Shown here in pieces: positions 1 to 64,000 of a stretch of 64,000 bases of DNA. The notes beneath the pieces are model-generated. The model searched no databases. It saw only the letters and a program-made list of their open reading frames with translations, and had not been told where the DNA came from. The DNA comes from an uncultured Rhodobiaceae bacterium. GTDB lineage: Bacteria > Pseudomonadota > Alphaproteobacteria > Rhizobiales > TMED25. Both the position numbers and the translations under genes were made by a program. The stretch is from assembly GCA_913030915.1 (NCBI GenBank), contig CAJWEW010000002.1, forward strand, positions 5,906-69,905, read 5' to 3'. How positions within the stretch are numbered: position 1 is the first letter of the stretch; every line of letters starts with the position of its first letter.

Positions 1-399
1 AGCTTGATTAATAAGTATTACATTATTTCCAATTGAGCAGTCATGTGCGACATGCGAGCCAACCATAAGAAAACAATTATCGCCAACTTTTGTCAGAGAG
101 TTGCCCGCTTTTGTCCCTAAATGTATTGTGACATGCTCACGGATTACACAATTTTTACCTATCTCAATATATGTGATCTCATCTTTATACTTATAGTCTT
201 GGGGGATCATTCCAATTGTTGCATTAGGGTATATATTTGCATTATCTTGAATTTTTGTGTGCCCATCAATGACGACATGTGGATAGATATTAATATTATC
301 ACCCAAAACAACATTTCTTCCGATGTAAGAAAATGCACCAATAGTTGTATTATTACCTATTATGGCACCATCTTCAATTATAGCCGAGGGATGTATCAT
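1..399 (-). CDS. lpxA: UDP-N-acetylglucosamine O-acyltransferase (5' part; runs off the window edge)
   Basis: Not in the ORF track. ATG at 399, 1 nt after the fabZ stop, reads MIHPSAIIEDGAIIGNNTTIG...IREHVTIHLGT...FLMVGSHVAHDC. Hexapeptide repeats and the HVAHDC motif; canonical lpxD-fabZ-lpxA order. Confidence 0.95.
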   Translation of the reverse strand, partial: MIHPSAIIEDGAIIGNNTTIGAFSYIGRNVVLGDNINIYPHVVIDGHTKIQDNANIYPNATIGMIPQDYKYKDEITYIEIGKNCVIREHVTIHLGTKAGNSLTKVGDNCFLMVGSHVAHDCSIGNNVILINQA

Positions 400-400
400 T

Positions 401-877
401 CTATTTACCTGCCTCTATCATAGCACTTATTTCAGCTTCTGCGACAAGACTACCAAGCACATATGCCTCACCCTTATATTTCCAAACGTTTGCTCTTTTT
501 CTTATAATTTTTAAATGGTAATAGAGTATATCCCCGGGTATGACTGGCTTTCTGAAACGAGCTTTATCAATGGTCATAAAGAAAATATTTGGTATTTTTG
601 TATTATATTTTAGCATGCACATGACAGCAGCAGTTTGGGCCATACCTTCAATTTGTAATACTCCCGGCATTATTGGATTGTCAGGAAAATGCCCTTGAAA
701 AAATGGTTCATTTATTGTTACATTTTTTACCCCAATACCATATTCATCACCATTCATCTCAACGATCTTATCGACGAGTAAAAATGGGTATGCATGCGGA
801 ATTAATTTCTTAATCACATTTATATCAGCTGTTTGAGGATTGTCATTCATAGTATAAGTTTTCATTTTTGCTTCCAA
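401..877 (-). CDS. fabZ: 3-hydroxyacyl-ACP dehydratase FabZ
   Basis: LIPHAYPFLLVD and EPFFQGHFP..PIMPGVLQIEGMAQ motifs. The true start may be the ATG at 865 or 850. Confidence 0.96.
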   Translation of the reverse strand: MEAKMKTYTMNDNPQTADINVIKKLIPHAYPFLLVDKIVEMNGDEYGIGVKNVTINEPFFQGHFPDNPIMPGVLQIEGMAQTAAVMCMLKYNTKIPNIFFMTIDKARFRKPVIPGDILYYHLKIIRKRANVWKYKGEAYVLGSLVAEAEISAMIEAGK

Positions 878-920
878 TTGGCCTTCGTAACTTATAGCAC
901 ATCAATAACCCAATTTATAT

Positions 921-1943
921 TTATTTTCTTGCTATTCTTGAGATAGTTTTTATTTCACTTAGATATGATTCAAGCTTCCTTGCAGGGTTTCCAGCTACTC
1001 TCTGATTTGATGAGATACTGTGCATAACACCTGAGCCCGCCCCAATTTGTACATTATCACCAATTTTTCTATGTTGCTTGATGCCCGACTGGCCACCAAT
1101 CATCACATTATTTCCAATACTGACACTGCCTGATATACCAACCTGACCGGCAATAGCACAATTTTGACCAATTGTAACGTTATGAGCAATCTGGACAAGG
1201 TTATCAACCTTAGTTCCCTCACCAATAATGGTATCGTTTAGTGATCCTCTATCAATGGTTGTATTTGATCCGATTTCGACGTTGTCTTGGATAATGACAC
1301 GGCCAATATGTGGAAATTTCTTAAAACCTGCATCACCTAAAGCATACCCAAAACCGTCCTGACCAATCCGAACACCAGGATGTATTATTACATTATTACC
1401 CAGTATACAATGTTGAAGCGTACAATTTGAACCAATGAGTGCATTGTGGCCTATCATAACATTGCTTCCGATCGTTGTATTTGAGTCGATGGAAGAATTA
1501 TCTCCTATTACAACGCCACTTTTAATGACAGCCCCTGGCTTAATTTGAGTGTTTTCTCCAAGAATTAAATCGGATGCGACATATGATAAATCACTGATTT
1601 GACTTGTGATACCGTCATCAATATCTTCATAAAACAACTTTATGACATCTATAATTGTATATTCAGGATTCTCTACTACAATTGGCACGACGTTTTCTGG
1701 CAGAACATCTATTAAATTCGTTGTAATTAAGCATGCTGCAGCTCTAATATTACTGACACCATTGAGGTAATTCTTATTTCCTAAATATGTAATGTCTTTT
1801 GAAGAGGCATTCTGTATTGTGGAGACGCCTTCAATAAGTTTGTCATCTATGTTTCCTGGTACTTTTTGATTAGGTAATACTTTGTTTAGAATCTCACTTA
1901 TTCTAAAAGGACCATTATTATGTGCAGAGAATGCATCTTTCAT
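921..1943 (-). CDS. lpxD: UDP-3-O-(3-hydroxyacyl)glucosamine N-acyltransferase
   Basis: Hexapeptide repeats; [18 protein letters not shown] and [12 protein letters not shown] motifs. Confidence 0.96.
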
Positions 1944-1989
1944 ATAAATACCAATAGATTAATAAATACTTTATGGAAGTTTATACAAT

Positions 1990-4281
1990 TTAGAAGTTTG
2001 TGCCACCAGAAAATTGGAAAAACTCAGTTTTATCGAATGTTTCCTTATCAATGGCTTCCGTAATATCAAATCTTAATGGGCCGACAGGGGAGTCCCAAAA
2101 GATGGATGCGCCAATTGATGTCCGAAATGAGTTAGAGTCATTTATATCAGATGGATCTAAATCCGAGTCAAATAATGAACCAGCATTGAGGTGAATCCCG
2201 CCTTTTACACCATACTCGTTTGTCAAGGAACCAAATGGAAAGGTTAACTCAGCTGAGGTAGAAATGTATGTATTACCACCAACGGATTCTTCATCACTAC
2301 TCTCATTTTCCGTGAACCTTGGACTGATACCGCTTGGTGCGAAACCCTTTAAAATAGTACCGGGGTTACGGAAAGCATCTGAAATTAAAACGTCTTGATC
2401 ATCTAATCCAAAAATGTGTCCCATGTTCATCGATATGGAACCAACGAGACTATTTGTAAAATCTTTATAATAATTTCCAGATACTTCAGTTCTCAAATAC
2501 TTTACGTCGCCACCAAGACCCGCTAAATCTTGACTAAAGTCTATGAGTGTACCGTTAGTTGGCGAAATCATATTATCTAGTGTGTTGTATCGAAGGGAAT
2601 AGCCAAATTCAGAAATGTTTCTTGTGCCTTCAAGCTGAGTGAGAGCAGCGCTTGAATTTGCTGGCACGTCATATACCTCATTATTAGTATATTTATATTT
2701 AGTAACTAAATGTAAATCTTCGGATAATGGAAATCCGAATCTGAGCCCAGCGCCAATTTCTTTATTTTTGTATCCCGATTCTTCAGTTAAATCTGTTTCA
2801 TTTCCAAAGATATCTATACCTGCTGAAACATCAGAGCTCAAAAAGGATGGTTCCGTAAATTGAATATTCACTAGACTTTGATCACCCCCGAGACTGAATT
2901 GCGTCGCAATTCTCTGGCCTTTTCCTAGTAAATTATCTTCTTTTATGTAAACACTCCCCACAAATCCCGCGACGCTTGAGTAACCTGCCCCAAACATGAG
3001 AGATCCTGTAGGTTTTTCACTAACTGCTATTTGTATCACTTTCTTATCTGGAGCTGAGCCATTTACGGTATTTAGCTTCACATCGGAGAAAAAATTAAGG
3101 CCTCTAAGATTTCTCATTGACTCGTTAAGGTATGTCTGATTAAGTGCGTCCCCTTCAGAGATTTTTAGCTCTCTGCGTATTACGTAATCGTACGTTCTTT
3201 GGTTACCAGATATTTCTATACGCTCCACGTATAACGGTGGGCCATTTTCTAATATGTAGGTCAAATTTACTGTTTTTGTGTTATCATTGATCTCTTCAAT
3301 TACATCAACTGTTGCAAAAGGATTGCCATTTGCTTTCATAAAATCAACAAGATTAGTTTTATTTAAGTTTATTTCTGACTCGTCATAATAATTATTTACA
3401 TTTGTTGTAATTAAACTCGCAACTGATGATGTATATGCGTCATCTAGTTGATTTGATATTGAAACATCACCAAACTGATATCTATCACCCTCGTCTACAG
3501 TAAATGTAATCACAAAGTTACCTGAACTATTATTCAACTCCCCAATAGCATTTGTAACATTGAAATTAATATATCCATTATCTCTGTAGAATTGACTCAA
3601 TAGCTCTTTGTCATACTCCATTATGGCATTATCATAAGATCTTCCCGTTCCCCATATCTTATCAATCCAAGAACTTCTTGAGGTTGAAATTACACTTCTT
3701 AATACTCTGTCTGAATAGCTCTTGTTTCCAATAAAGTTTATATCAGTAATTTTTGTTATTGATCCTTCATTAATCTCATAAACCAGATCAATCCTATTAA
3801 AATCTAATTTGATTATTTTAGGTTCGACAATCACACTATATCTACCGGCTGATCTGTAAGAGCTTATAATTGTTGAAATATCTTCTTCTAGTTTATTCTT
3901 TGAGAATGTCGAGCGTGCATTCAAAGATACAAGATCTCTTAATGAGTCATCATTTATTGCTTTATTACCTTCAAAGGCAACCTGATTAATGAGGAAATTT
4001 TCTTGTACTGTTATAACTAACCTCGAATTATCATAATTAATCTGCACATCAGAAAATAACTCTGTTTCATATAGGTCTCTGAGAGCTTCATCGACCTCGG
4101 CTTGATTGTAAGCGCTACCGACGCTCAATTTTGCATAATTAAGTATTGTATTTTCATCAATCCTATTATTGCCAGTAACATCAATTCTACTGATTAGATG
4201 ATTGTTGGCATGCAGATCTGACGCAAAGACAAAGAATGCGAAAAAAGTAATAAAAACAGAATTATATAAAAAAGTTCTCAT
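1990..4281 (-). CDS. bamA: Outer membrane protein assembly factor BamA
   Basis: Signal peptide, POTRA repeats (GNNRI, GNKAI, GNKSY, GNQRTYDYVIRRE) and a barrel ending in Phe; lies between rseP and lpxD. Confidence 0.96.
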   Translation of the reverse strand: MRTFLYNSVFITFFAFFVFASDLHANNHLISRIDVTGNNRIDENTILNYAKLSVGSAYNQAEVDEALRDLYETELFSDVQINYDNSRLVITVQENFLINQVAFEGNKAINDDSLRDLVSLNARSTFSKNKLEEDISTIISSYRSAGRYSVIVEPKIIKLDFNRIDLVYEINEGSITKITDINFIGNKSYSDRVLRSVISTSRSSWIDKIWGTGRSYDNAIMEYDKELLSQFYRDNGYINFNVTNAIGELNNSSGNFVITFTVDEGDRYQFGDVSISNQLDDAYTSSVASLITTNVNNYYDESEINLNKTNLVDFMKANGNPFATVDVIEEINDNTKTVNLTYILENGPPLYVERIEISGNQRTYDYVIRRELKISEGDALNQTYLNESMRNLRGLNFFSDVKLNTVNGSAPDKKVIQIAVSEKPTGSLMFGAGYSSVAGFVGSVYIKEDNLLGKGQRIATQFSLGGDQSLVNIQFTEPSFLSSDVSAGIDIFGNETDLTEESGYKNKEIGAGLRFGFPLSEDLHLVTKYKYTNNEVYDVPANSSAALTQLEGTRNISEFGYSLRYNTLDNMISPTNGTLIDFSQDLAGLGGDVKYLRTEVSGNYYKDFTNSLVGSISMNMGHIFGLDDQDVLISDAFRNPGTILKGFAPSGISPRFTENESSDEESVGGNTYISTSAELTFPFGSLTNEYGVKGGIHLNAGSLFDSDLDPSDINDSNSFRTSIGASIFWDSPVGPLRFDITEAIDKETFDKTEFFQFSGGTNF

Positions 4282-4326
4282 AATATTATTTTTGTTAAAT
4301 TTACAACGTTATTATATATAATTTTA

Positions 4327-5448
4327 TTAAAATATATTTAAAAAATTCAAATCATTCCATAAAGCAAAAAACATTAAAAAGATTATAAACCCTAATCCAA
4401 TCTTATGGGATAATTCAAATGACCTTTCACTTAAGGGTTTCCCCCTAATAGCTTCTATCAAATAGAACATTAAATGCCCTCCATCAAGCATTGGAATTGG
4501 GAAAAGGTTAATAAGCCCAATACTTACAGATAATAATGCTGTTAGTTGTAATAGTGGCATGATACCATTTTTTGCAACATCGCCTGAAATTTGAGCAATA
4601 CGAATAGGACCACCCAAATTCTCAGTAGACTCAGCTCCAATAACCATCTTGTAGATATAGCTTAGGGATAAATGAATTATTTGATACGTATCGTTTATGC
4701 CATACCCTACTGCCCGGATCACTGACATCTTCTCATTTACGATATTTTTTTCGAGTGTGCCGCCCCCTATACCAATATAAAATACCTCCCCTGATTTCTT
4801 TTCTGGGTTCAAATATCTTATTTCAGGTGTCAGGTCTATATTAATATAACTTCCATTTCTTAATATACCAAATTGGAGTTCATCAGTCTTTTTTTCTTGA
4901 ATTATACGCGGTATGTCGCCAAATTTAGTAACCGACTCTTCATCAATAGAAATTATGACATCATCAATCTTGAGTCCTCCATCCATTGCAGGGCTGGACT
5001 CTTCAATACTCTCTATTACGGGTAGTATAGTTGTTTTCCCATTAACCGAATATAGAAAAGTAAATATAACTAAGGCTAGGATAAAATTTGCGATTGGGCC
5101 CGCTGAAACAATTGATGACCTTTGGAATATTGATTTTGAGTGAAAGCCATTTTCAGATAATTTATTCGCATCTGCTTTGCTTGCAGGGTCTGCGTCATCA
5201 ACAAATTTTACATAGCCCCCCAGCGGAATCCAACATATTTTCCATTTAGTTCCCTTTTTATCATAAGTACTAAAAATTTCCTTACCAAAACCCACTGAAA
5301 ATGCTTCAACATCAACCTTGTTAAGCCGCGCAATTACAAAATGCCCGAGCTCATGGAAAAAAACAACTACCGTCAAAACAAATAAGAAAGGTATAGTATA
5401 TATTAGAAAATTATATGACAAGCTTGAAAAATTCACCAAATCTAACAT
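4327..5448 (-). CDS. rseP: RIP metalloprotease RseP
   Basis: FFHELGH zinc motif, PDZ domain, NLFPIPMLDGG. Confidence 0.96.
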   Translation of the reverse strand: MLDLVNFSSLSYNFLIYTIPFLFVLTVVVFFHELGHFVIARLNKVDVEAFSVGFGKEIFSTYDKKGTKWKICWIPLGGYVKFVDDADPASKADANKLSENGFHSKSIFQRSSIVSAGPIANFILALVIFTFLYSVNGKTTILPVIESIEESSPAMDGGLKIDDVIISIDEESVTKFGDIPRIIQEKKTDELQFGILRNGSYINIDLTPEIRYLNPEKKSGEVFYIGIGGGTLEKNIVNEKMSVIRAVGYGINDTYQIIHLSLSYIYKMVIGAESTENLGGPIRIAQISGDVAKNGIMPLLQLTALLSVSIGLINLFPIPMLDGGHLMFYLIEAIRGKPLSERSFELSHKIGLGFIIFLMFFALWNDLNFLNIF

Positions 5449-5453
5449 TTTAA

Positions 5454-6617
5454 TTACAAAGCCTCATCTATAATGGTTGATGCAAAATCTTTTGCTTTTT
5501 GATTTAATAATAATATATGCTCGATATTATTTTTTAAAACCTTTTGCTTAATTTTTTTACTATGATCAAGCGACTTCTTAATGACTTTAAATATATCTAA
5601 GAATGAAATTTTCTTGGACATGAAGTTTTCAACCGCAACTTCACTTGCCGCATTGTAAGTAATAATAGAACCCACCCCATTATCAATAGCCTCTCTAGCC
5701 ATTGTAATTGTAGGGAATTTTTCATTATCGAGATCGCAGAAGGTTAGATTTTTAATGTCAGATGTCTCCAGATTCCCAAATATTGGTGCATTTTCGCTAT
5801 CAAATATTGCATCACTAATGGGTATTCTCATATCTGCTTTAGACATCAAAGATAGGGTTGTTCCGTCATACATCGATACCATGGCATGTATAAGAGACTG
5901 CGGATGAACCATTATTGTTATATTTTTATGACTCATATCAAATAAATATGTGGCCTCAATTAATTCTAAGCCTTTATTGATTAGCGCTGATGAGTCGATT
6001 GTAATTTTTTTACCCATATCCCATGTTGGATGCTTTAATGCATCCTCCAATGTTACATTTTCCAAATCTTCAATACTTGTATTGAGAAACGGCCCTCCTG
6101 ATGCAGTAAGTATGATGCTTTTTGGATTTTTGTAATTTGTATAATTTAGAAGCTTATGAATTGCATTATGTTCGGAGTCAACTGGTACAATATTTGTGGA
6201 TTTATTTATTTTTTTATCAAACAATAAACTACCAGCAACAACAATTGACTCCTTGTTTGCGATCGCAAGCCTCTCGGTGCTGTTAATAGCTTGATAGGTA
6301 GGTTCAATTCCAGCACTTCCAGATATTGCTGATAGAACAACATCCGATGATTTTGATGCTATTTCATTAATTTCATCAGGCCCTGCTTTTATTTCTATTT
6401 CAGTCCCAAATAAGTTGTCCTTCAGCTCTCCATACATTTGGGTGTCTGAAATTACCGCATACCTTGGTTTAAATTTTAGGCATTGGCTTGATAATGTATT
6501 AACATCCTTACCCGCAACTAATGCTAACATTGAGAATTTATCTTCTATTGTGGGAATTGATAAAGCGCTGATACCAATTGATCCGGTGGATCCCAATATT
6601 GTCAAATTTTTCTTCAA
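5454..6617 (-). CDS. dxr: 1-deoxy-D-xylulose-5-phosphate reductoisomerase
   Basis: GSTGSIG, ANKES, PVDSEH, TASGGPF, HPTWDMG and NKGLE motifs; TTG start. Confidence 0.95.
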   Translation of the reverse strand: MKKNLTILGSTGSIGISALSIPTIEDKFSMLALVAGKDVNTLSSQCLKFKPRYAVISDTQMYGELKDNLFGTEIEIKAGPDEINEIASKSSDVVLSAISGSAGIEPTYQAINSTERLAIANKESIVVAGSLLFDKKINKSTNIVPVDSEHNAIHKLLNYTNYKNPKSIILTASGGPFLNTSIEDLENVTLEDALKHPTWDMGKKITIDSSALINKGLELIEATYLFDMSHKNITIMVHPQSLIHAMVSMYDGTTLSLMSKADMRIPISDAIFDSENAPIFGNLETSDIKNLTFCDLDNEKFPTITMAREAIDNGVGSIITYNAASEVAVENFMSKKISFLDIFKVIKKSLDHSKKIKQKVLKNNIEHILLLNQKAKDFASTIIDEAL

Positions 6618-6618
6618 C

Positions 6619-7446
6619 TTACCTCCAAAAATATAAAATATTCTCGTAGCTATTATTGCTAGCTATTTGATCTAAAATTATAAAAAATAACCCGACACCA
6701 ATTATGCTGTCCATTCTATCTAGCAGCCCGCCGTGACCAGGAAGAAAATTACTTGAATTTTTCACGTTAAAATTTCTTTTAAAATAGGACCCCAGCAGAT
6801 CACCTAAAATAGCCCCAAGCGCCATAATCAAAATGAAGACGTAGATAATACTATTATTAAAATCCACTCCAGAGATTAGTGTCAGAAAATAAAAAAAGAT
6901 AGCTGGCGTCAGGAAGGCAAATAGCGTTCCTTCAAATGTCTTATTTGGTGATATATTTGGAAAAATCTTCTTTCTGCCAAGCAGCTGCCCACCGAAATAG
7001 CCAAAACTATCTGAAATAACAGCAATCATTATTACAAGAAAAAATGATATTAGACCGTCTGTTGGATTACCTTGCAATCTTATTTGGTAAAATACAAAAA
7101 AACTTAAATAAGAATAACCTATGATTGCGAAGAACCAATTATTACCCCTATCAAACAATTTAATTAAAACATACCCAACGACTAAAGCCGCCACACAAAT
7201 ACTTGTGGCAATATCTGGAACGATTTTTAAGATGTACAATGAAATACAGAGAGAAGATAAATATATCAATGCAGTAACTTTTCTTTTCGGAATGTTTATT
7301 ATGGTTATTAGCTCGAAAAAAAATACTGTTGAGACACAGATAAGAGCAATTTTAAAATAAATTCCCCCCATATATATAGGTAAAATAAAAATTGGTAAAA
7401 TTAACAGTGCCGTTTTAAATCGTAATTTTAAATTATCAACATCCAT
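6619..7446 (-). CDS. cdsA: Phosphatidate cytidylyltransferase
   Basis: Polytopic membrane protein with ISPNKTFEG and KRNFNVKNS...LPGHGGLLDRMDS. Confidence 0.95.
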   Translation of the reverse strand: MDVDNLKLRFKTALLILPIFILPIYMGGIYFKIALICVSTVFFFELITIINIPKRKVTALIYLSSLCISLYILKIVPDIATSICVAALVVGYVLIKLFDRGNNWFFAIIGYSYLSFFVFYQIRLQGNPTDGLISFFLVIMIAVISDSFGYFGGQLLGRKKIFPNISPNKTFEGTLFAFLTPAIFFYFLTLISGVDFNNSIIYVFILIMALGAILGDLLGSYFKRNFNVKNSSNFLPGHGGLLDRMDSIIGVGLFFIILDQIASNNSYENILYFWR

Positions 7447-7454
7447 TGCTCAAT

Positions 7455-8198
7455 TCACACTCTCTTATTCGGAGTGTTCCTTCCATATCTTCTCTCTCGT
7501 TGAGAATACTGTTCCAGTGCATTGTGGAAATGGTCAACGTTAAAGTCGGGCCAAAACGTATCTGTAAATATAAATTCAGAGTATGCACATTGCCATAATA
7601 AAAAATTACTCAACCTCATCTCGCCACTTGTTCTGATTATTAGATCCGGGTCAGGTATATTTGCTGTGTCTAAATATTCACTCATTAAATCATTGTTGAT
7701 CATATCGGTTGATATTTTTGCCAGTTGGACATCATTAAGTATTTTCTTCATTGCTCTGATTATCTCGTCCCTACCGCTGTAATTAAATGCAGCAATAAGC
7801 TGCATACCATTGTTAAAGCATGTTTTTTCTTGGACCATTTTGATTATTCTTTTTTGTGGTTTCGCGAGCGTATCCATATCACCTATCACGGATACTCTGA
7901 TATTACTTGAAATTATCTCATCAAGATATTCACTCTCAAAACTTTCCATAAGATCCATTAAATTTGAAATTTCTGATGGATCCCTTTTCCAGTTTTCCTT
8001 GCTGAAACTGAATAGTGTTAGGTATTTAATGTTAAAATTGGCAGCAGCTTTGGCTATCAAAACAAGTGTTTCTATACCTTTACGATGACCATCTTCATCC
8101 TGCAACTCCCTACCTCTTGCCCATCTTCTATTCCCATCTAGAATTATAGCAACATGATCAGGCAAGTTTGTGATTTCACTCATGGTAACTAATTTCAA
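7455..8198 (-). CDS. uppS: Undecaprenyl diphosphate synthase
   Basis: HVAIILDGNRRWA, FSKENWKR, DPDLIIRTSGEMRLSNFLLWQ. Confidence 0.97.
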   Translation of the reverse strand: MKLVTMSEITNLPDHVAIILDGNRRWARGRELQDEDGHRKGIETLVLIAKAAANFNIKYLTLFSFSKENWKRDPSEISNLMDLMESFESEYLDEIISSNIRVSVIGDMDTLAKPQKRIIKMVQEKTCFNNGMQLIAAFNYSGRDEIIRAMKKILNDVQLAKISTDMINNDLMSEYLDTANIPDPDLIIRTSGEMRLSNFLLWQCAYSEFIFTDTFWPDFNVDHFHNALEQYSQRERRYGRNTPNKRV

Positions 8199-8207
8199 TG
8201 AAAGATA

Positions 8208-8768
8208 TTAAACGTTCATAATTTCAGCAGTCTTTTTTTGAAGCGTCTCATCAATCTCCTTTATGGCGGAGTCTGTGATATTTTGAATATCATTACCATA
8301 ATTTTTTTGGTCATCCTTACTGATATCACTGCTTTTTTCAAGCTTCTTTAGTGTATCCATTCCATCCCTTCGAACGTTTCTGACTGCGATACGAGCATTT
8401 TCTGCGTATTTACTTGCGACCTTGCAGAGCTCCTCTCTTCTTTCCAAGTTCAGTTCTGGAATAGGGATTCTAATTAATTGCCCATCCATATTTGGATTTA
8501 AACCTAATCCTGCCTCACGTATTGCTTTATCAATAGCCTCTGCTTGTGATTTATCCCAAACTTGCACTGATAATGTGCGTGGATCAGGAATGCTTACAGT
8601 GGCAAGTTGATTTAAAGGCATCTTTGAACCATACACTTCGACAACAACGGGGTCCAATAAACTTGCTGAAGCACGTCCCGTTCTCAAACCCGAAAACTCT
8701 CCTTTTAGCGAGTTTATAGCACCGTCCATTCGTCGTGAAAAATCTTGTAAATTAAATTCATCTATCAT
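8208..8768 (-). CDS. frr: Ribosome recycling factor
   Basis: [31 protein letters not shown]. Confidence 0.97.
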
Positions 8769-8777
8769 TTCGGCACC

Positions 8778-9491
8778 CTAATTAGAAATAATTGTAAATT
8801 CTGCTTTTTTTTCTATGACCTTTTTTAACTCGTCTCTCTTCTTTATGGAAAACACAATTATCGGTAAATCTGCTTCCTCTGCCATTATAATTGATGTCAT
8901 ATCCATAATCCTTAGGTTGTTATTTATAACATAATTATAATCTAATTTTGTAAATTTCTTAGCTTTTGAATACTTTTCTGGGTCTTTATCATATACCCCA
9001 TCCACTTTTGTTCCCTTCAGAAGAACATCACAGTCCAGCTCAAGCGCTCTCAAAACGGCAGTTGTATCGGTTGTAAAATAGGGATTACCAGTTCCTCCAA
9101 CGAGAATTACCAAGTGCCCATGGTTCATAGCCTCTTTTGCCTCTTCATTATCAAATTTTCTTACAACCCCCGGTATAGCAATGGATGAATAAACAATTGA
9201 TTTAATTTGGTTATTTGATAATAGATTTTTTAAAAAAATCCCGTTTATTATTGTACTAAGCATACCCATATGGTCTGCGTTAGTCTTTGTGAGGGCTAAG
9301 CCCCTATGATTGATGCCTCTGATTATATTTCCACCACCAATGACTACTGCAATATTTACTCCAGATTTTTTGACACTAATAATATCATTTATAATTTGTT
9401 TTGATGTTGAATGATCAAAAATATTTTCCGAGTCTCCCGCAAGAATCTCGCCTGAAATTTTAAGTAAGACATTTTTGTATTTTTTTGCCAT
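8778..9491 (-). CDS. pyrH: UMP kinase
   Basis: LLKISGE, VIGGGNIIRG, GTGNPYFTTDT, KVDGVYDKDP. Confidence 0.97.
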   Translation of the reverse strand: MAKKYKNVLLKISGEILAGDSENIFDHSTSKQIINDIISVKKSGVNIAVVIGGGNIIRGINHRGLALTKTNADHMGMLSTIINGIFLKNLLSNNQIKSIVYSSIAIPGVVRKFDNEEAKEAMNHGHLVILVGGTGNPYFTTDTTAVLRALELDCDVLLKGTKVDGVYDKDPEKYSKAKKFTKLDYNYVINNNLRIMDMTSIIMAEEADLPIIVFSIKKRDELKKVIEKKAEFTIISN

Positions 9492-9521
9492 TACTAACCA
9501 CCTAATGAGTAGGATTTTAAA

Positions 9522-10442
9522 TTAATTTTTGTTTATTACTGCCGCGACTTCATCTGCGAAGTCTTCTTCCTTCTTTTCAATACCATCCCCTAGTTGCATT
9601 CTAGTAAAACGTGTAATTACAATATCCTCATTTAACTCACTAGATTTATTTTCAAGCAGTTTTTCTATTTTAGTTTCACCATCTATAACAAAAATTTGAG
9701 ATAATAAAGCATTTTCTTCAGTAAATTTTTTTATTCTACCCTCAACCATTTTTTCGATTATGTTCTCGGGTTTACCACTTTCACGTGCTTGTTCAACCGC
9801 GATTTGCTTTTCCCTCTCAATTAATTCAGGGCTTATTTCGTTTGATGCTAAAGCTAGTGGATTTGTTGCTGCAATATGCATACAGAGACTTTTTCCAAAA
9901 TCAGCTAAATTATCTATGGCAGCTTTGGACCTTATGGCGACTAATACTCCTATTTTACCAAGGGACTCAGCAACAGCATTATGAGTGTAAGAAAATATGT
10001 GCTCATCTTCAATATTTTCATACGTTACAACCCTTCTTAACATAATATTCTCGCCTATTGTTGCAATCTTTTCATTGATTTCTTCAGCAACAGTTCTGCC
10101 AGTATTTTGATACTGCGCACTTTCAAGTTCATCATTATCAATAGAAACCTCAAGTACACCTCTTAATAGGTCTTGAAATTCTTCATTTCTTGCAACAAAA
10201 TCTGTTTCTGAGTTTAACTCAATCATAGCGGCAGAGCCATTCTTAATGAGCGATCCAATTAAGCCTTCTGAGGCAATTCTGTCCGATTTTTTGGCCGCTT
10301 TGGTTATTCCTTTGGCCCTTAACCAATCTATGGAGAGATCTATATTCCCATCGTTTTCAGTAAGCGCTGTTTTACAATCCATCATACCTGCACCACTTTT
10401 TTCTCTGAGCTCTTTAACTAGCCCTGCAGTAATTTCAACCAT
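9522..10442 (-). CDS. tsf: Elongation factor Ts
   Basis: VKELREKSGAGMMDCK, ELNSETDFVARN. Confidence 0.98.
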   Translation of the reverse strand: MVEITAGLVKELREKSGAGMMDCKTALTENDGNIDLSIDWLRAKGITKAAKKSDRIASEGLIGSLIKNGSAAMIELNSETDFVARNEEFQDLLRGVLEVSIDNDELESAQYQNTGRTVAEEINEKIATIGENIMLRRVVTYENIEDEHIFSYTHNAVAESLGKIGVLVAIRSKAAIDNLADFGKSLCMHIAATNPLALASNEISPELIEREKQIAVEQARESGKPENIIEKMVEGRIKKFTEENALLSQIFVIDGETKIEKLLENKSSELNEDIVITRFTRMQLGDGIEKKEEDFADEVAAVINKN

Positions 10443-10477
10443 TTACACTCCTTAATTGCATTTGACGCCAGAGAAAT

Positions 10478-11413
10478 TTAAGACTTTTCAATATTATCTT
10501 CAGTTGGCTCTGGTTTCTTCTTAGTTGATATTCTTTTCTTTTTCTCAACAATCAACTCTTTGTTTTCCTCGGTTGATGTGTCGACCTCGGTGGATTCCTC
10601 GACGGAGTCAACAGGAGGCTCTTCGGTTACACCCTCGTCTTTTGGTTCTTGGTTTAACACCTCCAAATCATCAGATGATACTGGATCAATGCTTTCACCT
10701 TGATCAACAGCATTTTTTGTTTGTGAATTTTCCATACCATCCAAGATTGCGCGCTCTGCCAATGAGCAATATAGCGCAATAGCTCGAGAGGCATCATCGT
10801 TCCCAGGTATTGGATGATCTATATTATCTGGTGTTGAATTTGTATCAAGGATTGCCACAACAGGAATACCAAGTTTATTGGCCTCCAGTATTGCAATCGC
10901 CTCTTTATTTGTATCAATAACAAACAGAATATCTGGTAAGCCCCCCATATCTTTGATGCCACCGATCGCTCTTTCGAGCTTATTATGCTCTCGGGTAAGT
11001 TTTAATACTTCTTTTTTTGTAAGAGCATTTATTTTTTCACTACTTAGCATTTCTTGAAGATCTTTAAATCTTTTAATTGAATTAGAAACTGTTTTCCAAT
11101 TCGTTAAAATACCCGCCATCCATGTATGATTAATATAATACTGTGCTGATTTTTTCGCTGAGTCTGCAACATGCTCTGATGCTTGTCGTTTTGTGCCAAC
11201 AAACAAAATCCTGCCTCCTGACGCAGCTACATCTCTAATCGCGAGAAGCGCTTGATGTAACAATGGTACGGTTTGTGATAAATCAATTATATGGATACCA
11301 TTTCTTTTACCATAAATAAAAGTTTCCATTTTGGGATTCCAGCGTTCTTTTTTATGACCAAAATGAACGCCAGCTTCTAATAGCTCTCTCATTGAGAAAT
11401 CTGGAAGTGACAT
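10478..11413 (-). CDS. rpsB: 30S ribosomal protein S2 with acidic C-terminal extension
   Basis: [27 protein letters not shown]. Start reassigned to the ATG at 11413, which has an AGGAG Shine-Dalgarno at 11421-11425; the track's 11467 start runs through the leader. Confidence 0.97.
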
Positions 11414-11482
11414 TATTATTCTCCTGACTCGGTTATTCCCCATAGAGCTTAACAAACACCGACTCATGCTCTATGTATGTAA
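11414..11482 (-). promoter_or_regulatory. rpsB 5' leader (S2 autoregulatory-type structured leader)
   Basis: Minus strand reads ACATAC-CATAGAGC-style stem: CATAGAGC..GAGTCGGTGTTTGTTAA..GCTCTATG (perfect 8-bp stem), then GGGAATAACCG before the SD. This resembles the proteobacterial rpsB leader. Confidence 0.6.
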
Positions 11483-11489
11483 TATGCTG

Positions 11490-11518
11490 TTTATATGATT
11501 TTATGAAAAAAATATCAA
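11490..11518 (-). promoter_or_regulatory. Sigma70-type promoter of the rpsB-tsf operon
   Basis: TTGATA (11513-11518), 17-nt spacer, TATAAA (11490-11495), directly upstream of the leader. Confidence 0.65.
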
Positions 11519-11538
11519 GCTAATTTACCAAAACATTC

Positions 11539-14500
11539 TTAGTCTGTGTTTATGTCGACTACTCCAGGTATTGAGCTTAGATACTTTTCGGTATCATCGT
11601 CAAAGGAATAGGTATTTCCAATCTCAAGTTTTATATCTTTTTTTAAATTATTATCATAAAATTTTAAATTGATAATATCTGAACCTTTGCCAAGCTTCAG
11701 CTTTTCAGCTATTAGATCAATTGCTGTTATATCTGATATTTTTATTGTATATTTTTGATTAACAATCTCTTCGTTCTGGTCCAAATCTTCTATCTCGGGA
11801 TGGATGGGATTGTCGCTTACTACCTCAGCTTTATCGGTATCAAATAAACCATCTTCGGTAGCTTGAATGACGTCATTTACGCGGAGTCTGATTGAGTCGC
11901 CTTGGAGGTCGGCATCTACTTTTATAACTAAAACATTGCCTACAAATAGTACATCATTAAATTTATCTATAGTATCTGAAAAAAACATAGTCTCAAATTC
12001 TTGGCTTTCATCTGAGAATCTTATAAATGAATAATTTCTACCTGTTTTACCTCTTCTGTTTACCCTTGCGTGAATTACACCAGCCAGTCTGGCTTGCTTA
12101 TACCTTTTTGTCTTTACGTTATTTATGAAATCAGCATATGAAGTGACGCTGTACTTCTTAACGTCGCGCGAATAGCCTTGCAATGGATGACCTGACAAAT
12201 AAGATCCCAAAAATTCAAACTCACCTGCAAGTTTTCTGCTTCTGTTCCATTCTTTTTTTTCAGGTAACCTTATTTCAGCCTTCGTCTCTTCAATGCCAGC
12301 AAATATATCTGTCTGACCATCTAAATTTTTTTTCTTAAGCCGGTTTGACTCCAATAGAAGAATTTCAACGTTCTCCATCAGCAGCGCTCTGTTCTGTTCA
12401 ATCTCATCAAAAGCGCCTGCCATGATTAATCCCTCAAGCGCACGCTTATTTACAAAATGACTATCGATCCTTGAGATAAAATCCTGAATATCAGTATAAT
12501 GTCCATTTTTATTCCTCTCTGCGCAAATGTTTTCAACTGCCTGCGCACCAACATTCTTTATTGATGATAGTGAGAATCTTATTGATTTACCCTCAATTAG
12601 AAAATCGTGCGAAGAGTAATTTATTGAGGGTGGTAATATCTCTATTTTCATCCTTTTTGTTTCTGAAATAATACTTGAAACCTTATCGATATTACCAATA
12701 TCTAGTGTCAAAAGCGCTGACATAAATGCTAGGGGATAATTCGCTTTTAAGTAAGCGGTTTGGAATGCAATCAAAGCATAGGCAGCCGAATGCGCCTTAT
12801 TAAAACCATATCCTGCAAATTTATCCACCAAATCAAATATATATTCAGCTTTCTTTCTATCAACCCCATTTGAGCTTGCGCCATTTATAAATTTATCTCG
12901 CTGCGCATCCATTTCAGATTTTATTTTTTTACCCATAGCCCGCCTCAGGAGATCGGCTTCACCAAGACTATAACCAGCTAATTTCTGGGCAATTTGAATG
13001 ACCTGCTCTTGATATATTATTACTCCGTAAGTATCAGCAATTATTGGGTTAATAAGCTCATGCAAATCTTCAATCTCAACATCTGTATTCTTTGACTCAA
13101 GATATTGAGGAATATTTTCCATTGGACCTGGTCGGAATAGTGCAATTAAGGCAATTAAATCTTCAAAGTTATTCGGGTGAGCCTTGACCAGTAAATCTTT
13201 CATGCCTGAGCTTTCAAATTGGAAAACACCCGATGTTTCGCCATCTCTAAAGAGTTTGAGGGTTTTCTCGTCCTGAAAATCTATGGATGTTATATCTATA
13301 GTTTTACCAATGGCTTCGAGCTGCTTGCAGCATTCACTTATTACAGACAGGGTTTTGAGGCCTAAAATATCAAATTTAACCAGACCCGCTTGCTCAACCC
13401 ACTTCATATTGAACTGCGTTACAAGGGAATTAGTTTTTTGGTCCATATATAGGGGTACGTATTCCTCAAGTTTTCCATTTGATATTACAACTCCAGCTGC
13501 GTGCGTTGAGGCATGCCGGTATAGACCTTCAAGCGAGAGTGAGAACTTGAGAAGGCGATCTACTGTTTCGTCTGATTTTCTAATCAAGCCAATCTCTTTG
13601 ATCTCACTTAGTGCATCTGATAGCGTCATCGGATTCGCGGGGTTGTTTGGTATCAGTCTACACAAACTGTCTACTTGACCATAAGGGATCTCCATTACCC
13701 TACCAACATCTCGAATTACTGCTCTCGCTTGAAGTTTACCGAAAGTAATTATTTGTGCAACTCTATCATTGCCATATCTTTGTTTTATATAATTAATAAC
13801 TTCGTCACGTCTTATTGGGCAAAAGTCAATATCAAAGTCAGGCATTGATATTCGATGTGGATTAAGAAATCTTTCAAATACAAGATTGAATTTTATAGGA
13901 TCTAAGTCTGTTATCCCAAGGGACCAAGCTACAAGAGAGCCAGCACCGGACCCTCTACCTGGCCCAACCGGTATACCGTTATTTTTTGACCAGTTAATTA
14001 TATCAGATACAATTAAAAAATAGCCTGCATAATCCATGTCAAGAATAATTGAAAGCTCATTATCAAGTCTATCTTGGTAAAATGATATGTTATAATTTTC
14101 TGCAGTTCCAAATTTTGAAATTTTATCCTGAAATCCATTATTAGCCATGTCAACTAGCATATGGTTTTCTTTCTCTTTCGCTTCATCCTCAGACCCTTCC
14201 TGTACATACATTGGAAGTATTGGGCTTAATGTTGTCGGTCTGTATGTGCACCGCATCGAGATTGATACAGAGTTCTCGAGTGCCTCTGGCAAATCTTCAA
14301 ACAAGGAAAGCATTTCTTCTTGGTTTTTAAAATAGGATTCTTGCGAGATCTTTTTTCTATTTGGATTAGATACCACATCAGCATTTGTAATACACTGAAG
14401 GATGTCATTTGCCTCGTGGTCCGCACGTGACTCAAAAAAAATATCATTTGTTGCAACTATGGGTATATCACTATCATAGGCTATGTCTAGTAGCTTATTC

Positions 14501-15051
14501 TCAACCGATTGATTATTTCTGTCTGACCTTTGAATTTCAATAAAGAGCCTCTCATTAAATACACTCTTTATGTTATTTATGTATTCAATTGCTTGATCAG
14601 TACCATTTGACTTAATCAGATTATTTACAGTGCCTCTGTCCCCACCAGTGAGGAAAAATAAACCCTCATTGTGTTTATAAATTTCTTCAATCGTCACAAA
14701 TGGAAATAGTGCATTATTTTTTTGAAAGGAATAGCTTGATAATTTTAATAAATTCTTATACCCAATCTCCGTCATAGCTATCAAGCAAACTGAAGACTCC
14801 ATTTGATTTGAACTTGATGTGAGGGCATTATTTGATGACACATTCAGCGTTGCTCCAATTAACGGCTGAATGCCATTTGATGACATAATCTCTGAAAATT
14901 CTAATGCGCCAAAAAGGTTACTATCAGAAATACCAACAGCGGGCATACTGTTTTCAATACATAAATCCTTTATCTGATTTATATGAAGAGATGACTCAAG
15001 AAGTGAGTATGCAGATCGAGCACGCAGGTGTATAAAATGTGGAATTGCCAT
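11539..15051 (-). CDS. dnaE: DNA polymerase III subunit alpha (DnaE1)
   Basis: PHP domain, GPGRGSGAGSLVA, catalytic PDFDIDF, FAGYGFNKAH, OB fold. Start set at the ATG at 15051 (AAGGGA SD); the track starts at 15078. No intein seen. Confidence 0.97.
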   Translation of the reverse strand: MAIPHFIHLRARSAYSLLESSLHINQIKDLCIENSMPAVGISDSNLFGALEFSEIMSSNGIQPLIGATLNVSSNNALTSSSNQMESSVCLIAMTEIGYKNLLKLSSYSFQKNNALFPFVTIEEIYKHNEGLFFLTGGDRGTVNNLIKSNGTDQAIEYINNIKSVFNERLFIEIQRSDRNNQSVENKLLDIAYDSDIPIVATNDIFFESRADHEANDILQCITNADVVSNPNRKKISQESYFKNQEEMLSLFEDLPEALENSVSISMRCTYRPTTLSPILPMYVQEGSEDEAKEKENHMLVDMANNGFQDKISKFGTAENYNISFYQDRLDNELSIILDMDYAGYFLIVSDIINWSKNNGIPVGPGRGSGAGSLVAWSLGITDLDPIKFNLVFERFLNPHRISMPDFDIDFCPIRRDEVINYIKQRYGNDRVAQIITFGKLQARAVIRDVGRVMEIPYGQVDSLCRLIPNNPANPMTLSDALSEIKEIGLIRKSDETVDRLLKFSLSLEGLYRHASTHAAGVVISNGKLEEYVPLYMDQKTNSLVTQFNMKWVEQAGLVKFDILGLKTLSVISECCKQLEAIGKTIDITSIDFQDEKTLKLFRDGETSGVFQFESSGMKDLLVKAHPNNFEDLIALIALFRPGPMENIPQYLESKNTDVEIEDLHELINPIIADTYGVIIYQEQVIQIAQKLAGYSLGEADLLRRAMGKKIKSEMDAQRDKFINGASSNGVDRKKAEYIFDLVDKFAGYGFNKAHSAAYALIAFQTAYLKANYPLAFMSALLTLDIGNIDKVSSIISETKRMKIEILPPSINYSSHDFLIEGKSIRFSLSSIKNVGAQAVENICAERNKNGHYTDIQDFISRIDSHFVNKRALEGLIMAGAFDEIEQNRALLMENVEILLLESNRLKKKNLDGQTDIFAGIEETKAEIRLPEKKEWNRSRKLAGEFEFLGSYLSGHPLQGYSRDVKKYSVTSYADFINNVKTKRYKQARLAGVIHARVNRRGKTGRNYSFIRFSDESQEFETMFFSDTIDKFNDVLFVGNVLVIKVDADLQGDSIRLRVNDVIQATEDGLFDTDKAEVVSDNPIHPEIEDLDQNEEIVNQKYTIKISDITAIDLIAEKLKLGKGSDIINLKFYDNNLKKDIKLEIGNTYSFDDDTEKYLSSIPGVVDINTD

Positions 15052-15140
15052 TAATATTCCCTTTTTGACTACCACCATTTTAATAAAAAAAAGCTAGAAG
15101 TCATTTTAATATTAGATTGTTTTAAATATTGTTTTGGTTT

Positions 15141-15149
15141 TGTGGATAA
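15141..15149 (-). promoter_or_regulatory. DnaA box upstream of dnaE
   Basis: Perfect TTATCCACA on the minus strand. About one such 9-mer is expected by chance in this window, so only its position supports function. Confidence 0.4.
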
Positions 15150-15159
15150 GAGGTGATGA

Positions 15160-15264
15160 TCAGATTATTGATGCAAATCTGAACAGCATAATTGATAATG
15201 TAATAACAGATAGAATTCCAGTTATATCTTCCCAATTATTTATAAATTTTTTAAATAAATACAT
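15160..15264 (-). CDS. 34-aa single-TM small protein, putative SidA-like SOS cell-division inhibitor
   Basis: MYLFKKFINNWEDITGILSVITLSIMLFRFASII*. AAGGA SD 7 nt upstream, LexA-boxed promoter immediately 5', dnaE immediately 3', hydrophobic residues 14-34. Below the ORF-track length cutoff. Confidence 0.7.
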   Translation of the reverse strand: MYLFKKFINNWEDITGILSVITLSIMLFRFASII

Positions 15265-15286
15265 ACTATATTCCTTTTTTGTACAT

Positions 15287-15315
15287 AATATGTTCTATTT
15301 TTGTTCTAATGTCAA
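15287..15315 (-). promoter_or_regulatory. Sigma70 promoter with an alphaproteobacterial LexA (SOS) box in the spacer
   Basis: Minus strand: TTGACA-tta-GAAC-aaaaata-GAAC-ATATT. -35 TTGACA at 15310-15315, 17-nt spacer, -10 CATATT at 15287-15292; GTTC-N7-GTTC at 15292-15306 on the plus strand. Confidence 0.8.
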
Positions 15316-15369
15316 ATAATTTATATAATATATATTGATGAGTTATAAAACTTATGCAAATAATTACGT

Positions 15370-16539
15370 ATGCTAGATAAAAAAAAATATAAAGAGAGCA
15401 CAATAATTACGCATGCTGGACAAGAGTCAGGCGAACATTTTGGTTTTGTGAATACGCCCGTTTATCGAGGCTCAACGGTACTCTCCGAAACCTCAAGACA
15501 ATTCAGAGAGCGCTCCTCAAGGTATTTCTATGGTAGCAAATCAAATCCAAATACTGAGTCTCTCTCAGAGGGTATTAGGCTATTAGAAAATGCTGAAGGG
15601 TGCCGAATAACAAGCTCTGGAAGAACAGCAATCCTCCTCAGTTTGCTAAGTATCCTTAGGAATGGAGATCAATTAATATTGTCTGATAATGTCTATGGAC
15701 CTACGAAGCAAATCGCAGAAAAGTTTCTTGCGAAGATGGGGGTCAAGACATTATATTTTAATCCGAAAGATTTAGATTCACTGGAAAATAAAATTACTAA
15801 AAAAACTAGAGCTGTTTTCTTTGAGTCACCCGGTTCACTTACATTCGAGATTATTGACATTAATAAATTAGTTTCCATTTGCTCAACGAGAGATCTGTTT
15901 ACAATAGTTGATAATACATGGGCAACACCTTTGTATTTTAAACCCTTTAAATTTGGTCTAGATATCTCTGTGCATGCGGGTACTAAGTATATAGTTGGGC
16001 ACTCTGACGTATTCATGGGAGCGGTAACCTATAACAAAAAAGCTCAAAAATATGTTGAAGACACCTTTGATATACTTAGGGTCAGCTCAAATGCGGATGA
16101 TGCTTATATGGCAAACAGAGGCCTTCGAACTATTAATGTTAGGATGGAAAAACAATTCACGAACTCACTAAAAATATGCGAATTCCTCAGCACTCATCAC
16201 GCAATCAAGGAAATCCTGTACCCCCCATTTCACAAAAGTCGTGATCATAACTTATGGAAAGAGTATTTTTCAGGTGGGGGTGGCAGTCTGATGTCCATAA
16301 TTATTAATAACAAAGATAATAGTATTGATGCTCTGGATAAATTCATTGATAGCCTGTCACTATTTGGTATTGGGGCTTCATGGGGTGGCTACGAGAGCCT
16401 AATTATGCCGATCTTTCCTGATAGGCGAACAACAAAAGAATGGTCTAAATACTCAAACTCTATGGTAAGAATTCATATTGGACTTGAAGACCCTGTTGAC
16501 CTAATTGAAGATTTGGCAAGCTCACTTGATACACTCTAA
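15370..16539 (+). CDS. metC: Cystathionine beta-lyase
   Basis: VNTPVYRGST, FFESPGSLTFE, DNTWAT, PLP lysine in HAGTKYIVGHSD, GIGASWGGYESL. Confidence 0.92.
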   Translation: MLDKKKYKESTIITHAGQESGEHFGFVNTPVYRGSTVLSETSRQFRERSSRYFYGSKSNPNTESLSEGIRLLENAEGCRITSSGRTAILLSLLSILRNGDQLILSDNVYGPTKQIAEKFLAKMGVKTLYFNPKDLDSLENKITKKTRAVFFESPGSLTFEIIDINKLVSICSTRDLFTIVDNTWATPLYFKPFKFGLDISVHAGTKYIVGHSDVFMGAVTYNKKAQKYVEDTFDILRVSSNADDAYMANRGLRTINVRMEKQFTNSLKICEFLSTHHAIKEILYPPFHKSRDHNLWKEYFSGGGGSLMSIIINNKDNSIDALDKFIDSLSLFGIGASWGGYESLIMPIFPDRRTTKEWSKYSNSMVRIHIGLEDPVDLIEDLASSLDTL

Positions 16540-16546
16540 TAAATAC

Positions 16547-16891
16547 TCAATCTCTATATAAACCTTTTTTCCTTAATTCTGATATATACTCTTTCCATAT
16601 TTTATCCTTGCCCATGAAAAGCTCTTGTAAATATTGCCAAGTATAAATACCGGTAGAATGACCATCATCAAAAATAAGCTTTATTGCATAATTGCCAACA
16701 AGCTCAATTGAATTAATTGAAATACCCCTCTTTCCGCTCACAGTTTTTTTTTGCGCTGGGCTATGCCCCTTCACCTCGGCGCTGGGGCTATTAACTCTTA
16801 AAAATTCGGCACTCATAACAGATTTTTTAACCTCATATTCAAGGGTTAGCTCTTTCTTGTTTTCAGATAAAATTATATTTTTAGGTATCAT
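16547..16891 (-). CDS. DUF971 family protein
   Basis: SAEFLRVNSPSAEVKGH and VGNYAIKLIFDDGHSTGIYTW; adjacent to mrp. Confidence 0.9.
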   Translation of the reverse strand: MIPKNIILSENKKELTLEYEVKKSVMSAEFLRVNSPSAEVKGHSPAQKKTVSGKRGISINSIELVGNYAIKLIFDDGHSTGIYTWQYLQELFMGKDKIWKEYISELRKKGLYRD

Positions 16892-16908
16892 CTAATATCA
16901 TCATGAAA

Positions 16909-17973
16909 CTAATTTATAATAATATTTGGTTTTTCTGAATTTGAGTTATCCTCAATTTTGCTTTTAACTAATTTCGCAATCTCAAGAAATTTTTTTGAAA
17001 CTGTTGAGTCTGTTTTAGACAGCATTATTGGCTTCCCATTATCCGAACACTCCCTTAAATCGATTTCTAATGGTATATCACCTAAAAAATCTACATTTTG
17101 ATTTTTTGCTTCAACTTTAGCGCCTTCAAAACCAAAAATATGTGATTCATTTTTACAATTAGGGCATATGAATGTACTCATATTTTCAATCATACCAAGA
17201 ATTGGTACATTAACTTTTTTAAACATTTCTATACCTTTTATGGCATCTATGAGGGCCAAGTCTTGTGGTGTTGATACAATTACTGCACCACTCATTGGTA
17301 CCCTTTGCGCCATGGTTAGCTGCACATCACCAGTTCCAGGTGGCATATCCACTATTAGATAATCTAACTGACCCCACTCAACATCATTGAGCATTTGACT
17401 TACTGCTGTTATTACCATTGGACCTCGCCAGATCATTGGGCTGTCTTCTGGAACAAGAAAGCCAATTGACATCAAAGAAATATTGTATTTCTGAATAGGT
17501 AAGATTTTACCCGCTTTAGATTTCTTTGGTTTTTGTCTGTCTCCAACGAGCTTTGGGATTGATGGTCCATATACATCAGCATCTAGCAGACCTACGCTAA
17601 AACCTAGCTGATTTATTGCAACAGCTAGATTTATTGAGATTGTCGATTTTCCAACACCGCCCTTTCCGGAAGCAACAGAAATTATATTTCTTACTTCTGA
17701 AATACCACTTGTAACAGCCCTAGTGTCAGCTTTACTTTGCATTGACTCAGAGTGTGATGTTAAAGAAACAGATACACTATCAATACCATCAATTGCTGAT
17801 AACTCTTTTTCTATTTGAAGTTTAATTCTTGTAAATATATCGATTTTAGTTTTGTCTGTTTTTAACGAGAGATAAATTTTTTTATTTGCAACTACGATGG
17901 CTTCGATTAATTCAGGGTATTCAGGGTTCAATAGCTTCAGCTTTTCAATAGCTAAAGTTTTTACGTCCGACAT
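16909..17973 (-). CDS. mrp: Mrp/ApbC Fe-S cluster carrier ATPase
   Basis: SGKGGVGKST, LDADVYGPS, MIWRGPM, DMPPGTGD, CPNC. Confidence 0.95.
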   Translation of the reverse strand: MSDVKTLAIEKLKLLNPEYPELIEAIVVANKKIYLSLKTDKTKIDIFTRIKLQIEKELSAIDGIDSVSVSLTSHSESMQSKADTRAVTSGISEVRNIISVASGKGGVGKSTISINLAVAINQLGFSVGLLDADVYGPSIPKLVGDRQKPKKSKAGKILPIQKYNISLMSIGFLVPEDSPMIWRGPMVITAVSQMLNDVEWGQLDYLIVDMPPGTGDVQLTMAQRVPMSGAVIVSTPQDLALIDAIKGIEMFKKVNVPILGMIENMSTFICPNCKNESHIFGFEGAKVEAKNQNVDFLGDIPLEIDLRECSDNGKPIMLSKTDSTVSKKFLEIAKLVKSKIEDNSNSEKPNIIIN

Positions 17974-18031
17974 GGTCTTGGCTTATGATATATCGAGCGC
18001 GCCATGTACGCGACGCGCTCTTTGTGGTATT

Positions 18032-19114
18032 TTAATTTGGAATGACGCCATCAATCCCTTCGACATAGAAATCCATCCCAAGTAAATCAATTTCCGAGGC
18101 AACTTCGCCATCAGCAAGCCAAACCGTTCCGTCCTGCTTATTTATTGGTCCTGTGAAAGGATGCAACTCGCCAGAAAGTATTCCCTTTTGCGCATCGTTT
18201 ACAAGGTTTACGACAACCTTGGGCACATCATCAGATATATCGGCTAGCTTTACCATTCCGGTTGGCATACCACCCCATGTATCTTTCGACTCCCATGTCT
18301 TGTCGATCAACGCCTGTGTTCTCTCAACGTAATAGGGTGCCCAGTCATCTATTATGGCAGTTAATTGCGCATTTGGGCCAAACTGAATCATGTCTGATGC
18401 CTGTCCAAAAGCATATATACCCTGCTCTTCAGCAATTGTCATTGCAGCAGCAGAGTCTGTATGTTGCATAATAATGTCCGCACCTTGATCGATAAGTGCT
18501 TTTGCTGCATCAGCTTCTTTACCCGGATCAAACCAAGTGTAGACCCATACTATTTTAAATTCAACAGTAGGGTTTACAGATGTAGCTGCAAGATAAGCTG
18601 CATTTATTCCCCTAATAACTTCCGGTATTGGGAATGAGGCAATGTATCCGATTGTATTTGATTGAGTCATCCCACCAGCAATTAAGCCAATCAGGTGACG
18701 ACCTTCATAAAATCTGGCTGCATATGTTGCGACATTATCAGCTCTTTGATATCCGGTTGCATGTTCAAATTTAACTTTTTTAAATTTTTTTGCAACTTTG
18801 ATGGTTGGATTCATATACCCAAAAGATGTTGTGAATATGAGGTCATGGTCTCTTGCCATTTGGGTGATAGCCCTTTCAGCGTCGGGCCCCTCTGATACGC
18901 TCTCAACATAAGTTGTTTCAACAGCCTCCCCAAATGCTTCAACTACAGCTTTTCGACCCTGATCGTGCTCATAGGTCCAACCAAAGTCTGTAACAGGGCC
19001 AACATAAATAAATCCAACTTTTTTAACACCATCATCAGATAATTGGGATTGATAGTAAAAACCAACAGCTATAATCAAAATAACGATTATAGAACCAAGT
19101 ATTTTTTTTGACAT
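18032..19114 (-). CDS. BMP-family ABC transporter substrate-binding protein (purine/nucleoside type)
   Basis: KVGFIYVGPVTDFGWTYEHDQGR, FTTSFGY, EHATGY, PIPEVIRGINA; linked to two permeases and an ATPase. Confidence 0.9.
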   Translation of the reverse strand: MSKKILGSIIVILIIAVGFYYQSQLSDDGVKKVGFIYVGPVTDFGWTYEHDQGRKAVVEAFGEAVETTYVESVSEGPDAERAITQMARDHDLIFTTSFGYMNPTIKVAKKFKKVKFEHATGYQRADNVATYAARFYEGRHLIGLIAGGMTQSNTIGYIASFPIPEVIRGINAAYLAATSVNPTVEFKIVWVYTWFDPGKEADAAKALIDQGADIIMQHTDSAAAMTIAEEQGIYAFGQASDMIQFGPNAQLTAIIDDWAPYYVERTQALIDKTWESKDTWGGMPTGMVKLADISDDVPKVVVNLVNDAQKGILSGELHPFTGPINKQDGTVWLADGEVASEIDLLGMDFYVEGIDGVIPN

Positions 19115-19427
19115 CGATAACTCCGTATATAAAAATGGGACAATAATAACTAGGCAAAATGGGAAATGCCTATTTATTTACTTGTAATTTAAAAACAAAT
19201 AATAATAAGTTCATAAACTACATCTTAATAGTAGCCCTTTTGGCCTCAATATGAAGTTTAATTGTAATTATTCCACTGAATTAATTGAAATTTTTATTAT
19301 CGTTGCAAACTAGCTTAGTCAGCTTTATCAGGTTTTTTGGGACTATTCGACCCATTATGATAACAACAAAAAAAACTTGAAAAGAAGCAATAACCTAGTT
19401 CTTAGAACAAGCTTGCAAAATTACCTT

Positions 19428-20348
19428 TTATAAGTCTGATGTAAAAAGCTTATTCAGACAATTTGGAGCGTTAACAGCAAGCCTATTTTTATTCATGGAA
19501 ATAAACACAAGAACTATAATCGTAACAAGGTATGGCATCATTGACATATACTGCGCACCAATGTTGACACCAACAGCTTGAACATGCAGTTGAATGATTG
19601 TAATGCCCCCAAATATATATGCACCAACCAAAACCCAAAGAGGTCTCCAAACTGCAAATACGACTATGGCTAGCGCGATCCATCCACGACCTGCTGTCAT
19701 ATTCTCAACCCACATTGGAGTTTGAACAAGGGAGAGATAAGCGCCGCCCAGACCTGCGCATGACCCCCCAAAAATTATTGCAAGTGATCTTACCATTTTA
19801 ACAGAGTATCCAAGAGAGTGTGCAGAGTCATGACTATCTCCAATTGCAGTTAGTACAAGGCCAAGTTTAGTCTTGTTTAAAAAATAATACACAGACACAA
19901 CAATTATAATTGATAGATATATTAAATAATCGAAATTGAATAAAAGGCTTCCTATAATTGGAATTTCCGTGAGTAAGTATACATCAAAGACTGGAAAAGC
20001 ATTTAAGCTTATTCCTGAATACGTTTGACCAATTAAAGACGCCAAGCCGAGGCCAAATAACGTTAGGGCAAGCCCCGTTGCAACTTGGTTGCTTAAAAGA
20101 TATTGCGTCAACAAACCAAATAGTGATGCGATAAGCCCTGCCGAGATTACTGCAGCTATAAGACCTAAAAAATGACTCCCAGTCTCATATGTCACTATAA
20201 AACTAGTCACAGCACCGATAATCATCATCCCTTCAACGCCAAGATTTAATACACCTGATTTCTCCACAACAAGTTCTCCAACAGCGGCAAGTACGAGGGG
20301 CGTAGATGCTACTATAATACCTTGAAATATTGCAATAAATAAATCCAT
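19428..20348 (-). CDS. ABC transporter permease (nucleoside/CUT2 family)
   Basis: GELVVEKSGVLNLGVEGMM, MTAGRGWIALAIVVF. Confidence 0.92.
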   Translation of the reverse strand: MDLFIAIFQGIIVASTPLVLAAVGELVVEKSGVLNLGVEGMMIIGAVTSFIVTYETGSHFLGLIAAVISAGLIASLFGLLTQYLLSNQVATGLALTLFGLGLASLIGQTYSGISLNAFPVFDVYLLTEIPIIGSLLFNFDYLIYLSIIIVVSVYYFLNKTKLGLVLTAIGDSHDSAHSLGYSVKMVRSLAIIFGGSCAGLGGAYLSLVQTPMWVENMTAGRGWIALAIVVFAVWRPLWVLVGAYIFGGITIIQLHVQAVGVNIGAQYMSMMPYLVTIIVLVFISMNKNRLAVNAPNCLNKLFTSDL

Positions 20349-20355
20349 TAAAATT

Positions 20356-21417
20356 TTACCTCATCTTTTTTAGCGATACTTCATACTTCGTAAAGGCTTC
20401 CGCAGCTAGCAATGAAAATAATAAGACTCCTTGAAAAACACCCGTTATTGCATTCGGCAGTCCAAGCCTAATTTGCGCAGCTTCACCACCAATATAGGTT
20501 AGCGCTAACAATAATCCTGCAAAAAAAATTCCAAATGGATTCAGCCTGCCAAGAAAAGCTACAATTATTGCAGTAAAACCATAACCAACTGGTATTGCTG
20601 GCACTAACTGACCAACGGGACCCGAAACTTCAATTACGCCAGCTAAACCTGCAAATGCACCAGAAATTATGAAGCTAAGATAAACCATGTAATTGGCTGT
20701 CCTGCCTGAAAACACTAATGCTCTTGTAGACTCCCCAGATACTTTAACATGAAATCCAAATTTATGTCTCTTCAAAAGATAGTGCATCAAACCAGCCAGA
20801 AATAATGCGATTAGAAAACCAATATGCGCCCTCGTACCAGGGAATATTATAGGTAAAGTCCCTGAGTCATGAAACAGCCTACTCTCTGGAAAATTAAACC
20901 CCTCGGGGTTTTTTAATGGGCCGTAAACCATTCCACTCAAGAATAATATGGCAACATAGGTTAGCATAAGACTTACAAGAATTTCATTCGTATTAAATCG
21001 AGCTTTAAAAAATGCAGGAATCATACCCCATAAAATTCCACCACCTATGGCAATGAAAAAAGACAATGGCAAAATCCAAATACCAGAGGTTGGGTAAAAC
21101 GCTAGTATAGCAGCGCCACCAAAAAGTGCGCCAATTGTGAATTGACCTTCAGCCCCAATATTCCATACCCCAGCTCGAAAACCTATCGATAACCCAAGTG
21201 CAATAATTATTAGCGGGGTTGCCTTTACAATTAGCTCTGATAGTCCAAAAACAGATAAAAGAGGCTCAATAAAAATAATAAAAATTGCTAAAAATGGATT
21301 TTTTCCAATTAATAAAAATAAAATAAATACAAATATTAGCGAGCAACCAATCGCAATTAAAGGAACGGTATAAAGACTCGATTGATCAATTGTATCTTTT
21401 TTTTGTAGCGTAAACAT
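20356..21417 (-). CDS. ABC transporter permease (nucleoside/CUT2 family)
   Basis: FRAGVWNIGAEGQ, NEILVSLML, GYGFTAIIVAFLGR. Confidence 0.92.
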   Translation of the reverse strand: MFTLQKKDTIDQSSLYTVPLIAIGCSLIFVFILFLLIGKNPFLAIFIIFIEPLLSVFGLSELIVKATPLIIIALGLSIGFRAGVWNIGAEGQFTIGALFGGAAILAFYPTSGIWILPLSFFIAIGGGILWGMIPAFFKARFNTNEILVSLMLTYVAILFLSGMVYGPLKNPEGFNFPESRLFHDSGTLPIIFPGTRAHIGFLIALFLAGLMHYLLKRHKFGFHVKVSGESTRALVFSGRTANYMVYLSFIISGAFAGLAGVIEVSGPVGQLVPAIPVGYGFTAIIVAFLGRLNPFGIFFAGLLLALTYIGGEAAQIRLGLPNAITGVFQGVLLFSLLAAEAFTKYEVSLKKMR

Positions 21418-21426
21418 TTTTATAAA

Positions 21427-22917
21427 TTACTTTGCCATCTCTATGGCGATATCTTCAGGTGTAATCATATTTACATCATATGGCTTTGACATTACCCCAT
21501 TAGAAATTATAGCTATCCTGTGACAAATAGATCTCAATTCATCCATATCTTGTGATATAACAAGAATTGTTGATCCTGAGTTAGATATCTCGATTAAGAA
21601 ATTATGTATTAAGCTTGCAGACCCAACATCAACCCCCCATGTCGGCTGCTCACAGACTACGAGTTTTGGCATTTTTATGATTTCTCTACCAACGACAAAT
21701 TTCTGAAGATTCCCACCCGAAAGACTCGAAGCAAGAGATCCAGCATCATTACATTGAACATTAAATTTCTTTATTACTTCGCATGTCTTATCATCTGCAT
21801 AATTAGTGTCAATAACACCATTTGAAAAGAAATTATGATCCCAAAGATTTGTCAATAACAAGTTTTCTGTAAGGGATAAGCTACTCACGGCACTGTGCCC
21901 TAATCGATCTTCAGGTATAAAAACGATTTCTCTCCGTCTACGTTCGTTTATGTCTAATGAGCTAATATCCTCATTTTGATATAAAATCTGATTTCCATCA
22001 GTTAAGCCCACCTCCCCTGACAATACTTTCATAAGTTCAGTTTGCCCATTACCTGAGATACCGCCAATTCCAAATATCTCACCAAAATTTACACTAAATT
22101 TAATTTCTTTAAGAGAGGTGCCGTAGATATCTGGGTTGGTATAAGAAATATTTTTTATATCCAGAACATGCCCCTGTTTTGGCTCAGATAATTTAATCTT
22201 ATTATCAATTGCCTTACCAACCATCAATTGTGCAAGCTCGTTAATTGTAATACCTGCGGTGTCACAACTTTTTACAACTTTGCCGTTTCTTAATATAGTT
22301 GATGTATCACAAAGCTCTTTTATCTCATGCAGCTTGTGCGAAATATAAAGTACAGCCATACCTTGTTCAGATAGCTTTCTTAAGAAGTTGAAAAGTTTTT
22401 CTACTTCTGATGGATTGAGAACAGATGTTGGCTCATCCAAAATCATAATTTTAGGATCTTGGAGCAGGCATCTGATTATTTCTACTTTTTGTTTTTCACC
22501 AGCTGATAGTATTGCTACAGTCTTATTTACATCAATGTGCAGATCGTACTCATTTTGTAAATAATCGAGCCTCTCTAGAATGCTATCTTTTTTTAGATTA
22601 CCCTTTTGCCCTAGCATTATATTATCAAGCACTGATAAACTCTCAAAGAGTGAAAAGTGCTGAAAAACCATTCCAATACCCTCATTTCGTGCAGCCTCAG
22701 GAGTATCAGGCTCATAGCGTTTCCCATTAAGGATCATCGAGCCATGATCCGGTTTGACGATACCGTATATGATTTTTACCAATGTGGACTTTCCTGCACC
22801 ATTTTCACCCAACAGCGCATGTATTTGACCCTGCCTCAGATATAGAGAAATATCATTGTTTGCTTGAATATGAGAAAATGATTTAGATACACCATCAATT
22901 TCTAGTATGTTTTGCAT
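21427..22917 (-). CDS. ABC transporter ATP-binding protein (tandem ABC domains)
   Basis: GENGAGKST, LSAGEKQ, ILDEPT and a second degenerate domain with LSGGNLQK and QPTWGVDVG. Confidence 0.93.
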   Translation of the reverse strand: MQNILEIDGVSKSFSHIQANNDISLYLRQGQIHALLGENGAGKSTLVKIIYGIVKPDHGSMILNGKRYEPDTPEAARNEGIGMVFQHFSLFESLSVLDNIMLGQKGNLKKDSILERLDYLQNEYDLHIDVNKTVAILSAGEKQKVEIIRCLLQDPKIMILDEPTSVLNPSEVEKLFNFLRKLSEQGMAVLYISHKLHEIKELCDTSTILRNGKVVKSCDTAGITINELAQLMVGKAIDNKIKLSEPKQGHVLDIKNISYTNPDIYGTSLKEIKFSVNFGEIFGIGGISGNGQTELMKVLSGEVGLTDGNQILYQNEDISSLDINERRRREIVFIPEDRLGHSAVSSLSLTENLLLTNLWDHNFFSNGVIDTNYADDKTCEVIKKFNVQCNDAGSLASSLSGGNLQKFVVGREIIKMPKLVVCEQPTWGVDVGSASLIHNFLIEISNSGSTILVISQDMDELRSICHRIAIISNGVMSKPYDVNMITPEDIAIEMAK

Positions 22918-22984
22918 CTTTAATAAATATCACAAATAATTGGTGTCTAGAAATCATATATAAATATATACAAAGAAAATGATA

Positions 22985-23061
22985 TGGCGACCCCGCGAGG
23001 ACTCGAACCTCGGACCTTCAGATTAGAAATCTACTGCTCTATCCAACTGAGCTACGGGGCC
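22985..23061 (-). tRNA. tRNA-Arg(UCU)
   Basis: GGCCCCGTAGCTCAGTTGGATAGAGCAGTAGATTTCTAATCTGAAGGTCCGAGGTTCGAGTCCTCGCGGGGTCGCCA; cloverleaf, anticodon TCT, encoded CCA. Confidence 0.93.
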
Positions 23062-23067
23062 AATAAT

Positions 23068-23373
23068 TTAGTGTGTCCATTTATCTTTTCTATCAAATCT
23101 AAAATTATCTGAGTATAACTTACTCCTATATGTTTTTTCTTTCTCAGGGATAATTTCATATTCAATATTATTTCTTTTGGCGTAGTTTATTGCTTGATCA
23201 ACATCATCGAATAATAACTTAACTTGCTCATTAGTATCTTGGGAACCAGTCCAGCCCATCAGAGGCTCCCTAATTATATCTTTTTGTTTGTGATATTCAA
23301 AAACCCACTTTTTTGTTTTTCCAAGACCTGATTGCATTGATGTTTTTGCGGGTTTATAGATCTTTGCTTTCAT
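23068..23373 (-). CDS. ETC complex I accessory subunit (NDUFS4-like)
   Basis: KIYKPAKTSMQSG, EPLMGWTGS, AINYAKRN; sits between tRNA-Pro and tRNA-Arg, as is common in alphaproteobacteria. Confidence 0.92.
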   Translation of the reverse strand: MKAKIYKPAKTSMQSGLGKTKKWVFEYHKQKDIIREPLMGWTGSQDTNEQVKLLFDDVDQAINYAKRNNIEYEIIPEKEKTYRSKLYSDNFRFDRKDKWTH

Positions 23374-23399
23374 TGTATCAAATTATTAGTTCTTATAAA

Positions 23400-23476
23400 T
23401 GGTCGGGGCGGAGAGATTCGAACTCCCGACCCACTGGTCCCAAACCAGTTGCGCTACCAGGCTGCGCTACGCCCCG
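23400..23476 (-). tRNA. tRNA-Pro(UGG)
   Basis: CGGGGCGTAGCGCAGCCTGGTAGCGCAACTGGTTTGGGACCAGTGGGTCGGGAGTTCGAATCTCTCCGCCCCGACCA. Confidence 0.97.
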
Positions 23477-23641
23477 TATAGTGATATATATAACAATTGT
23501 TTATTATATGGAATAAAAAAATAACAATAAGGACAGGTCCGCCACAAATCCATGTAATTATATATAACATTGATTCTCAATAATTATCAAAAGCTAAATT
23601 TTGGGTTTAATTACATTATGAAAATATGTGTGCAAAAAAAA

Positions 23642-23716
23642 TGGCGCTCCCTAGGGGAATCGAACCCCTCTTTCAAGGTTGAAAACCTTGCGTCCTAACC
23701 GATAGACGAAGGGAGC
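23642..23716 (-). tRNA. tRNA-Glu(UUC)
   Basis: GCTCCCTTCGTCTATCGGTTAGGACGCAAGGTTTTCAACCTTGAAAGAGGGGTTCGATTCCCCTAGGGAGCGCCA. Confidence 0.97.
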
Positions 23717-23727
23717 GTGTTAATTGT

Positions 23728-23756
23728 TATATAAGTATTATATTCGCACTTGCCAA
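23728..23756 (-). promoter_or_regulatory. Putative tRNA-Glu promoter
   Basis: TTGGCA (23751-23756), 17-nt spacer, TATATA (23728-23733), 11 nt upstream of the tRNA. Confidence 0.5.
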
Positions 23757-23765
23757 GCAAGTTTT

Positions 23766-25532
23766 TTATTGCATTATTGCTGCATCATCAATGATTAATT
23801 GTGGTGTCGATTTATTATTCCAATTATTCATTGTTAACCTGCCAAGAAAATGTATTTTTTTGTTTTGATTTTCTCGCAAGAATTGCCCTAATGGTAAATC
23901 AAAGGACCTAAATGAAATTGCATTTATCCGGAAGCCACTATTATCGACAATCTTTAGCTTAAGATGTTGATTCTTTAATGCGGTAAGCTCTAAGATCCTA
24001 TGTCCTGGAAAGATAAATAATGGCTCCTCAAATGAGTTACCGTAGGGTCCAAGATTAACTATTTTTTCAACCAGTTCTTTAGTAACTGCAGATGCCATTA
24101 GAAGTCCGTCAACTCTAATAATCTTCTTTTCAATCTGACCCGTATCTAGTCGATTCCCCGCAATAAAATCCCTAAATAGACTCAAATTTTTGCGATGCAG
24201 TTTGAAACCCGCTGCCATTTTGTGCCCGCCGCCAGATATTAATATTTCATTTGATAGAGCATCATTTATTAAACCTCCAATATTTACGTCACCCCAGGAT
24301 CTAGCAGAACCAATTAGAATATCTCTCTTATCTGGGAGGGAGGTCATAACGCAGGAAGGTTTATGGTATCTATTTGTAAGACGTGAAGAAATAAGGCCAA
24401 TCACACCAATATGTAATGCATCAAGTTCTAAGGCAATAATTGAGTCCTTTTTGTAATTATTTTCATACTCCTCAATTGCTAAATCAAGACAATATTGTTC
24501 TTTTGATTTCCTTGACTCATTTAGAGCCATCAGCTCCTCAGTAATCCGATCAGCAACCGAGGCGCTATCGGATGTGAGTAGCTGAAAGCCAAGATAAGAT
24601 CGACCCATTCTACCGCCTGCGTTAATCATTGGGCCGATCAAATAACCAATATCTTGATAAGAGATATTACTTTGTGAGTTTTTTTGATTCAGAATTGAAT
24701 TAATACCAAAATTATTATACTTACCATATAGTTTCAAACCTTGTTTAACAAAGGCTCTGTTCAGTTTCCAAAGTGGGACCACATCTGCGATAGTTGCCAT
24801 CGCAACTAAAGGCACAAATTGCAGAAGATCTCTCTCAGATAGACTGTTATTAAAAAAATTCTTTTTTTTCAATTCTCTATTTAATGAAACTATTGCTAAA
24901 AAAACAACCCCCGCTGCTGCTAGATAATTTAAACCACTTTTGTCATCGTCACGGTTTGGATTCACATTTGCAAACCCAATATCAAGTTGGTCTGTCTGAT
25001 GATGATCGAATATAATAATATCCAAGTCATTCTTTTTAGAAATTAAATCTACTGAATTTGATCCACAGTCTACTGTGATAATTAAATTTATATTGTCTCG
25101 CTCAAATTCTTCTAAAAACCTCAGATTTGGCCCATAACCATCATTAAAACGATCTGGTATTTTGACAATCACAGGGCAATATGGTTGTAGATAGCTAAAT
25201 AAGATGCTTGCAGATACGAGACCGTCAACATCATAATCACCAATAATTCCAATTGGCTCTCTATTCAAAACCGCGTTGCTTATTCTTTTTATCGCTGTTT
25301 CCATATCATTGATTAAAGCGGGGTCGGGCATATTATTTTTTAGTGTATGATCGAGAAATATTGCTAACTCAGGTCCTTCAATACCTCTATTTACAAGTAT
25401 AGATGCAACAAGCTTCTCAATATCAAAGCCATTTGTGATCTGATTTTTAACTTCATTATTGATAGGTTTATAGCTCCAAGTATTATTCGATACGGAGTTG
25501 ATGCTGTCAAAGTTTGTGGATTGAATATCCAT
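23766..25532 (-). CDS. recJ: ssDNA-specific exonuclease RecJ
   Basis: GDYDVDG, TVDCG, DHH, ATIADVVPL, GGGHKMAAG. Confidence 0.95.
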   Translation of the reverse strand: MDIQSTNFDSINSVSNNTWSYKPINNEVKNQITNGFDIEKLVASILVNRGIEGPELAIFLDHTLKNNMPDPALINDMETAIKRISNAVLNREPIGIIGDYDVDGLVSASILFSYLQPYCPVIVKIPDRFNDGYGPNLRFLEEFERDNINLIITVDCGSNSVDLISKKNDLDIIIFDHHQTDQLDIGFANVNPNRDDDKSGLNYLAAAGVVFLAIVSLNRELKKKNFFNNSLSERDLLQFVPLVAMATIADVVPLWKLNRAFVKQGLKLYGKYNNFGINSILNQKNSQSNISYQDIGYLIGPMINAGGRMGRSYLGFQLLTSDSASVADRITEELMALNESRKSKEQYCLDLAIEEYENNYKKDSIIALELDALHIGVIGLISSRLTNRYHKPSCVMTSLPDKRDILIGSARSWGDVNIGGLINDALSNEILISGGGHKMAAGFKLHRKNLSLFRDFIAGNRLDTGQIEKKIIRVDGLLMASAVTKELVEKIVNLGPYGNSFEEPLFIFPGHRILELTALKNQHLKLKIVDNSGFRINAISFRSFDLPLGQFLRENQNKKIHFLGRLTMNNWNNKSTPQLIIDDAAIMQ

Positions 25533-25539
25533 TATTTGG

Positions 25540-26487
25540 TTATATTAGATTTTTATATTCGGTTTTAAGACGCCGCACTGTACCGTTATTCGATCTCATA
25601 ACAAGCGTTTCTACAAAAACCCTTCCATCTTGAAAAACAACGCCATTTACCAATGATCCGTCAGTAACCCCGCTAGCTGAGAATATAACGTCCTTGGAAA
25701 CTAGGTCATTCAGCTTGTAAACTATATTTACGTCCGTAATACCCATTTTGACTGCCCGCTTCTCTTCATCGGGATTATTGATTAAAATTCTCGATTGCAT
25801 CTGACCCCCAATACATTTCAATGCCGCCGCAGCCAATACTCCTTCGGGGGCCCCTCCGATACCAATGTACATATCAACATTAGTCACGGCAGGGTCTGTT
25901 GTAGCTATTACACCCGCTACATCACCGTCTTGAATCAAATGAACTGATGCACCTGTGCTTCTAACTGAGTCAATATGCTTTGAATGCCTTTCACGATCCA
26001 ATATACAAACACCTATTTCACTGGGGTCAACACCTTTTTCTTTTGCGATTGACAAAACATTATCAGCCGGCGAGGCATCGAGATTGATTATGTCCTCTGA
26101 ATACCCCGGCCCGACGGCAATCTTATCCATATAAGTATCGGGGGCATTAAGCATTCCCCCTGACTCTGAAACCGCAATAACCGCTAAAGCATTCGGCATA
26201 GACTTTGCGCATAGTGTTGTACCCTCTAGGGGATCAAGTGCAATATCAGCTTCAGGTCCATTACCCGCGCCAACTTTTTCTCCAATATATAACATTGGAG
26301 CCTCGTCTCTTTCGCCTTCTCCAATAACAACAGTACCAAACATCTTTATTGAGTTCAATTGTGTTCGCATAGCGTCTACAGCCGCTTGATCTGCTAATTT
26401 TTCATCACCCTTACCACGCAATTTTGCTGCAGCAATTGCTGCAAATTCAGTGACTCTAACTATTTCGAGGGTAAATTCCCTATCCAT
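25540..26487 (-). CDS. glpX: Class II fructose-1,6-bisphosphatase
   Basis: VIGEGERDEAPMLYIGE, DPLEGT, GIGGAPEGVLAAAA. Confidence 0.97.
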   Translation of the reverse strand: MDREFTLEIVRVTEFAAIAAAKLRGKGDEKLADQAAVDAMRTQLNSIKMFGTVVIGEGERDEAPMLYIGEKVGAGNGPEADIALDPLEGTTLCAKSMPNALAVIAVSESGGMLNAPDTYMDKIAVGPGYSEDIINLDASPADNVLSIAKEKGVDPSEIGVCILDRERHSKHIDSVRSTGASVHLIQDGDVAGVIATTDPAVTNVDMYIGIGGAPEGVLAAAALKCIGGQMQSRILINNPDEEKRAVKMGITDVNIVYKLNDLVSKDVIFSASGVTDGSLVNGVVFQDGRVFVETLVMRSNNGTVRRLKTEYKNLI

Positions 26488-26502
26488 AAGACATCCCAGT
26501 GA

Positions 26503-27798
26503 TTAATCTTCAATGGTTATTATATTAGGTGTGGTTGGGCTGTAGTTATTCTTATTAATATCTTCCACAGCTTTGTTTATTGACATGAAATCCGTCGTGC
26601 TTGTAATGATGGTTATCGGTACAAGATTTCTATCTTTCATCTTTTTTGAAATACGTTGGGTAATATCATCTATTGATATTCCGTTTTTCGCCATTGCATT
26701 TGTTATTGATGCCATTGTTCCAGATATATCAGGCAGCAACAATCTCAAATAGAAACGACCGCTCTCAGCAGTCATCTCATTGCTGCTTTTAGAGAGGGAT
26801 TTCAGCGGTATTCCAAGAGATGGATAATTCGTACTGTTGATTATATCAAATAAGTCCCCCATTATTGCCGAAGCTGTTGGATATCTCCCGGCTCCAGGTC
26901 CTGAAAGCAATAACTCATTGAAATAGTTTCCCTTTATAGACACAGCATTTTTTTCCCATTCTATTCCTGCAAGGTCAGACTCTTTAGATAGTAAAGATGG
27001 TCTGACAACTTGTGAGATACGACCATCTTTATTTTTCTTTGCTATGCCCAACAATCTAATAGCGTAGCCGTAATCACTAGCAGCCCTAATATCGTCAAGC
27101 TCTATTGCTTTAATGCCCTGTATTTTTACATGATCAAAATCTATCTCATTACCAAAGCACATGCTTGATAAAATAGATAACTTATGAGCGGCATCATAAC
27201 CTTCAATATCAAAAGTTGGGTCAGCCTCTGCAAAGCCAAGATCTTGCGCCCTTTTCAGGGCATTATCGAAGCTCATGCCATCCTTTTCCATCGACGTTAA
27301 AATGTAATTACAGGTCCCATTTAATATACCATAAATTGCAGATATTGTATTTGATGCGACGCTCTCTTTTAATGTCTTAACGATGGGTATTGAACCTGCA
27401 ATTGCAGCTTCAAATAATAGTTTAGCACCGTTTTTTTCGGCAAGCTCTAATAAATAGTTACCTTTCTTTGCTATGAGTGCCTTGTTAGCTGTAATTACAT
27501 TCTTCCCAGCCCTAATAGCGTTCTCAACAACGTCGAGTGCAACCCCATCTTCTCCACCGATCAGCTCAATAATTATATCTGCATCCTCATTCACTGCCAA
27601 AGATATTGGGTTATCATACCATTGGTATGTATCGATCTGTACTTCCCTTTGTTTGTTTTTATTTTTTGCAGAGACGCCAATTATACTAATTTTTGCATTT
27701 GTCTTTTTTTTAATTAGTGAAATATTATCGTTCAGTATCTTGACAACACCTTGGCCTACACTACCCAGTCCTATAATCCCAACCCTAATGTCAACCAT
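26503..27798 (-). CDS. hom: Homoserine dehydrogenase
   Basis: GLGSVG, TANKA, ILNGTCNYIL, GFAEADP, GPGAG; C-terminal ACT domain. Confidence 0.96.
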   Translation of the reverse strand: MVDIRVGIIGLGSVGQGVVKILNDNISLIKKKTNAKISIIGVSAKNKNKQREVQIDTYQWYDNPISLAVNEDADIIIELIGGEDGVALDVVENAIRAGKNVITANKALIAKKGNYLLELAEKNGAKLLFEAAIAGSIPIVKTLKESVASNTISAIYGILNGTCNYILTSMEKDGMSFDNALKRAQDLGFAEADPTFDIEGYDAAHKLSILSSMCFGNEIDFDHVKIQGIKAIELDDIRAASDYGYAIRLLGIAKKNKDGRISQVVRPSLLSKESDLAGIEWEKNAVSIKGNYFNELLLSGPGAGRYPTASAIMGDLFDIINSTNYPSLGIPLKSLSKSSNEMTAESGRFYLRLLLPDISGTMASITNAMAKNGISIDDITQRISKKMKDRNLVPITIITSTTDFMSINKAVEDINKNNYSPTTPNIITIED

Positions 27799-27810
27799 GG
27801 TAATTAGTAC

Positions 27811-28992
27811 CTAAATATCATTAAACAAATTTTTCTTTATATTTCTTGCAGCCTGACGAATACGATGCTCATTTTCAACTAATGCAATTCTGAGAAACCC
27901 CTCACCTTCACTTCCAAATCCAATACCCGGTGAGACAGCCACTTTTGTTTTTTTTAGTAAAATTTTTGAAAATTCAACTGAACCATATTTCTTATATTTC
28001 TCAGGTATTGGTGCCCATGCGAACATAGATGAAGGCGGTGATGGTATTTCCCAACCCGCATTTGAAAATGATTTTATCAGCGTATCACGTCGGCTCTTGT
28101 AGCATTGCCGTATTTCGTTCACACAATCTTGATTTCCATTTAAGGCTGCGGCTGCGGCAACTTGAATAGGTGTAAAGGCTCCATAATCAAGATACGATTT
28201 CACTCTGATTAATGCAGAAATAATCCTCTCATTACCAACGGCAAAACCAATCCTCCACCCTGGCATTGCATAGGTTTTAGACATTGAGGTGAATTCAACG
28301 GAAATAGATTTAGCACCGTTTACTTGCAATATTGATGGAGGTGGATCCGTATCAAAATAGATTTCTGAATAAGCAAGATCTGATAAAATAATTAATTCAT
28401 GTTTTTTACAAAATGATACAATGTCTTTATAGAAGTCCAGACTTGCATGTAGAGCTGTTGGATTTGACGGATAATTTACAACCAGAACCTTCGGTTTTGG
28501 TTTTGATTTTACGACTTCTTTTTCAAGGCACCTTAAAAAATTTTCATCAGGGGTTGCGGGCATATTTTTTATCACTCCGCCAGATATTATGAAGCCAAAC
28601 TGGTGAATTGGATATGTAGGGTTTGGGGCTAGGATTACATCGCCTGGCGCGGTAATGGCTTGTGCAATATTTGCAAACCCCTCTTTCGACCCCAGCGTTG
28701 CAACAATTTCACTTTCAGGTTTCAACTTTACACCAAATCTCCTGCCATAGTATTTGGCTTGAGCCCTAAGCAGACCTGATATACCCTTTGAAGCGCTATA
28801 TCTATTCGTCTTGGGTTTATTTACAGTTTCAATTAACTTATCTCTAATATGACTGGGGGTTGCCATATCAGGGTTACCCATACCAAGGTCAATTATATCG
28901 TCACCACGTGCACGGTAATTTGCCTTTAATTTGTTAACGCTCTCAAAAACATATGGTGGGAGCTGCTTAATTCTGTGAAATTCTGTACTCAT
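27811..28992 (-). CDS. PLP-dependent class I/II aminotransferase (AlaC/YfdZ-like; often annotated LL-DAP aminotransferase)
   Basis: LPPYVF, DLGMGNPD, NYPSNPT, SDLAY, SMSKTYAMPGWRIGF; conserved upstream of hom. Substrate not resolvable by eye. Confidence 0.85.
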   Translation of the reverse strand: MSTEFHRIKQLPPYVFESVNKLKANYRARGDDIIDLGMGNPDMATPSHIRDKLIETVNKPKTNRYSASKGISGLLRAQAKYYGRRFGVKLKPESEIVATLGSKEGFANIAQAITAPGDVILAPNPTYPIHQFGFIISGGVIKNMPATPDENFLRCLEKEVVKSKPKPKVLVVNYPSNPTALHASLDFYKDIVSFCKKHELIILSDLAYSEIYFDTDPPPSILQVNGAKSISVEFTSMSKTYAMPGWRIGFAVGNERIISALIRVKSYLDYGAFTPIQVAAAAALNGNQDCVNEIRQCYKSRRDTLIKSFSNAGWEIPSPPSSMFAWAPIPEKYKKYGSVEFSKILLKKTKVAVSPGIGFGSEGEGFLRIALVENEHRIRQAARNIKKNLFNDI

Positions 28993-29060
28993 TTTCTATA
29001 AATAATAATTAAACCTGAAAAATTCTATGATAATAATTTTTAATACATATACGCCTAAAA

Positions 29061-30107
29061 TCAAGGAAATATAGATATTTGACCTAAGCCAAGTTCTTCT
29101 GGCCATCCATGGATAAGGTTCATATTCTGTATTGCCTGTCCACTTGAGCCTTTGACCAAATTATCGATCGCTGAGATAATTATCAAAGTTTGGGCAACTC
29201 TACCAGGTATCACAGCAATATCACAATTATTTGTTCCCCTAACATTTATCGTATTTGGCACATTACCGTTGCTCATTATATTTATAAAATTATCATTTCT
29301 ATATTTAGACTGATAGATTTTAATAATTTCATTTAATTCAATATCCTTATTTAACCTAACATGCGATGTTACAAGCTCACCCCTATTCATCGGAACTAAA
29401 TGTGGTATAAAATTAATCTTTATATCATTTTTTGAAAGAAGCATTAATTGTTGCTCAATTTCTATAATATGTCTATGTCCAGTTACAGAATAAGGCCTAA
29501 AGGACTCAGAAATCTCACTAAAAAGTAAGTCTCTTTTTGGGCTCCTGCCGGCGCCACTAACGCCAGACTTTGCATCAATACTTATATGATTCAGGTCTAT
29601 TAAATCATCAGCGATAAGTGGATATAACGCCAGCAATGTTGCTGTCGGATAGCAACCTGGGCAGGCAACCATCCGTGATTTTCTTATTTTTGTTCGATTA
29701 AGTTCTGTTAGACCGTAGACAAATTGGTTTAACTCTTTTATGGATTTATGTTCGAAATTATACCAATATGCATAATCTTTGGCGCTCGATAGCCGGAAGT
29801 CAGCAGATAAATCAATTATTATCTTTTCTGCTGGTAACTGTTGAAATACCTCATGAAAGATGCCATGAGGCAGGCAGCTAAAAATCACATCGACACCAGA
29901 CCAATTTATATCTTCCCATTTTTCAAGGAATAGATCTACTTTCCTATTCAAATAGGGATATATTTCACCAATTCTCTTTCCTGCATGATTATTTGCTGAA
30001 ACATATTTCAAATCAGTCTTCGGGTGGTCCGAGAGCATCCTTATCAGATCTGACCCAGTGTAACCTGATGCCCCTATGACTCCAACATTAATGTCTTTTG
30101 TTGCCAT
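29061..30107 (-). CDS. argC: N-acetyl-gamma-glutamyl-phosphate reductase
   Basis: GASGYTG, IDLSADFR, ACPGCYPT, DAKSGVSGAG, DNLVKGSSGQA. Confidence 0.97.
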   Translation of the reverse strand: MATKDINVGVIGASGYTGSDLIRMLSDHPKTDLKYVSANNHAGKRIGEIYPYLNRKVDLFLEKWEDINWSGVDVIFSCLPHGIFHEVFQQLPAEKIIIDLSADFRLSSAKDYAYWYNFEHKSIKELNQFVYGLTELNRTKIRKSRMVACPGCYPTATLLALYPLIADDLIDLNHISIDAKSGVSGAGRSPKRDLLFSEISESFRPYSVTGHRHIIEIEQQLMLLSKNDIKINFIPHLVPMNRGELVTSHVRLNKDIELNEIIKIYQSKYRNDNFINIMSNGNVPNTINVRGTNNCDIAVIPGRVAQTLIIISAIDNLVKGSSGQAIQNMNLIHGWPEELGLGQISIFP

Positions 30108-30197
30108 TGTTTACCTTAACTAAGTTGTTTAGAATTTACAATTATCATGTAAATTATATCACATATGATATTTTTGCTGAAGAGTATTGTAGATGAC

Positions 30198-30692
30198 TTA
30201 TCTTTTTGAGAATTGGAAGCTTTTTCTTGCTTTAGCTCTTCCGTATTTTTTTCGTTCAACAACTCTTGAGTCACGTGTCAGAAAACCGCCAGATTTAAGC
30301 GCAGCCCTATTCTGGGGTTCAAAATTTAAAAGTGCTTTTGAAATACCATGCCGTATTGCGCCGGCTTGACCAGATAACCCGCCCCCTGAAACTGTACAGT
30401 ATATGTCGAAACTACCTGTATTATCAGTTGCATCGAGGGGTTGTTGAACAATCATCCTTAAAACTGGTCTTGCAAAAAATGTTTCAAATTCTTTGCCATT
30501 CACTGTAACCTTGCCACTGCCAGGCTTGATCCAAACCCTTGCAACTGCATTTTTTCTTTTACCAGTTGCGTAAGCGCGACCAAGATTGTCGACTTTCTTC
30601 TCATATACAACGGAAGGTTCATTATCAGGGAAGGTGTTCGCAATTTCCTGATTCTCGGTATCTAATGTTTCAAGGTTATTTTCAGCAGCCAT
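30198..30692 (-). CDS. rpsI: 30S ribosomal protein S9
   Basis: [45 protein letters not shown]. Start reassigned to the ATG at 30692, 1 nt after the rplM stop. Confidence 0.98.
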
Positions 30693-30693
30693 G

Positions 30694-31158
30694 CTAAGCC
30701 CTCCTTGTATTTTTTGGATTTCGATCAGCAAAACCATCAGTTTTTGGCCGTTGGGCCTCATGCGGATGTTCACTACCCGAATATACTTTTAAGTTTTTCA
30801 ACTGTCTTCTTGAGAGTGGCCCTCCGGGTAACATTCTTTGCACAGCTTTAATGATTACCCTCTCAGGAAACTTACCGTCCAAGATATCAGATGCAGTTCT
30901 GCTTTTTATACCGCCAGGATAACCTGTATGCCAATAGTAAGTTTTTTTATCCCTTTTTAGTCCGGTGAGATGAACCTTCTCGGCATTAATAACGATTACG
31001 TTGTCGCCACAGTCAACGTGTGGAGTAAAGATCGGTTTATTTTTACCTCTCAGTATGGTGGCAATATGTGTAGCTAAACGACCTAAGACTAGTCCATCCG
31101 CATCAATCAGGATCCAATCTTTCTTTACTTCACTTTGTTTAATATTGTAAGTATTCAT
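30694..31158 (-). CDS. rplM: 50S ribosomal protein L13
   Basis: [37 protein letters not shown] at 31158 (the track uses the GTG at 31164). Confidence 0.98.
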
Positions 31159-31505
31159 TTTCACATTAAAATCTGTAATATGGATTAAATATAGTAATTA
31201 TGACTAATGTCAATTTTTTTTTACATTTTTTTCATTTTAAATCAATGCATTACGAATGTGGTAATTTAATACCACATAATAACTACTATGATAGCTGACA
31301 AAATCTGCTACGTTGCATAGGATTTTTGATGCACACTTCGTTAAAGGTCGATTAAATTTTGTTTTTTGACAAATAATGCTACCAAATAACATTAATTTAG
31401 AATATTTTAACATTTTAATTTAAAAAGATAAAAATAAAGACTGTTGTATATATGTTAGGTTGAACATACGCTTTACAGTTTAAAAAATTTTAGGGAGATT
31501 ATAAA

Positions 31506-32792
31506 ATGAGCGAAAAAACAGGTTTTAATACTCTTGCAATTCATTCTGGTGCACAACCAGACCCTGCAACCGGTGCGAGAGCTACACCTATATATCAAAC
31601 AAGCTCTTATGTGTTTGAGAACACAGATCACGCAGCTGACCTATTTGCAGGCCGAGCATTTGGAAATATATACACAAGGATCATGAATCCAACACAAGAT
31701 GTTCTTGAAAAACGTGTAGCTGAATTGGAAGGTGGTAAGGGCGCTCTTGCACTTGCATCTGGCCATGCTGCCCAACTAATAGCATTGCATCCCCTAATGA
31801 GTGCAGGTGATGAATTTATTGCTTCTAATAAACTATACGGTGGATCAATAAACCAATTTAACCATTCATTCAAAAAATTTGATTGGAATGTTTCTTGGGC
31901 GGAGGCAAATGATGTCGATGATTATAAATCAAAGATAAATGATAAAACAAAAGCAATATTTATTGAGTCCATAGCTAACCCTGGTGGTATTATTACAGAT
32001 ATTGAGGCAATTGCAAAAGTTGCAGAGGAGCACCACTTACCGCTAATTGTAGACAATACAATGGCTACACCATATCTTTGTAGACCCCTAGATTTTGGTG
32101 CGAATATTGTTGTTCACTCGCTTACAAAGTTTCTTGGTGGACAGGGTAATTCTATTGGTGGCATAATAGTGGACGGAGGTGACTTTGACTGGTCCAAAGA
32201 TGACAAGTATCCTGATCTAAGTCAGCCACATCCAAGTTATCACGGTCTAAATTTCCATGAGACATTTGGTGGAATGGGATTATCTTATGCTATTGCGTGT
32301 AGATTTCTATCATTAAGAGATCTTGGACCGGCTATATCACCATTTAATGCATTTCTAATCCTTAACGGGATAGAAACAGTCGCGTTACGCATGAAACAAC
32401 ATTCAAATAACGCATTGGAAGTCGCAAAATACCTTGAAAAGCATGATAAAGTTGCGTGGGTTAACTATGCTGGGCTCCCCAGCAGTGATTATCGTAAACA
32501 CGCAGACAAATATTGCCCTAATGGAACTGGTGCGGTATTTACATTTGGATTGAAAGGTGGATACGATGCAGGTGTAAAGCTTGTTAACGAGGTAAACTTA
32601 TTCAGTCATTTAGCAAATATTGGTGATGCCAAAAGCCTTATAATACACCCATCATCTACAACACATAGTCAACTTACCGATGAACAGCAAGAGCTTGCTG
32701 GGGCATCTAAAGACGTTGTAAGACTGTCTGTTGGGATCGAGGATATCTCTGATATTATCGGTGATTTAGAGCAGGCTCTCTCAAAAGTGTAA
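31506..32792 (+). CDS. metY: O-acetylhomoserine aminocarboxypropyltransferase/sulfhydrylase
   Basis: ATPIYQTSSY, NIYTRIMNPT, HSLTKFLGG, SHLANIGDAKSLIIHPSSTTH; AGGGAG SD. Confidence 0.94.
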   Translation: MSEKTGFNTLAIHSGAQPDPATGARATPIYQTSSYVFENTDHAADLFAGRAFGNIYTRIMNPTQDVLEKRVAELEGGKGALALASGHAAQLIALHPLMSAGDEFIASNKLYGGSINQFNHSFKKFDWNVSWAEANDVDDYKSKINDKTKAIFIESIANPGGIITDIEAIAKVAEEHHLPLIVDNTMATPYLCRPLDFGANIVVHSLTKFLGGQGNSIGGIIVDGGDFDWSKDDKYPDLSQPHPSYHGLNFHETFGGMGLSYAIACRFLSLRDLGPAISPFNAFLILNGIETVALRMKQHSNNALEVAKYLEKHDKVAWVNYAGLPSSDYRKHADKYCPNGTGAVFTFGLKGGYDAGVKLVNEVNLFSHLANIGDAKSLIIHPSSTTHSQLTDEQQELAGASKDVVRLSVGIEDISDIIGDLEQALSKV

Positions 32793-33846
32793 ACTGGCAG
32801 TAAGTTATCAAATAGAAATGGCGCAGTACTCCTAAAAATAAAAGTACTGCGCCTAACTGGTGTAAAACTCCAATTATAATTGGAACTTGATACATAACAG
32901 CAATAATACCAACTATAACCTGATAGAGCATTATGGCCAAGAGATGTAATGAGGAGCTCTTATAGGCTGTACCTGAAAATCTTTTGTTAATGTGTATGAA
33001 TTGAATAAGTAAAATTAAGCATAAAGCGTATGCCAACATCCTATGATCAAAATGAATTGTAAGTGGATTTTCAAAAAAATTTAGATACCAAACTGATATT
33101 GAAAAAAGACCATCTGGTATAAACTCACCATCTATCAATGGCCAGGTATTATATGTTAAACCCGAGCGAGTTCCAGACATAAATGCGCCAAGAATAATCT
33201 GAATGAATGTTAAAATAAGTAAGGTAAAAGATGATATTTTCAGAAATAATGTTGGTCTATTTTCTAAATAAACTACATTCTCCGTTCTTAATAGATATAA
33301 AAGAAATAGACTCCCCAAAATAAGAAATGCAATCGTGAGATGTGTTGCAAGCCTGTATTGGCTTACATTAATATTTTCAACAAGACCACTCTGCACCATA
33401 TACCAACCAACGAATGCTTGCGCAACACCCATAAGCAAAATAAATGGAAGATAGGTTTTCTCTTTTTTTGAAAATTTTTTTCTAAACAGGAAGTATAGAT
33501 AAGGTATAAAAAAAACTAACCCAAGGAATCTTGCTAAAGACCTATGAAACCACTCCCAAAAATATATGACTTTAAACTCGGCAAGCGTCATCGAAGAATT
33601 AACTAAAAAAAATTCTGGTATCTGCTTATATTTATCAAACTCATTTTGCCAAGATGCCTCTGATAATGGGAAGAAAATTCCTGAAATTGGTTGCCATTCT
33701 GTAATTGAGAGCCCTGACTCTGTGAGACGTGTTATGCCCCCAATAATTATCAAAGATATAAGCGTAAATATCGTAACTATTAACCACAGGGAAACATCAG
33801 CATTTTTGATATTTTGATTTATATTTTTATCTACATTGATTATCAT
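32755..33846 (-). CDS. ctaA: Heme A synthase (COX15/CtaA)
   Basis: GGITRLTESGLSITEW, FWEWFHR, GWYMVQSGL, QYRLATHL, IHFDHR, LHQ. Confidence 0.95.
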   Translation of the reverse strand: MIINVDKNINQNIKNADVSLWLIVTIFTLISLIIIGGITRLTESGLSITEWQPISGIFFPLSEASWQNEFDKYKQIPEFFLVNSSMTLAEFKVIYFWEWFHRSLARFLGLVFFIPYLYFLFRKKFSKKEKTYLPFILLMGVAQAFVGWYMVQSGLVENINVSQYRLATHLTIAFLILGSLFLLYLLRTENVVYLENRPTLFLKISSFTLLILTFIQIILGAFMSGTRSGLTYNTWPLIDGEFIPDGLFSISVWYLNFFENPLTIHFDHRMLAYALCLILLIQFIHINKRFSGTAYKSSSLHLLAIMLYQVIVGIIAVMYQVPIIIGVLHQLGAVLLFLGVLRHFYLITYCQFTLLREPALNHR

Positions 33847-33873
33847 TATATTTTAGTTTAATTGATAAAAGAT

Positions 33874-34065
33874 ATGAATAATTTCCGAAAAATAATCTAT
33901 ACGATGATGTTATTAATATATTTATTTATATATATTCTAATTTCAATGCGAATTGGTGTTTTTGTTTTAGAGCTAAATAATATTTTAGTTGAAATCTTAT
34001 TTTATATGCTTATTGGCGTATTGTGGATTGTTCCGATTATGCTAATATTGAAGCGAGGTAATTAA
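33874..34065 (+). CDS. DUF2842 family small membrane protein
   Basis: RKII..LL..Y and FY...G.LW..P pattern with two TM helices; divergent from ctaA as in Rhizobiales. ATG at 33874 (the track uses the TTG at 33862). Confidence 0.8.
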
Positions 34066-34517
34066 TGATAACTTCTTTGCAATATTTCTTTTAATGATTC
34101 CAATTCAGATATTGAGTCGTTTAGAAATATCTTAAATTCTGACCCAAGCCGCTCTGGATTCTGACTGCTAAATAAATCAGCGGTATGATTATGAATTTCA
34201 CTTTTACCCTGATTCGTCTGATCAACAGTATTTTTGTTTTCTCTGGTGCCACCACTATCCAAAATAAAGTTTTTTCCTTTATCTTTAAAGATTTTTTGCA
34301 CACCACTTATGGTATACATCTCCGTATATAATAGATTATGAATTGCTTTTAAAAGTTCTACGTCTTCTGGACGATATAGTCTTCGACCTCCCCCACGCGT
34401 CATAGGTTTAATATGTTTGAATTTTTTTTCCCAAAATCTTAATACGTGTTGAGGGATATTTAATTCCCCTGAAACTTCACTAATTGTTTTGAATGCGTCT
34501 TCTGTTTTTTCATTCAT
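34062..34517 (-). CDS. MerR family transcriptional regulator
   Basis: [24 protein letters not shown]; the usual companion downstream of ihfA. Confidence 0.93.
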
Positions 34518-34530
34518 TATTATAACTTTA

Positions 34531-34824
34531 TTAATCTGTATTAATTTTATTTTTTAATTGCATACTAGGTCTAAAGATAACAACATTTCTTTCACTTATA
34601 ACAGCTTCTATTTTTGTCTTTGGATTTCTACCCATTCTTGATTTTTTTCTTTTTATGAGAAAGCTGCCAAAGGATGATAACTTTATATCGTTTCCATTAG
34701 AGAGCGAATGCGCTTTTTTTTCTAATATATTTTGTACAATATCGAGAGAGTCTTTTCTAGATAGACCTATCTGTCTATATATTGCTTCGCATATCCCTAA
34801 TCTTGTTAATGTTTTATCAGTCAT
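34531..34824 (-). CDS. ihfA: Integration host factor subunit alpha
   Basis: [36 protein letters not shown]. Confidence 0.95.
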
Positions 34825-34887
34825 TTTTTTCCCTAGTAATATTTTTAAGCTAGATAAAGCTCACAGTCAACTGTGAGAATCATTTTT

Positions 34888-35856
34888 TTAATATCTTAGA
34901 AGTACCGCACCCCATGTAAACCCGGCGCCGAAGGCCTCAAGCAGTAACATATCTCCCCTTTTTATTTTATTCTCTCTTATGGCAGTCGTCATAGCTACCG
35001 GTATTGACGCGGATGATGTATTGGCGTGTTTGTCAACCGTGACAATAATCTTCTCTTCTTCAATTTTTAGCTTTTTAGCGGTTGTCTGAAGTATTCTAAG
35101 GTTAGCTTGATGCGGAACAAACCAATCGATAGACTCAATTCCAAGCCCTGCCGAGTCTAATAATTCTTCAACAATTGAAGTCTGCTTCTCCACTGCATGT
35201 TTGTATACTTCTTTTCCGTCCATATTTATGAAATTATCAGCACTTGAATGCATTGATGGACCCCCATCACAATATAACTTGCTCCGATATTGCCCATCTG
35301 ACCTAACGACAGAGTCGATAACACCTGATCTGATATCGTCATTATTCTGCCCTTCTAGAACGAAAGCACCTGATGCATCACCAAAGAGAACACAGGTCGC
35401 TCTATCCTTCCAGTTAAGTATTCTGGAATAAACTTCTGAGCCAACGACTAGTATTCTCTTGTACTTACCGCTCTTAATAAAATTATCAGCCGTAGACAAA
35501 GCGTAGATGAAACCACTGCATACTGCATGAATGTCAAATGCTGCACCGCCTCTAATATTTAGCATGTCCTGTAATTTTACTGCAGTGGATGGAAAGATCT
35601 GGTCGGGGGTAGAGGTTGCTAATATTATAAGATCTATATCTGCTGCGTTAATATTAGCATCTTGGATAGCATCGAGGGCTGACATATAGGCAAGGTCCGA
35701 AGTCATTTGATCCTTTGATGCAATATGTCTTTGTCTTATACCAGTTCTCTCAAAAATCCACTCGTGGCTAGTATCAACAAATTCTGAAATATCATCATTT
35801 GTTAAAACCTTCTCCGGCAAATACATACCAACACCCTTAATTATTGTATTAATCAA
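34888..35856 (-). CDS. fabH: Beta-ketoacyl-ACP synthase III
   Basis: FDIHAVCSGF, VLFGD, VPHQANLRI, HANTSSASIP, GAGFTWG. Confidence 0.96.
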   Translation of the reverse strand: MINTIIKGVGMYLPEKVLTNDDISEFVDTSHEWIFERTGIRQRHIASKDQMTSDLAYMSALDAIQDANINAADIDLIILATSTPDQIFPSTAVKLQDMLNIRGGAAFDIHAVCSGFIYALSTADNFIKSGKYKRILVVGSEVYSRILNWKDRATCVLFGDASGAFVLEGQNNDDIRSGVIDSVVRSDGQYRSKLYCDGGPSMHSSADNFINMDGKEVYKHAVEKQTSIVEELLDSAGLGIESIDWFVPHQANLRILQTTAKKLKIEEEKIIVTVDKHANTSSASIPVAMTTAIRENKIKRGDMLLLEAFGAGFTWGAVLLRY

Positions 35857-36883
35857 TATTCACATCCTTTTCAGTAACCCTAATATTAGTCTTTATCTTA
35901 TCTATGAGTGCTGCCTTGTGCATATCAATGCCCAAATCAACAGCTGAAGAAAATCCAATCGGATCAGTTTTCCCATGGCTTTTTATTACTATACCATTCA
36001 AGCCGAGAAAAACTCCACCATTTAACCTACTTGGATTCATTTTTTCTTTTAGTGATCTGAAAGCATTTGCGGCAAAAATATAGCCGACCTTGGCCATTAT
36101 TGATCTGTTTATTGATTCTTTGAAATATTGTGAAATCTGACTTGCTGTACCTTCTGCTGTCTTTAATGCTACATTTCCCGTAAAGCCATCCGTAACTACA
36201 ACGTCGGAAAAACCTCTGCCAATCTGATTCCCCTCAATAAAACCTTTGTATCTAAAAAAATACTCTGTAGATTTTAACATTTCATGCGATGCCTTAATTT
36301 CATCCAAACCTTTAATCTCTTCTTCACCTATATTTAGCAGCGACAACGTTGGCTGTTTAACATCTAATATAACTTGCGCCATAGACGCTCCTAAAATCGA
36401 AAAATCAATTAGCTGTTTTTTATTGAATCCGATTGTGGCACCAATATCTAAAACAATAGTTTCTCCATCAATGGTTGGCCAGATCGCTGCAATAGCTGGC
36501 CTTTGGATTTTCGAGATTGTCTTCAGGATTAGGGTTGACATTGCCATAAGCGCCCCTGTATTACCAGCAGAAATCATAAAGTCTGCATTACCTTGCTTTA
36601 AAGTTTCAATAGCAACCCAGATGCTTGATTTTCCACGACCATTTTTTATTGCAACCGACGGTTTTTCATCCATTTTTACGAATGTGTCACAATGAATGAT
36701 CTTAGATACATGCTCCAGTGCATTGTATTGGGAGATCCTTGATCTAATGATCTCTTCATCACCAAATAGTTGAAACCTAACGTTTGGATATTTTTTTAAA
36801 GTTAGTAATAAACCCGGTAGGACGAAAGAAGCATCGTCATCGCCACCCATGCAATCAACTGCTATGTTTACCTGATTAGACAT
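35849..36883 (-). CDS. plsX: Phosphate acyltransferase PlsX
   Basis: IAVDCMGGD, SAGNTGALM, LDIGA, LNIGEE, DGFTGNVALKTAEG, KSHG. Confidence 0.96.
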   Translation of the reverse strand: MSNQVNIAVDCMGGDDDASFVLPGLLLTLKKYPNVRFQLFGDEEIIRSRISQYNALEHVSKIIHCDTFVKMDEKPSVAIKNGRGKSSIWVAIETLKQGNADFMISAGNTGALMAMSTLILKTISKIQRPAIAAIWPTIDGETIVLDIGATIGFNKKQLIDFSILGASMAQVILDVKQPTLSLLNIGEEEIKGLDEIKASHEMLKSTEYFFRYKGFIEGNQIGRGFSDVVVTDGFTGNVALKTAEGTASQISQYFKESINRSIMAKVGYIFAANAFRSLKEKMNPSRLNGGVFLGLNGIVIKSHGKTDPIGFSSAVDLGIDMHKAALIDKIKTNIRVTEKDVNID

Positions 36884-36971
36884 AATTAACCATAAATGAT
36901 TTACTAAACATACACCAGTTTTAACAATGATTTATTTAAAATAAAATTAATTAATCGATAGTGGTCGTCCC

Positions 36972-37490
36972 TTAAATACCCTGAATATCAAGCTTTGGTA
37001 TTTCTTCTATGCCTACTTTCTCAATAAGCTCTTCAAACGCAATCGTGTATTTTGATAATTCATCAGCATTTTTCTCATATAAGGTATCTGAAGAAAATGC
37101 ATTTCTTAAAAAGTAGTCACCAAGTAGATTTTTCTTCTTCAATACATCCGGTGTATCCATGATGTCTTCTAATGATGTTGATCGACCATAAAAAACCATA
37201 CCCACTTTTTTCATCTTTTTTGGGATTGATAAATCACCAACTCCTTCTTCCCTAAATGAGAGATCTATTGATGAGAACATCAAATCTACAATAGACTGAG
37301 AAAGGTGCTCTTTCCCATCTTTTTTTAATTTTCGGAGCAAAACGATAAGATGTAATAATAGTATCTCGAATCTTCCATCTGTTGTATCTGGTACTTTACA
37401 TTTAGAATAAAAACCTTTATCGCGAGAAATATTCACAATTTTGTAATATAAATCGAAATGTATATCTTTATCTCTTTTAGAAAAAATCAT
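36972..37490 (-). CDS. Ubiquinol-cytochrome c chaperone (Cbp3 family)
   Basis: VPDTTDGRFE, FREEGVGDLSIPKKMKK..FYGR; divergent from bamE. Confidence 0.9.
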   Translation of the reverse strand: MIFSKRDKDIHFDLYYKIVNISRDKGFYSKCKVPDTTDGRFEILLLHLIVLLRKLKKDGKEHLSQSIVDLMFSSIDLSFREEGVGDLSIPKKMKKVGMVFYGRSTSLEDIMDTPDVLKKKNLLGDYFLRNAFSSDTLYEKNADELSKYTIAFEELIEKVGIEEIPKLDIQGI

Positions 37491-37558
37491 CTGTTAATGT
37501 CTTTCATAATCTATATATTAATTAGTAACAACTTTTATTTTTTTTTAAAGTGCAACAT

Positions 37559-38002
37559 ATGAAAAAATTATTACTTATATTACTATTGTTGAATATATCA
37601 TCATGCTCAACCCAAATTGAAAAAAGAGGTTATATCTTTAATGAAGGATCGCAAGAAAAGCTATCTGAGGGCATGGCAAAAATTGATGTTCTCTCATTGA
37701 TGGGCTCTCCGTCGACAACGTCTCAGAATAATGGTGACAAATTTTACTACATTTCAAATAAATTCTATAAATATGCATTTCTAACACCGAGAGAAATTGA
37801 GAGAACGGTAGTTGTCATTGGATTTGGCCAAGATGAGTTAGTTGCAACGATTGAGGAATACGCATTAAGGGATGGGAAGGTTGTTGACTACAAATCTGAA
37901 AAAACTGTACCGGGGGGCACGCAAGCAACAATACTTCAGGACTTGTTTGACACTAGTGGGAGATATACAAGTTCAGAAGCTATTGCCGGCTCTATTTTTT
38001 AA
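37559..38002 (+). CDS. bamE: Outer membrane protein assembly factor BamE (lipoprotein)
   Basis: Lipobox ISSC, VLSLMGSPST, FYYIS. ATG at 37559 (the track uses the GTG at 37550). Confidence 0.9.
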   Translation: MKKLLLILLLLNISSCSTQIEKRGYIFNEGSQEKLSEGMAKIDVLSLMGSPSTTSQNNGDKFYYISNKFYKYAFLTPREIERTVVVIGFGQDELVATIEEYALRDGKVVDYKSEKTVPGGTQATILQDLFDTSGRYTSSEAIAGSIF

Positions 38003-38017
38003 AAGTACCTGTATATC

Positions 38018-40135
38018 TTAGTGCGCCAAAATGGCAAGAAGTAGTAAAGCAACTATATTTGTGATCTTAATCATAGGATTAATTGCTGGGCCCGCAGTAT
38101 CCTTGTATGGATCGCCAACTGTATCTCCTGTCACTGATGCTTTATGAGCCTCTGACCCCTTACCACCAAATTGTCCATCTTCAATGAGTTTTTTCGCATT
38201 ATCCCATGCACCTCCTCCCGCAGTCATTGAAATTGCCAAGAAAAGACCTGTAATGATAGTACCCAAGAGCATCGCACCAAGTGCAGAAAAAGCAGAAGAC
38301 TTTCCATCAATCATATTAATAATAAAGAAACAAAGAACGGGCGCCAACACTGGCAGCATCGATGGTACAATCATTTCCTTTATGGCAGACTTAGTTAGCA
38401 TATCCACTGCCCTCGCATAGTTTGGTTTTGAAGTACCTTTTAAAATTCCTTTGTCTTCTTTGAATTGACGTCGGACTTCTTCCACCACTGAAGAGGCAGC
38501 TCGACCAACTGCTGTCATGCCCATGGCACCAAAAAGATATGGCATAAGACCTCCTAGAAGCAATCCGACCACAACATATGGATTGGATAAACCAAAATCT
38601 AAATTAATTCCTTCAAAGTATGAGTATTGATCAGAATTAGCCGCAAAATAACTCAAATCTTCTGTATATGCCGCAAATAACACAAGTGCGCCTAAACCGG
38701 CAGAACCGATTGCATAACCCTTTGTAACTGCTTTTGTTGTATTACCTACCGCATCGAGAGCATCAGTTGTATTCCTTACCTCTTCTGGAAGATCTGCCAT
38801 TTCTGCAATACCACCTGCATTATCTGTAACCGGCCCAAATGCATCAAGCGCTACAACAACTCCGGCAAGAGCAAGCATTGTAGTTACAGCAATTGCAATA
38901 CCAAAAAGACCTGCCAAACTATATGTGACTATTATCCCAGCAATGATAACTATTGAAGGTAGCGCTGTTGCTTCGAGTGACATTGCCAACCCTTGGATAA
39001 CGTTAGTCCCGTGTCCCGTAACAGATGCCGCAGCAACTGATTTAACAGGTCGATAATTTGTACCTGTGTAATATTCTGTTATTACAATAATAAGTGTTGT
39101 AACTGCCAGCCCTGAAACACCACACAGAAACATATCCATACCAGAGAACTTGATAAATGACGTCTCAATAACAGTCTCCATACCAATCAGGTTATTTGTG
39201 AGAGGCCATAAAAGAATAAGTGATAGAGCGCCTGTGACAAAAAAACCTTTGTATAAGGCGCCCATTATTGACCTATTTTTGCCAAGTTTTACAAAGAAAG
39301 TTCCCACAATAGAAGTTAAGATACATGTAGCACCAATTGCAAGAGGGTACAGCATGATCTGTTCAAAGTAAACCGAACTTGAGAAGTAAATGGACGCTAA
39401 AACCATAGTTGCCACAATTGTGACTGCGTATGTTTCAAAAAGATCCGCAGCCATGCCAGCACAGTCACCAACATTATCGCCAACATTATCTGCTATTGTA
39501 GCAGGATTTCTTGGATCATCCTCTGGAATCCCCGCTTCAACCTTACCAACTAAATCACCGCCTACATCGGCACCTTTTGTAAAAATTCCACCACCGAGCC
39601 TTGCAAAAATTGAAATTAAAGACGCGCCAAATCCCAGGGCAACGAGGGCGTCAATTATGACTCTACTATCGTAGGAATGATTAAGCATATTTGTTAAAAT
39701 AAAGAAATATACACTAACAGCTAGCAATGCAAGCGCTGCCACTAACATACCCGTCACAGAACCAGCCTTAAATGCTATCGACAAACCCTTTGAGAGATCC
39801 TCCGATGCCGCTTGTGCAGTTCGCACATTTGCCCGTACTGATATTAGCATTCCGACAAACCCTGCAATGCCAGACAAAATAGCACCAATTGCAAAACCAA
39901 CAGCTACAATTGGATCCAACAAGTATGCAACCAATAAAAATATAATTACACCAACAACAGAAATAGTTGCATATTGCCTCTTTAGATACGCCCCCGCACC
40001 TTCTTGAATTGCACTTGCAATCTCTCTCATTCTCTCATTACCTGGATCTGCGTCCATTACCGACTTACTAGCCCATACGCCATAAACGACTCCTAGCAGG
40101 CCACAAAAGATAATTATCGTTATTAATGTAGTCAT
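38018..40135 (-). CDS. hppA: Membrane-bound H+-translocating pyrophosphatase, K+-independent type
   Basis: [63 protein letters not shown]. Confidence 0.96.
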
Positions 40136-40244
40136 TGTTTCCTCAATAGATTATTTTTCAAAAAAAGTTGTTATTAGAGTTATTTCTTAATTAAAGCAGT
40201 TTTTAATTATTGGCAAGAAATTAAGCCACATAAATAGCTTTTAG

Positions 40245-41219
40245 CTATTTAAAATGTTTAAAACTGTAATTACTCGTCTTAAATTCTTCGTGTTTCTCAT
40301 CATAAATCCTTGGGTGATTTGATAAGTTTCCAACCTTTCCAATTTTTGTAATTCTTAACTTTATTTTTTTTGCATACTCATTTAGCATATCCTCAAATTT
40401 CATTGGCGAGGTAAAGATTACCTCATAGTCATCCCCACCATAAAGAGCAATATCGCAGTCGCCATAGGAATTCAGAAATTTTTTAGTACTTACCGAGTAT
40501 GGAATTGACCTTTTTTTTATTGTGAATACTCTGCCCGAAGTGCCTGCCAAGACCAAAAGATCATTAATCAAGCCATCCGTTGTATCCATAGACGAGCTCG
40601 CAAAATTTTTTATCAGCTGAATTGTCTGGAGTCTTGGATTTGGCAAATGATATTTACGTATCAGGTTCTGCCTATCTTTCGAGTCCAGACCAAGATTGTC
40701 ATTTTTATTTTTTAATAAGTAAAGACCAATCGCGCTGTTACCAATTGTACCCGTCACATATATATTGTCTCCACAACTAGCGCTACTTCTTTTAATGATA
40801 GTATCATTAGTTCTGCTGAGCATATTAATAGTTATAAATAAACCATTTGGTGCTAGAACTGTATCTCCGCCAAGTAAAGTTAGATTATATTTCTTTTGAT
40901 CCTCGGCCAATCCTTTTGAAAATAATTTAATCCAATTCTCATCGATTGTATCGTCCATAGCAATAGATAGGAAATATCCATAGGGTCTTACGCCTTTAGA
41001 GATCAAGTCAGAGATATTGACCCTTAGTGATTTCTTTGCAATATATGCAGGGTCATCACTTTTAAAAAAGTGTGTACCCATGACTAAACTGTCTTGATTT
41101 GATACGATATATTTTTCATCTGCAACATCAATATTTGCAACATCATCTTTAAGTTGTAGCGAGTCTTTACCGTTTGCGAGAGGCATGAAATATTTTTTTA
41201 TAATAAACTTTTCATCCAT
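40245..41219 (-). CDS. thiL: Thiamine-monophosphate kinase
   Basis: DDVA, GTHF, NISDL, LLGGDT, SMDTTDGL, GGDDYE. ATG at 41219 overlaps the nusB stop. Confidence 0.93.
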   Translation of the reverse strand: MDEKFIIKKYFMPLANGKDSLQLKDDVANIDVADEKYIVSNQDSLVMGTHFFKSDDPAYIAKKSLRVNISDLISKGVRPYGYFLSIAMDDTIDENWIKLFSKGLAEDQKKYNLTLLGGDTVLAPNGLFITINMLSRTNDTIIKRSSASCGDNIYVTGTIGNSAIGLYLLKNKNDNLGLDSKDRQNLIRKYHLPNPRLQTIQLIKNFASSSMDTTDGLINDLLVLAGTSGRVFTIKKRSIPYSVSTKKFLNSYGDCDIALYGGDDYEVIFTSPMKFEDMLNEYAKKIKLRITKIGKVGNLSNHPRIYDEKHEEFKTSNYSFKHFK

Positions 41220-41661
41220 CAGACTCTCTCTCAACTACCGCAATTTTATCCAATATCGCATTTACAAATTCAGGCTCTTTCTGAAAATAAAATGAGTGGG
41301 TGATATCTATATATTCACTGATTATAACTTTTGTTGGAGTATTTAATTTATATGATATCTCGTAAACAGCGCCTCTTAGTATAGCTTTCAGGATCTTGTC
41401 TAACCGATTGAATTTCCAGTTAATACTTAGATTTTTTTTGATTATGCTATCTATATGCTTCTGGTTATCGACAACTCCATTTATTATCTCTGTGAGTAGT
41501 TTCTTGCTTATGTCACCGATGAGGTAATCAAAATTATTATCAAATATTAATCTATCTTCTAGTGAATTTATAATGTCTGTTATATCAGTTCCAGCCATCT
41601 CCATCTGATATAAAGCTTGAACAATTACCAATCGAGTTAAACTTTTTGATTTTTTAGACAT
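41212..41661 (-). CDS. nusB: Transcription antitermination factor NusB
   Basis: VQALYQ, RLDKILKAILR, ISEYIDI, FVNAILDKIA. Confidence 0.95.
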   Translation of the reverse strand: MSKKSKSLTRLVIVQALYQMEMAGTDITDIINSLEDRLIFDNNFDYLIGDISKKLLTEIINGVVDNQKHIDSIIKKNLSINWKFNRLDKILKAILRGAVYEISYKLNTPTKVIISEYIDITHSFYFQKEPEFVNAILDKIAVVERESDG

Positions 41662-42081
41662 TTATGCGCCGATATTCATGAGACCAATTAGTGCCTTGAG
41701 CGCATGCTGCCCCCTATTTTTTGACCTTGCGATTGCCTGATCGTAATTATCTACGGTAAGTATGGCATTTGTTATTGGAATACCATATTTGAATGAAAGC
41801 TCCATTATCCCTCGGGCAGAATTATCAGCAACAATATCATAATGACTCGTTTCTCCCCTTATTACACAGCCTACAGCAATTACACCGTCATAGCTCACTT
41901 TTTTCAGAATGAGATTTATTGCCTGAGGAATCTCCAATGCCCCCGCTACAACAATATAATCTGGATTCAAATTTAAATCTTTGAATTCATCTCTTAATGC
42001 AGAGTTAATTCCATTCAATAAATTAGTTGACACTTCGTCATAATAATATGCATCAATAATCAGTATTTTTTTTGTTGTCAT
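41662..42081 (-). CDS. ribH: 6,7-dimethyl-8-ribityllumazine synthase
   Basis: VAGALEIP, GCVIRGETSHYD, NAILT. Confidence 0.95.
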   Translation of the reverse strand: MTTKKILIIDAYYYDEVSTNLLNGINSALRDEFKDLNLNPDYIVVAGALEIPQAINLILKKVSYDGVIAVGCVIRGETSHYDIVADNSARGIMELSFKYGIPITNAILTVDNYDQAIARSKNRGQHALKALIGLMNIGA

Positions 42082-42695
42082 TTATGCCAAACTTCTTTTG
42101 TCTTACTCTTATCATTCAATACATATCTTGAGAGTATATCAACTTCGATATTTACTCCATCACCTTTGCGGTTATTTTTCCAAGTTGTATGATCTAATGT
42201 ATAGGGTATTAAGTTTACATCAAACTTATCACCATCAACATTATTAACTGTGAGTGATGTCCCATCCATAGCGACTGAACCTTTTGGCGCAATGAATCTG
42301 ATGAGGTCTGATTTAACTCTGAAAGTAAATCTTGAGGACTCGCCATCTGGTTCAATTTTTATAATTTCTGCAACTCCGTCAACATGACCTTGAACAATAT
42401 GTCCATCCATTTCGTCCCCTAAAGCAAGACTATTTTCAAGATTTATTTGATCCCCAACCTCATAGCTTGCCAGAGTTGTTTTGGATAGCGTCTCATTTGA
42501 GATGTATACATTAAACAGGTATCCACTCTCATAATTTTCATAACTGACTACAGTTAAGCATATGCCAGCACATGAGATTGACATACCCTCCTTGAGTGAT
42601 GCAATCTTCTCGGTATAAATCGTCATCTCGATTTCTTTTTTCCCTTTTTTGATACTTTTTATTATACCAACATCAATAACTATACCAGTAAACAT
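42078..42695 (-). CDS. ribE: Riboflavin synthase (alpha chain)
   Basis: Must begin with the conserved MFTGIV, so the start is the ATG at 42695 rather than 42755; GICLTV, GHIVQGHVD, KGSVAMDGTSLTV. Confidence 0.96.
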   Translation of the reverse strand: MFTGIVIDVGIIKSIKKGKKEIEMTIYTEKIASLKEGMSISCAGICLTVVSYENYESGYLFNVYISNETLSKTTLASYEVGDQINLENSLALGDEMDGHIVQGHVDGVAEIIKIEPDGESSRFTFRVKSDLIRFIAPKGSVAMDGTSLTVNNVDGDKFDVNLIPYTLDHTTWKNNRKGDGVNIEVDILSRYVLNDKSKTKEVWHK

Positions 42696-42702
42696 TCGGC
42701 CC

Positions 42703-43830
42703 CTATTTGATTTTCTTGTAATGAAACATAGTAGTGTCAAAAATGATCTTTTCATAGTTTTTTTGATACTTACTATTCTTATCTTCCAGTAGTTGATTTA
42801 TTTGTGGAACTTTTAAGCCGAATCCTTTCAGCCTCTCATGACTCTTAAATATTATTATATCGTCAGGTAGTGAGCTTTCTATAAGACTTCCAAAAAGTAT
42901 TACGCCAGGCTCAACCAGCAGATTATTAATACCGATTTTTGCAATATTTTCAAAAGTATTATGTAGGTCAAGTTGGCCTGATTTAAGATCTTTTTTTACA
43001 CTTAAAACTCTAATTCCATTCGCCTCCAAGCCTTCCAAAGTTGATTGTTTAGTTTCATCGCTAGTAATTATAGTCAGGTCATTATTCCGTCTCTCGATAA
43101 ATAAGTTTGAATCTGCTTTAATCTCACCATTTGATGAAAGCAAAAACTGATGCAGGCTCGTATTATAGCCATCCAAACGCACCGTAAGTTGTGGATTATC
43201 TTTTTTATATGTGCCATTTCCTATAAGGATTCCATCATGTCTTGCCCTCATTAGGTGCACATACTTATCAACAGACTCATTAGTGATTTTTATTCTTTTA
43301 TCATCTTTTCTACAAATGAAATTATCTTCTGTAACCGCTAGCTTAGCTGTGATCCGTGGCATATTGTGAGTAATTCTCTGAATAAAACCATAATTTTGTT
43401 CTTCGGCTTCGCCCTCACAACAACCAACAATCACCTCGATACCATTCTTTCTTAATTCCTGGATGCCCTTTCCTGCTACGAGAGGGTTTGGGTCTACCAT
43501 TGCGATAACAACACGCTTTAGATTATTTTTAATTATTGCCTGTGTACAAGGCTTACTTTTTCCAATATGGCAGCATGGCTCCAATGTAACATACATAGTT
43601 GCCCCATCTAAATTTTTATTCACGGAATTCATTGCCATTATTTCAGCGTGTGGCACTCCACCCTTATTTGTGTAACCTGTCCCGATAATTGCAGGTTTCT
43701 CTTTTTTGCTGTCAAAGTTAGAAACAATAACACAGCCAACTGCTGGGTTTGGCCAGGTTTCACCTTGTCCTATTTTTGCAATCTGCAGAGCATATCGCAT
43801 ATAACGTATATCTGTAGAATTATAATTCAT
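42703..43830 (-). CDS. ribD: Bifunctional diaminohydroxyphosphoribosylaminopyrimidine deaminase/reductase
   Basis: PNPAVG, HAE, TLEPCCHIGKSKPC, DNPQLTVR. Confidence 0.95.
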   Translation of the reverse strand: MNYNSTDIRYMRYALQIAKIGQGETWPNPAVGCVIVSNFDSKKEKPAIIGTGYTNKGGVPHAEIMAMNSVNKNLDGATMYVTLEPCCHIGKSKPCTQAIIKNNLKRVVIAMVDPNPLVAGKGIQELRKNGIEVIVGCCEGEAEEQNYGFIQRITHNMPRITAKLAVTEDNFICRKDDKRIKITNESVDKYVHLMRARHDGILIGNGTYKKDNPQLTVRLDGYNTSLHQFLLSSNGEIKADSNLFIERRNNDLTIITSDETKQSTLEGLEANGIRVLSVKKDLKSGQLDLHNTFENIAKIGINNLLVEPGVILFGSLIESSLPDDIIIFKSHERLKGFGLKVPQINQLLEDKNSKYQKNYEKIIFDTTMFHYKKIK

Positions 43831-43849
43831 GATTTTAGGCTACCCGAGC

Positions 43850-44308
43850 TTACTTATTGGCATCTGAGATTTCTTCTAGAAACTCTTCAAAGTCTTTCGC
43901 TTCACGAAAATCTTTATAAACAGACGCAAATCTGACATAGGATACATCATCAATTTGTCGGAGTCCTTCCATGATCAAGGTACCAATGAGTTCACTGCTA
44001 ATGATTGTATCACCACGATTTTCAAGTTGACGCACAATACCTGAAACCATTTGCTCTAATTTATCAATATCAACAGGCCTTTTCCTTGTTGCAACTTGAA
44101 CCGAACGCATCAGTTTATCTCTATCAAAAACAACTTTTTGACCAGTTCTCTTCAGAACATAGAGTTCACGCAGCTGAACTCGCTCGAAAGTGGTAAATCT
44201 CCCACCGCAACCGGGACAAACTCTTCGTCGTCTTATTGTTGAATTATCTTCTGAAGGCCTAGAGTCCCTTACCTGAGTTTCTTTATTTGAGCAATACGGA
44301 CATCTCAT
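43850..44308 (-). CDS. nrdR: Transcriptional repressor NrdR
   Basis: [30 protein letters not shown]. Confidence 0.97.
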
Positions 44309-44320
44309 TTTAAAAAATTA

Positions 44321-45682
44321 CTATAATGATGGATAAATTGGAAACTCTTCACATAATTTCTCAACTTTTTTGAGAACTGCTTTTTCAGTCAAGCTGTTAT
44401 CTTCCTTATTTCTTGATAATCCTTCTAAAACATCGCCGATAAGATTGCCAACCATCTTGAATTCTTCTTCTTTAAATCCACGTGATGTAGCAGCTGGAGT
44501 TCCAAGGCGAATACCAGACGTAATGAACGGCGACTCAGGGTCGAATGGAATACCATTTTTATTACATGTAATCCCAGCGTTCTCAAGTGATTTCTCGGCA
44601 ATCTTACCGGTTAGCTCTTTTGGCCTCAAATCAACCAAAGATAAATGCGTTTCAGTACCACCAGATACGATATCAAAACCTCTAGATCTAACTGACTCTG
44701 CCAAAGCTATTGAGTTATTGACAACCTGCTTAGCATATTCTTTAAATTCGTTTGTTAAAGCTTCTCGAAATGCAACTGCCTTCGCAGCAATAATGTGGCA
44801 CATTGGACCGCCTTGAAGACCGGGAAATATAGCTGAATTGAGTTTTTTTCCAATTTCCTCATCGTTTGCAAGTATCAAACCACCCCTTGGACCTCTAAGG
44901 ACCTTGTGAGTTGTGCTCGTGACAATGTCAGCATATGGAAAAGGGCTTGGATATGCAAGACCAGCAACTAAACCTGAAAAATGGGCCATATCTACAAGAA
45001 GGTAGGCGCCAATCTCGTCACATATCTCCCTAAATTTACTGAAATCAATGATTCTTGGATACGCTGAGCCCCCTGCAATTATTAATTTTGGTTTTTTTTC
45101 ATGCGCAAGTTTCCTAATTTCATCAAAATCAATGAGTGCATCATCTTTTCTTACGCCATAATGGATAGCTTCAAACCATTTACCTGATAAATTTGGTGTA
45201 GCACCATGTGTAAGATGGCCGCCTGCAGCAAGTGACATTCCCATAAAAGTATCACCCGGCTTTAATAAAGCCAGCATCACAGCTTGATTGGCTTGCGATC
45301 CTGAGTGAGGTTGAACATTCGCATAGGAGCATTTGAACAGCTCTTTTGCCCTATCTATTGCCAGCTGCTCTGTTTCATCGACAAACATGCATCCACCATA
45401 ATATCTTTTTTGAGGGTATCCCTCGGCGTATTTATTAGTCAGGATTGAACCTTGGGCCTCCAACACAGCTCTTGAAACAATATTCTCTGATGCTATTAAC
45501 TCAATACCATATTTTTGTCTCTTTATTTCTCTGCTGATCGACTCGGATACTTCTGGGTCAACATCTGAAATTGATGCATCGAAAAAATCTTTTCGAATTT
45601 TTTCTCCCCCCTCTTTACCAATCACTTCAGAAGCTTCAGAATCATTATCTGCTATTGTTGTATTTAAAAAATCGTTTCTCAT
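44321..45682 (-). CDS. glyA: Serine hydroxymethyltransferase
   Basis: [35 protein letters not shown]; GGAG SD before the ATG at 45682. Confidence 0.97.
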
Positions 45683-45709
45683 TTTTTCTCCATTTGTAAT
45701 ATTTATTTT

Positions 45710-46942
45710 TTACGCCGCACGAGCAATATTCATGTCTTTCCATATAACATCAAGCGATTCAACTAAATGATCAATATCTGCAAGAGTATGAAGAGGGCTA
45801 ACGGTTATTCGAAGCCTTTCGGTACCCTTCGGAACTGTTGGATAGTTGATTGGCTGCACATATATACTAAAGTCATTTAACAACTGATCTGTTACTTTCT
45901 TTGTCAAAACTGGGTCACCAACAATAATTGGGATTATATGACTGTCATTATCGATTACCGGTAATTGTCTTTGTGTAAGCTTATCCTTTATAACTGATAC
46001 ACTTTGATGCATTTTATCTCTCTCAAGCGAAGAATTTTTGAGGTGGTTTATACTTGTTCTTGCCCCAGCGGCTATTGAGGGTGGAAATGATGTTGTGAAG
46101 ATAAAACCCGGCGCAAATGATCTTATTGCATCGATCATTACTTTGTCGCCTGCAATGTAACCACCCATTAATCCATATGCCTTTGCAAGAGTTCCTTCAA
46201 TTATATCAATTCTGTTCATCTGCTTTGCTTGCTCCGCAAGACCAGCTCCATTCTCACCATACATACCAACTGCATGTACTTCATCTATATATGTTAAGGC
46301 ATTATATTTTTCAGCAAGATCACAAATTTCTTTAATCTTTGCAGTGTAGCCATCCATCGAATATACTGATTCGAAAGCAATTATTTTATTTTTTTCAGTT
46401 CCAAGTAGCCTCAGTTTACCTTCTAAATCTGCCATATCATTATGTTTGAAAATCATCTTTGACGCACCCCCGTGACGAATGCCTTCTATCATGGAAGCAT
46501 GATTATTTTCATCCGACAACATAACTAAATCTGGGATTACTTTTGAGAGGGTTGATAACGTCGCGTCATTAGCAACGTATCCAGATGTAAATAAAAGCGC
46601 TGCCTGCTTTTTATGTAGAGATGCAATCTCCCGCTCTAATAATACATGCTGACTTGTTGTACCTGATATATTACGTGTCCCACCTGAGCCAGCACCAGCG
46701 GTATCTAGAGTAGTTTTTATAGAGCTTATAATATCTTTATGTTGCCCCATGCCAAGGTAATCGTTTGAGCACCAGACAGTAATTTGCTGCTCCGAACCAT
46801 CATCATTATAGAGGGTTGCTTTTGGATAATTACCGCATGACCTCGTAATATTAGCGAATGTTCTGTAACGACCTTCATCGATAATGCTATTTATGGAGTC
46901 TTCTAAGTATTGATTATATTTGTGTTTCATGCGCTTTGCCAT
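45710..46942 (-). CDS. hemA: 5-aminolevulinate synthase (Shemin pathway)
   Basis: [55 protein letters not shown]. Confidence 0.97.
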
Positions 46943-47060
46943 AGATAATACATAATATTTTATCGAATAAATTACAAATATTTTATAGGGTTGTTATTTT
47001 TAAATTTATCAGATTCTCTTCGCTGTTTATAGGCCAAATTGGAAATATTATTAATTACAA

Positions 47061-48350
47061 TTAATTCATTTTTTTTATAGGATCCTTTCCATATATATCC
47101 TCTCTAAAATGTACCAGCCCATTGTCGTTCCATGCAGTCAAATAACCTATCTTAATTGGTATTTCTGTGTCCATCCTTACCGTCGTTGTCTGTGCAATGC
47201 TTAAGATATTTTCTAATTTATTGCTTGTCCAACCCTTGTTTGGGGATAATAACCATTGAATAAGATCATCTATGTTTTGCACTCTCACACAACCTGAGCT
47301 AAAGAATCTTTGACCGTCGCTAAATAATGATTTATTTGGGGTGTCGTGCAAAAAAACTGCATGCTTGTTCGCAAAGTTAATCTTTGCAACTCCCAATGAA
47401 TTTGAATAGCCAGGGTTTTGCCGAAACTTAAAAAGTGTCGGCTCCTCTGAATACCAATCAATATAATCGGGATTGATTGTATCCTCATAATAGTAGTCTT
47501 GATAAATTAAAATATTATTTTTTTTCAAATATTCACTATCAACTTGCATCGACTTGGCTATGTCCTTCTTAACAATGCTCTCGGGTATATGCCAAAATGG
47601 AAAAAAATTTATTTCATATATATTACTTGATATAATTGGCGTCTGCCTCTCATCTCTGCCTACAACTACTTTTGTTTGAAACTCAATTTTATTTTCATTT
47701 ACGGCGAGCAGATAATTACCTGGTATGTTTACGAAAATATGCTTAGATCCCAAACCAGACATATAATTCAATAGCCTAGTTTTGTTGGCGCCTAAAATTT
47801 TCAATTTATCTTCAACTGGAACATTTAGTGCATCTTTGGTTATTTCATCTAATATCCCAGTAGGGGTAATGCCATGCCTAAATTGAAATTTTTTTAGACC
47901 CTCCTCAACAAAAATATCAAAAATATCGGCTATGCCTCTATCTTCAACTATATCATTCGTCATCTTTAATCTGTTTCGTAATATAATGATGTCTGGTGAC
48001 ACATCACCGATACTTAATTCTCCATCAATTTTAATTTCCTGCCAACCACCTGATTTGAGTATTTTTTGGTATCTCTCTATTATATCATTGAATTCGAGAT
48101 AAGATTCATACGTTAGTATGGTTTCATCAGAGGTTACGGGTAATATGAATTGGTCTCCAATATGAGCATTGCTACTCGGTGAAGGATCAAAAATTAGATC
48201 TTCAACATAAAAAAGATCACTTCTGTCTAAATTATCAATTTGATCATAAATATTTGCATAAAGATTGGTAGAATTTAAATAAAGGCAGGCTGACAAAAAA
48301 TAAAAAAAACTTCTAATTAATTGCCTTGGTTGATTTTGTGGTTTTCTCAT
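47061..48350 (-). CDS. L,D-transpeptidase (YcbB/LdtD type) with peptidoglycan-binding domain
   Basis: Signal peptide, LRNRL..FQFRHG PG-binding domain, VVVGR, catalytic LHDTP...SSGCVRV. Confidence 0.92.
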   Translation of the reverse strand: MRKPQNQPRQLIRSFFYFLSACLYLNSTNLYANIYDQIDNLDRSDLFYVEDLIFDPSPSSNAHIGDQFILPVTSDETILTYESYLEFNDIIERYQKILKSGGWQEIKIDGELSIGDVSPDIIILRNRLKMTNDIVEDRGIADIFDIFVEEGLKKFQFRHGITPTGILDEITKDALNVPVEDKLKILGANKTRLLNYMSGLGSKHIFVNIPGNYLLAVNENKIEFQTKVVVGRDERQTPIISSNIYEINFFPFWHIPESIVKKDIAKSMQVDSEYLKKNNILIYQDYYYEDTINPDYIDWYSEEPTLFKFRQNPGYSNSLGVAKINFANKHAVFLHDTPNKSLFSDGQRFFSSGCVRVQNIDDLIQWLLSPNKGWTSNKLENILSIAQTTTVRMDTEIPIKIGYLTAWNDNGLVHFREDIYGKDPIKKMN

Positions 48351-48439
48351 TATTTAAATTTTACTATATTTTGAAATGCTTATATTTTATATTGTTTTAT
48401 AATATATATGATTCATAAACATCACGTTAAATTCTTAAA

Positions 48440-49441
48440 ATGATTAAAAATAGTATGCAAGGTTATCCATTAAATAGAATGAGGAGAAATAGACAATCAG
48501 ACTGGTCAAGAAGATTAGTTTGTGAGAATAATTTAACAACCAGCGATCTCATTCTACCAGTATTTGTGATGGAAGGTAATAATAAGATTGAGCCAATAAA
48601 TTCGCTTCCTGGGGTCAATAGATACACTATCGACCGCATAATTGAGGTCGCAAAAGAGTCCGAGGATATCGGTTTACCTCTAATTGCTATTTTTCCAGTT
48701 ATAGATAGTAACCTAAAAACAGATCACGCTGAGGAGTCATACAAAGCAGATAACCTTGTTTGCAGGGCAGTATCAGAAATAAAAAATAAAGTATCAAATA
48801 TAGGAGTAATGACAGATGTGGCATTAGATCCATATACTTCGCATGGCCATGATGGTGTAATAAAAAATAACGTGGTAGCGAATGATGAAACAATAGAAAT
48901 CTTAATAAAACAAGCGATTAATCAATGTGAGTCTGGTACAGACATTATTGCACCATCAGATATGATGGACGGCAGAGTTTTAAAAATCAGAGAAGCCTTG
49001 GAGAGTCATAATTATCAGAATAAAATAATTATGTCTTATGCGGCAAAATACGCATCAAATTACTATGGACCATTCAGAGATGCAATTAAATCTAATAAGA
49101 ATTTGACTGGTGATAAAAAGACGTATCAAATGGATATTGCAAATAGTAATGAGGCGTTCAGGGAAGCAGAACTCGATATAAGTGAAGGCGCTGATATGGT
49201 TATGGTTAAGCCAGGCTTACCATATCTGGATGTCATCTACAAAATAAAAGAGCACTTAAAAGTTCCAACTTTTGCATATCAGGTATCCGGTGAATATGCA
49301 TCTCTCATGGCAGCCTCAATGAATGGCTGGATAGAATATGATAATATAATAATGGAAACCTTATTGTGCTTTAAAAGGGCTGGCGCTGATGGTATATTGA
49401 CATATGCAGCGCTCGATGTTGCAAAGAAAATTTCAGGATGA
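48440..49441 (+). CDS. hemB: Porphobilinogen synthase
   Basis: DVALDPYTSHGHDG, APSDMMDGR, MSYAAKYAS, MVKPG, YQVSGEY; Asp-rich (Mg/K-type, not Zn-Cys) metal site. Confidence 0.97.
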   Translation: MIKNSMQGYPLNRMRRNRQSDWSRRLVCENNLTTSDLILPVFVMEGNNKIEPINSLPGVNRYTIDRIIEVAKESEDIGLPLIAIFPVIDSNLKTDHAEESYKADNLVCRAVSEIKNKVSNIGVMTDVALDPYTSHGHDGVIKNNVVANDETIEILIKQAINQCESGTDIIAPSDMMDGRVLKIREALESHNYQNKIIMSYAAKYASNYYGPFRDAIKSNKNLTGDKKTYQMDIANSNEAFREAELDISEGADMVMVKPGLPYLDVIYKIKEHLKVPTFAYQVSGEYASLMAASMNGWIEYDNIIMETLLCFKRAGADGILTYAALDVAKKISG

Positions 49442-49445
49442 CCAA

Positions 49446-50492
49446 ATGAACTTGAGTAACCTTACAAGTAATTATGTTGAAGTTTTGATGCTCGGTGGAT
49501 TTTCTTTGATCTTGTCAATTATTCTTTATTTATTCTTCATCTGGACAAAAAATAGAACAATTAATTACATAAAAGATAAAAATAATTTTTTGGCTGTCTT
49601 AAACATAACACTGGACAGGCTGCACAATATTGCAGTTTTATTGATTTTATTCTTATTTATTACAAAAACTTTATTTCAAAACTATTCATTTGCAAGCGCA
49701 GTTAACACACTTCTATACATAATATTTTTCATACAATTTGCATATATTGTAGATGGCATCTTGGTTCATTTAATCGCAAAAAGTAATAAATTAAAGACAT
49801 CATCAAAGAAAAGCGCCGTAAAAAATGCAGTTTCACTCATTAAATTCTTTACGAGATCAGCGATTTGGTCAATTGCTCTATTATTATGCATTGAAAATAT
49901 TGGTATTGACATAACTGCACTAGTTGCAGGATTAGGTATTGGTGGCATAGCAATAGCACTGGCTGCTCAAAATATACTCGGTGATTTATTTGCATCCCTT
50001 GCTATAGTATTAGATAAACCCTTTGAGATAGATGATTACATAGTAGTGGGTGAAATGTCAGGTACCGTAGAACAGATTGGGATAAAAACTACCAGAATAA
50101 GGGCGCTGTCTGGTGAAGAGCTGGTTTGTTCAAATGCTGACTTGCTGGCAAGTAGAGTCCGAAATTACAGAAGAATGAAAGAGAGAAGAGCGCTAATCAA
50201 TATAGGTGTGGTTTATCAAACACCATATAAATCACTTACAAAAATTCCAAATTTTATTGAAGAAATAATAAAGAAAACGGAGAATGCACGCTTTGAGCGA
50301 GCAAACTTCAAAAGCCTTGGGGACTCGTCACTTCTATTTGAAGTTGTTTTTTATGTATCCGTCCCTGGTAATGACTACATAGAATATATGAACATCATAC
50401 AAAATATTAATTATGCAATTTTCAAAAAATTTGAAGATGAAAAAATTGATTTTGCATACCCAACTCAGACTTTACACATCGCTAAAGAGTAA
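49446..50492 (+). CDS. Small-conductance mechanosensitive channel (MscS family)
   Basis: GIGGIAIALAAQNILGDLFAS, DKPFEIDDYI, GTVEQIGIKTT, FAYPTQT. ATG at 49446, 4 nt after the hemB stop. Confidence 0.92.
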   Translation: MNLSNLTSNYVEVLMLGGFSLILSIILYLFFIWTKNRTINYIKDKNNFLAVLNITLDRLHNIAVLLILFLFITKTLFQNYSFASAVNTLLYIIFFIQFAYIVDGILVHLIAKSNKLKTSSKKSAVKNAVSLIKFFTRSAIWSIALLLCIENIGIDITALVAGLGIGGIAIALAAQNILGDLFASLAIVLDKPFEIDDYIVVGEMSGTVEQIGIKTTRIRALSGEELVCSNADLLASRVRNYRRMKERRALINIGVVYQTPYKSLTKIPNFIEEIIKKTENARFERANFKSLGDSSLLFEVVFYVSVPGNDYIEYMNIIQNINYAIFKKFEDEKIDFAYPTQTLHIAKE

Positions 50493-50506
50493 TTTGAAGT
50501 TATATT

Positions 50507-52750
50507 TTATTTAAAAAACCTTAGAAGTGGAATGTTTGAACTATTTCTGAGTTTTAAGCTTTTTCCAATTCTCCCCCTCTCACCTAAATAATCACTTGCA
50601 TCTATTTTTATAATAGATCTGCTAGTGTTTTTATTCACTAGATTGATTACTTCATTCGGATTGGCTGAGGTGATGTCAATAATGGTACCATTTTTAAGGT
50701 TTTGAAAAATTATACCAGACCCACGGCTTAATCTTTTTATATCCTTATGACTGAAAACGAGTAGATTTCCTGAATCACTTATCACAGCAATATGGCTACC
50801 TGAAACTTGTCTGACGGCGCAAACGGAAGTACCTCGCGCAAGATTCATGACTAATCTACCATTACGTGTTGATGTAAGCATTTCTTTTTGTTTTGATATT
50901 ATTCCTTTACCTTCTTTTGATATCAAAATTAGATCGGGACCATCTAATGAATATTCGTTAACATGCAATATGTATTCGTCCTGAGTCAAATTCAAATACT
51001 TCTTAATTGGCTCAAAATCATTATTGTTTATTTTTAATTTATTTGCGTGAATGGAATATACTTTTCCGATGTTTGTGAATATCAGTAGCTTTTTTTCCGT
51101 AGTAATTTTTGAAGTGCACAGTAGCTTATCTTGATCCTTTAACTTGATGGCATTCTCATCTACATTGTGACCCTCAACAGTTCTTATCCAACCTTTTTCA
51201 GTAAGGAAGACCGTTACGGAGAACTCTTCATCACAGTTTTCCAACTCAATATCTGATGGAGCCTGAATTAGGGTTAGCCGCCTCGACATACTTGATAAAT
51301 TTTTGTCTTCAGTAAATAAATTCTTGAGTACATTAACCTCCTCAAGCATTCTTAATTTTTGAATGGAAGGAGAAATAAGAATTTCTTTTATCTCTTTTCT
51401 TTGCTTCTTGAATTTTTTTAAGTCATTTTTCAACGATATTTCCTCGAGTTTTCTGAGAGATCTCAGTTTCATTTCCAAAATAGACTCCGCTTGGGTTTCT
51501 GATATATCAAATTCTGAAATTAAGTCAGCTTTTGGTGTGTCGCTATTCCTAATTATTGAAATTACCTGGTCGATATTCATGTAAACAATTAGGTAGCCCT
51601 CGAGGTTGTGTATCTTTTTCTCGGCCCTTTCCAAGTAAAACTCATTACTTTTGATCAGAATTTGGTGTCGATGATCAAGCCATTGTATAATAATTTCTCT
51701 CAAGCTTAAGACTCTTGGTATTTTTCCTTCTCCACCTTGCAGAACATTCATATTTATTGATAAATTTACTTCAAGATCTGTAAATTTATATAGGTTACCC
51801 ATAATCTGAAGGGCTGGAATACTTGCGTTTTTTGGTTTGATTATAATACATACATTTTCATCAGACTCATCTCTCACATCAGCAATATTTTTTATTGTTT
51901 TTGACAGAATGCAATCAGCTAGTTTCTCAATAAGCTTCGATTTTTGAATCCCAAACGGAATTTCTGTGATTTTTATCACATAGCTGTTGTTAATTTTCAC
52001 TTCTTCCCATTTGCATCTGATCTTTAGCGAGCCCCTGCCTTTTTGATAGATCTCGTGGATTTCCTCCTTAGTTGAAACAATCACACCACCAGTTGGCAGA
52101 TCTGGGCCATTGAAATTCTTCATTAAAGCATCGCCATCAATGTCCTCGTTCTCAATGAGTAATTCAGCCATTTCAAGTATCTCGATTATATTGTGTGGCG
52201 GTATATTTGTAGCCATTCCTACAGCAATCCCGCTCGAGCCGTTTGCAAGTAAATTTGGAAAGGAGGATGGAAAGACGGTTGGCTCATACTCGGTTTCATC
52301 ATAATTCCTAATGAATTTTGTGGTGCCGTCATTAATCTTATCCATAATTAATTCGGAAACTCTTGTTAATCTGGACTCCGTGTATCTCATCGCAGCAGCA
52401 TTGTCACCATCAATGTTTCCAAAATTGCCCTGACCTTGTATCAGCGGATATCTATGAGAAAAATCTTGTGCAAGTTTAACAAGAGAGTCATAAACAGCTT
52501 GCTCTCCATGCGGGTGATACTTACCTATTACGTCACCAACAACCCTGGCGCATTTTTTAAATGACTCCTCAGAACCGAGCTTAAGTTCAGACATTGCAAA
52601 TAAAAGTCTTCTATGGACTGGTTTAAGTCCATCCCTTACGTCAGGAAGAGCCCTATCGGTGATTGTCGATAGAGCGTAGGATAAGTATTTTTCTTTCAGA
52701 AGGTCAATAAAGTCAGATTTTATATTAATCTCTTCAATATTATCAGTCAC
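50507..52750 (-). CDS. parC: DNA topoisomerase IV subunit A
   Basis: [33 protein letters not shown]; C-terminal pinwheel without a GyrA box; GTG start. Confidence 0.93.
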
Positions 52751-52753
52751 AAT

Positions 52754-53476
52754 CTATGTCTCAAAACTATTTATAAGTTTGTAAAGACTAGCACGAAAAC
52801 TTGTTACTTTTAATTGTAATGGCTTATATACATCCCTTTTCAAAAAATATTCTGTTAATAAGAGCCCTTTTAATAGATCATCACGGTCCGTATATTTTGC
52901 ATCACTTATAAATTCTGGAATCTCTAATAGTTTATCTTTATAGGGCAAGCCAATTTCTTGTGTTACAGCCCTACCAGATTTTGGGGAGACATATTTTAAA
53001 TTATCCTTAGACTTTGTTACTGCGCATTCTGATATATCAATACCATAACCAATTTCCCTCAAATACATTAATTCCCATAAAATAAAGCTTTTAACTTGCT
53101 CAAAATTTTCGTGGGACTGATCAAGTACTGCTTCAGTTTGGCTATAAATTTCTGTGACATTTTCTCTTTCCGGCAGTAATCTTAAATGCGAAATCAAGTT
53201 TTGAAGAACCAGGATTGCAAATTTATTTTTCATTAGGTCTAATGAGCGTGAGGTATGTAATTCGAATGAGAAAACACCAAGATGCTCAGAAAGTCGTGAC
53301 CTCCAGTTGAAATTAATTGTACTACCGGGCTGTAAAATTGATTTATTACTCTTTGACTGATACCCTCTGACGAGTCCGAGGTGGCGTCCATGACTCTTTG
53401 TTATAAGTTCAAGTATACCAGAACTTTCACCGTGTTTTCGCACGGATATAACGATACCTATGTCCTCAAAATTCAC
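52754..53476 (-). CDS. recO: DNA repair protein RecO
   Basis: RKHGESS, LQPG, RLSEHLG, CAVT, YVSPKSGRAV. Confidence 0.95.
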   Translation of the reverse strand: MNFEDIGIVISVRKHGESSGILELITKSHGRHLGLVRGYQSKSNKSILQPGSTINFNWRSRLSEHLGVFSFELHTSRSLDLMKNKFAILVLQNLISHLRLLPERENVTEIYSQTEAVLDQSHENFEQVKSFILWELMYLREIGYGIDISECAVTKSKDNLKYVSPKSGRAVTQEIGLPYKDKLLEIPEFISDAKYTDRDDLLKGLLLTEYFLKRDVYKPLQLKVTSFRASLYKLINSFET

Positions 53477-53514
53477 AATAGCTTCCTAAATATTTGCCAC
53501 TCATATACGCAACC

Positions 53515-54393
53515 TTATTCTATGAGTTCTATAGCTGTATTTTTCTTTTTTTGTTTTATGAACAAAAAAAGGTGTATTTTTTTGCCGAGGTGCCTTTCGA
53601 TTTCTTGCCTTGCCTGCATTGATATTTGTTTTATTTTATCCCCATTCTTACCAAGAATTATTTTCTTATGATTGCTATTATTTACGTAAATGTTTTGGTG
53701 TATTTGAACCTCGTTCTTCTTTTTCTCATCCCATTTTTCGGTTTCTATTATAACTGAATATGGTATCTCTTTGTGCACATGATACAATATTCTCTCCCGC
53801 GTAAATTCTTCAGCAATAAATTTATCAGAGATGTTTGTGGACTGATTTGCGGGAAACTCCCATTCTCTTTTCGGAATTTTAGAAATCAGAACGTCCAAGA
53901 ACTCTCTAACCCCATCATTTTTTAATGCCGACAAGAGGTAGATGTCATTTTGATTTATGCTGCCTTTTATGTCATCCATTAATTTTAATAAATCTGGTTT
54001 TCTGACAAGGTCAATCTTATTGATAATGATTACGATTTCTTGATTTGTAGTCATCTTGCCAAGGCTCTTGTATGCATCCTTATCAAACCCTTTTTGGGCC
54101 TCTACCATATAAACAATGACATCTGAGCGTTCCAAGCTTGTGATTGCCTCTTTTATGAAGGACCTATCCTTAAATCTTTTTGGATTGAAAAGACCAGGAG
54201 TGTCTATCAATATCAGCTGAGATGTTTCCTTTGTTAATATCGCCTGAATTCGTGTTCTTGTCGTCTGAACCTTATGAGATACGATTGATAATTTTCTACC
54301 AAGTATTGAATTTAATAATGTTGATTTTCCAGCATTCGTTGGCCCTACTATTGTTATGTACCCGCATTTTTGGTTGCCTTTAAGATTTAACAT
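53515..54393 (-). CDS. era: GTPase Era
   Basis: GPTNAGKST, TTR, DTPG, NKID and KH domain. ATG at 54393 preferred (track 54405). Confidence 0.96.
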   Translation of the reverse strand: MLNLKGNQKCGYITIVGPTNAGKSTLLNSILGRKLSIVSHKVQTTRTRIQAILTKETSQLILIDTPGLFNPKRFKDRSFIKEAITSLERSDVIVYMVEAQKGFDKDAYKSLGKMTTNQEIVIIINKIDLVRKPDLLKLMDDIKGSINQNDIYLLSALKNDGVREFLDVLISKIPKREWEFPANQSTNISDKFIAEEFTRERILYHVHKEIPYSVIIETEKWDEKKKNEVQIHQNIYVNNSNHKKIILGKNGDKIKQISMQARQEIERHLGKKIHLFLFIKQKKKNTAIELIE

Positions 54394-55057
54394 ATTCACT
54401 ACCAAGAGCTTTTACCGCAGCATTACGTTCTGCCTGCTTTTTCGTATTTCCCACGGCTTTTACCTCGAATTCATTATTCAAAATGACATTGACCGTAAAT
54501 TCCGGACTGTGATCAGGCCCACGCTTCTCAACCTCGACATATACTGGTAATCCAATACCTCTCGAATGGCACCATTCTTGTAATTCTGTCTTCGGGTCGA
54601 TCGGCGGTGGCTCATTATAGTTCAAATAATTTGCCCAATGCATTGAAATAAAATTATATGCACATTGGTAATCGCTATCCAGAAATATCGCAGCAATAAG
54701 TGCCTCCAACGCATCAGATAAGATTGCACTTTTATCCCTTCCGCCCGTTTTTTCTTCATTATTACTCAACCTTATATACTCATTCAGTGCTATATCTCGT
54801 GCTATCTTGGCAAGAGTATCCTCATTTACCAGATGATGCATTCTTCGTGTGAGGTCACCTTCGGGTTCATTTGGAAATTTTTTATATAAAATATCTGCAA
54901 TAATTAGCCCAAGGATTCTATCTCCCAGAAATTCTAGCCTCTGAAAATTTAAATTCTTTCTTTTGGCTTTTGTTGTATGCGTAACTGCATCAAAAAGAAT
55001 TTTCTCATCATTAAATTCATAAGATATACTATCGTAAATTTTTTTTATATCTTGCAT
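54380..55057 (-). CDS. rnc: Ribonuclease III
   Basis: QRLEFLGDRILG, DALEALIAAIFLD, DPKTELQE, GPDHSP. Confidence 0.97.
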   Translation of the reverse strand: MQDIKKIYDSISYEFNDEKILFDAVTHTTKAKRKNLNFQRLEFLGDRILGLIIADILYKKFPNEPEGDLTRRMHHLVNEDTLAKIARDIALNEYIRLSNNEEKTGGRDKSAILSDALEALIAAIFLDSDYQCAYNFISMHWANYLNYNEPPPIDPKTELQEWCHSRGIGLPVYVEVEKRGPDHSPEFTVNVILNNEFEVKAVGNTKKQAERNAAVKALGSEYVKS

Positions 55058-55059
55058 GA

Positions 55060-55791
55060 CTATTTAATCTTTTTAAAAATTCTATCCGCTCGAAATTTTT
55101 TATGCCATTGCCAAAACTTCCAAAGGGGGATCGACTTATCTGAAGAGAAAAATAAAAATTCGGCTCTGCCGATCAGATTCTCATAGGGTACATATCCAAC
55201 TTGGTCCAAGAAACGCGAGTCAAGTGAGTTATCTCTATTATCACCCATAAAAAAATAGTGGTCCTTTGGAACAATGTATACACCTGTATTATCACCAATA
55301 CCGTTATCCTCCAAATTCAATATATTATAAGACTTTTGTTGAATTTTTTCGGTTAGCAGACTACTTTTTGGATAGCTGGAAAAATATTTGCCTTTGTTTT
55401 TGCTTTGGGACTGCTCAATAACGCCATCATTAATATATATAGTGCCGTTGACAATGATAATTTCATCTCCTGGAAGACCTATAATGCGCTTTATGTAGTC
55501 TATTGATGGGTCTTTCGGAAGCCTAAAAACAACCACATCCCCCCTTTTTGGTTGCTTTTTAAGTATCCGGCCTTCAATGATGTTTGGGGAAAATGGCAGT
55601 GAGTATCGTGAGTAGCCATAGGAATATTTTGAAACAAATAAAAAATCACCAACAAGAAGATTTGGTAACATTGATCCAGAAGGTATTGTGAATGGCTGGA
55701 TAATGAAAGTTCTAATAAAAAAAGCAATCAGAATTGCATAAATTAGCGTCTTGATATTATCCAATATATTATTTTTATTCTTTGATTTCAT
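55060..55791 (-). CDS. lepB: Signal peptidase I
   Basis: IPSGSM, YIKRIIGLPGD, MGDNRDNSLDSR. Confidence 0.97.
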   Translation of the reverse strand: MKSKNKNNILDNIKTLIYAILIAFFIRTFIIQPFTIPSGSMLPNLLVGDFLFVSKYSYGYSRYSLPFSPNIIEGRILKKQPKRGDVVVFRLPKDPSIDYIKRIIGLPGDEIIIVNGTIYINDGVIEQSQSKNKGKYFSSYPKSSLLTEKIQQKSYNILNLEDNGIGDNTGVYIVPKDHYFFMGDNRDNSLDSRFLDQVGYVPYENLIGRAEFLFFSSDKSIPLWKFWQWHKKFRADRIFKKIK

Positions 55792-55795
55792 AAGC

Positions 55796-56191
55796 TCAAT
55801 CTAATGATGTTATTATGACGGTCGCCTGCGCATATGGATACTCATCTGTAATGCTTAAATCAATTTGGCCAGAGGTATTTTGTGGTAATAATTTTTCAAA
55901 CACGGATCTTGCGCCATTATGAAGAAATAATTCTGGCTTTCCAGATTTGTTATTTATAACTTCAATATCCCTCCAATATACGCCCTTTCTAAACCCTGTA
56001 CCAAGAGCTTTTGAGCATGCCTCTTTTGCAGCATATCTCTTGGCATAAGAATTTGCGCTTAATTTTCGCGCTTCACATTTAAGGATTTCTTTTTTTGTAT
56101 ATACTCTATTTTTAAAACGATCGCCAAATCTATTAATTACCATCTCGATCCTTGTAATATCAATGATGTCTGTCCCTATTCCAATTATCAT
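55796..56191 (-). CDS. acpS: Holo-ACP synthase
   Basis: GIGTDI, AAKEACSKALGTG, GKP, LSITDE. Confidence 0.96.
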   Translation of the reverse strand: MIIGIGTDIIDITRIEMVINRFGDRFKNRVYTKKEILKCEARKLSANSYAKRYAAKEACSKALGTGFRKGVYWRDIEVINNKSGKPELFLHNGARSVFEKLLPQNTSGQIDLSITDEYPYAQATVIITSLD

Positions 56192-56197
56192 CCAAAA

Positions 56198-56947
56198 TTA
56201 AGACCTCTCACTGTTTAGTATAGCCCTGAATTTTTTTATCACACAATCTAAGCCTTCAAATACAGCTTCGCCTATAATAAAATGTCCAATATTCAATTCT
56301 TTCAGTACATTAATTCTTGAGATAGCCCTAGCTGTTTCAAATGCCAGACCGTGGCCTGCATGGACCTCAAGTCCAATTTCATGCGCAAAAATGGAGATAT
56401 TATTTAAATGATCAAATTCATCATTATGAATTTCTCCGTTCTTATTAAAATTATTTGCAAAACTTCCTGTGTGAATTTCAACTATGTCTGCGCCCAATTC
56501 TTTCGCTATCTCAATATCTTTCTTTTGAGGATCAATAAATAGTGAAACTCGAATTGCATTGCCTCTAAGTTTATTAATGCAATCGCTTAATTTGTTTATG
56601 TTTGCGCTCAAATTTAATCCACCCTCAGTTGTAACTTCTTGCCTTTTTTCAGGAACAATACAGCATGCATTTGGCTTGTGCTTAATTGCAATATCCAGCA
56701 TCTCTTTTGTTGCAGCCATTTCTAGGTTTAGAGGTAAATCAATCTCTTTAATCAATCTTTCAATATCTTGGTCACTTATGTGTCTTCTATCTTCTCTTAA
56801 GTGAGCTGTAATTCCATCAGCTCCAGCTTGATAAGCAATATTTGCAGCTCTCAGCGGATCAGGGTGAAATCCACCTCTTGCATTACGAATTGTTGCCACA
56901 TGATCTATGTTTACCCCAAGCCTGAGATAATTATCTTTTTCTATCAT
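56198..56947 (-). CDS. pdxJ: Pyridoxine 5'-phosphate synthase
   Basis: LGVNIDHVATIRNAR, HLREDRRHI, TTEGG, HAGHGL, ELNIGH. Confidence 0.97.
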   Translation of the reverse strand: MIEKDNYLRLGVNIDHVATIRNARGGFHPDPLRAANIAYQAGADGITAHLREDRRHISDQDIERLIKEIDLPLNLEMAATKEMLDIAIKHKPNACCIVPEKRQEVTTEGGLNLSANINKLSDCINKLRGNAIRVSLFIDPQKKDIEIAKELGADIVEIHTGSFANNFNKNGEIHNDEFDHLNNISIFAHEIGLEVHAGHGLAFETARAISRINVLKELNIGHFIIGEAVFEGLDCVIKKFRAILNSERS

Positions 56948-57525
56948 TTTAAATTTCTACTGCCAGGTTTTGAGATTGGGATATCATTGAGCCATGACGG
57001 TATATTTGACTCATCATAGGTTTCGATTGTCATCTCAGCAAGTGAAACAAGGTCAACTCCAACATTTGCAGCACCAGATGATCTATCTATCAAACATGCT
57101 GCACCTATCACATTGCCATGATGTTCGGTTATTGCTGATATACACTCCCGAGAGGATAACCCAGTAGTTACTATATCTTCAACCATAATACATTTTGTCT
57201 GCTTTTTAATTTCAAATCCTCGACGTAACTGAAATTGCCCTTCAACTCTCTCAAAGAAAATGGCTGGAACACCCAATTGTTTTGCAACTTCATAACCTAC
57301 AATTACCCCGCCCATTGCTGGCGATACAATCAGATCAATAGACCCAAATGTCTCTGATATTTTTTTTGCGAGTTCTTTGCAAAGAAATTGGGAGATTTTT
57401 GGAAACATCATTACTCTGGCACATTGAATATACTTTGCTGAGTGTAGCCCTGAACTTAAAACGAAATGGCCCTCCAATAGGGCTCCCGCTTCTTTAAATT
57501 TTTTAAATATTTGGTCCTGACTCAT
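56944..57525 (-). CDS. pyrE: Orotate phosphoribosyltransferase
   Basis: GHFVLSSGLHS, PAMGG, VEDIVTTGLS. Confidence 0.95.
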   Translation of the reverse strand: MSQDQIFKKFKEAGALLEGHFVLSSGLHSAKYIQCARVMMFPKISQFLCKELAKKISETFGSIDLIVSPAMGGVIVGYEVAKQLGVPAIFFERVEGQFQLRRGFEIKKQTKCIMVEDIVTTGLSSRECISAITEHHGNVIGAACLIDRSSGAANVGVDLVSLAEMTIETYDESNIPSWLNDIPISKPGSRNLK

Positions 57526-57533
57526 TTAAGTGT

Positions 57534-59660
57534 TTATTCCATAATTCTAACAACTCGATGTACCACAGCAATCTTCCTAATTGAACTTATAACCAAATTC
57601 AGATGTGATAGATGAAATACACCAATATCAATATCAAGTTTATAAAAATCTCTGGATCTTGAAACCAGCTTCAAATTTTCAATATTTGCATTAGATAGGC
57701 CTATAGCCCGTGTGATTTTTGCTAATGCGCCGACTTCATTTTTGCAATCAATCATCACTCTTGCTATATATCTCTCTGTTAAATTATTCTCAATATCCCA
57801 TGTAAGATCAATAAAAGACGCTGCATTTTCTGAATATTTAACAAGATTTTTTGATTGTTTCGAATAGATAGTTATGCCCTCTTCGCCATCTATAACACCA
57901 AAAATCTTATCGCCAGGTACCACCCGACTGTTATCTGCAAATTTAAATGGTATATTTTTATCAAAACCACGGACAGGTATACTGACCGCATTAATGGTCG
58001 GATCAAACGCAGAATTTGGATCTTCATTTGCCTTAATTATCTTCATTTTTAAAAAAGCTTTACGAATAGACTCCGGTGTAATCTCACCTCTACCAATCTT
58101 GCTGTATAGATCGGCTGCAGACTTAAGACCAAATTTTTTACAAAAATCCTTCATATTTGGTATTTTCTTAGCATCCGTCGAAGACTTTAACAACTTATCA
58201 AGAATTTGTTTTCCTAATTCTGAATATTGGTTTTTTATTTTTTCCTTATTAATTCGTCGGATAGCTATTTTTGCTTTCCCAGTGAGTGCTATTTTTTCCC
58301 ATGCCATCGGCGGTAAGGACTTATCATCAGTAATAATTTCTATTTCATCACCATTATCAAGCTCAGCATACAAAGGCGCATTTAGACCATTAACCCTGCA
58401 GCCTATACATTTCATTCCAACATCTGTGTGAACCTCAAAAGCGAAATCAATTGGCGTTGCCCCAATGGGTAAAGCTATTATTCTGCCCTTTGGTGTGAAA
58501 CAAAATACCTGATCTTGAAATAGCTCCAATTTAGTACTTTCAAAGAAATCCTCGGAGCTTTCACCTTGCTCGAGCATCTCCAGTAGGTCGTCAAGCCAAG
58601 GATAATTCTGTTTCTCATTTTCTATTGATTTATCTTTATAGTTACGATGAGCAGCGACGCCTCTTTCAGCAAGATCATTCATTGAAGAAGTTCTAATTTG
58701 CAACTCTATTCTGTTATTATCGGGTCCCAATATTGTAGTGTGAATTGACTGATAATCATTTATCTTTGGTGTTGATATATAATCTTTGAATCTTCCAGGT
58801 ATCGCATTCCATTTTTGATGAACAATCCCAATGATACGATAGCAATCATCAATAGAGTTAACAATAATTCGAAAGCCATATATATCAGAGAGTTGCTCAA
58901 GAGATATAGACTTTCTGTTCATTTTTCTCCATATGGAGAAAGGTTTCTTTTCCCTACCTTCAATCGTGAAGTTGATTTTATTTTTTTTTATTTCTTTTGA
59001 TAAATCAGCTTTTATGCTGTCAATTAGTTCGCCTGAATCTGAGCTAATTGACAATAGCTTATCAAGAATAATTTTTCGAGCCTTTGGATTAATAACATCG
59101 AATGCCAGCTCTTCGAGCTCTTCTTTAAGTGAGTGAATTCCTAACCTCCCCGATAATGGTGCGTAAACCTCAATTGTTTCTTTTGCTATTATTTGTTGCT
59201 TTTCTTCAGGCAGGAAATTTATTGTACGCATGTTATGAAGTCTGTCTGCTAGTTTGACAATTAATACCCTCACATCATTCGACATTGCTAAAATTAATTT
59301 TCTAAAATTTTCGGCTTGTTCGGCTTCTTTTGTGAATAAATCCAATTTACCTATTTTTGTTAGACCATCAACGAGGCTGGCAATTTCTTCACCAAACTCA
59401 CCTCTCACTTCTTTCAGGGTTAGTTTTGTATCTTCTATTGTATCGTGCAACAGTGCTGTGATTATAGTAGAGTCATCTAATCTGTATTCTGTGAGTATTT
59501 TCGCAACCTCAAGCGGGTGAGAAATGTATGGATCTCCAGATCTTCGCTTTTGATTCTGATGCGCTATCTCGGCGATCACAAATGCCCTGTTAATAAGATC
59601 TTTATTAGTCGCCGGATTGTATTTTGTAATAGAGTCAATTAGAAGATTTTCATTAAGCAT
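57534..59660 (-). CDS. spoT: Bifunctional (p)ppGpp synthetase/hydrolase (long RSH)
   Basis: Intact HD hydrolase (LLHDTIEDT, KLADRLHNMRT), synthetase (GREK, SDIYGFR, YQSIHT, ELQIRT), TGS and ACT domains. Confidence 0.96.
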   Translation of the reverse strand: MLNENLLIDSITKYNPATNKDLINRAFVIAEIAHQNQKRRSGDPYISHPLEVAKILTEYRLDDSTIITALLHDTIEDTKLTLKEVRGEFGEEIASLVDGLTKIGKLDLFTKEAEQAENFRKLILAMSNDVRVLIVKLADRLHNMRTINFLPEEKQQIIAKETIEVYAPLSGRLGIHSLKEELEELAFDVINPKARKIILDKLLSISSDSGELIDSIKADLSKEIKKNKINFTIEGREKKPFSIWRKMNRKSISLEQLSDIYGFRIIVNSIDDCYRIIGIVHQKWNAIPGRFKDYISTPKINDYQSIHTTILGPDNNRIELQIRTSSMNDLAERGVAAHRNYKDKSIENEKQNYPWLDDLLEMLEQGESSEDFFESTKLELFQDQVFCFTPKGRIIALPIGATPIDFAFEVHTDVGMKCIGCRVNGLNAPLYAELDNGDEIEIITDDKSLPPMAWEKIALTGKAKIAIRRINKEKIKNQYSELGKQILDKLLKSSTDAKKIPNMKDFCKKFGLKSAADLYSKIGRGEITPESIRKAFLKMKIIKANEDPNSAFDPTINAVSIPVRGFDKNIPFKFADNSRVVPGDKIFGVIDGEEGITIYSKQSKNLVKYSENAASFIDLTWDIENNLTERYIARVMIDCKNEVGALAKITRAIGLSNANIENLKLVSRSRDFYKLDIDIGVFHLSHLNLVISSIRKIAVVHRVVRIME

Positions 59661-59690
59661 AATTCACCGTTTTGTATATTATATTAAGCT

Positions 59691-59720
59691 AGAATAGTTA
59701 ATACAATACTCAATTGTCAA
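59691..59720 (-). promoter_or_regulatory. Putative internal promoter for spoT
   Basis: TTGACA (59715-59720), 18-nt spacer, TATTCT (59691-59696), in the 105-bp rpoZ-spoT gap. Confidence 0.5.
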
Positions 59721-59765
59721 TTATCATGATTGGGTCTTCTCTAAATTTGTTATATTTTATCGGAA

Positions 59766-60170
59766 TTAAATTCTAGGCGGTTTGTATCCACTATCCGCCG
59801 CTATGGCTTTTTCCATCCCACGTAAAAGCTCCTCTTCAGACATTCTTTCATTGTCCTCTTCAATTTGCTCTATCGTGTCGCCGAATATTTTTGTATCAAG
59901 CGGTTCAACTGACGGCGCCGCATCTTCCTCAGGCTCATCTACTTCAACATGTTTTTGAAGTGAGTGAATCAGTTCTTCCCTCAAGTCTTCAGGGGTAACC
60001 TGACTATCTGCAATTTCTCTCAGTGCAACGACTGGATTTTTATCATTATCTCTGGCAACGGTGATTTGTGCCCCGCCAGCAATCATTCTTGCCCTGTGGC
60101 TTGCGACCAACACAAGATCAAATCTGTTAGCCACCTTTTCAATACAATCTTCAACAGTTACTCTTGCCAT
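59766..60170 (-). CDS. rpoZ: RNA polymerase subunit omega
   Basis: [28 protein letters not shown]; acidic C-terminal extension typical of alphaproteobacteria. Confidence 0.97.
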
Positions 60171-60234
60171 TTAGATACTCCTCTTGCATAAGGTTTATAT
60201 TTTTTTTTTATAAATATCAATTTAAAAATAAGAT

Positions 60235-60699
60235 TTATCCTTCTTTCTTTAGCAGTCTTTGCTTATTTCTATCCCAGTCTCTCTTTTTTTCCGTCTCTCT
60301 CTTGTCATATAACTTCTTTCCTCTTGCCACTGCAATTTCTAGCTTGGCGCGCCCTTGGTCATTAAAATATATTTTTAGGGGCACAATGGTCAGCCCTTTT
60401 TGTTCAATGTAACCTTGTATTTTTTTTATTTCTCTTTTGTGTAATAGGAGCGTTCTTATTCTTTTAGGACTTACCACTTTGTTAGATGCGTTTTTATATT
60501 CGTCTATATAAAGGTTATGAATTTGAATTTCACCATTGTTCGGTGAAGCATAAGTATCCGTTATATTAATCTTACTCATTCGCAAAGATTTTACTTCAGA
60601 ACCAGTGAGAACTATACCAGCTTCCATGGTATCGATGATTTCGTAATTAAATCTTGCCTTTCTATTTTGAGCAATAATCCTATTATTCTTCTCTGGCAT
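60235..60699 (-). CDS. smpB: SsrA-binding protein
   Basis: [40 protein letters not shown]. Confidence 0.97.
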
Positions 60700-60710
60700 T
60701 GAACCTAATT

Positions 60711-61586
60711 CTATAAAATACCTGCATAGATCATGGCGTCCCTGACAGCGTCCTGCGTTTCCGAAGTAACACTTACAAGCGGTAGCCTGACAACATCTTC
60801 ACAATAATCTAAGAGACTTAATGCATATTTTACTGGTGCTGGGCTGGTTTCCAAGAATAAAGCTTTGTGAAGAGGAATCAATTTATCCTGTATCGCTAGT
60901 GCTTTTTTGAAATCAAAAGATAAACAGGCATCCTGCAAATCGGCGCAAAGTCTTGGTGCAACATTTGATGTCACTGAGATGCACCCCCGACCGCCATGGG
61001 CCATCAAAGCCAAGGCTGTCATATCTTCACCGGATAGTTGAATAAAATTTTCACCAATCACATGCCTTTGTAAGCTAGTCCTTGAGATATCAGCGGTTGC
61101 GTCTTTGACGCCAATAATTCTATCAAGGCGTGATAATCGTGCCATGGTTTCAACCGACATATCAACGACACACCGTCCCGGTATATTATATATGATTATT
61201 GGTATGCCAGATATGTCATTGAGTTTTTTGAAATGCTGGTACATTCCCTCTTGAGTTGGCTTATTATAATATGGTGTGACAACAAGAGCTGCATCAGCTC
61301 CAACTGATGTGGCGTGCTCAATGAAGTCGATTGCCTCATCTGTATTGTTAGACCCCGTACCCGCAATTACTGGTACCTTTTTATTCACAGCCTTGACACA
61401 TGTTTCTATAACATTTTTATGCTCGTCATGGGATAATGTTGGCGATTCACCTGTTGTTCCAACAGGTACAAAGCCATTCGTTCCATTTTGCAACTGCCAA
61501 TTAATGTGTTTTATAAAATTAGCCTCATCGAATGCTCCATCCTTTTTGAAGGGTGTAACTAACGCTGTTATTGAACCACTTAACAT
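60711..61586 (-). CDS. dapA: 4-hydroxy-tetrahydrodipicolinate synthase
   Basis: GTTGES, PYYNKP, IYNIPGR, GVKDATA, LSGED. Confidence 0.97.
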
Positions 61587-61656
61587 AAATTTTTTCCGTT
61601 ATAATTTTTTAATAGTATAATATTATCCCAATATACAATTTTAATTATTTAAATCA

Positions 61657-63774
61657 ATGATATCAAACATAGGGCATAAAACTAAAGGATTTGATTTTTT
61701 ATCTTTTAACCTCTGCTATTTTACATGCATATGGCTGATATTTCTATTTATTTTTGCTTATCAAAACTTTGCCAACGCTAATTCAGCCGTACCTGAACCA
61801 AAGCCTTCAATATTTGACCTTACAGGCGAACGCTTCTTTATTCCAACTGCAAAAAAATCGGATCTTCTCTTTATGGGTTTTAACCTTGAAGAATATGCAA
61901 ATTTCTATGAATACTTTACAACTAATGTAGCGCAAGTTGCTGATGAAGACGAGCGTGATGCAATCAAAAAGCTGCAACTTAGCAGCGAGTCTGAATTATT
62001 AAATAAGATTGCCACCTGGTATCACTTACGCTCGCCTCACACAAATCCGAATGTGACCGAGATGTACAGGTTCATTCAAAATAATCCTCATTGGCCTGAT
62101 CAAAGTATTATTAGAGAAAAAATAGAGGAAAGTTTTTACAAAAAAAACCATGATACGGATTTTATACGCGATTATTTTGATAAATATACCCCAATTAGCG
62201 GAGATGGAACCCTAGCGCTCTCTATCTTAAAATTTCAGCTTGGCGAGTACAAACTTGCAAAAATTCATTATGATGAAGCGTGGCATAGAATGAAATTATC
62301 ACAGAATTCGAAAGATATTTTTACAGAATTTTGTGAAATCTGTATCTCGAAAAAAGATCAAATAATTAGATTTAATAGGATGTTGTACCTAGATGACATC
62401 AAGGAGCTTCAAAATACCGCAAAAGAGATTAGTGATGAATATCTTTTATTAGCAAAAATTGCACAAAAACTTGACGAAAATAAACGTGTCTCGAGCCTAG
62501 ATTTCAATAAAATTGAGCCATACCTTGAGGATAATTCCTCTTTTCATTACCTAAAAATAAAATGGCTTGTAGAAAAAGATTCTACCAAAGATGCCTATGA
62601 GTACTTTAATAAATATAAAAATACCATAAATATCACAAACCCTATACTTTGGGCAGTACAATCGGAGATATTGGGTCGTCGTTTGATTTCACAAAAAAAA
62701 TACCGAGAAGCATATGAAGTGATGACAATCGACCAAAAACAGGAAAATCAAATATTCGCAAATTTGGAGTTTCTCAAAGGGTGGATTGCGCTGCGAGTAT
62801 TTGAGGATAGACCAAGGGCAATTGAACATTTTCAATCTTTTAGCCAGCTTGGTAGTAATAATGAGGATCGATCTTCAGCGCTTTATTGGATAGCAAAGAG
62901 TTACCTGGCAAATGATGAAAAAAATGAAGCTATTGAATATTTAATGAAAGCCTCAAAATTTGAAAATACATTTTATGGTCTTTTGTCAAAAGCTGAAATT
63001 TTGATCGAAAAACCAGAAATTGTTCTTCAAAATACATCTCCTGAGGCAAGTATTTATGAAAATAATATTGATAATGAACAGCTATTAGCAATTGAATTGC
63101 TGTGCGCAGTAAATAAAAAATATTTTGCTGCAAAGTTTATAAATAATTTGTATGAAAAATCAAATGGCAGTGTTGATCCTAGTATTCTGATTGATATTGC
63201 AAATAGCAAGCATCTCCCGCAAACGTCTTTAAGGATAGCTAAAAAAGAAAATTTAGGCAATCAAGCGGTTGAGGACTTATATCCGACGGCGGACTTCCCA
63301 ATCGAAATCTATCCTGATGATAAAGGCTATGAGATAGGAGACTTGCTCCATTCGGTTATCAGGCAGGAAAGCGAATTTTCGTCAGAGGCAATTAGTTTTT
63401 CCGGGGCTGTTGGGTTAATGCAAATTATGCCAAATACTGCAAAGATGCTCTCCCGATTAGAAAAGTTAGATTATAGCGAAGAGCGGTTACTCGGGGACAC
63501 TCATTACAATATACAACTCGGTACGAGATATCTACTTGATCTGCTTGATACATTTGAAGGATCCGACATATATGCGATTAGCTCTTATAATGCTGGGCCA
63601 ACCAGAGTAAAATCATGGATAAGGAAGAATCCGGATTTAGAAATCATTGACTGGATAGAGCTGATCCCTTATCGGGAAACAAGAAATTATGTAAAAAGTG
63701 TTTTGAGAAACAGATATTATTATAAAATTATGTTGTACACTGATAAGAATAATATTAAATTCTCCTTGATCTAA
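61657..63774 (+). CDS. Soluble lytic murein transglycosylase (Slt70-like)
   Basis: Signal peptide, helical-repeat N-terminal region, VIRQESEF catalytic Glu, GAVGLMQIMP, YNAGP, PYRETRNYV; divergent from dapA as in Rhizobiales. Confidence 0.92.
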   Translation: MISNIGHKTKGFDFLSFNLCYFTCIWLIFLFIFAYQNFANANSAVPEPKPSIFDLTGERFFIPTAKKSDLLFMGFNLEEYANFYEYFTTNVAQVADEDERDAIKKLQLSSESELLNKIATWYHLRSPHTNPNVTEMYRFIQNNPHWPDQSIIREKIEESFYKKNHDTDFIRDYFDKYTPISGDGTLALSILKFQLGEYKLAKIHYDEAWHRMKLSQNSKDIFTEFCEICISKKDQIIRFNRMLYLDDIKELQNTAKEISDEYLLLAKIAQKLDENKRVSSLDFNKIEPYLEDNSSFHYLKIKWLVEKDSTKDAYEYFNKYKNTINITNPILWAVQSEILGRRLISQKKYREAYEVMTIDQKQENQIFANLEFLKGWIALRVFEDRPRAIEHFQSFSQLGSNNEDRSSALYWIAKSYLANDEKNEAIEYLMKASKFENTFYGLLSKAEILIEKPEIVLQNTSPEASIYENNIDNEQLLAIELLCAVNKKYFAAKFINNLYEKSNGSVDPSILIDIANSKHLPQTSLRIAKKENLGNQAVEDLYPTADFPIEIYPDDKGYEIGDLLHSVIRQESEFSSEAISFSGAVGLMQIMPNTAKMLSRLEKLDYSEERLLGDTHYNIQLGTRYLLDLLDTFEGSDIYAISSYNAGPTRVKSWIRKNPDLEIIDWIELIPYRETRNYVKSVLRNRYYYKIMLYTDKNNIKFSLI

Positions 63775-63805
63775 CTTGTAGATTTTTTTTTGGGTCTCGC
63801 ATTAT

Positions 63806-63895
63806 GGAGAGGTGGCCGAGTGGCTGAAGGCGCTCCCCTGCTAAGGGAGTATACGAGAGATCGTATCGTGGGTTCGAATCCCACTCTCTCCGCCA
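63806..63895 (+). tRNA. tRNA-Ser(GCU)
   Basis: GGAGAGGTGGCCGAGTGGCTGAAGGCGCTCCCCTGCTAAGGGAG...GGTTCGAATCCCACTCTCTCCGCCA; long variable arm, anticodon GCT. Confidence 0.97.
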
Positions 63896-64000
63896 CTTAT
63901 TTCTATTATTTACCCGTAAAAAATAGGATCGTTCAAGAAACAAGAGAATAGCTTTTATATGACCTCAAATAGCTTGCTTAAAAATAAAAACTTCGTTCTA

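Follow-up and report, generated by a model that had tools for sequence, protein, structure and literature searches.

The DNA directly upstream of dnaE in a marine alphaproteobacterium of the OCS116 cluster holds a real gene, whose product is a peptide of 34 residues with one predicted helix and a predicted place in the inner membrane. With modest confidence, this peptide is regarded here as the OCS116 counterpart of Caulobacter SidA, to which it corresponds by position and probably by descent. The window, the whole 64-kb stretch of DNA that was analysed, was assigned to the OCS116 cluster by a search with the N-terminus of its DnaE, and the lineage has about 36% G+C. The Hyphomicrobiales-like affiliation first suggested for it is corrected to this cluster, whose records carry mixed labels, either Rhodobiaceae or Hyphomicrobiales.

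The whole module is contained in a 318-base gap, read here on the minus strand, that separates dnaE from a divergent gene for a PLP enzyme (Table 1). A preliminary description of the locus had reported the ORF and its translation, an AAGGA sequence 7 nt ahead of the ATG, a Lys-Lys pair and a hydrophobic C-terminus, and every one of these sequence statements holds. The order that it gave, from a LexA-box promoter through a small membrane ORF to dnaE, is likewise real and is conserved in relatives.

Table 1. Positions of the features in and around the dnaE upstream region of the window
Feature	Position	Strand	Remarks
Divergent PLP enzyme gene	15370..16539	+	Cystathionine beta-lyase-like, under equivalog cut-offs
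-35 element TTGACA, distal promoter	15310..15315	-	TTGACA-17-CATATT (15315..15287), 10/12 matches
LexA-type operator GAACAAAAATAGAAC	15292..15306	-	Putative; GAAC-N7-GAAC inside the promoter spacer
-10 element CATATT	15287..15292	-	Distal promoter
Overlapping imperfect box GAACATATTATGTAC	15281..15295	-	One mismatch; third repeat unit, overlaps the -10 element
Shine-Dalgarno sequence AAGGA	15272..15276	-	7 nt ahead of the ATG at 15264; AGG core in all relatives
Peptide gene	15160..15264	-	34 codons; single-helix hydrophobic peptide MYLFKKFINNWEDITGILSVITLSIMLFRFASII
DnaA box TTATCCACA	15141..15149	-	Perfect; between the peptide gene and dnaE
Proximal promoter-like site ATGACT-16-TAAAAT	15077..15104	-	Conserved block
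dnaE	11539..15051	-	Replicative DNA polymerase III alpha subunit; NF004226

The peptide gene in OCS116 bacteria

The translation of the ORF was checked and gives the 34 amino acids listed in Table 1. The two lysines are K5 and K6, and the C-terminal stretch from I14 to I34 is hydrophobic. In close relatives within the window clade, the 15-residue hydropathy maximum of these 21 residues is about 2.1-2.3. AlphaFold2, run on the window peptide as a single sequence, predicted one continuous helix over residues 2-33 with a pLDDT of 94. In its predicted form, the window peptide therefore has the outline of SidA, which is a tiny peptide (about 29 aa) with one hydrophobic membrane helix.

The whole arrangement is retained in five species-level genomes whose DnaE N-termini are 82-93% identical to that of the window (L001-L005), as well as on three metagenome contigs (L031-L033). 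In a second, sister clade (L023-L028 and L034), both the arrangement and the neighbour genes are the same. The ORF of this clade encodes MFLLNKI[TM]HNWEDLA[GS]LISI[IV]AFSFMLFRLV[VA]II, which aligns with the window peptide without gaps at 44% identity. Though the DnaE N-termini of the two OCS116 clades share just 54-56% identity, the ORF has exactly 34 codons in both, with length and frame retained throughout L001-L005, L023-L028 and L031-L034.

A third, more distant AT-rich relative is L035, with a DnaE N-terminus identity of 49%. DNA alignment and ORF position reveal that it shares the divergent upstream gene with the window, and its block TTGACA-N3-GAAC-N7-GAACATA...ACAAAAAAGGAATATA is nearly identical to that of the window. 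The ORF at this locus has 37 codons and encodes MNLFNISKIYLKDFVALSSMLVFFIMLVKWSEILLSF; because the divergent gene, the promoter and the 5'UTR are common to both loci, it is a positional orthologue of the window ORF. On the grounds of synteny, an alignable promoter and 5'UTR, and an identical ORF position, the window peptide is unambiguously orthologous to the peptides of the sister clade and of L035.

Conservation of the ORF with a dN/dS below 1, which had been proposed as a check, is found in these relatives, with values (NG86) of 0.06-0.2 for divergent pairs. Between clades, dS reaches 0.8-1.5, which is near saturation, and the frame, length, start, stop and Shine-Dalgarno sequence are still retained. 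The variable columns of the ORF are distributed over the three codon positions as 8/6/18. Such a bias alone cannot fix the coding strand, since one antisense frame shares the wobble positions and also has a low dN/dS. However, dN/dS is lower in the sense than in this antisense frame for nine of ten pairs, and the antisense frame is broken by stops in L035. In addition, the promoter, the Shine-Dalgarno sequence and the counterparts in GC-rich genomes belong to the sense frame only.

Gene callers already predict identical peptides as "hypothetical protein" in several public records (e.g., GIS07677.1). The peptide had been described as unannotated, which does not hold everywhere. Judged by these comparisons, the peptide gene is real and under purifying selection, and its ORF is very probably translated into a functional peptide.

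Promoter, operator and the interval before dnaE

The -35 element of the distal promoter is invariant in the window, L001, L004, L005, L024 and L035, and TTGAC directly ahead of the boxes is also seen at loci with SidA-model and related peptides. Within the spacer of this promoter lies the putative LexA operator, which on the opposite strand reads as the alphaproteobacterial direct repeat GTTC-N7-GTTC and matches the published Caulobacter LexA operator (PMC9578287). It is the sole perfect GAAC-N7-GAAC in the 64 kb, a count that is uninformative by itself because one match equals the chance expectation (1.07); the box is meaningful because it is placed in the promoter spacer and is conserved. 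The GAAC half-sites are invariant in all relatives, and the N7 spacer varies. A candidate LexA operator in the promoter, perfect, conserved and variable in its N7, is thus a feature that the window appears to have in common with sidA. The third repeat unit, imperfect in the window, is perfect in the sister clade, where L024-L028 and L034 have GAAC-N7-GAAC-N7-GAAC. The spacing from box to ATG is 42 nt in both the window clade and L035, the leader is short (about 16-25 nt), and the Shine-Dalgarno sequence is exposed.

Between the peptide gene and dnaE, the perfect DnaA box occurs as a single copy in the 64 kb. As one copy fits the chance expectation (0.73), the significance of this box rests on its conservation: it is invariant across both OCS116 clades, and L038, L075 and L098 have it about as far from dnaE. 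The proximal promoter-like site is probably dnaE's own promoter, and AATGACTTCTA..TTTTTTA.TA.AAT forms a conserved block shared by the window, L001, L004, L005 and L024. The mean column identity over the whole intergenic region is 85%. In the alignment, the promoter, half-sites, Shine-Dalgarno sequence, start codon, DnaA box and proximal promoter form conserved blocks, while variation is concentrated in the N7 spacers and the third positions of the ORF.

No terminator or stable hairpin was found between the peptide gene and dnaE, and the folding energy beside the peptide gene is no better than that of shuffled sequences (z -0.14). Rfam yielded no family at gathering score; its only hit by E-value, mir-1814, is noise (22.8 vs 90 bits).

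The product of the downstream gene scores 1334 bits on NF004226 (cut-off 1002). It was also compared with the model of the error-prone DnaE2, and this identity is ruled out by a score of 531 bits, under the cut-off of 939. The start MAIPHFIH of DnaE is conserved and was set at 15051 rather than 15078, since in L001 the ATG further upstream is not in frame. From the peptide stop to this start the distance is 108 nt on the same strand, and the gene thus has the place of sidA, directly upstream of the replicative dnaE. A motif search for recA, lexA, uvrA and other SOS genes found none within the 64-kb window.

The wider family and its relation to SidA

By ordinary sequence search, the window peptide is an orphan. 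Pfam contained nothing for the peptide, NCBIfam nothing for the window peptide, and phmmer against 1.84 billion representatives returned only its own cluster and low-complexity noise. The NCBIfam SidA model NF033228 (NF033228.1, an equivalog of 29 positions with a cut-off of 35 bits) matched neither the window peptide nor three of its relatives, even at E<=10. The similarity to the SidA-family model that had been anticipated is therefore absent, and by the curated cut-off the window peptide is not a member.

On the same model, the positive controls L097, L103 and a Brevundimonas peptide (L022) scored 63.1, 44.5 and 23.2 bits, respectively. These were followed by L040, of the Parvibaculum type, with 16.2 bits (E 0.007) and by L062 with 11.3 bits, and six further family peptides scanned singly, including L035, gave no match. 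Members of the family thus grade downward on the curated SidA model, from 63.1 bits to none. Starting from a 41-aa Brevundimonas variant, a search yielded Brevundimonas-type peptides of 77-94% identity and no others, a set too narrow for a profile.

The placement of sidA directly upstream of dnaE, as given in the preliminary description, is borne out by L097 and L103. At these two loci the peptide gene precedes dnaE by 130 and 46 nt, respectively, with TTGAC and GAAC repeats ahead of it, and the arrangement of the Brevundimonas peptide is the same. An exact-sequence look-up returned the L097 peptide as "cell division inhibitor SidA [Caulobacter sp.]". The literature surveyed, which excludes Modell 2011 and da Rocha 2008, mentions neither the adjacency of sidA and dnaE nor the distribution of SidA; the adjacency is established here from sequence.

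The extent of the family was assessed in the 700 nt upstream of dnaE at 84 loci. A small hydrophobic ORF that scored 18.6 bits or more on the family profile was found at 34 of these, a frequency of 40% that is only indicative because the loci are neither random nor dereplicated; the remaining loci reached at most 4.7 bits. These scores are partly circular, as 32 of the 34 peptides were in the training set and L083 and L100 alone are independent. With each member left out in turn, the 30 members from outside OCS116 scored 2.6 to 41 bits, with 29 of them at 11 bits or above.

All 34 ORF-bearing loci have a box (GAAC-N7-GAAC with at most one mismatch) 19-93 nt ahead of the start. Perfect boxes at the 84 loci comprised 31 in the orientation of dnaE and two reversed. 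A decoy set of small ORFs turned out to hold true family members without a perfect box; it was used for discovery and dropped as a null. Across the family, ORFs have 28-46 codons and stop 30-253 nt ahead of dnaE, and the window fits these ranges with 42 nt from box to ATG, 34 codons and 108 nt to dnaE.

Exact-sequence look-ups identified the L040 cluster as a hypothetical protein of Parvibaculum sedimenti and the L069 cluster as a hypothetical protein of several Bosea species. In the named genomes, dnaE follows these peptides after 77 and 125 nt, and two perfect boxes precede them. A blastx comparison of the metagenome loci with named DnaE fragments was uninformative, nearly all matching one Brevundimonas fragment at 52-61%.

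At five dnaE loci the box is kept and the ORF is absent; LexA control of dnaE is therefore possible without the peptide. No annotated small gene was found upstream of dnaE at one locus each from Hyphomonadaceae, Mesorhizobium, Sphingomonadales, Rhodobacteraceae and Hyphomicrobiaceae, of which the scan for box and ORF covered the Hyphomonadaceae locus only. At most of these five, the intergenic space is too little for such a gene. On the evidence of the loci compared, the module is not universal in Alphaproteobacteria, yet it reaches well beyond Caulobacterales.

As a recurring pattern, peptides of the family have, just ahead of the helix, a residue that is aromatic or aliphatic together with a basic one and Asp; Ser or Ala occupies +6, Phe +10 and Trp (aromatic) +17. 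The OCS116 peptides fit the family alignment without gaps (NW-E-D...S19...L/F23...F/L30). MAFFT and hhalign each arrived independently at the register given in the preliminary description, which has no gaps and pairs S, M and A. In hhalign, the OCS116 profile scored 14.3 against the rest (P 0.0015); scores as good came from 1 of 300 segment-wise shuffles and 3 of 300 full column shuffles.

The OCS116 peptides were also scored on a test profile built without any OCS116 sequence, with 1000 segment shuffles as the null. The window clade obtained 1.0-2.3 bits, which 11-24% of shuffles reach, so that its own family-profile score is not significant. The sister clade obtained 9.6-12.6 bits, and L035, left out of its profile, 17.1 bits; none of 1000 shuffles was as good in either case. 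Because the score of the window clade alone is insignificant, its homology rests on position and on these intermediates, which together make it likely that the window peptide is homologous to the SidA-containing family.

The best reading of the window peptide is that of a divergent positional homologue of SidA, outside the curated SidA equivalog. The likeness to SidA that was first put forward persists in the form of transitive ties to the SidA-containing family, but it finds no counterpart in a model match or in a significant score of the window clade's own. The peptide is better described by the alternative offered at the time, a divergent small-protein family, and this family is much wider than the window lineage.

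Proposed function and comparison with known systems

In undamaged cells, LexA would bind the GAAC-N7-GAAC(-N7-GTAC) repeats over the spacer and the -10 element and block transcription. Following DNA damage, cleavage of LexA would release an mRNA with a short leader and an exposed Shine-Dalgarno sequence; from the placement of the operator, we infer that the peptide is SOS-induced. The peptide would then insert into the inner membrane. By analogy with SidA, which in Caulobacter is a division inhibitor acting in trans (PMC4211646), it would bind the late divisome (FtsW/FtsI/FtsN) and probably delay division, holding back constriction until repair is done. Because no terminator follows the peptide gene, the transcript probably reads through into dnaE, and this would make dnaE damage-inducible on top of the activity of its own promoter by the DnaA box.

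More tentatively, the cassette of LexA operator, tiny membrane peptide and dnaE may be an ancient SOS checkpoint across Alphaproteobacteria. This broader proposal would span Caulobacterales, Parvibaculum, Bosea, OCS116 and many uncultured lineages. It supposes a peptide that evolves so fast that the Caulobacter type alone is recognised as SidA, and it would have the dnaE linkage and the DnaA box reflect a coupling of polymerase supply, replication control and division arrest.

Position and shape may instead be all that the peptide has in common with SidA, in which case it would be a damage-induced small membrane protein with another role, for example at the replisome or the envelope. The direct similarity of the window clade to SidA, which is not significant, would fit such a role, and a pure division role leaves the persistent linkage to dnaE unexplained. 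Additionally, deletion of sidA in Caulobacter interacts genetically with clamp-loader processing, a finding that also points in this direction (bioRxiv 10.1101/2022.11.10.516041). We nevertheless consider another role rather improbable, given the transitive links to the SidA-containing family and given that positional homologues would most simply be expected to share a function.

Membrane toxins, too, can be small hydrophobic peptides under LexA control, and the TisB outline of about 30 residues, one hydrophobic helix and a LexA-type operator is matched here. An SOS-induced toxin of the TisB/DinQ type would depolarise the inner membrane and cause growth arrest or persistence without acting on the divisome, and the charged R29, conserved within the hydrophobic stretch, would be in keeping with this. 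However, the window locus has no sign of a regulatory RNA layer: the leader is short, the Shine-Dalgarno sequence is open, Rfam has no match and no stable structure lies nearby. The antisense or sRNA antitoxin and long structured leader of TisB/IstR are thus missing from it, although a novel sRNA could still exist. Mobility and a patchy distribution are usual for type I toxin loci, whereas this locus is fixed beside dnaE across orders, in a place common to SidA-model peptides. A toxin is accordingly an improbable reading of the locus.

dnaE always follows directly after the ORF, in the same orientation and with no intervening terminator, and LexA boxes stand ahead of dnaE even where the ORF is absent, so that dnaE may be the real target. 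The ORF could then be a cis-acting uORF, whose translation tunes damage-induced read-through into dnaE and whose peptide is itself functionless. Purifying selection on the amino-acid sequence argues against this, as do protein-level features kept across orders (Asp before the helix, Phe at +10, an aromatic residue at +17). Furthermore, the gap that separates the stop codon from dnaE ranges between 30 and 253 nt, and the interposed promoter-like site and DnaA box speak against translational coupling. The Caulobacter member, moreover, acts in trans (PMC4211646). Slightly less credence still is given to a uORF than to a toxin.

That the ORF is a chance opening in AT-rich intergenic DNA, conserved for regulatory reasons and no gene at all, is very improbable despite the high conservation of the whole region (85% mean column identity) and the low dN/dS of the wobble-sharing antisense frame, since frame, length, start, stop and Shine-Dalgarno sequence are held through saturated synonymous change (dS 0.8-1.5), equivalent ORFs occur in GC-rich genomes, where AT-richness cannot open frames, and gene callers already predict the peptide.

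A SidA counterpart in OCS116 would join several kinds of damage-responsive proteins. YneA, ChiZ and DivS of Gram-positives, and SulA, are likewise LexA-repressed inhibitors that delay division after damage, but they are unrelated in sequence and larger, with other domains, and SulA is cytoplasmic and targets FtsZ (PMC4211646; PMC9578287). TisB and DinQ of E. coli are small hydrophobic peptides under LexA control, as is predicted in the window; they differ in depolarising the membrane and in being checked by antisense RNA or sRNA and long structured leaders, none of which was seen at the window locus. DidA of Caulobacter is a small single-pass membrane protein that is damage-induced and blocks the late divisome (PMC4211646), of which the window peptide would be a counterpart. 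Unlike it, DidA has 71 residues, is SOS-independent (DriD-driven) and has neither linkage to dnaE nor a LexA box.

The closest likeness is to SidA of C. crescentus, also a tiny single-helix peptide encoded behind a TTGAC promoter and boxes of the GAAC-N7-GAAC type, on the same strand upstream of dnaE. The two align in a gapless register that matches S, M and A and places an acidic residue ahead of the helix. The window peptide is longer, at 34 vs 29 residues, with an extended N-terminus MYLFKKFINNWED. It has Glu-Asp where Lys/Arg-Asp is usual, and Leu rather than the Phe of the family at +10. It further differs from SidA in an Arg within its C-terminal stretch and in failing to score on the SidA model. 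Why a brake on division and the replicative polymerase would share a damage-inducible transcript is a question raised by the fixed pairing with dnaE and not addressed in the literature surveyed.

Throughout that literature, SidA stands alone among alphaproteobacterial proteins as an SOS-induced inhibitor of division, and it is discussed as a protein of Caulobacter. If the window peptide and its relatives act as SidA does, the checkpoint would reach the OCS116 bacteria, which are abundant in the sea, and a candidate function could be given to dozens of mini-proteins now labelled "hypothetical". Operator and neighbour would then provide the context by which fast-evolving small-protein families missed by sequence search are recovered.

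Parvibaculum, which SILVA and GTDB usage places in the same order as the OCS116 clade, and Bosea have the same module of box, ORF and dnaE (WP_185681097.1 and, e.g., SDG96347.1), and their peptides belong to the family by profile. These peptides differ from that of the window in having 36-46 residues and in being encoded in GC-rich DNA. The Parvibaculum type touches the SidA model weakly, the window peptide not at all. A SidA-like function of the window peptide and its relatives would extend the checkpoint to these culturable genera as well, where it is directly testable.

Gene neighbourhood of the cassette and start of dnaE

The gene order proS-lolE-lolD-dnaE is kept in many alphaproteobacteria (dnaE loci L006-L008, L029, L030, L112 and L114, and the Bosea loci L117/L118), and in Bosea the LexA box and the peptide ORF are inserted between lolD and dnaE (L117/L118, 1..2611). 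Whereas lolD is thus the upstream neighbour in Bosea, a divergent PLP enzyme gene takes its place in OCS116, indicating that the cassette of LexA box and peptide travels with dnaE and not with the upstream gene. Within OCS116, the synteny of the flanking protein genes in the table below is common to the window and the sister clade (L024). The four tRNA genes of the window have Rfam tRNA scores of 58-65 bits.

Features of the window around dnaE and elsewhere
Feature	Coordinates	Strand	Remark
rpsB and tsf	9522..11467	-	directly downstream of dnaE
Conserved promoter-like site	15077..15104	-	between peptide gene and dnaE, after the DnaA box
Perfect DnaA box TTATCCACA	15141..15149	-	between peptide gene and dnaE
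Frame antisense to the peptide gene	15134..15319	+	wobble positions common to the peptide ORF
114-aa GBBH-like_N (DUF971-type) protein, Fe-S carrier ApbC/Mrp, Bmp-family substrate-binding protein	16547..19114	-	other side of dnaE from rpsB/tsf
Three tRNA genes, clustered within 730 bases	22988..23716	-	Rfam tRNA
Fourth tRNA gene	63806..63892	+	Rfam tRNA, near window end

In the window, the mechanically called dnaE ORF begins at ATG 15078, adding 15052..15078(-). Because a one-base deletion throws the equivalent ATG out of frame in three loci of the same clade (L001-L003), the true start is placed at 15051, giving a product that begins MAIPHFIH.

The frame antisense to the peptide gene

The antisense frame is mostly open and its dN/dS is low, a mirror effect of the shared wobble positions. 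In the more distant relative L035, stops interrupt this frame, and constraint on it is consistently weaker than on the sense frame. Such wobble-sharing antisense frames are a general trap in dN/dS tests of short hydrophobic ORFs.

DnaA and LexA boxes upstream of dnaE

The DnaA box does not vary across both OCS116 clades, and L035 carries a copy with one mismatch. Upstream of dnaE, at a distance of 110-130 nt, L038, L075 and L098 have TTATCCACA as well, and L058, L079 and L083 have TTTTCCACA. This retention across loci suggests that dnaE transcription is DnaA-influenced in several alphaproteobacterial lineages.

Five further loci (L048, L056, L065, L085 and L107) carry a perfect GAAC-N7-GAAC box 129-280 nt upstream of dnaE, with no small ORF upstream of the gene; here LexA appears to control dnaE itself. 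In two of these loci, L056 and L107, the untranslated leader is conserved and reads GGTGAAAA.CG...CGAATCGTCCGCATCCG.GAGTGTA.GGACG; it has no match in Rfam and may represent a conserved RNA element.
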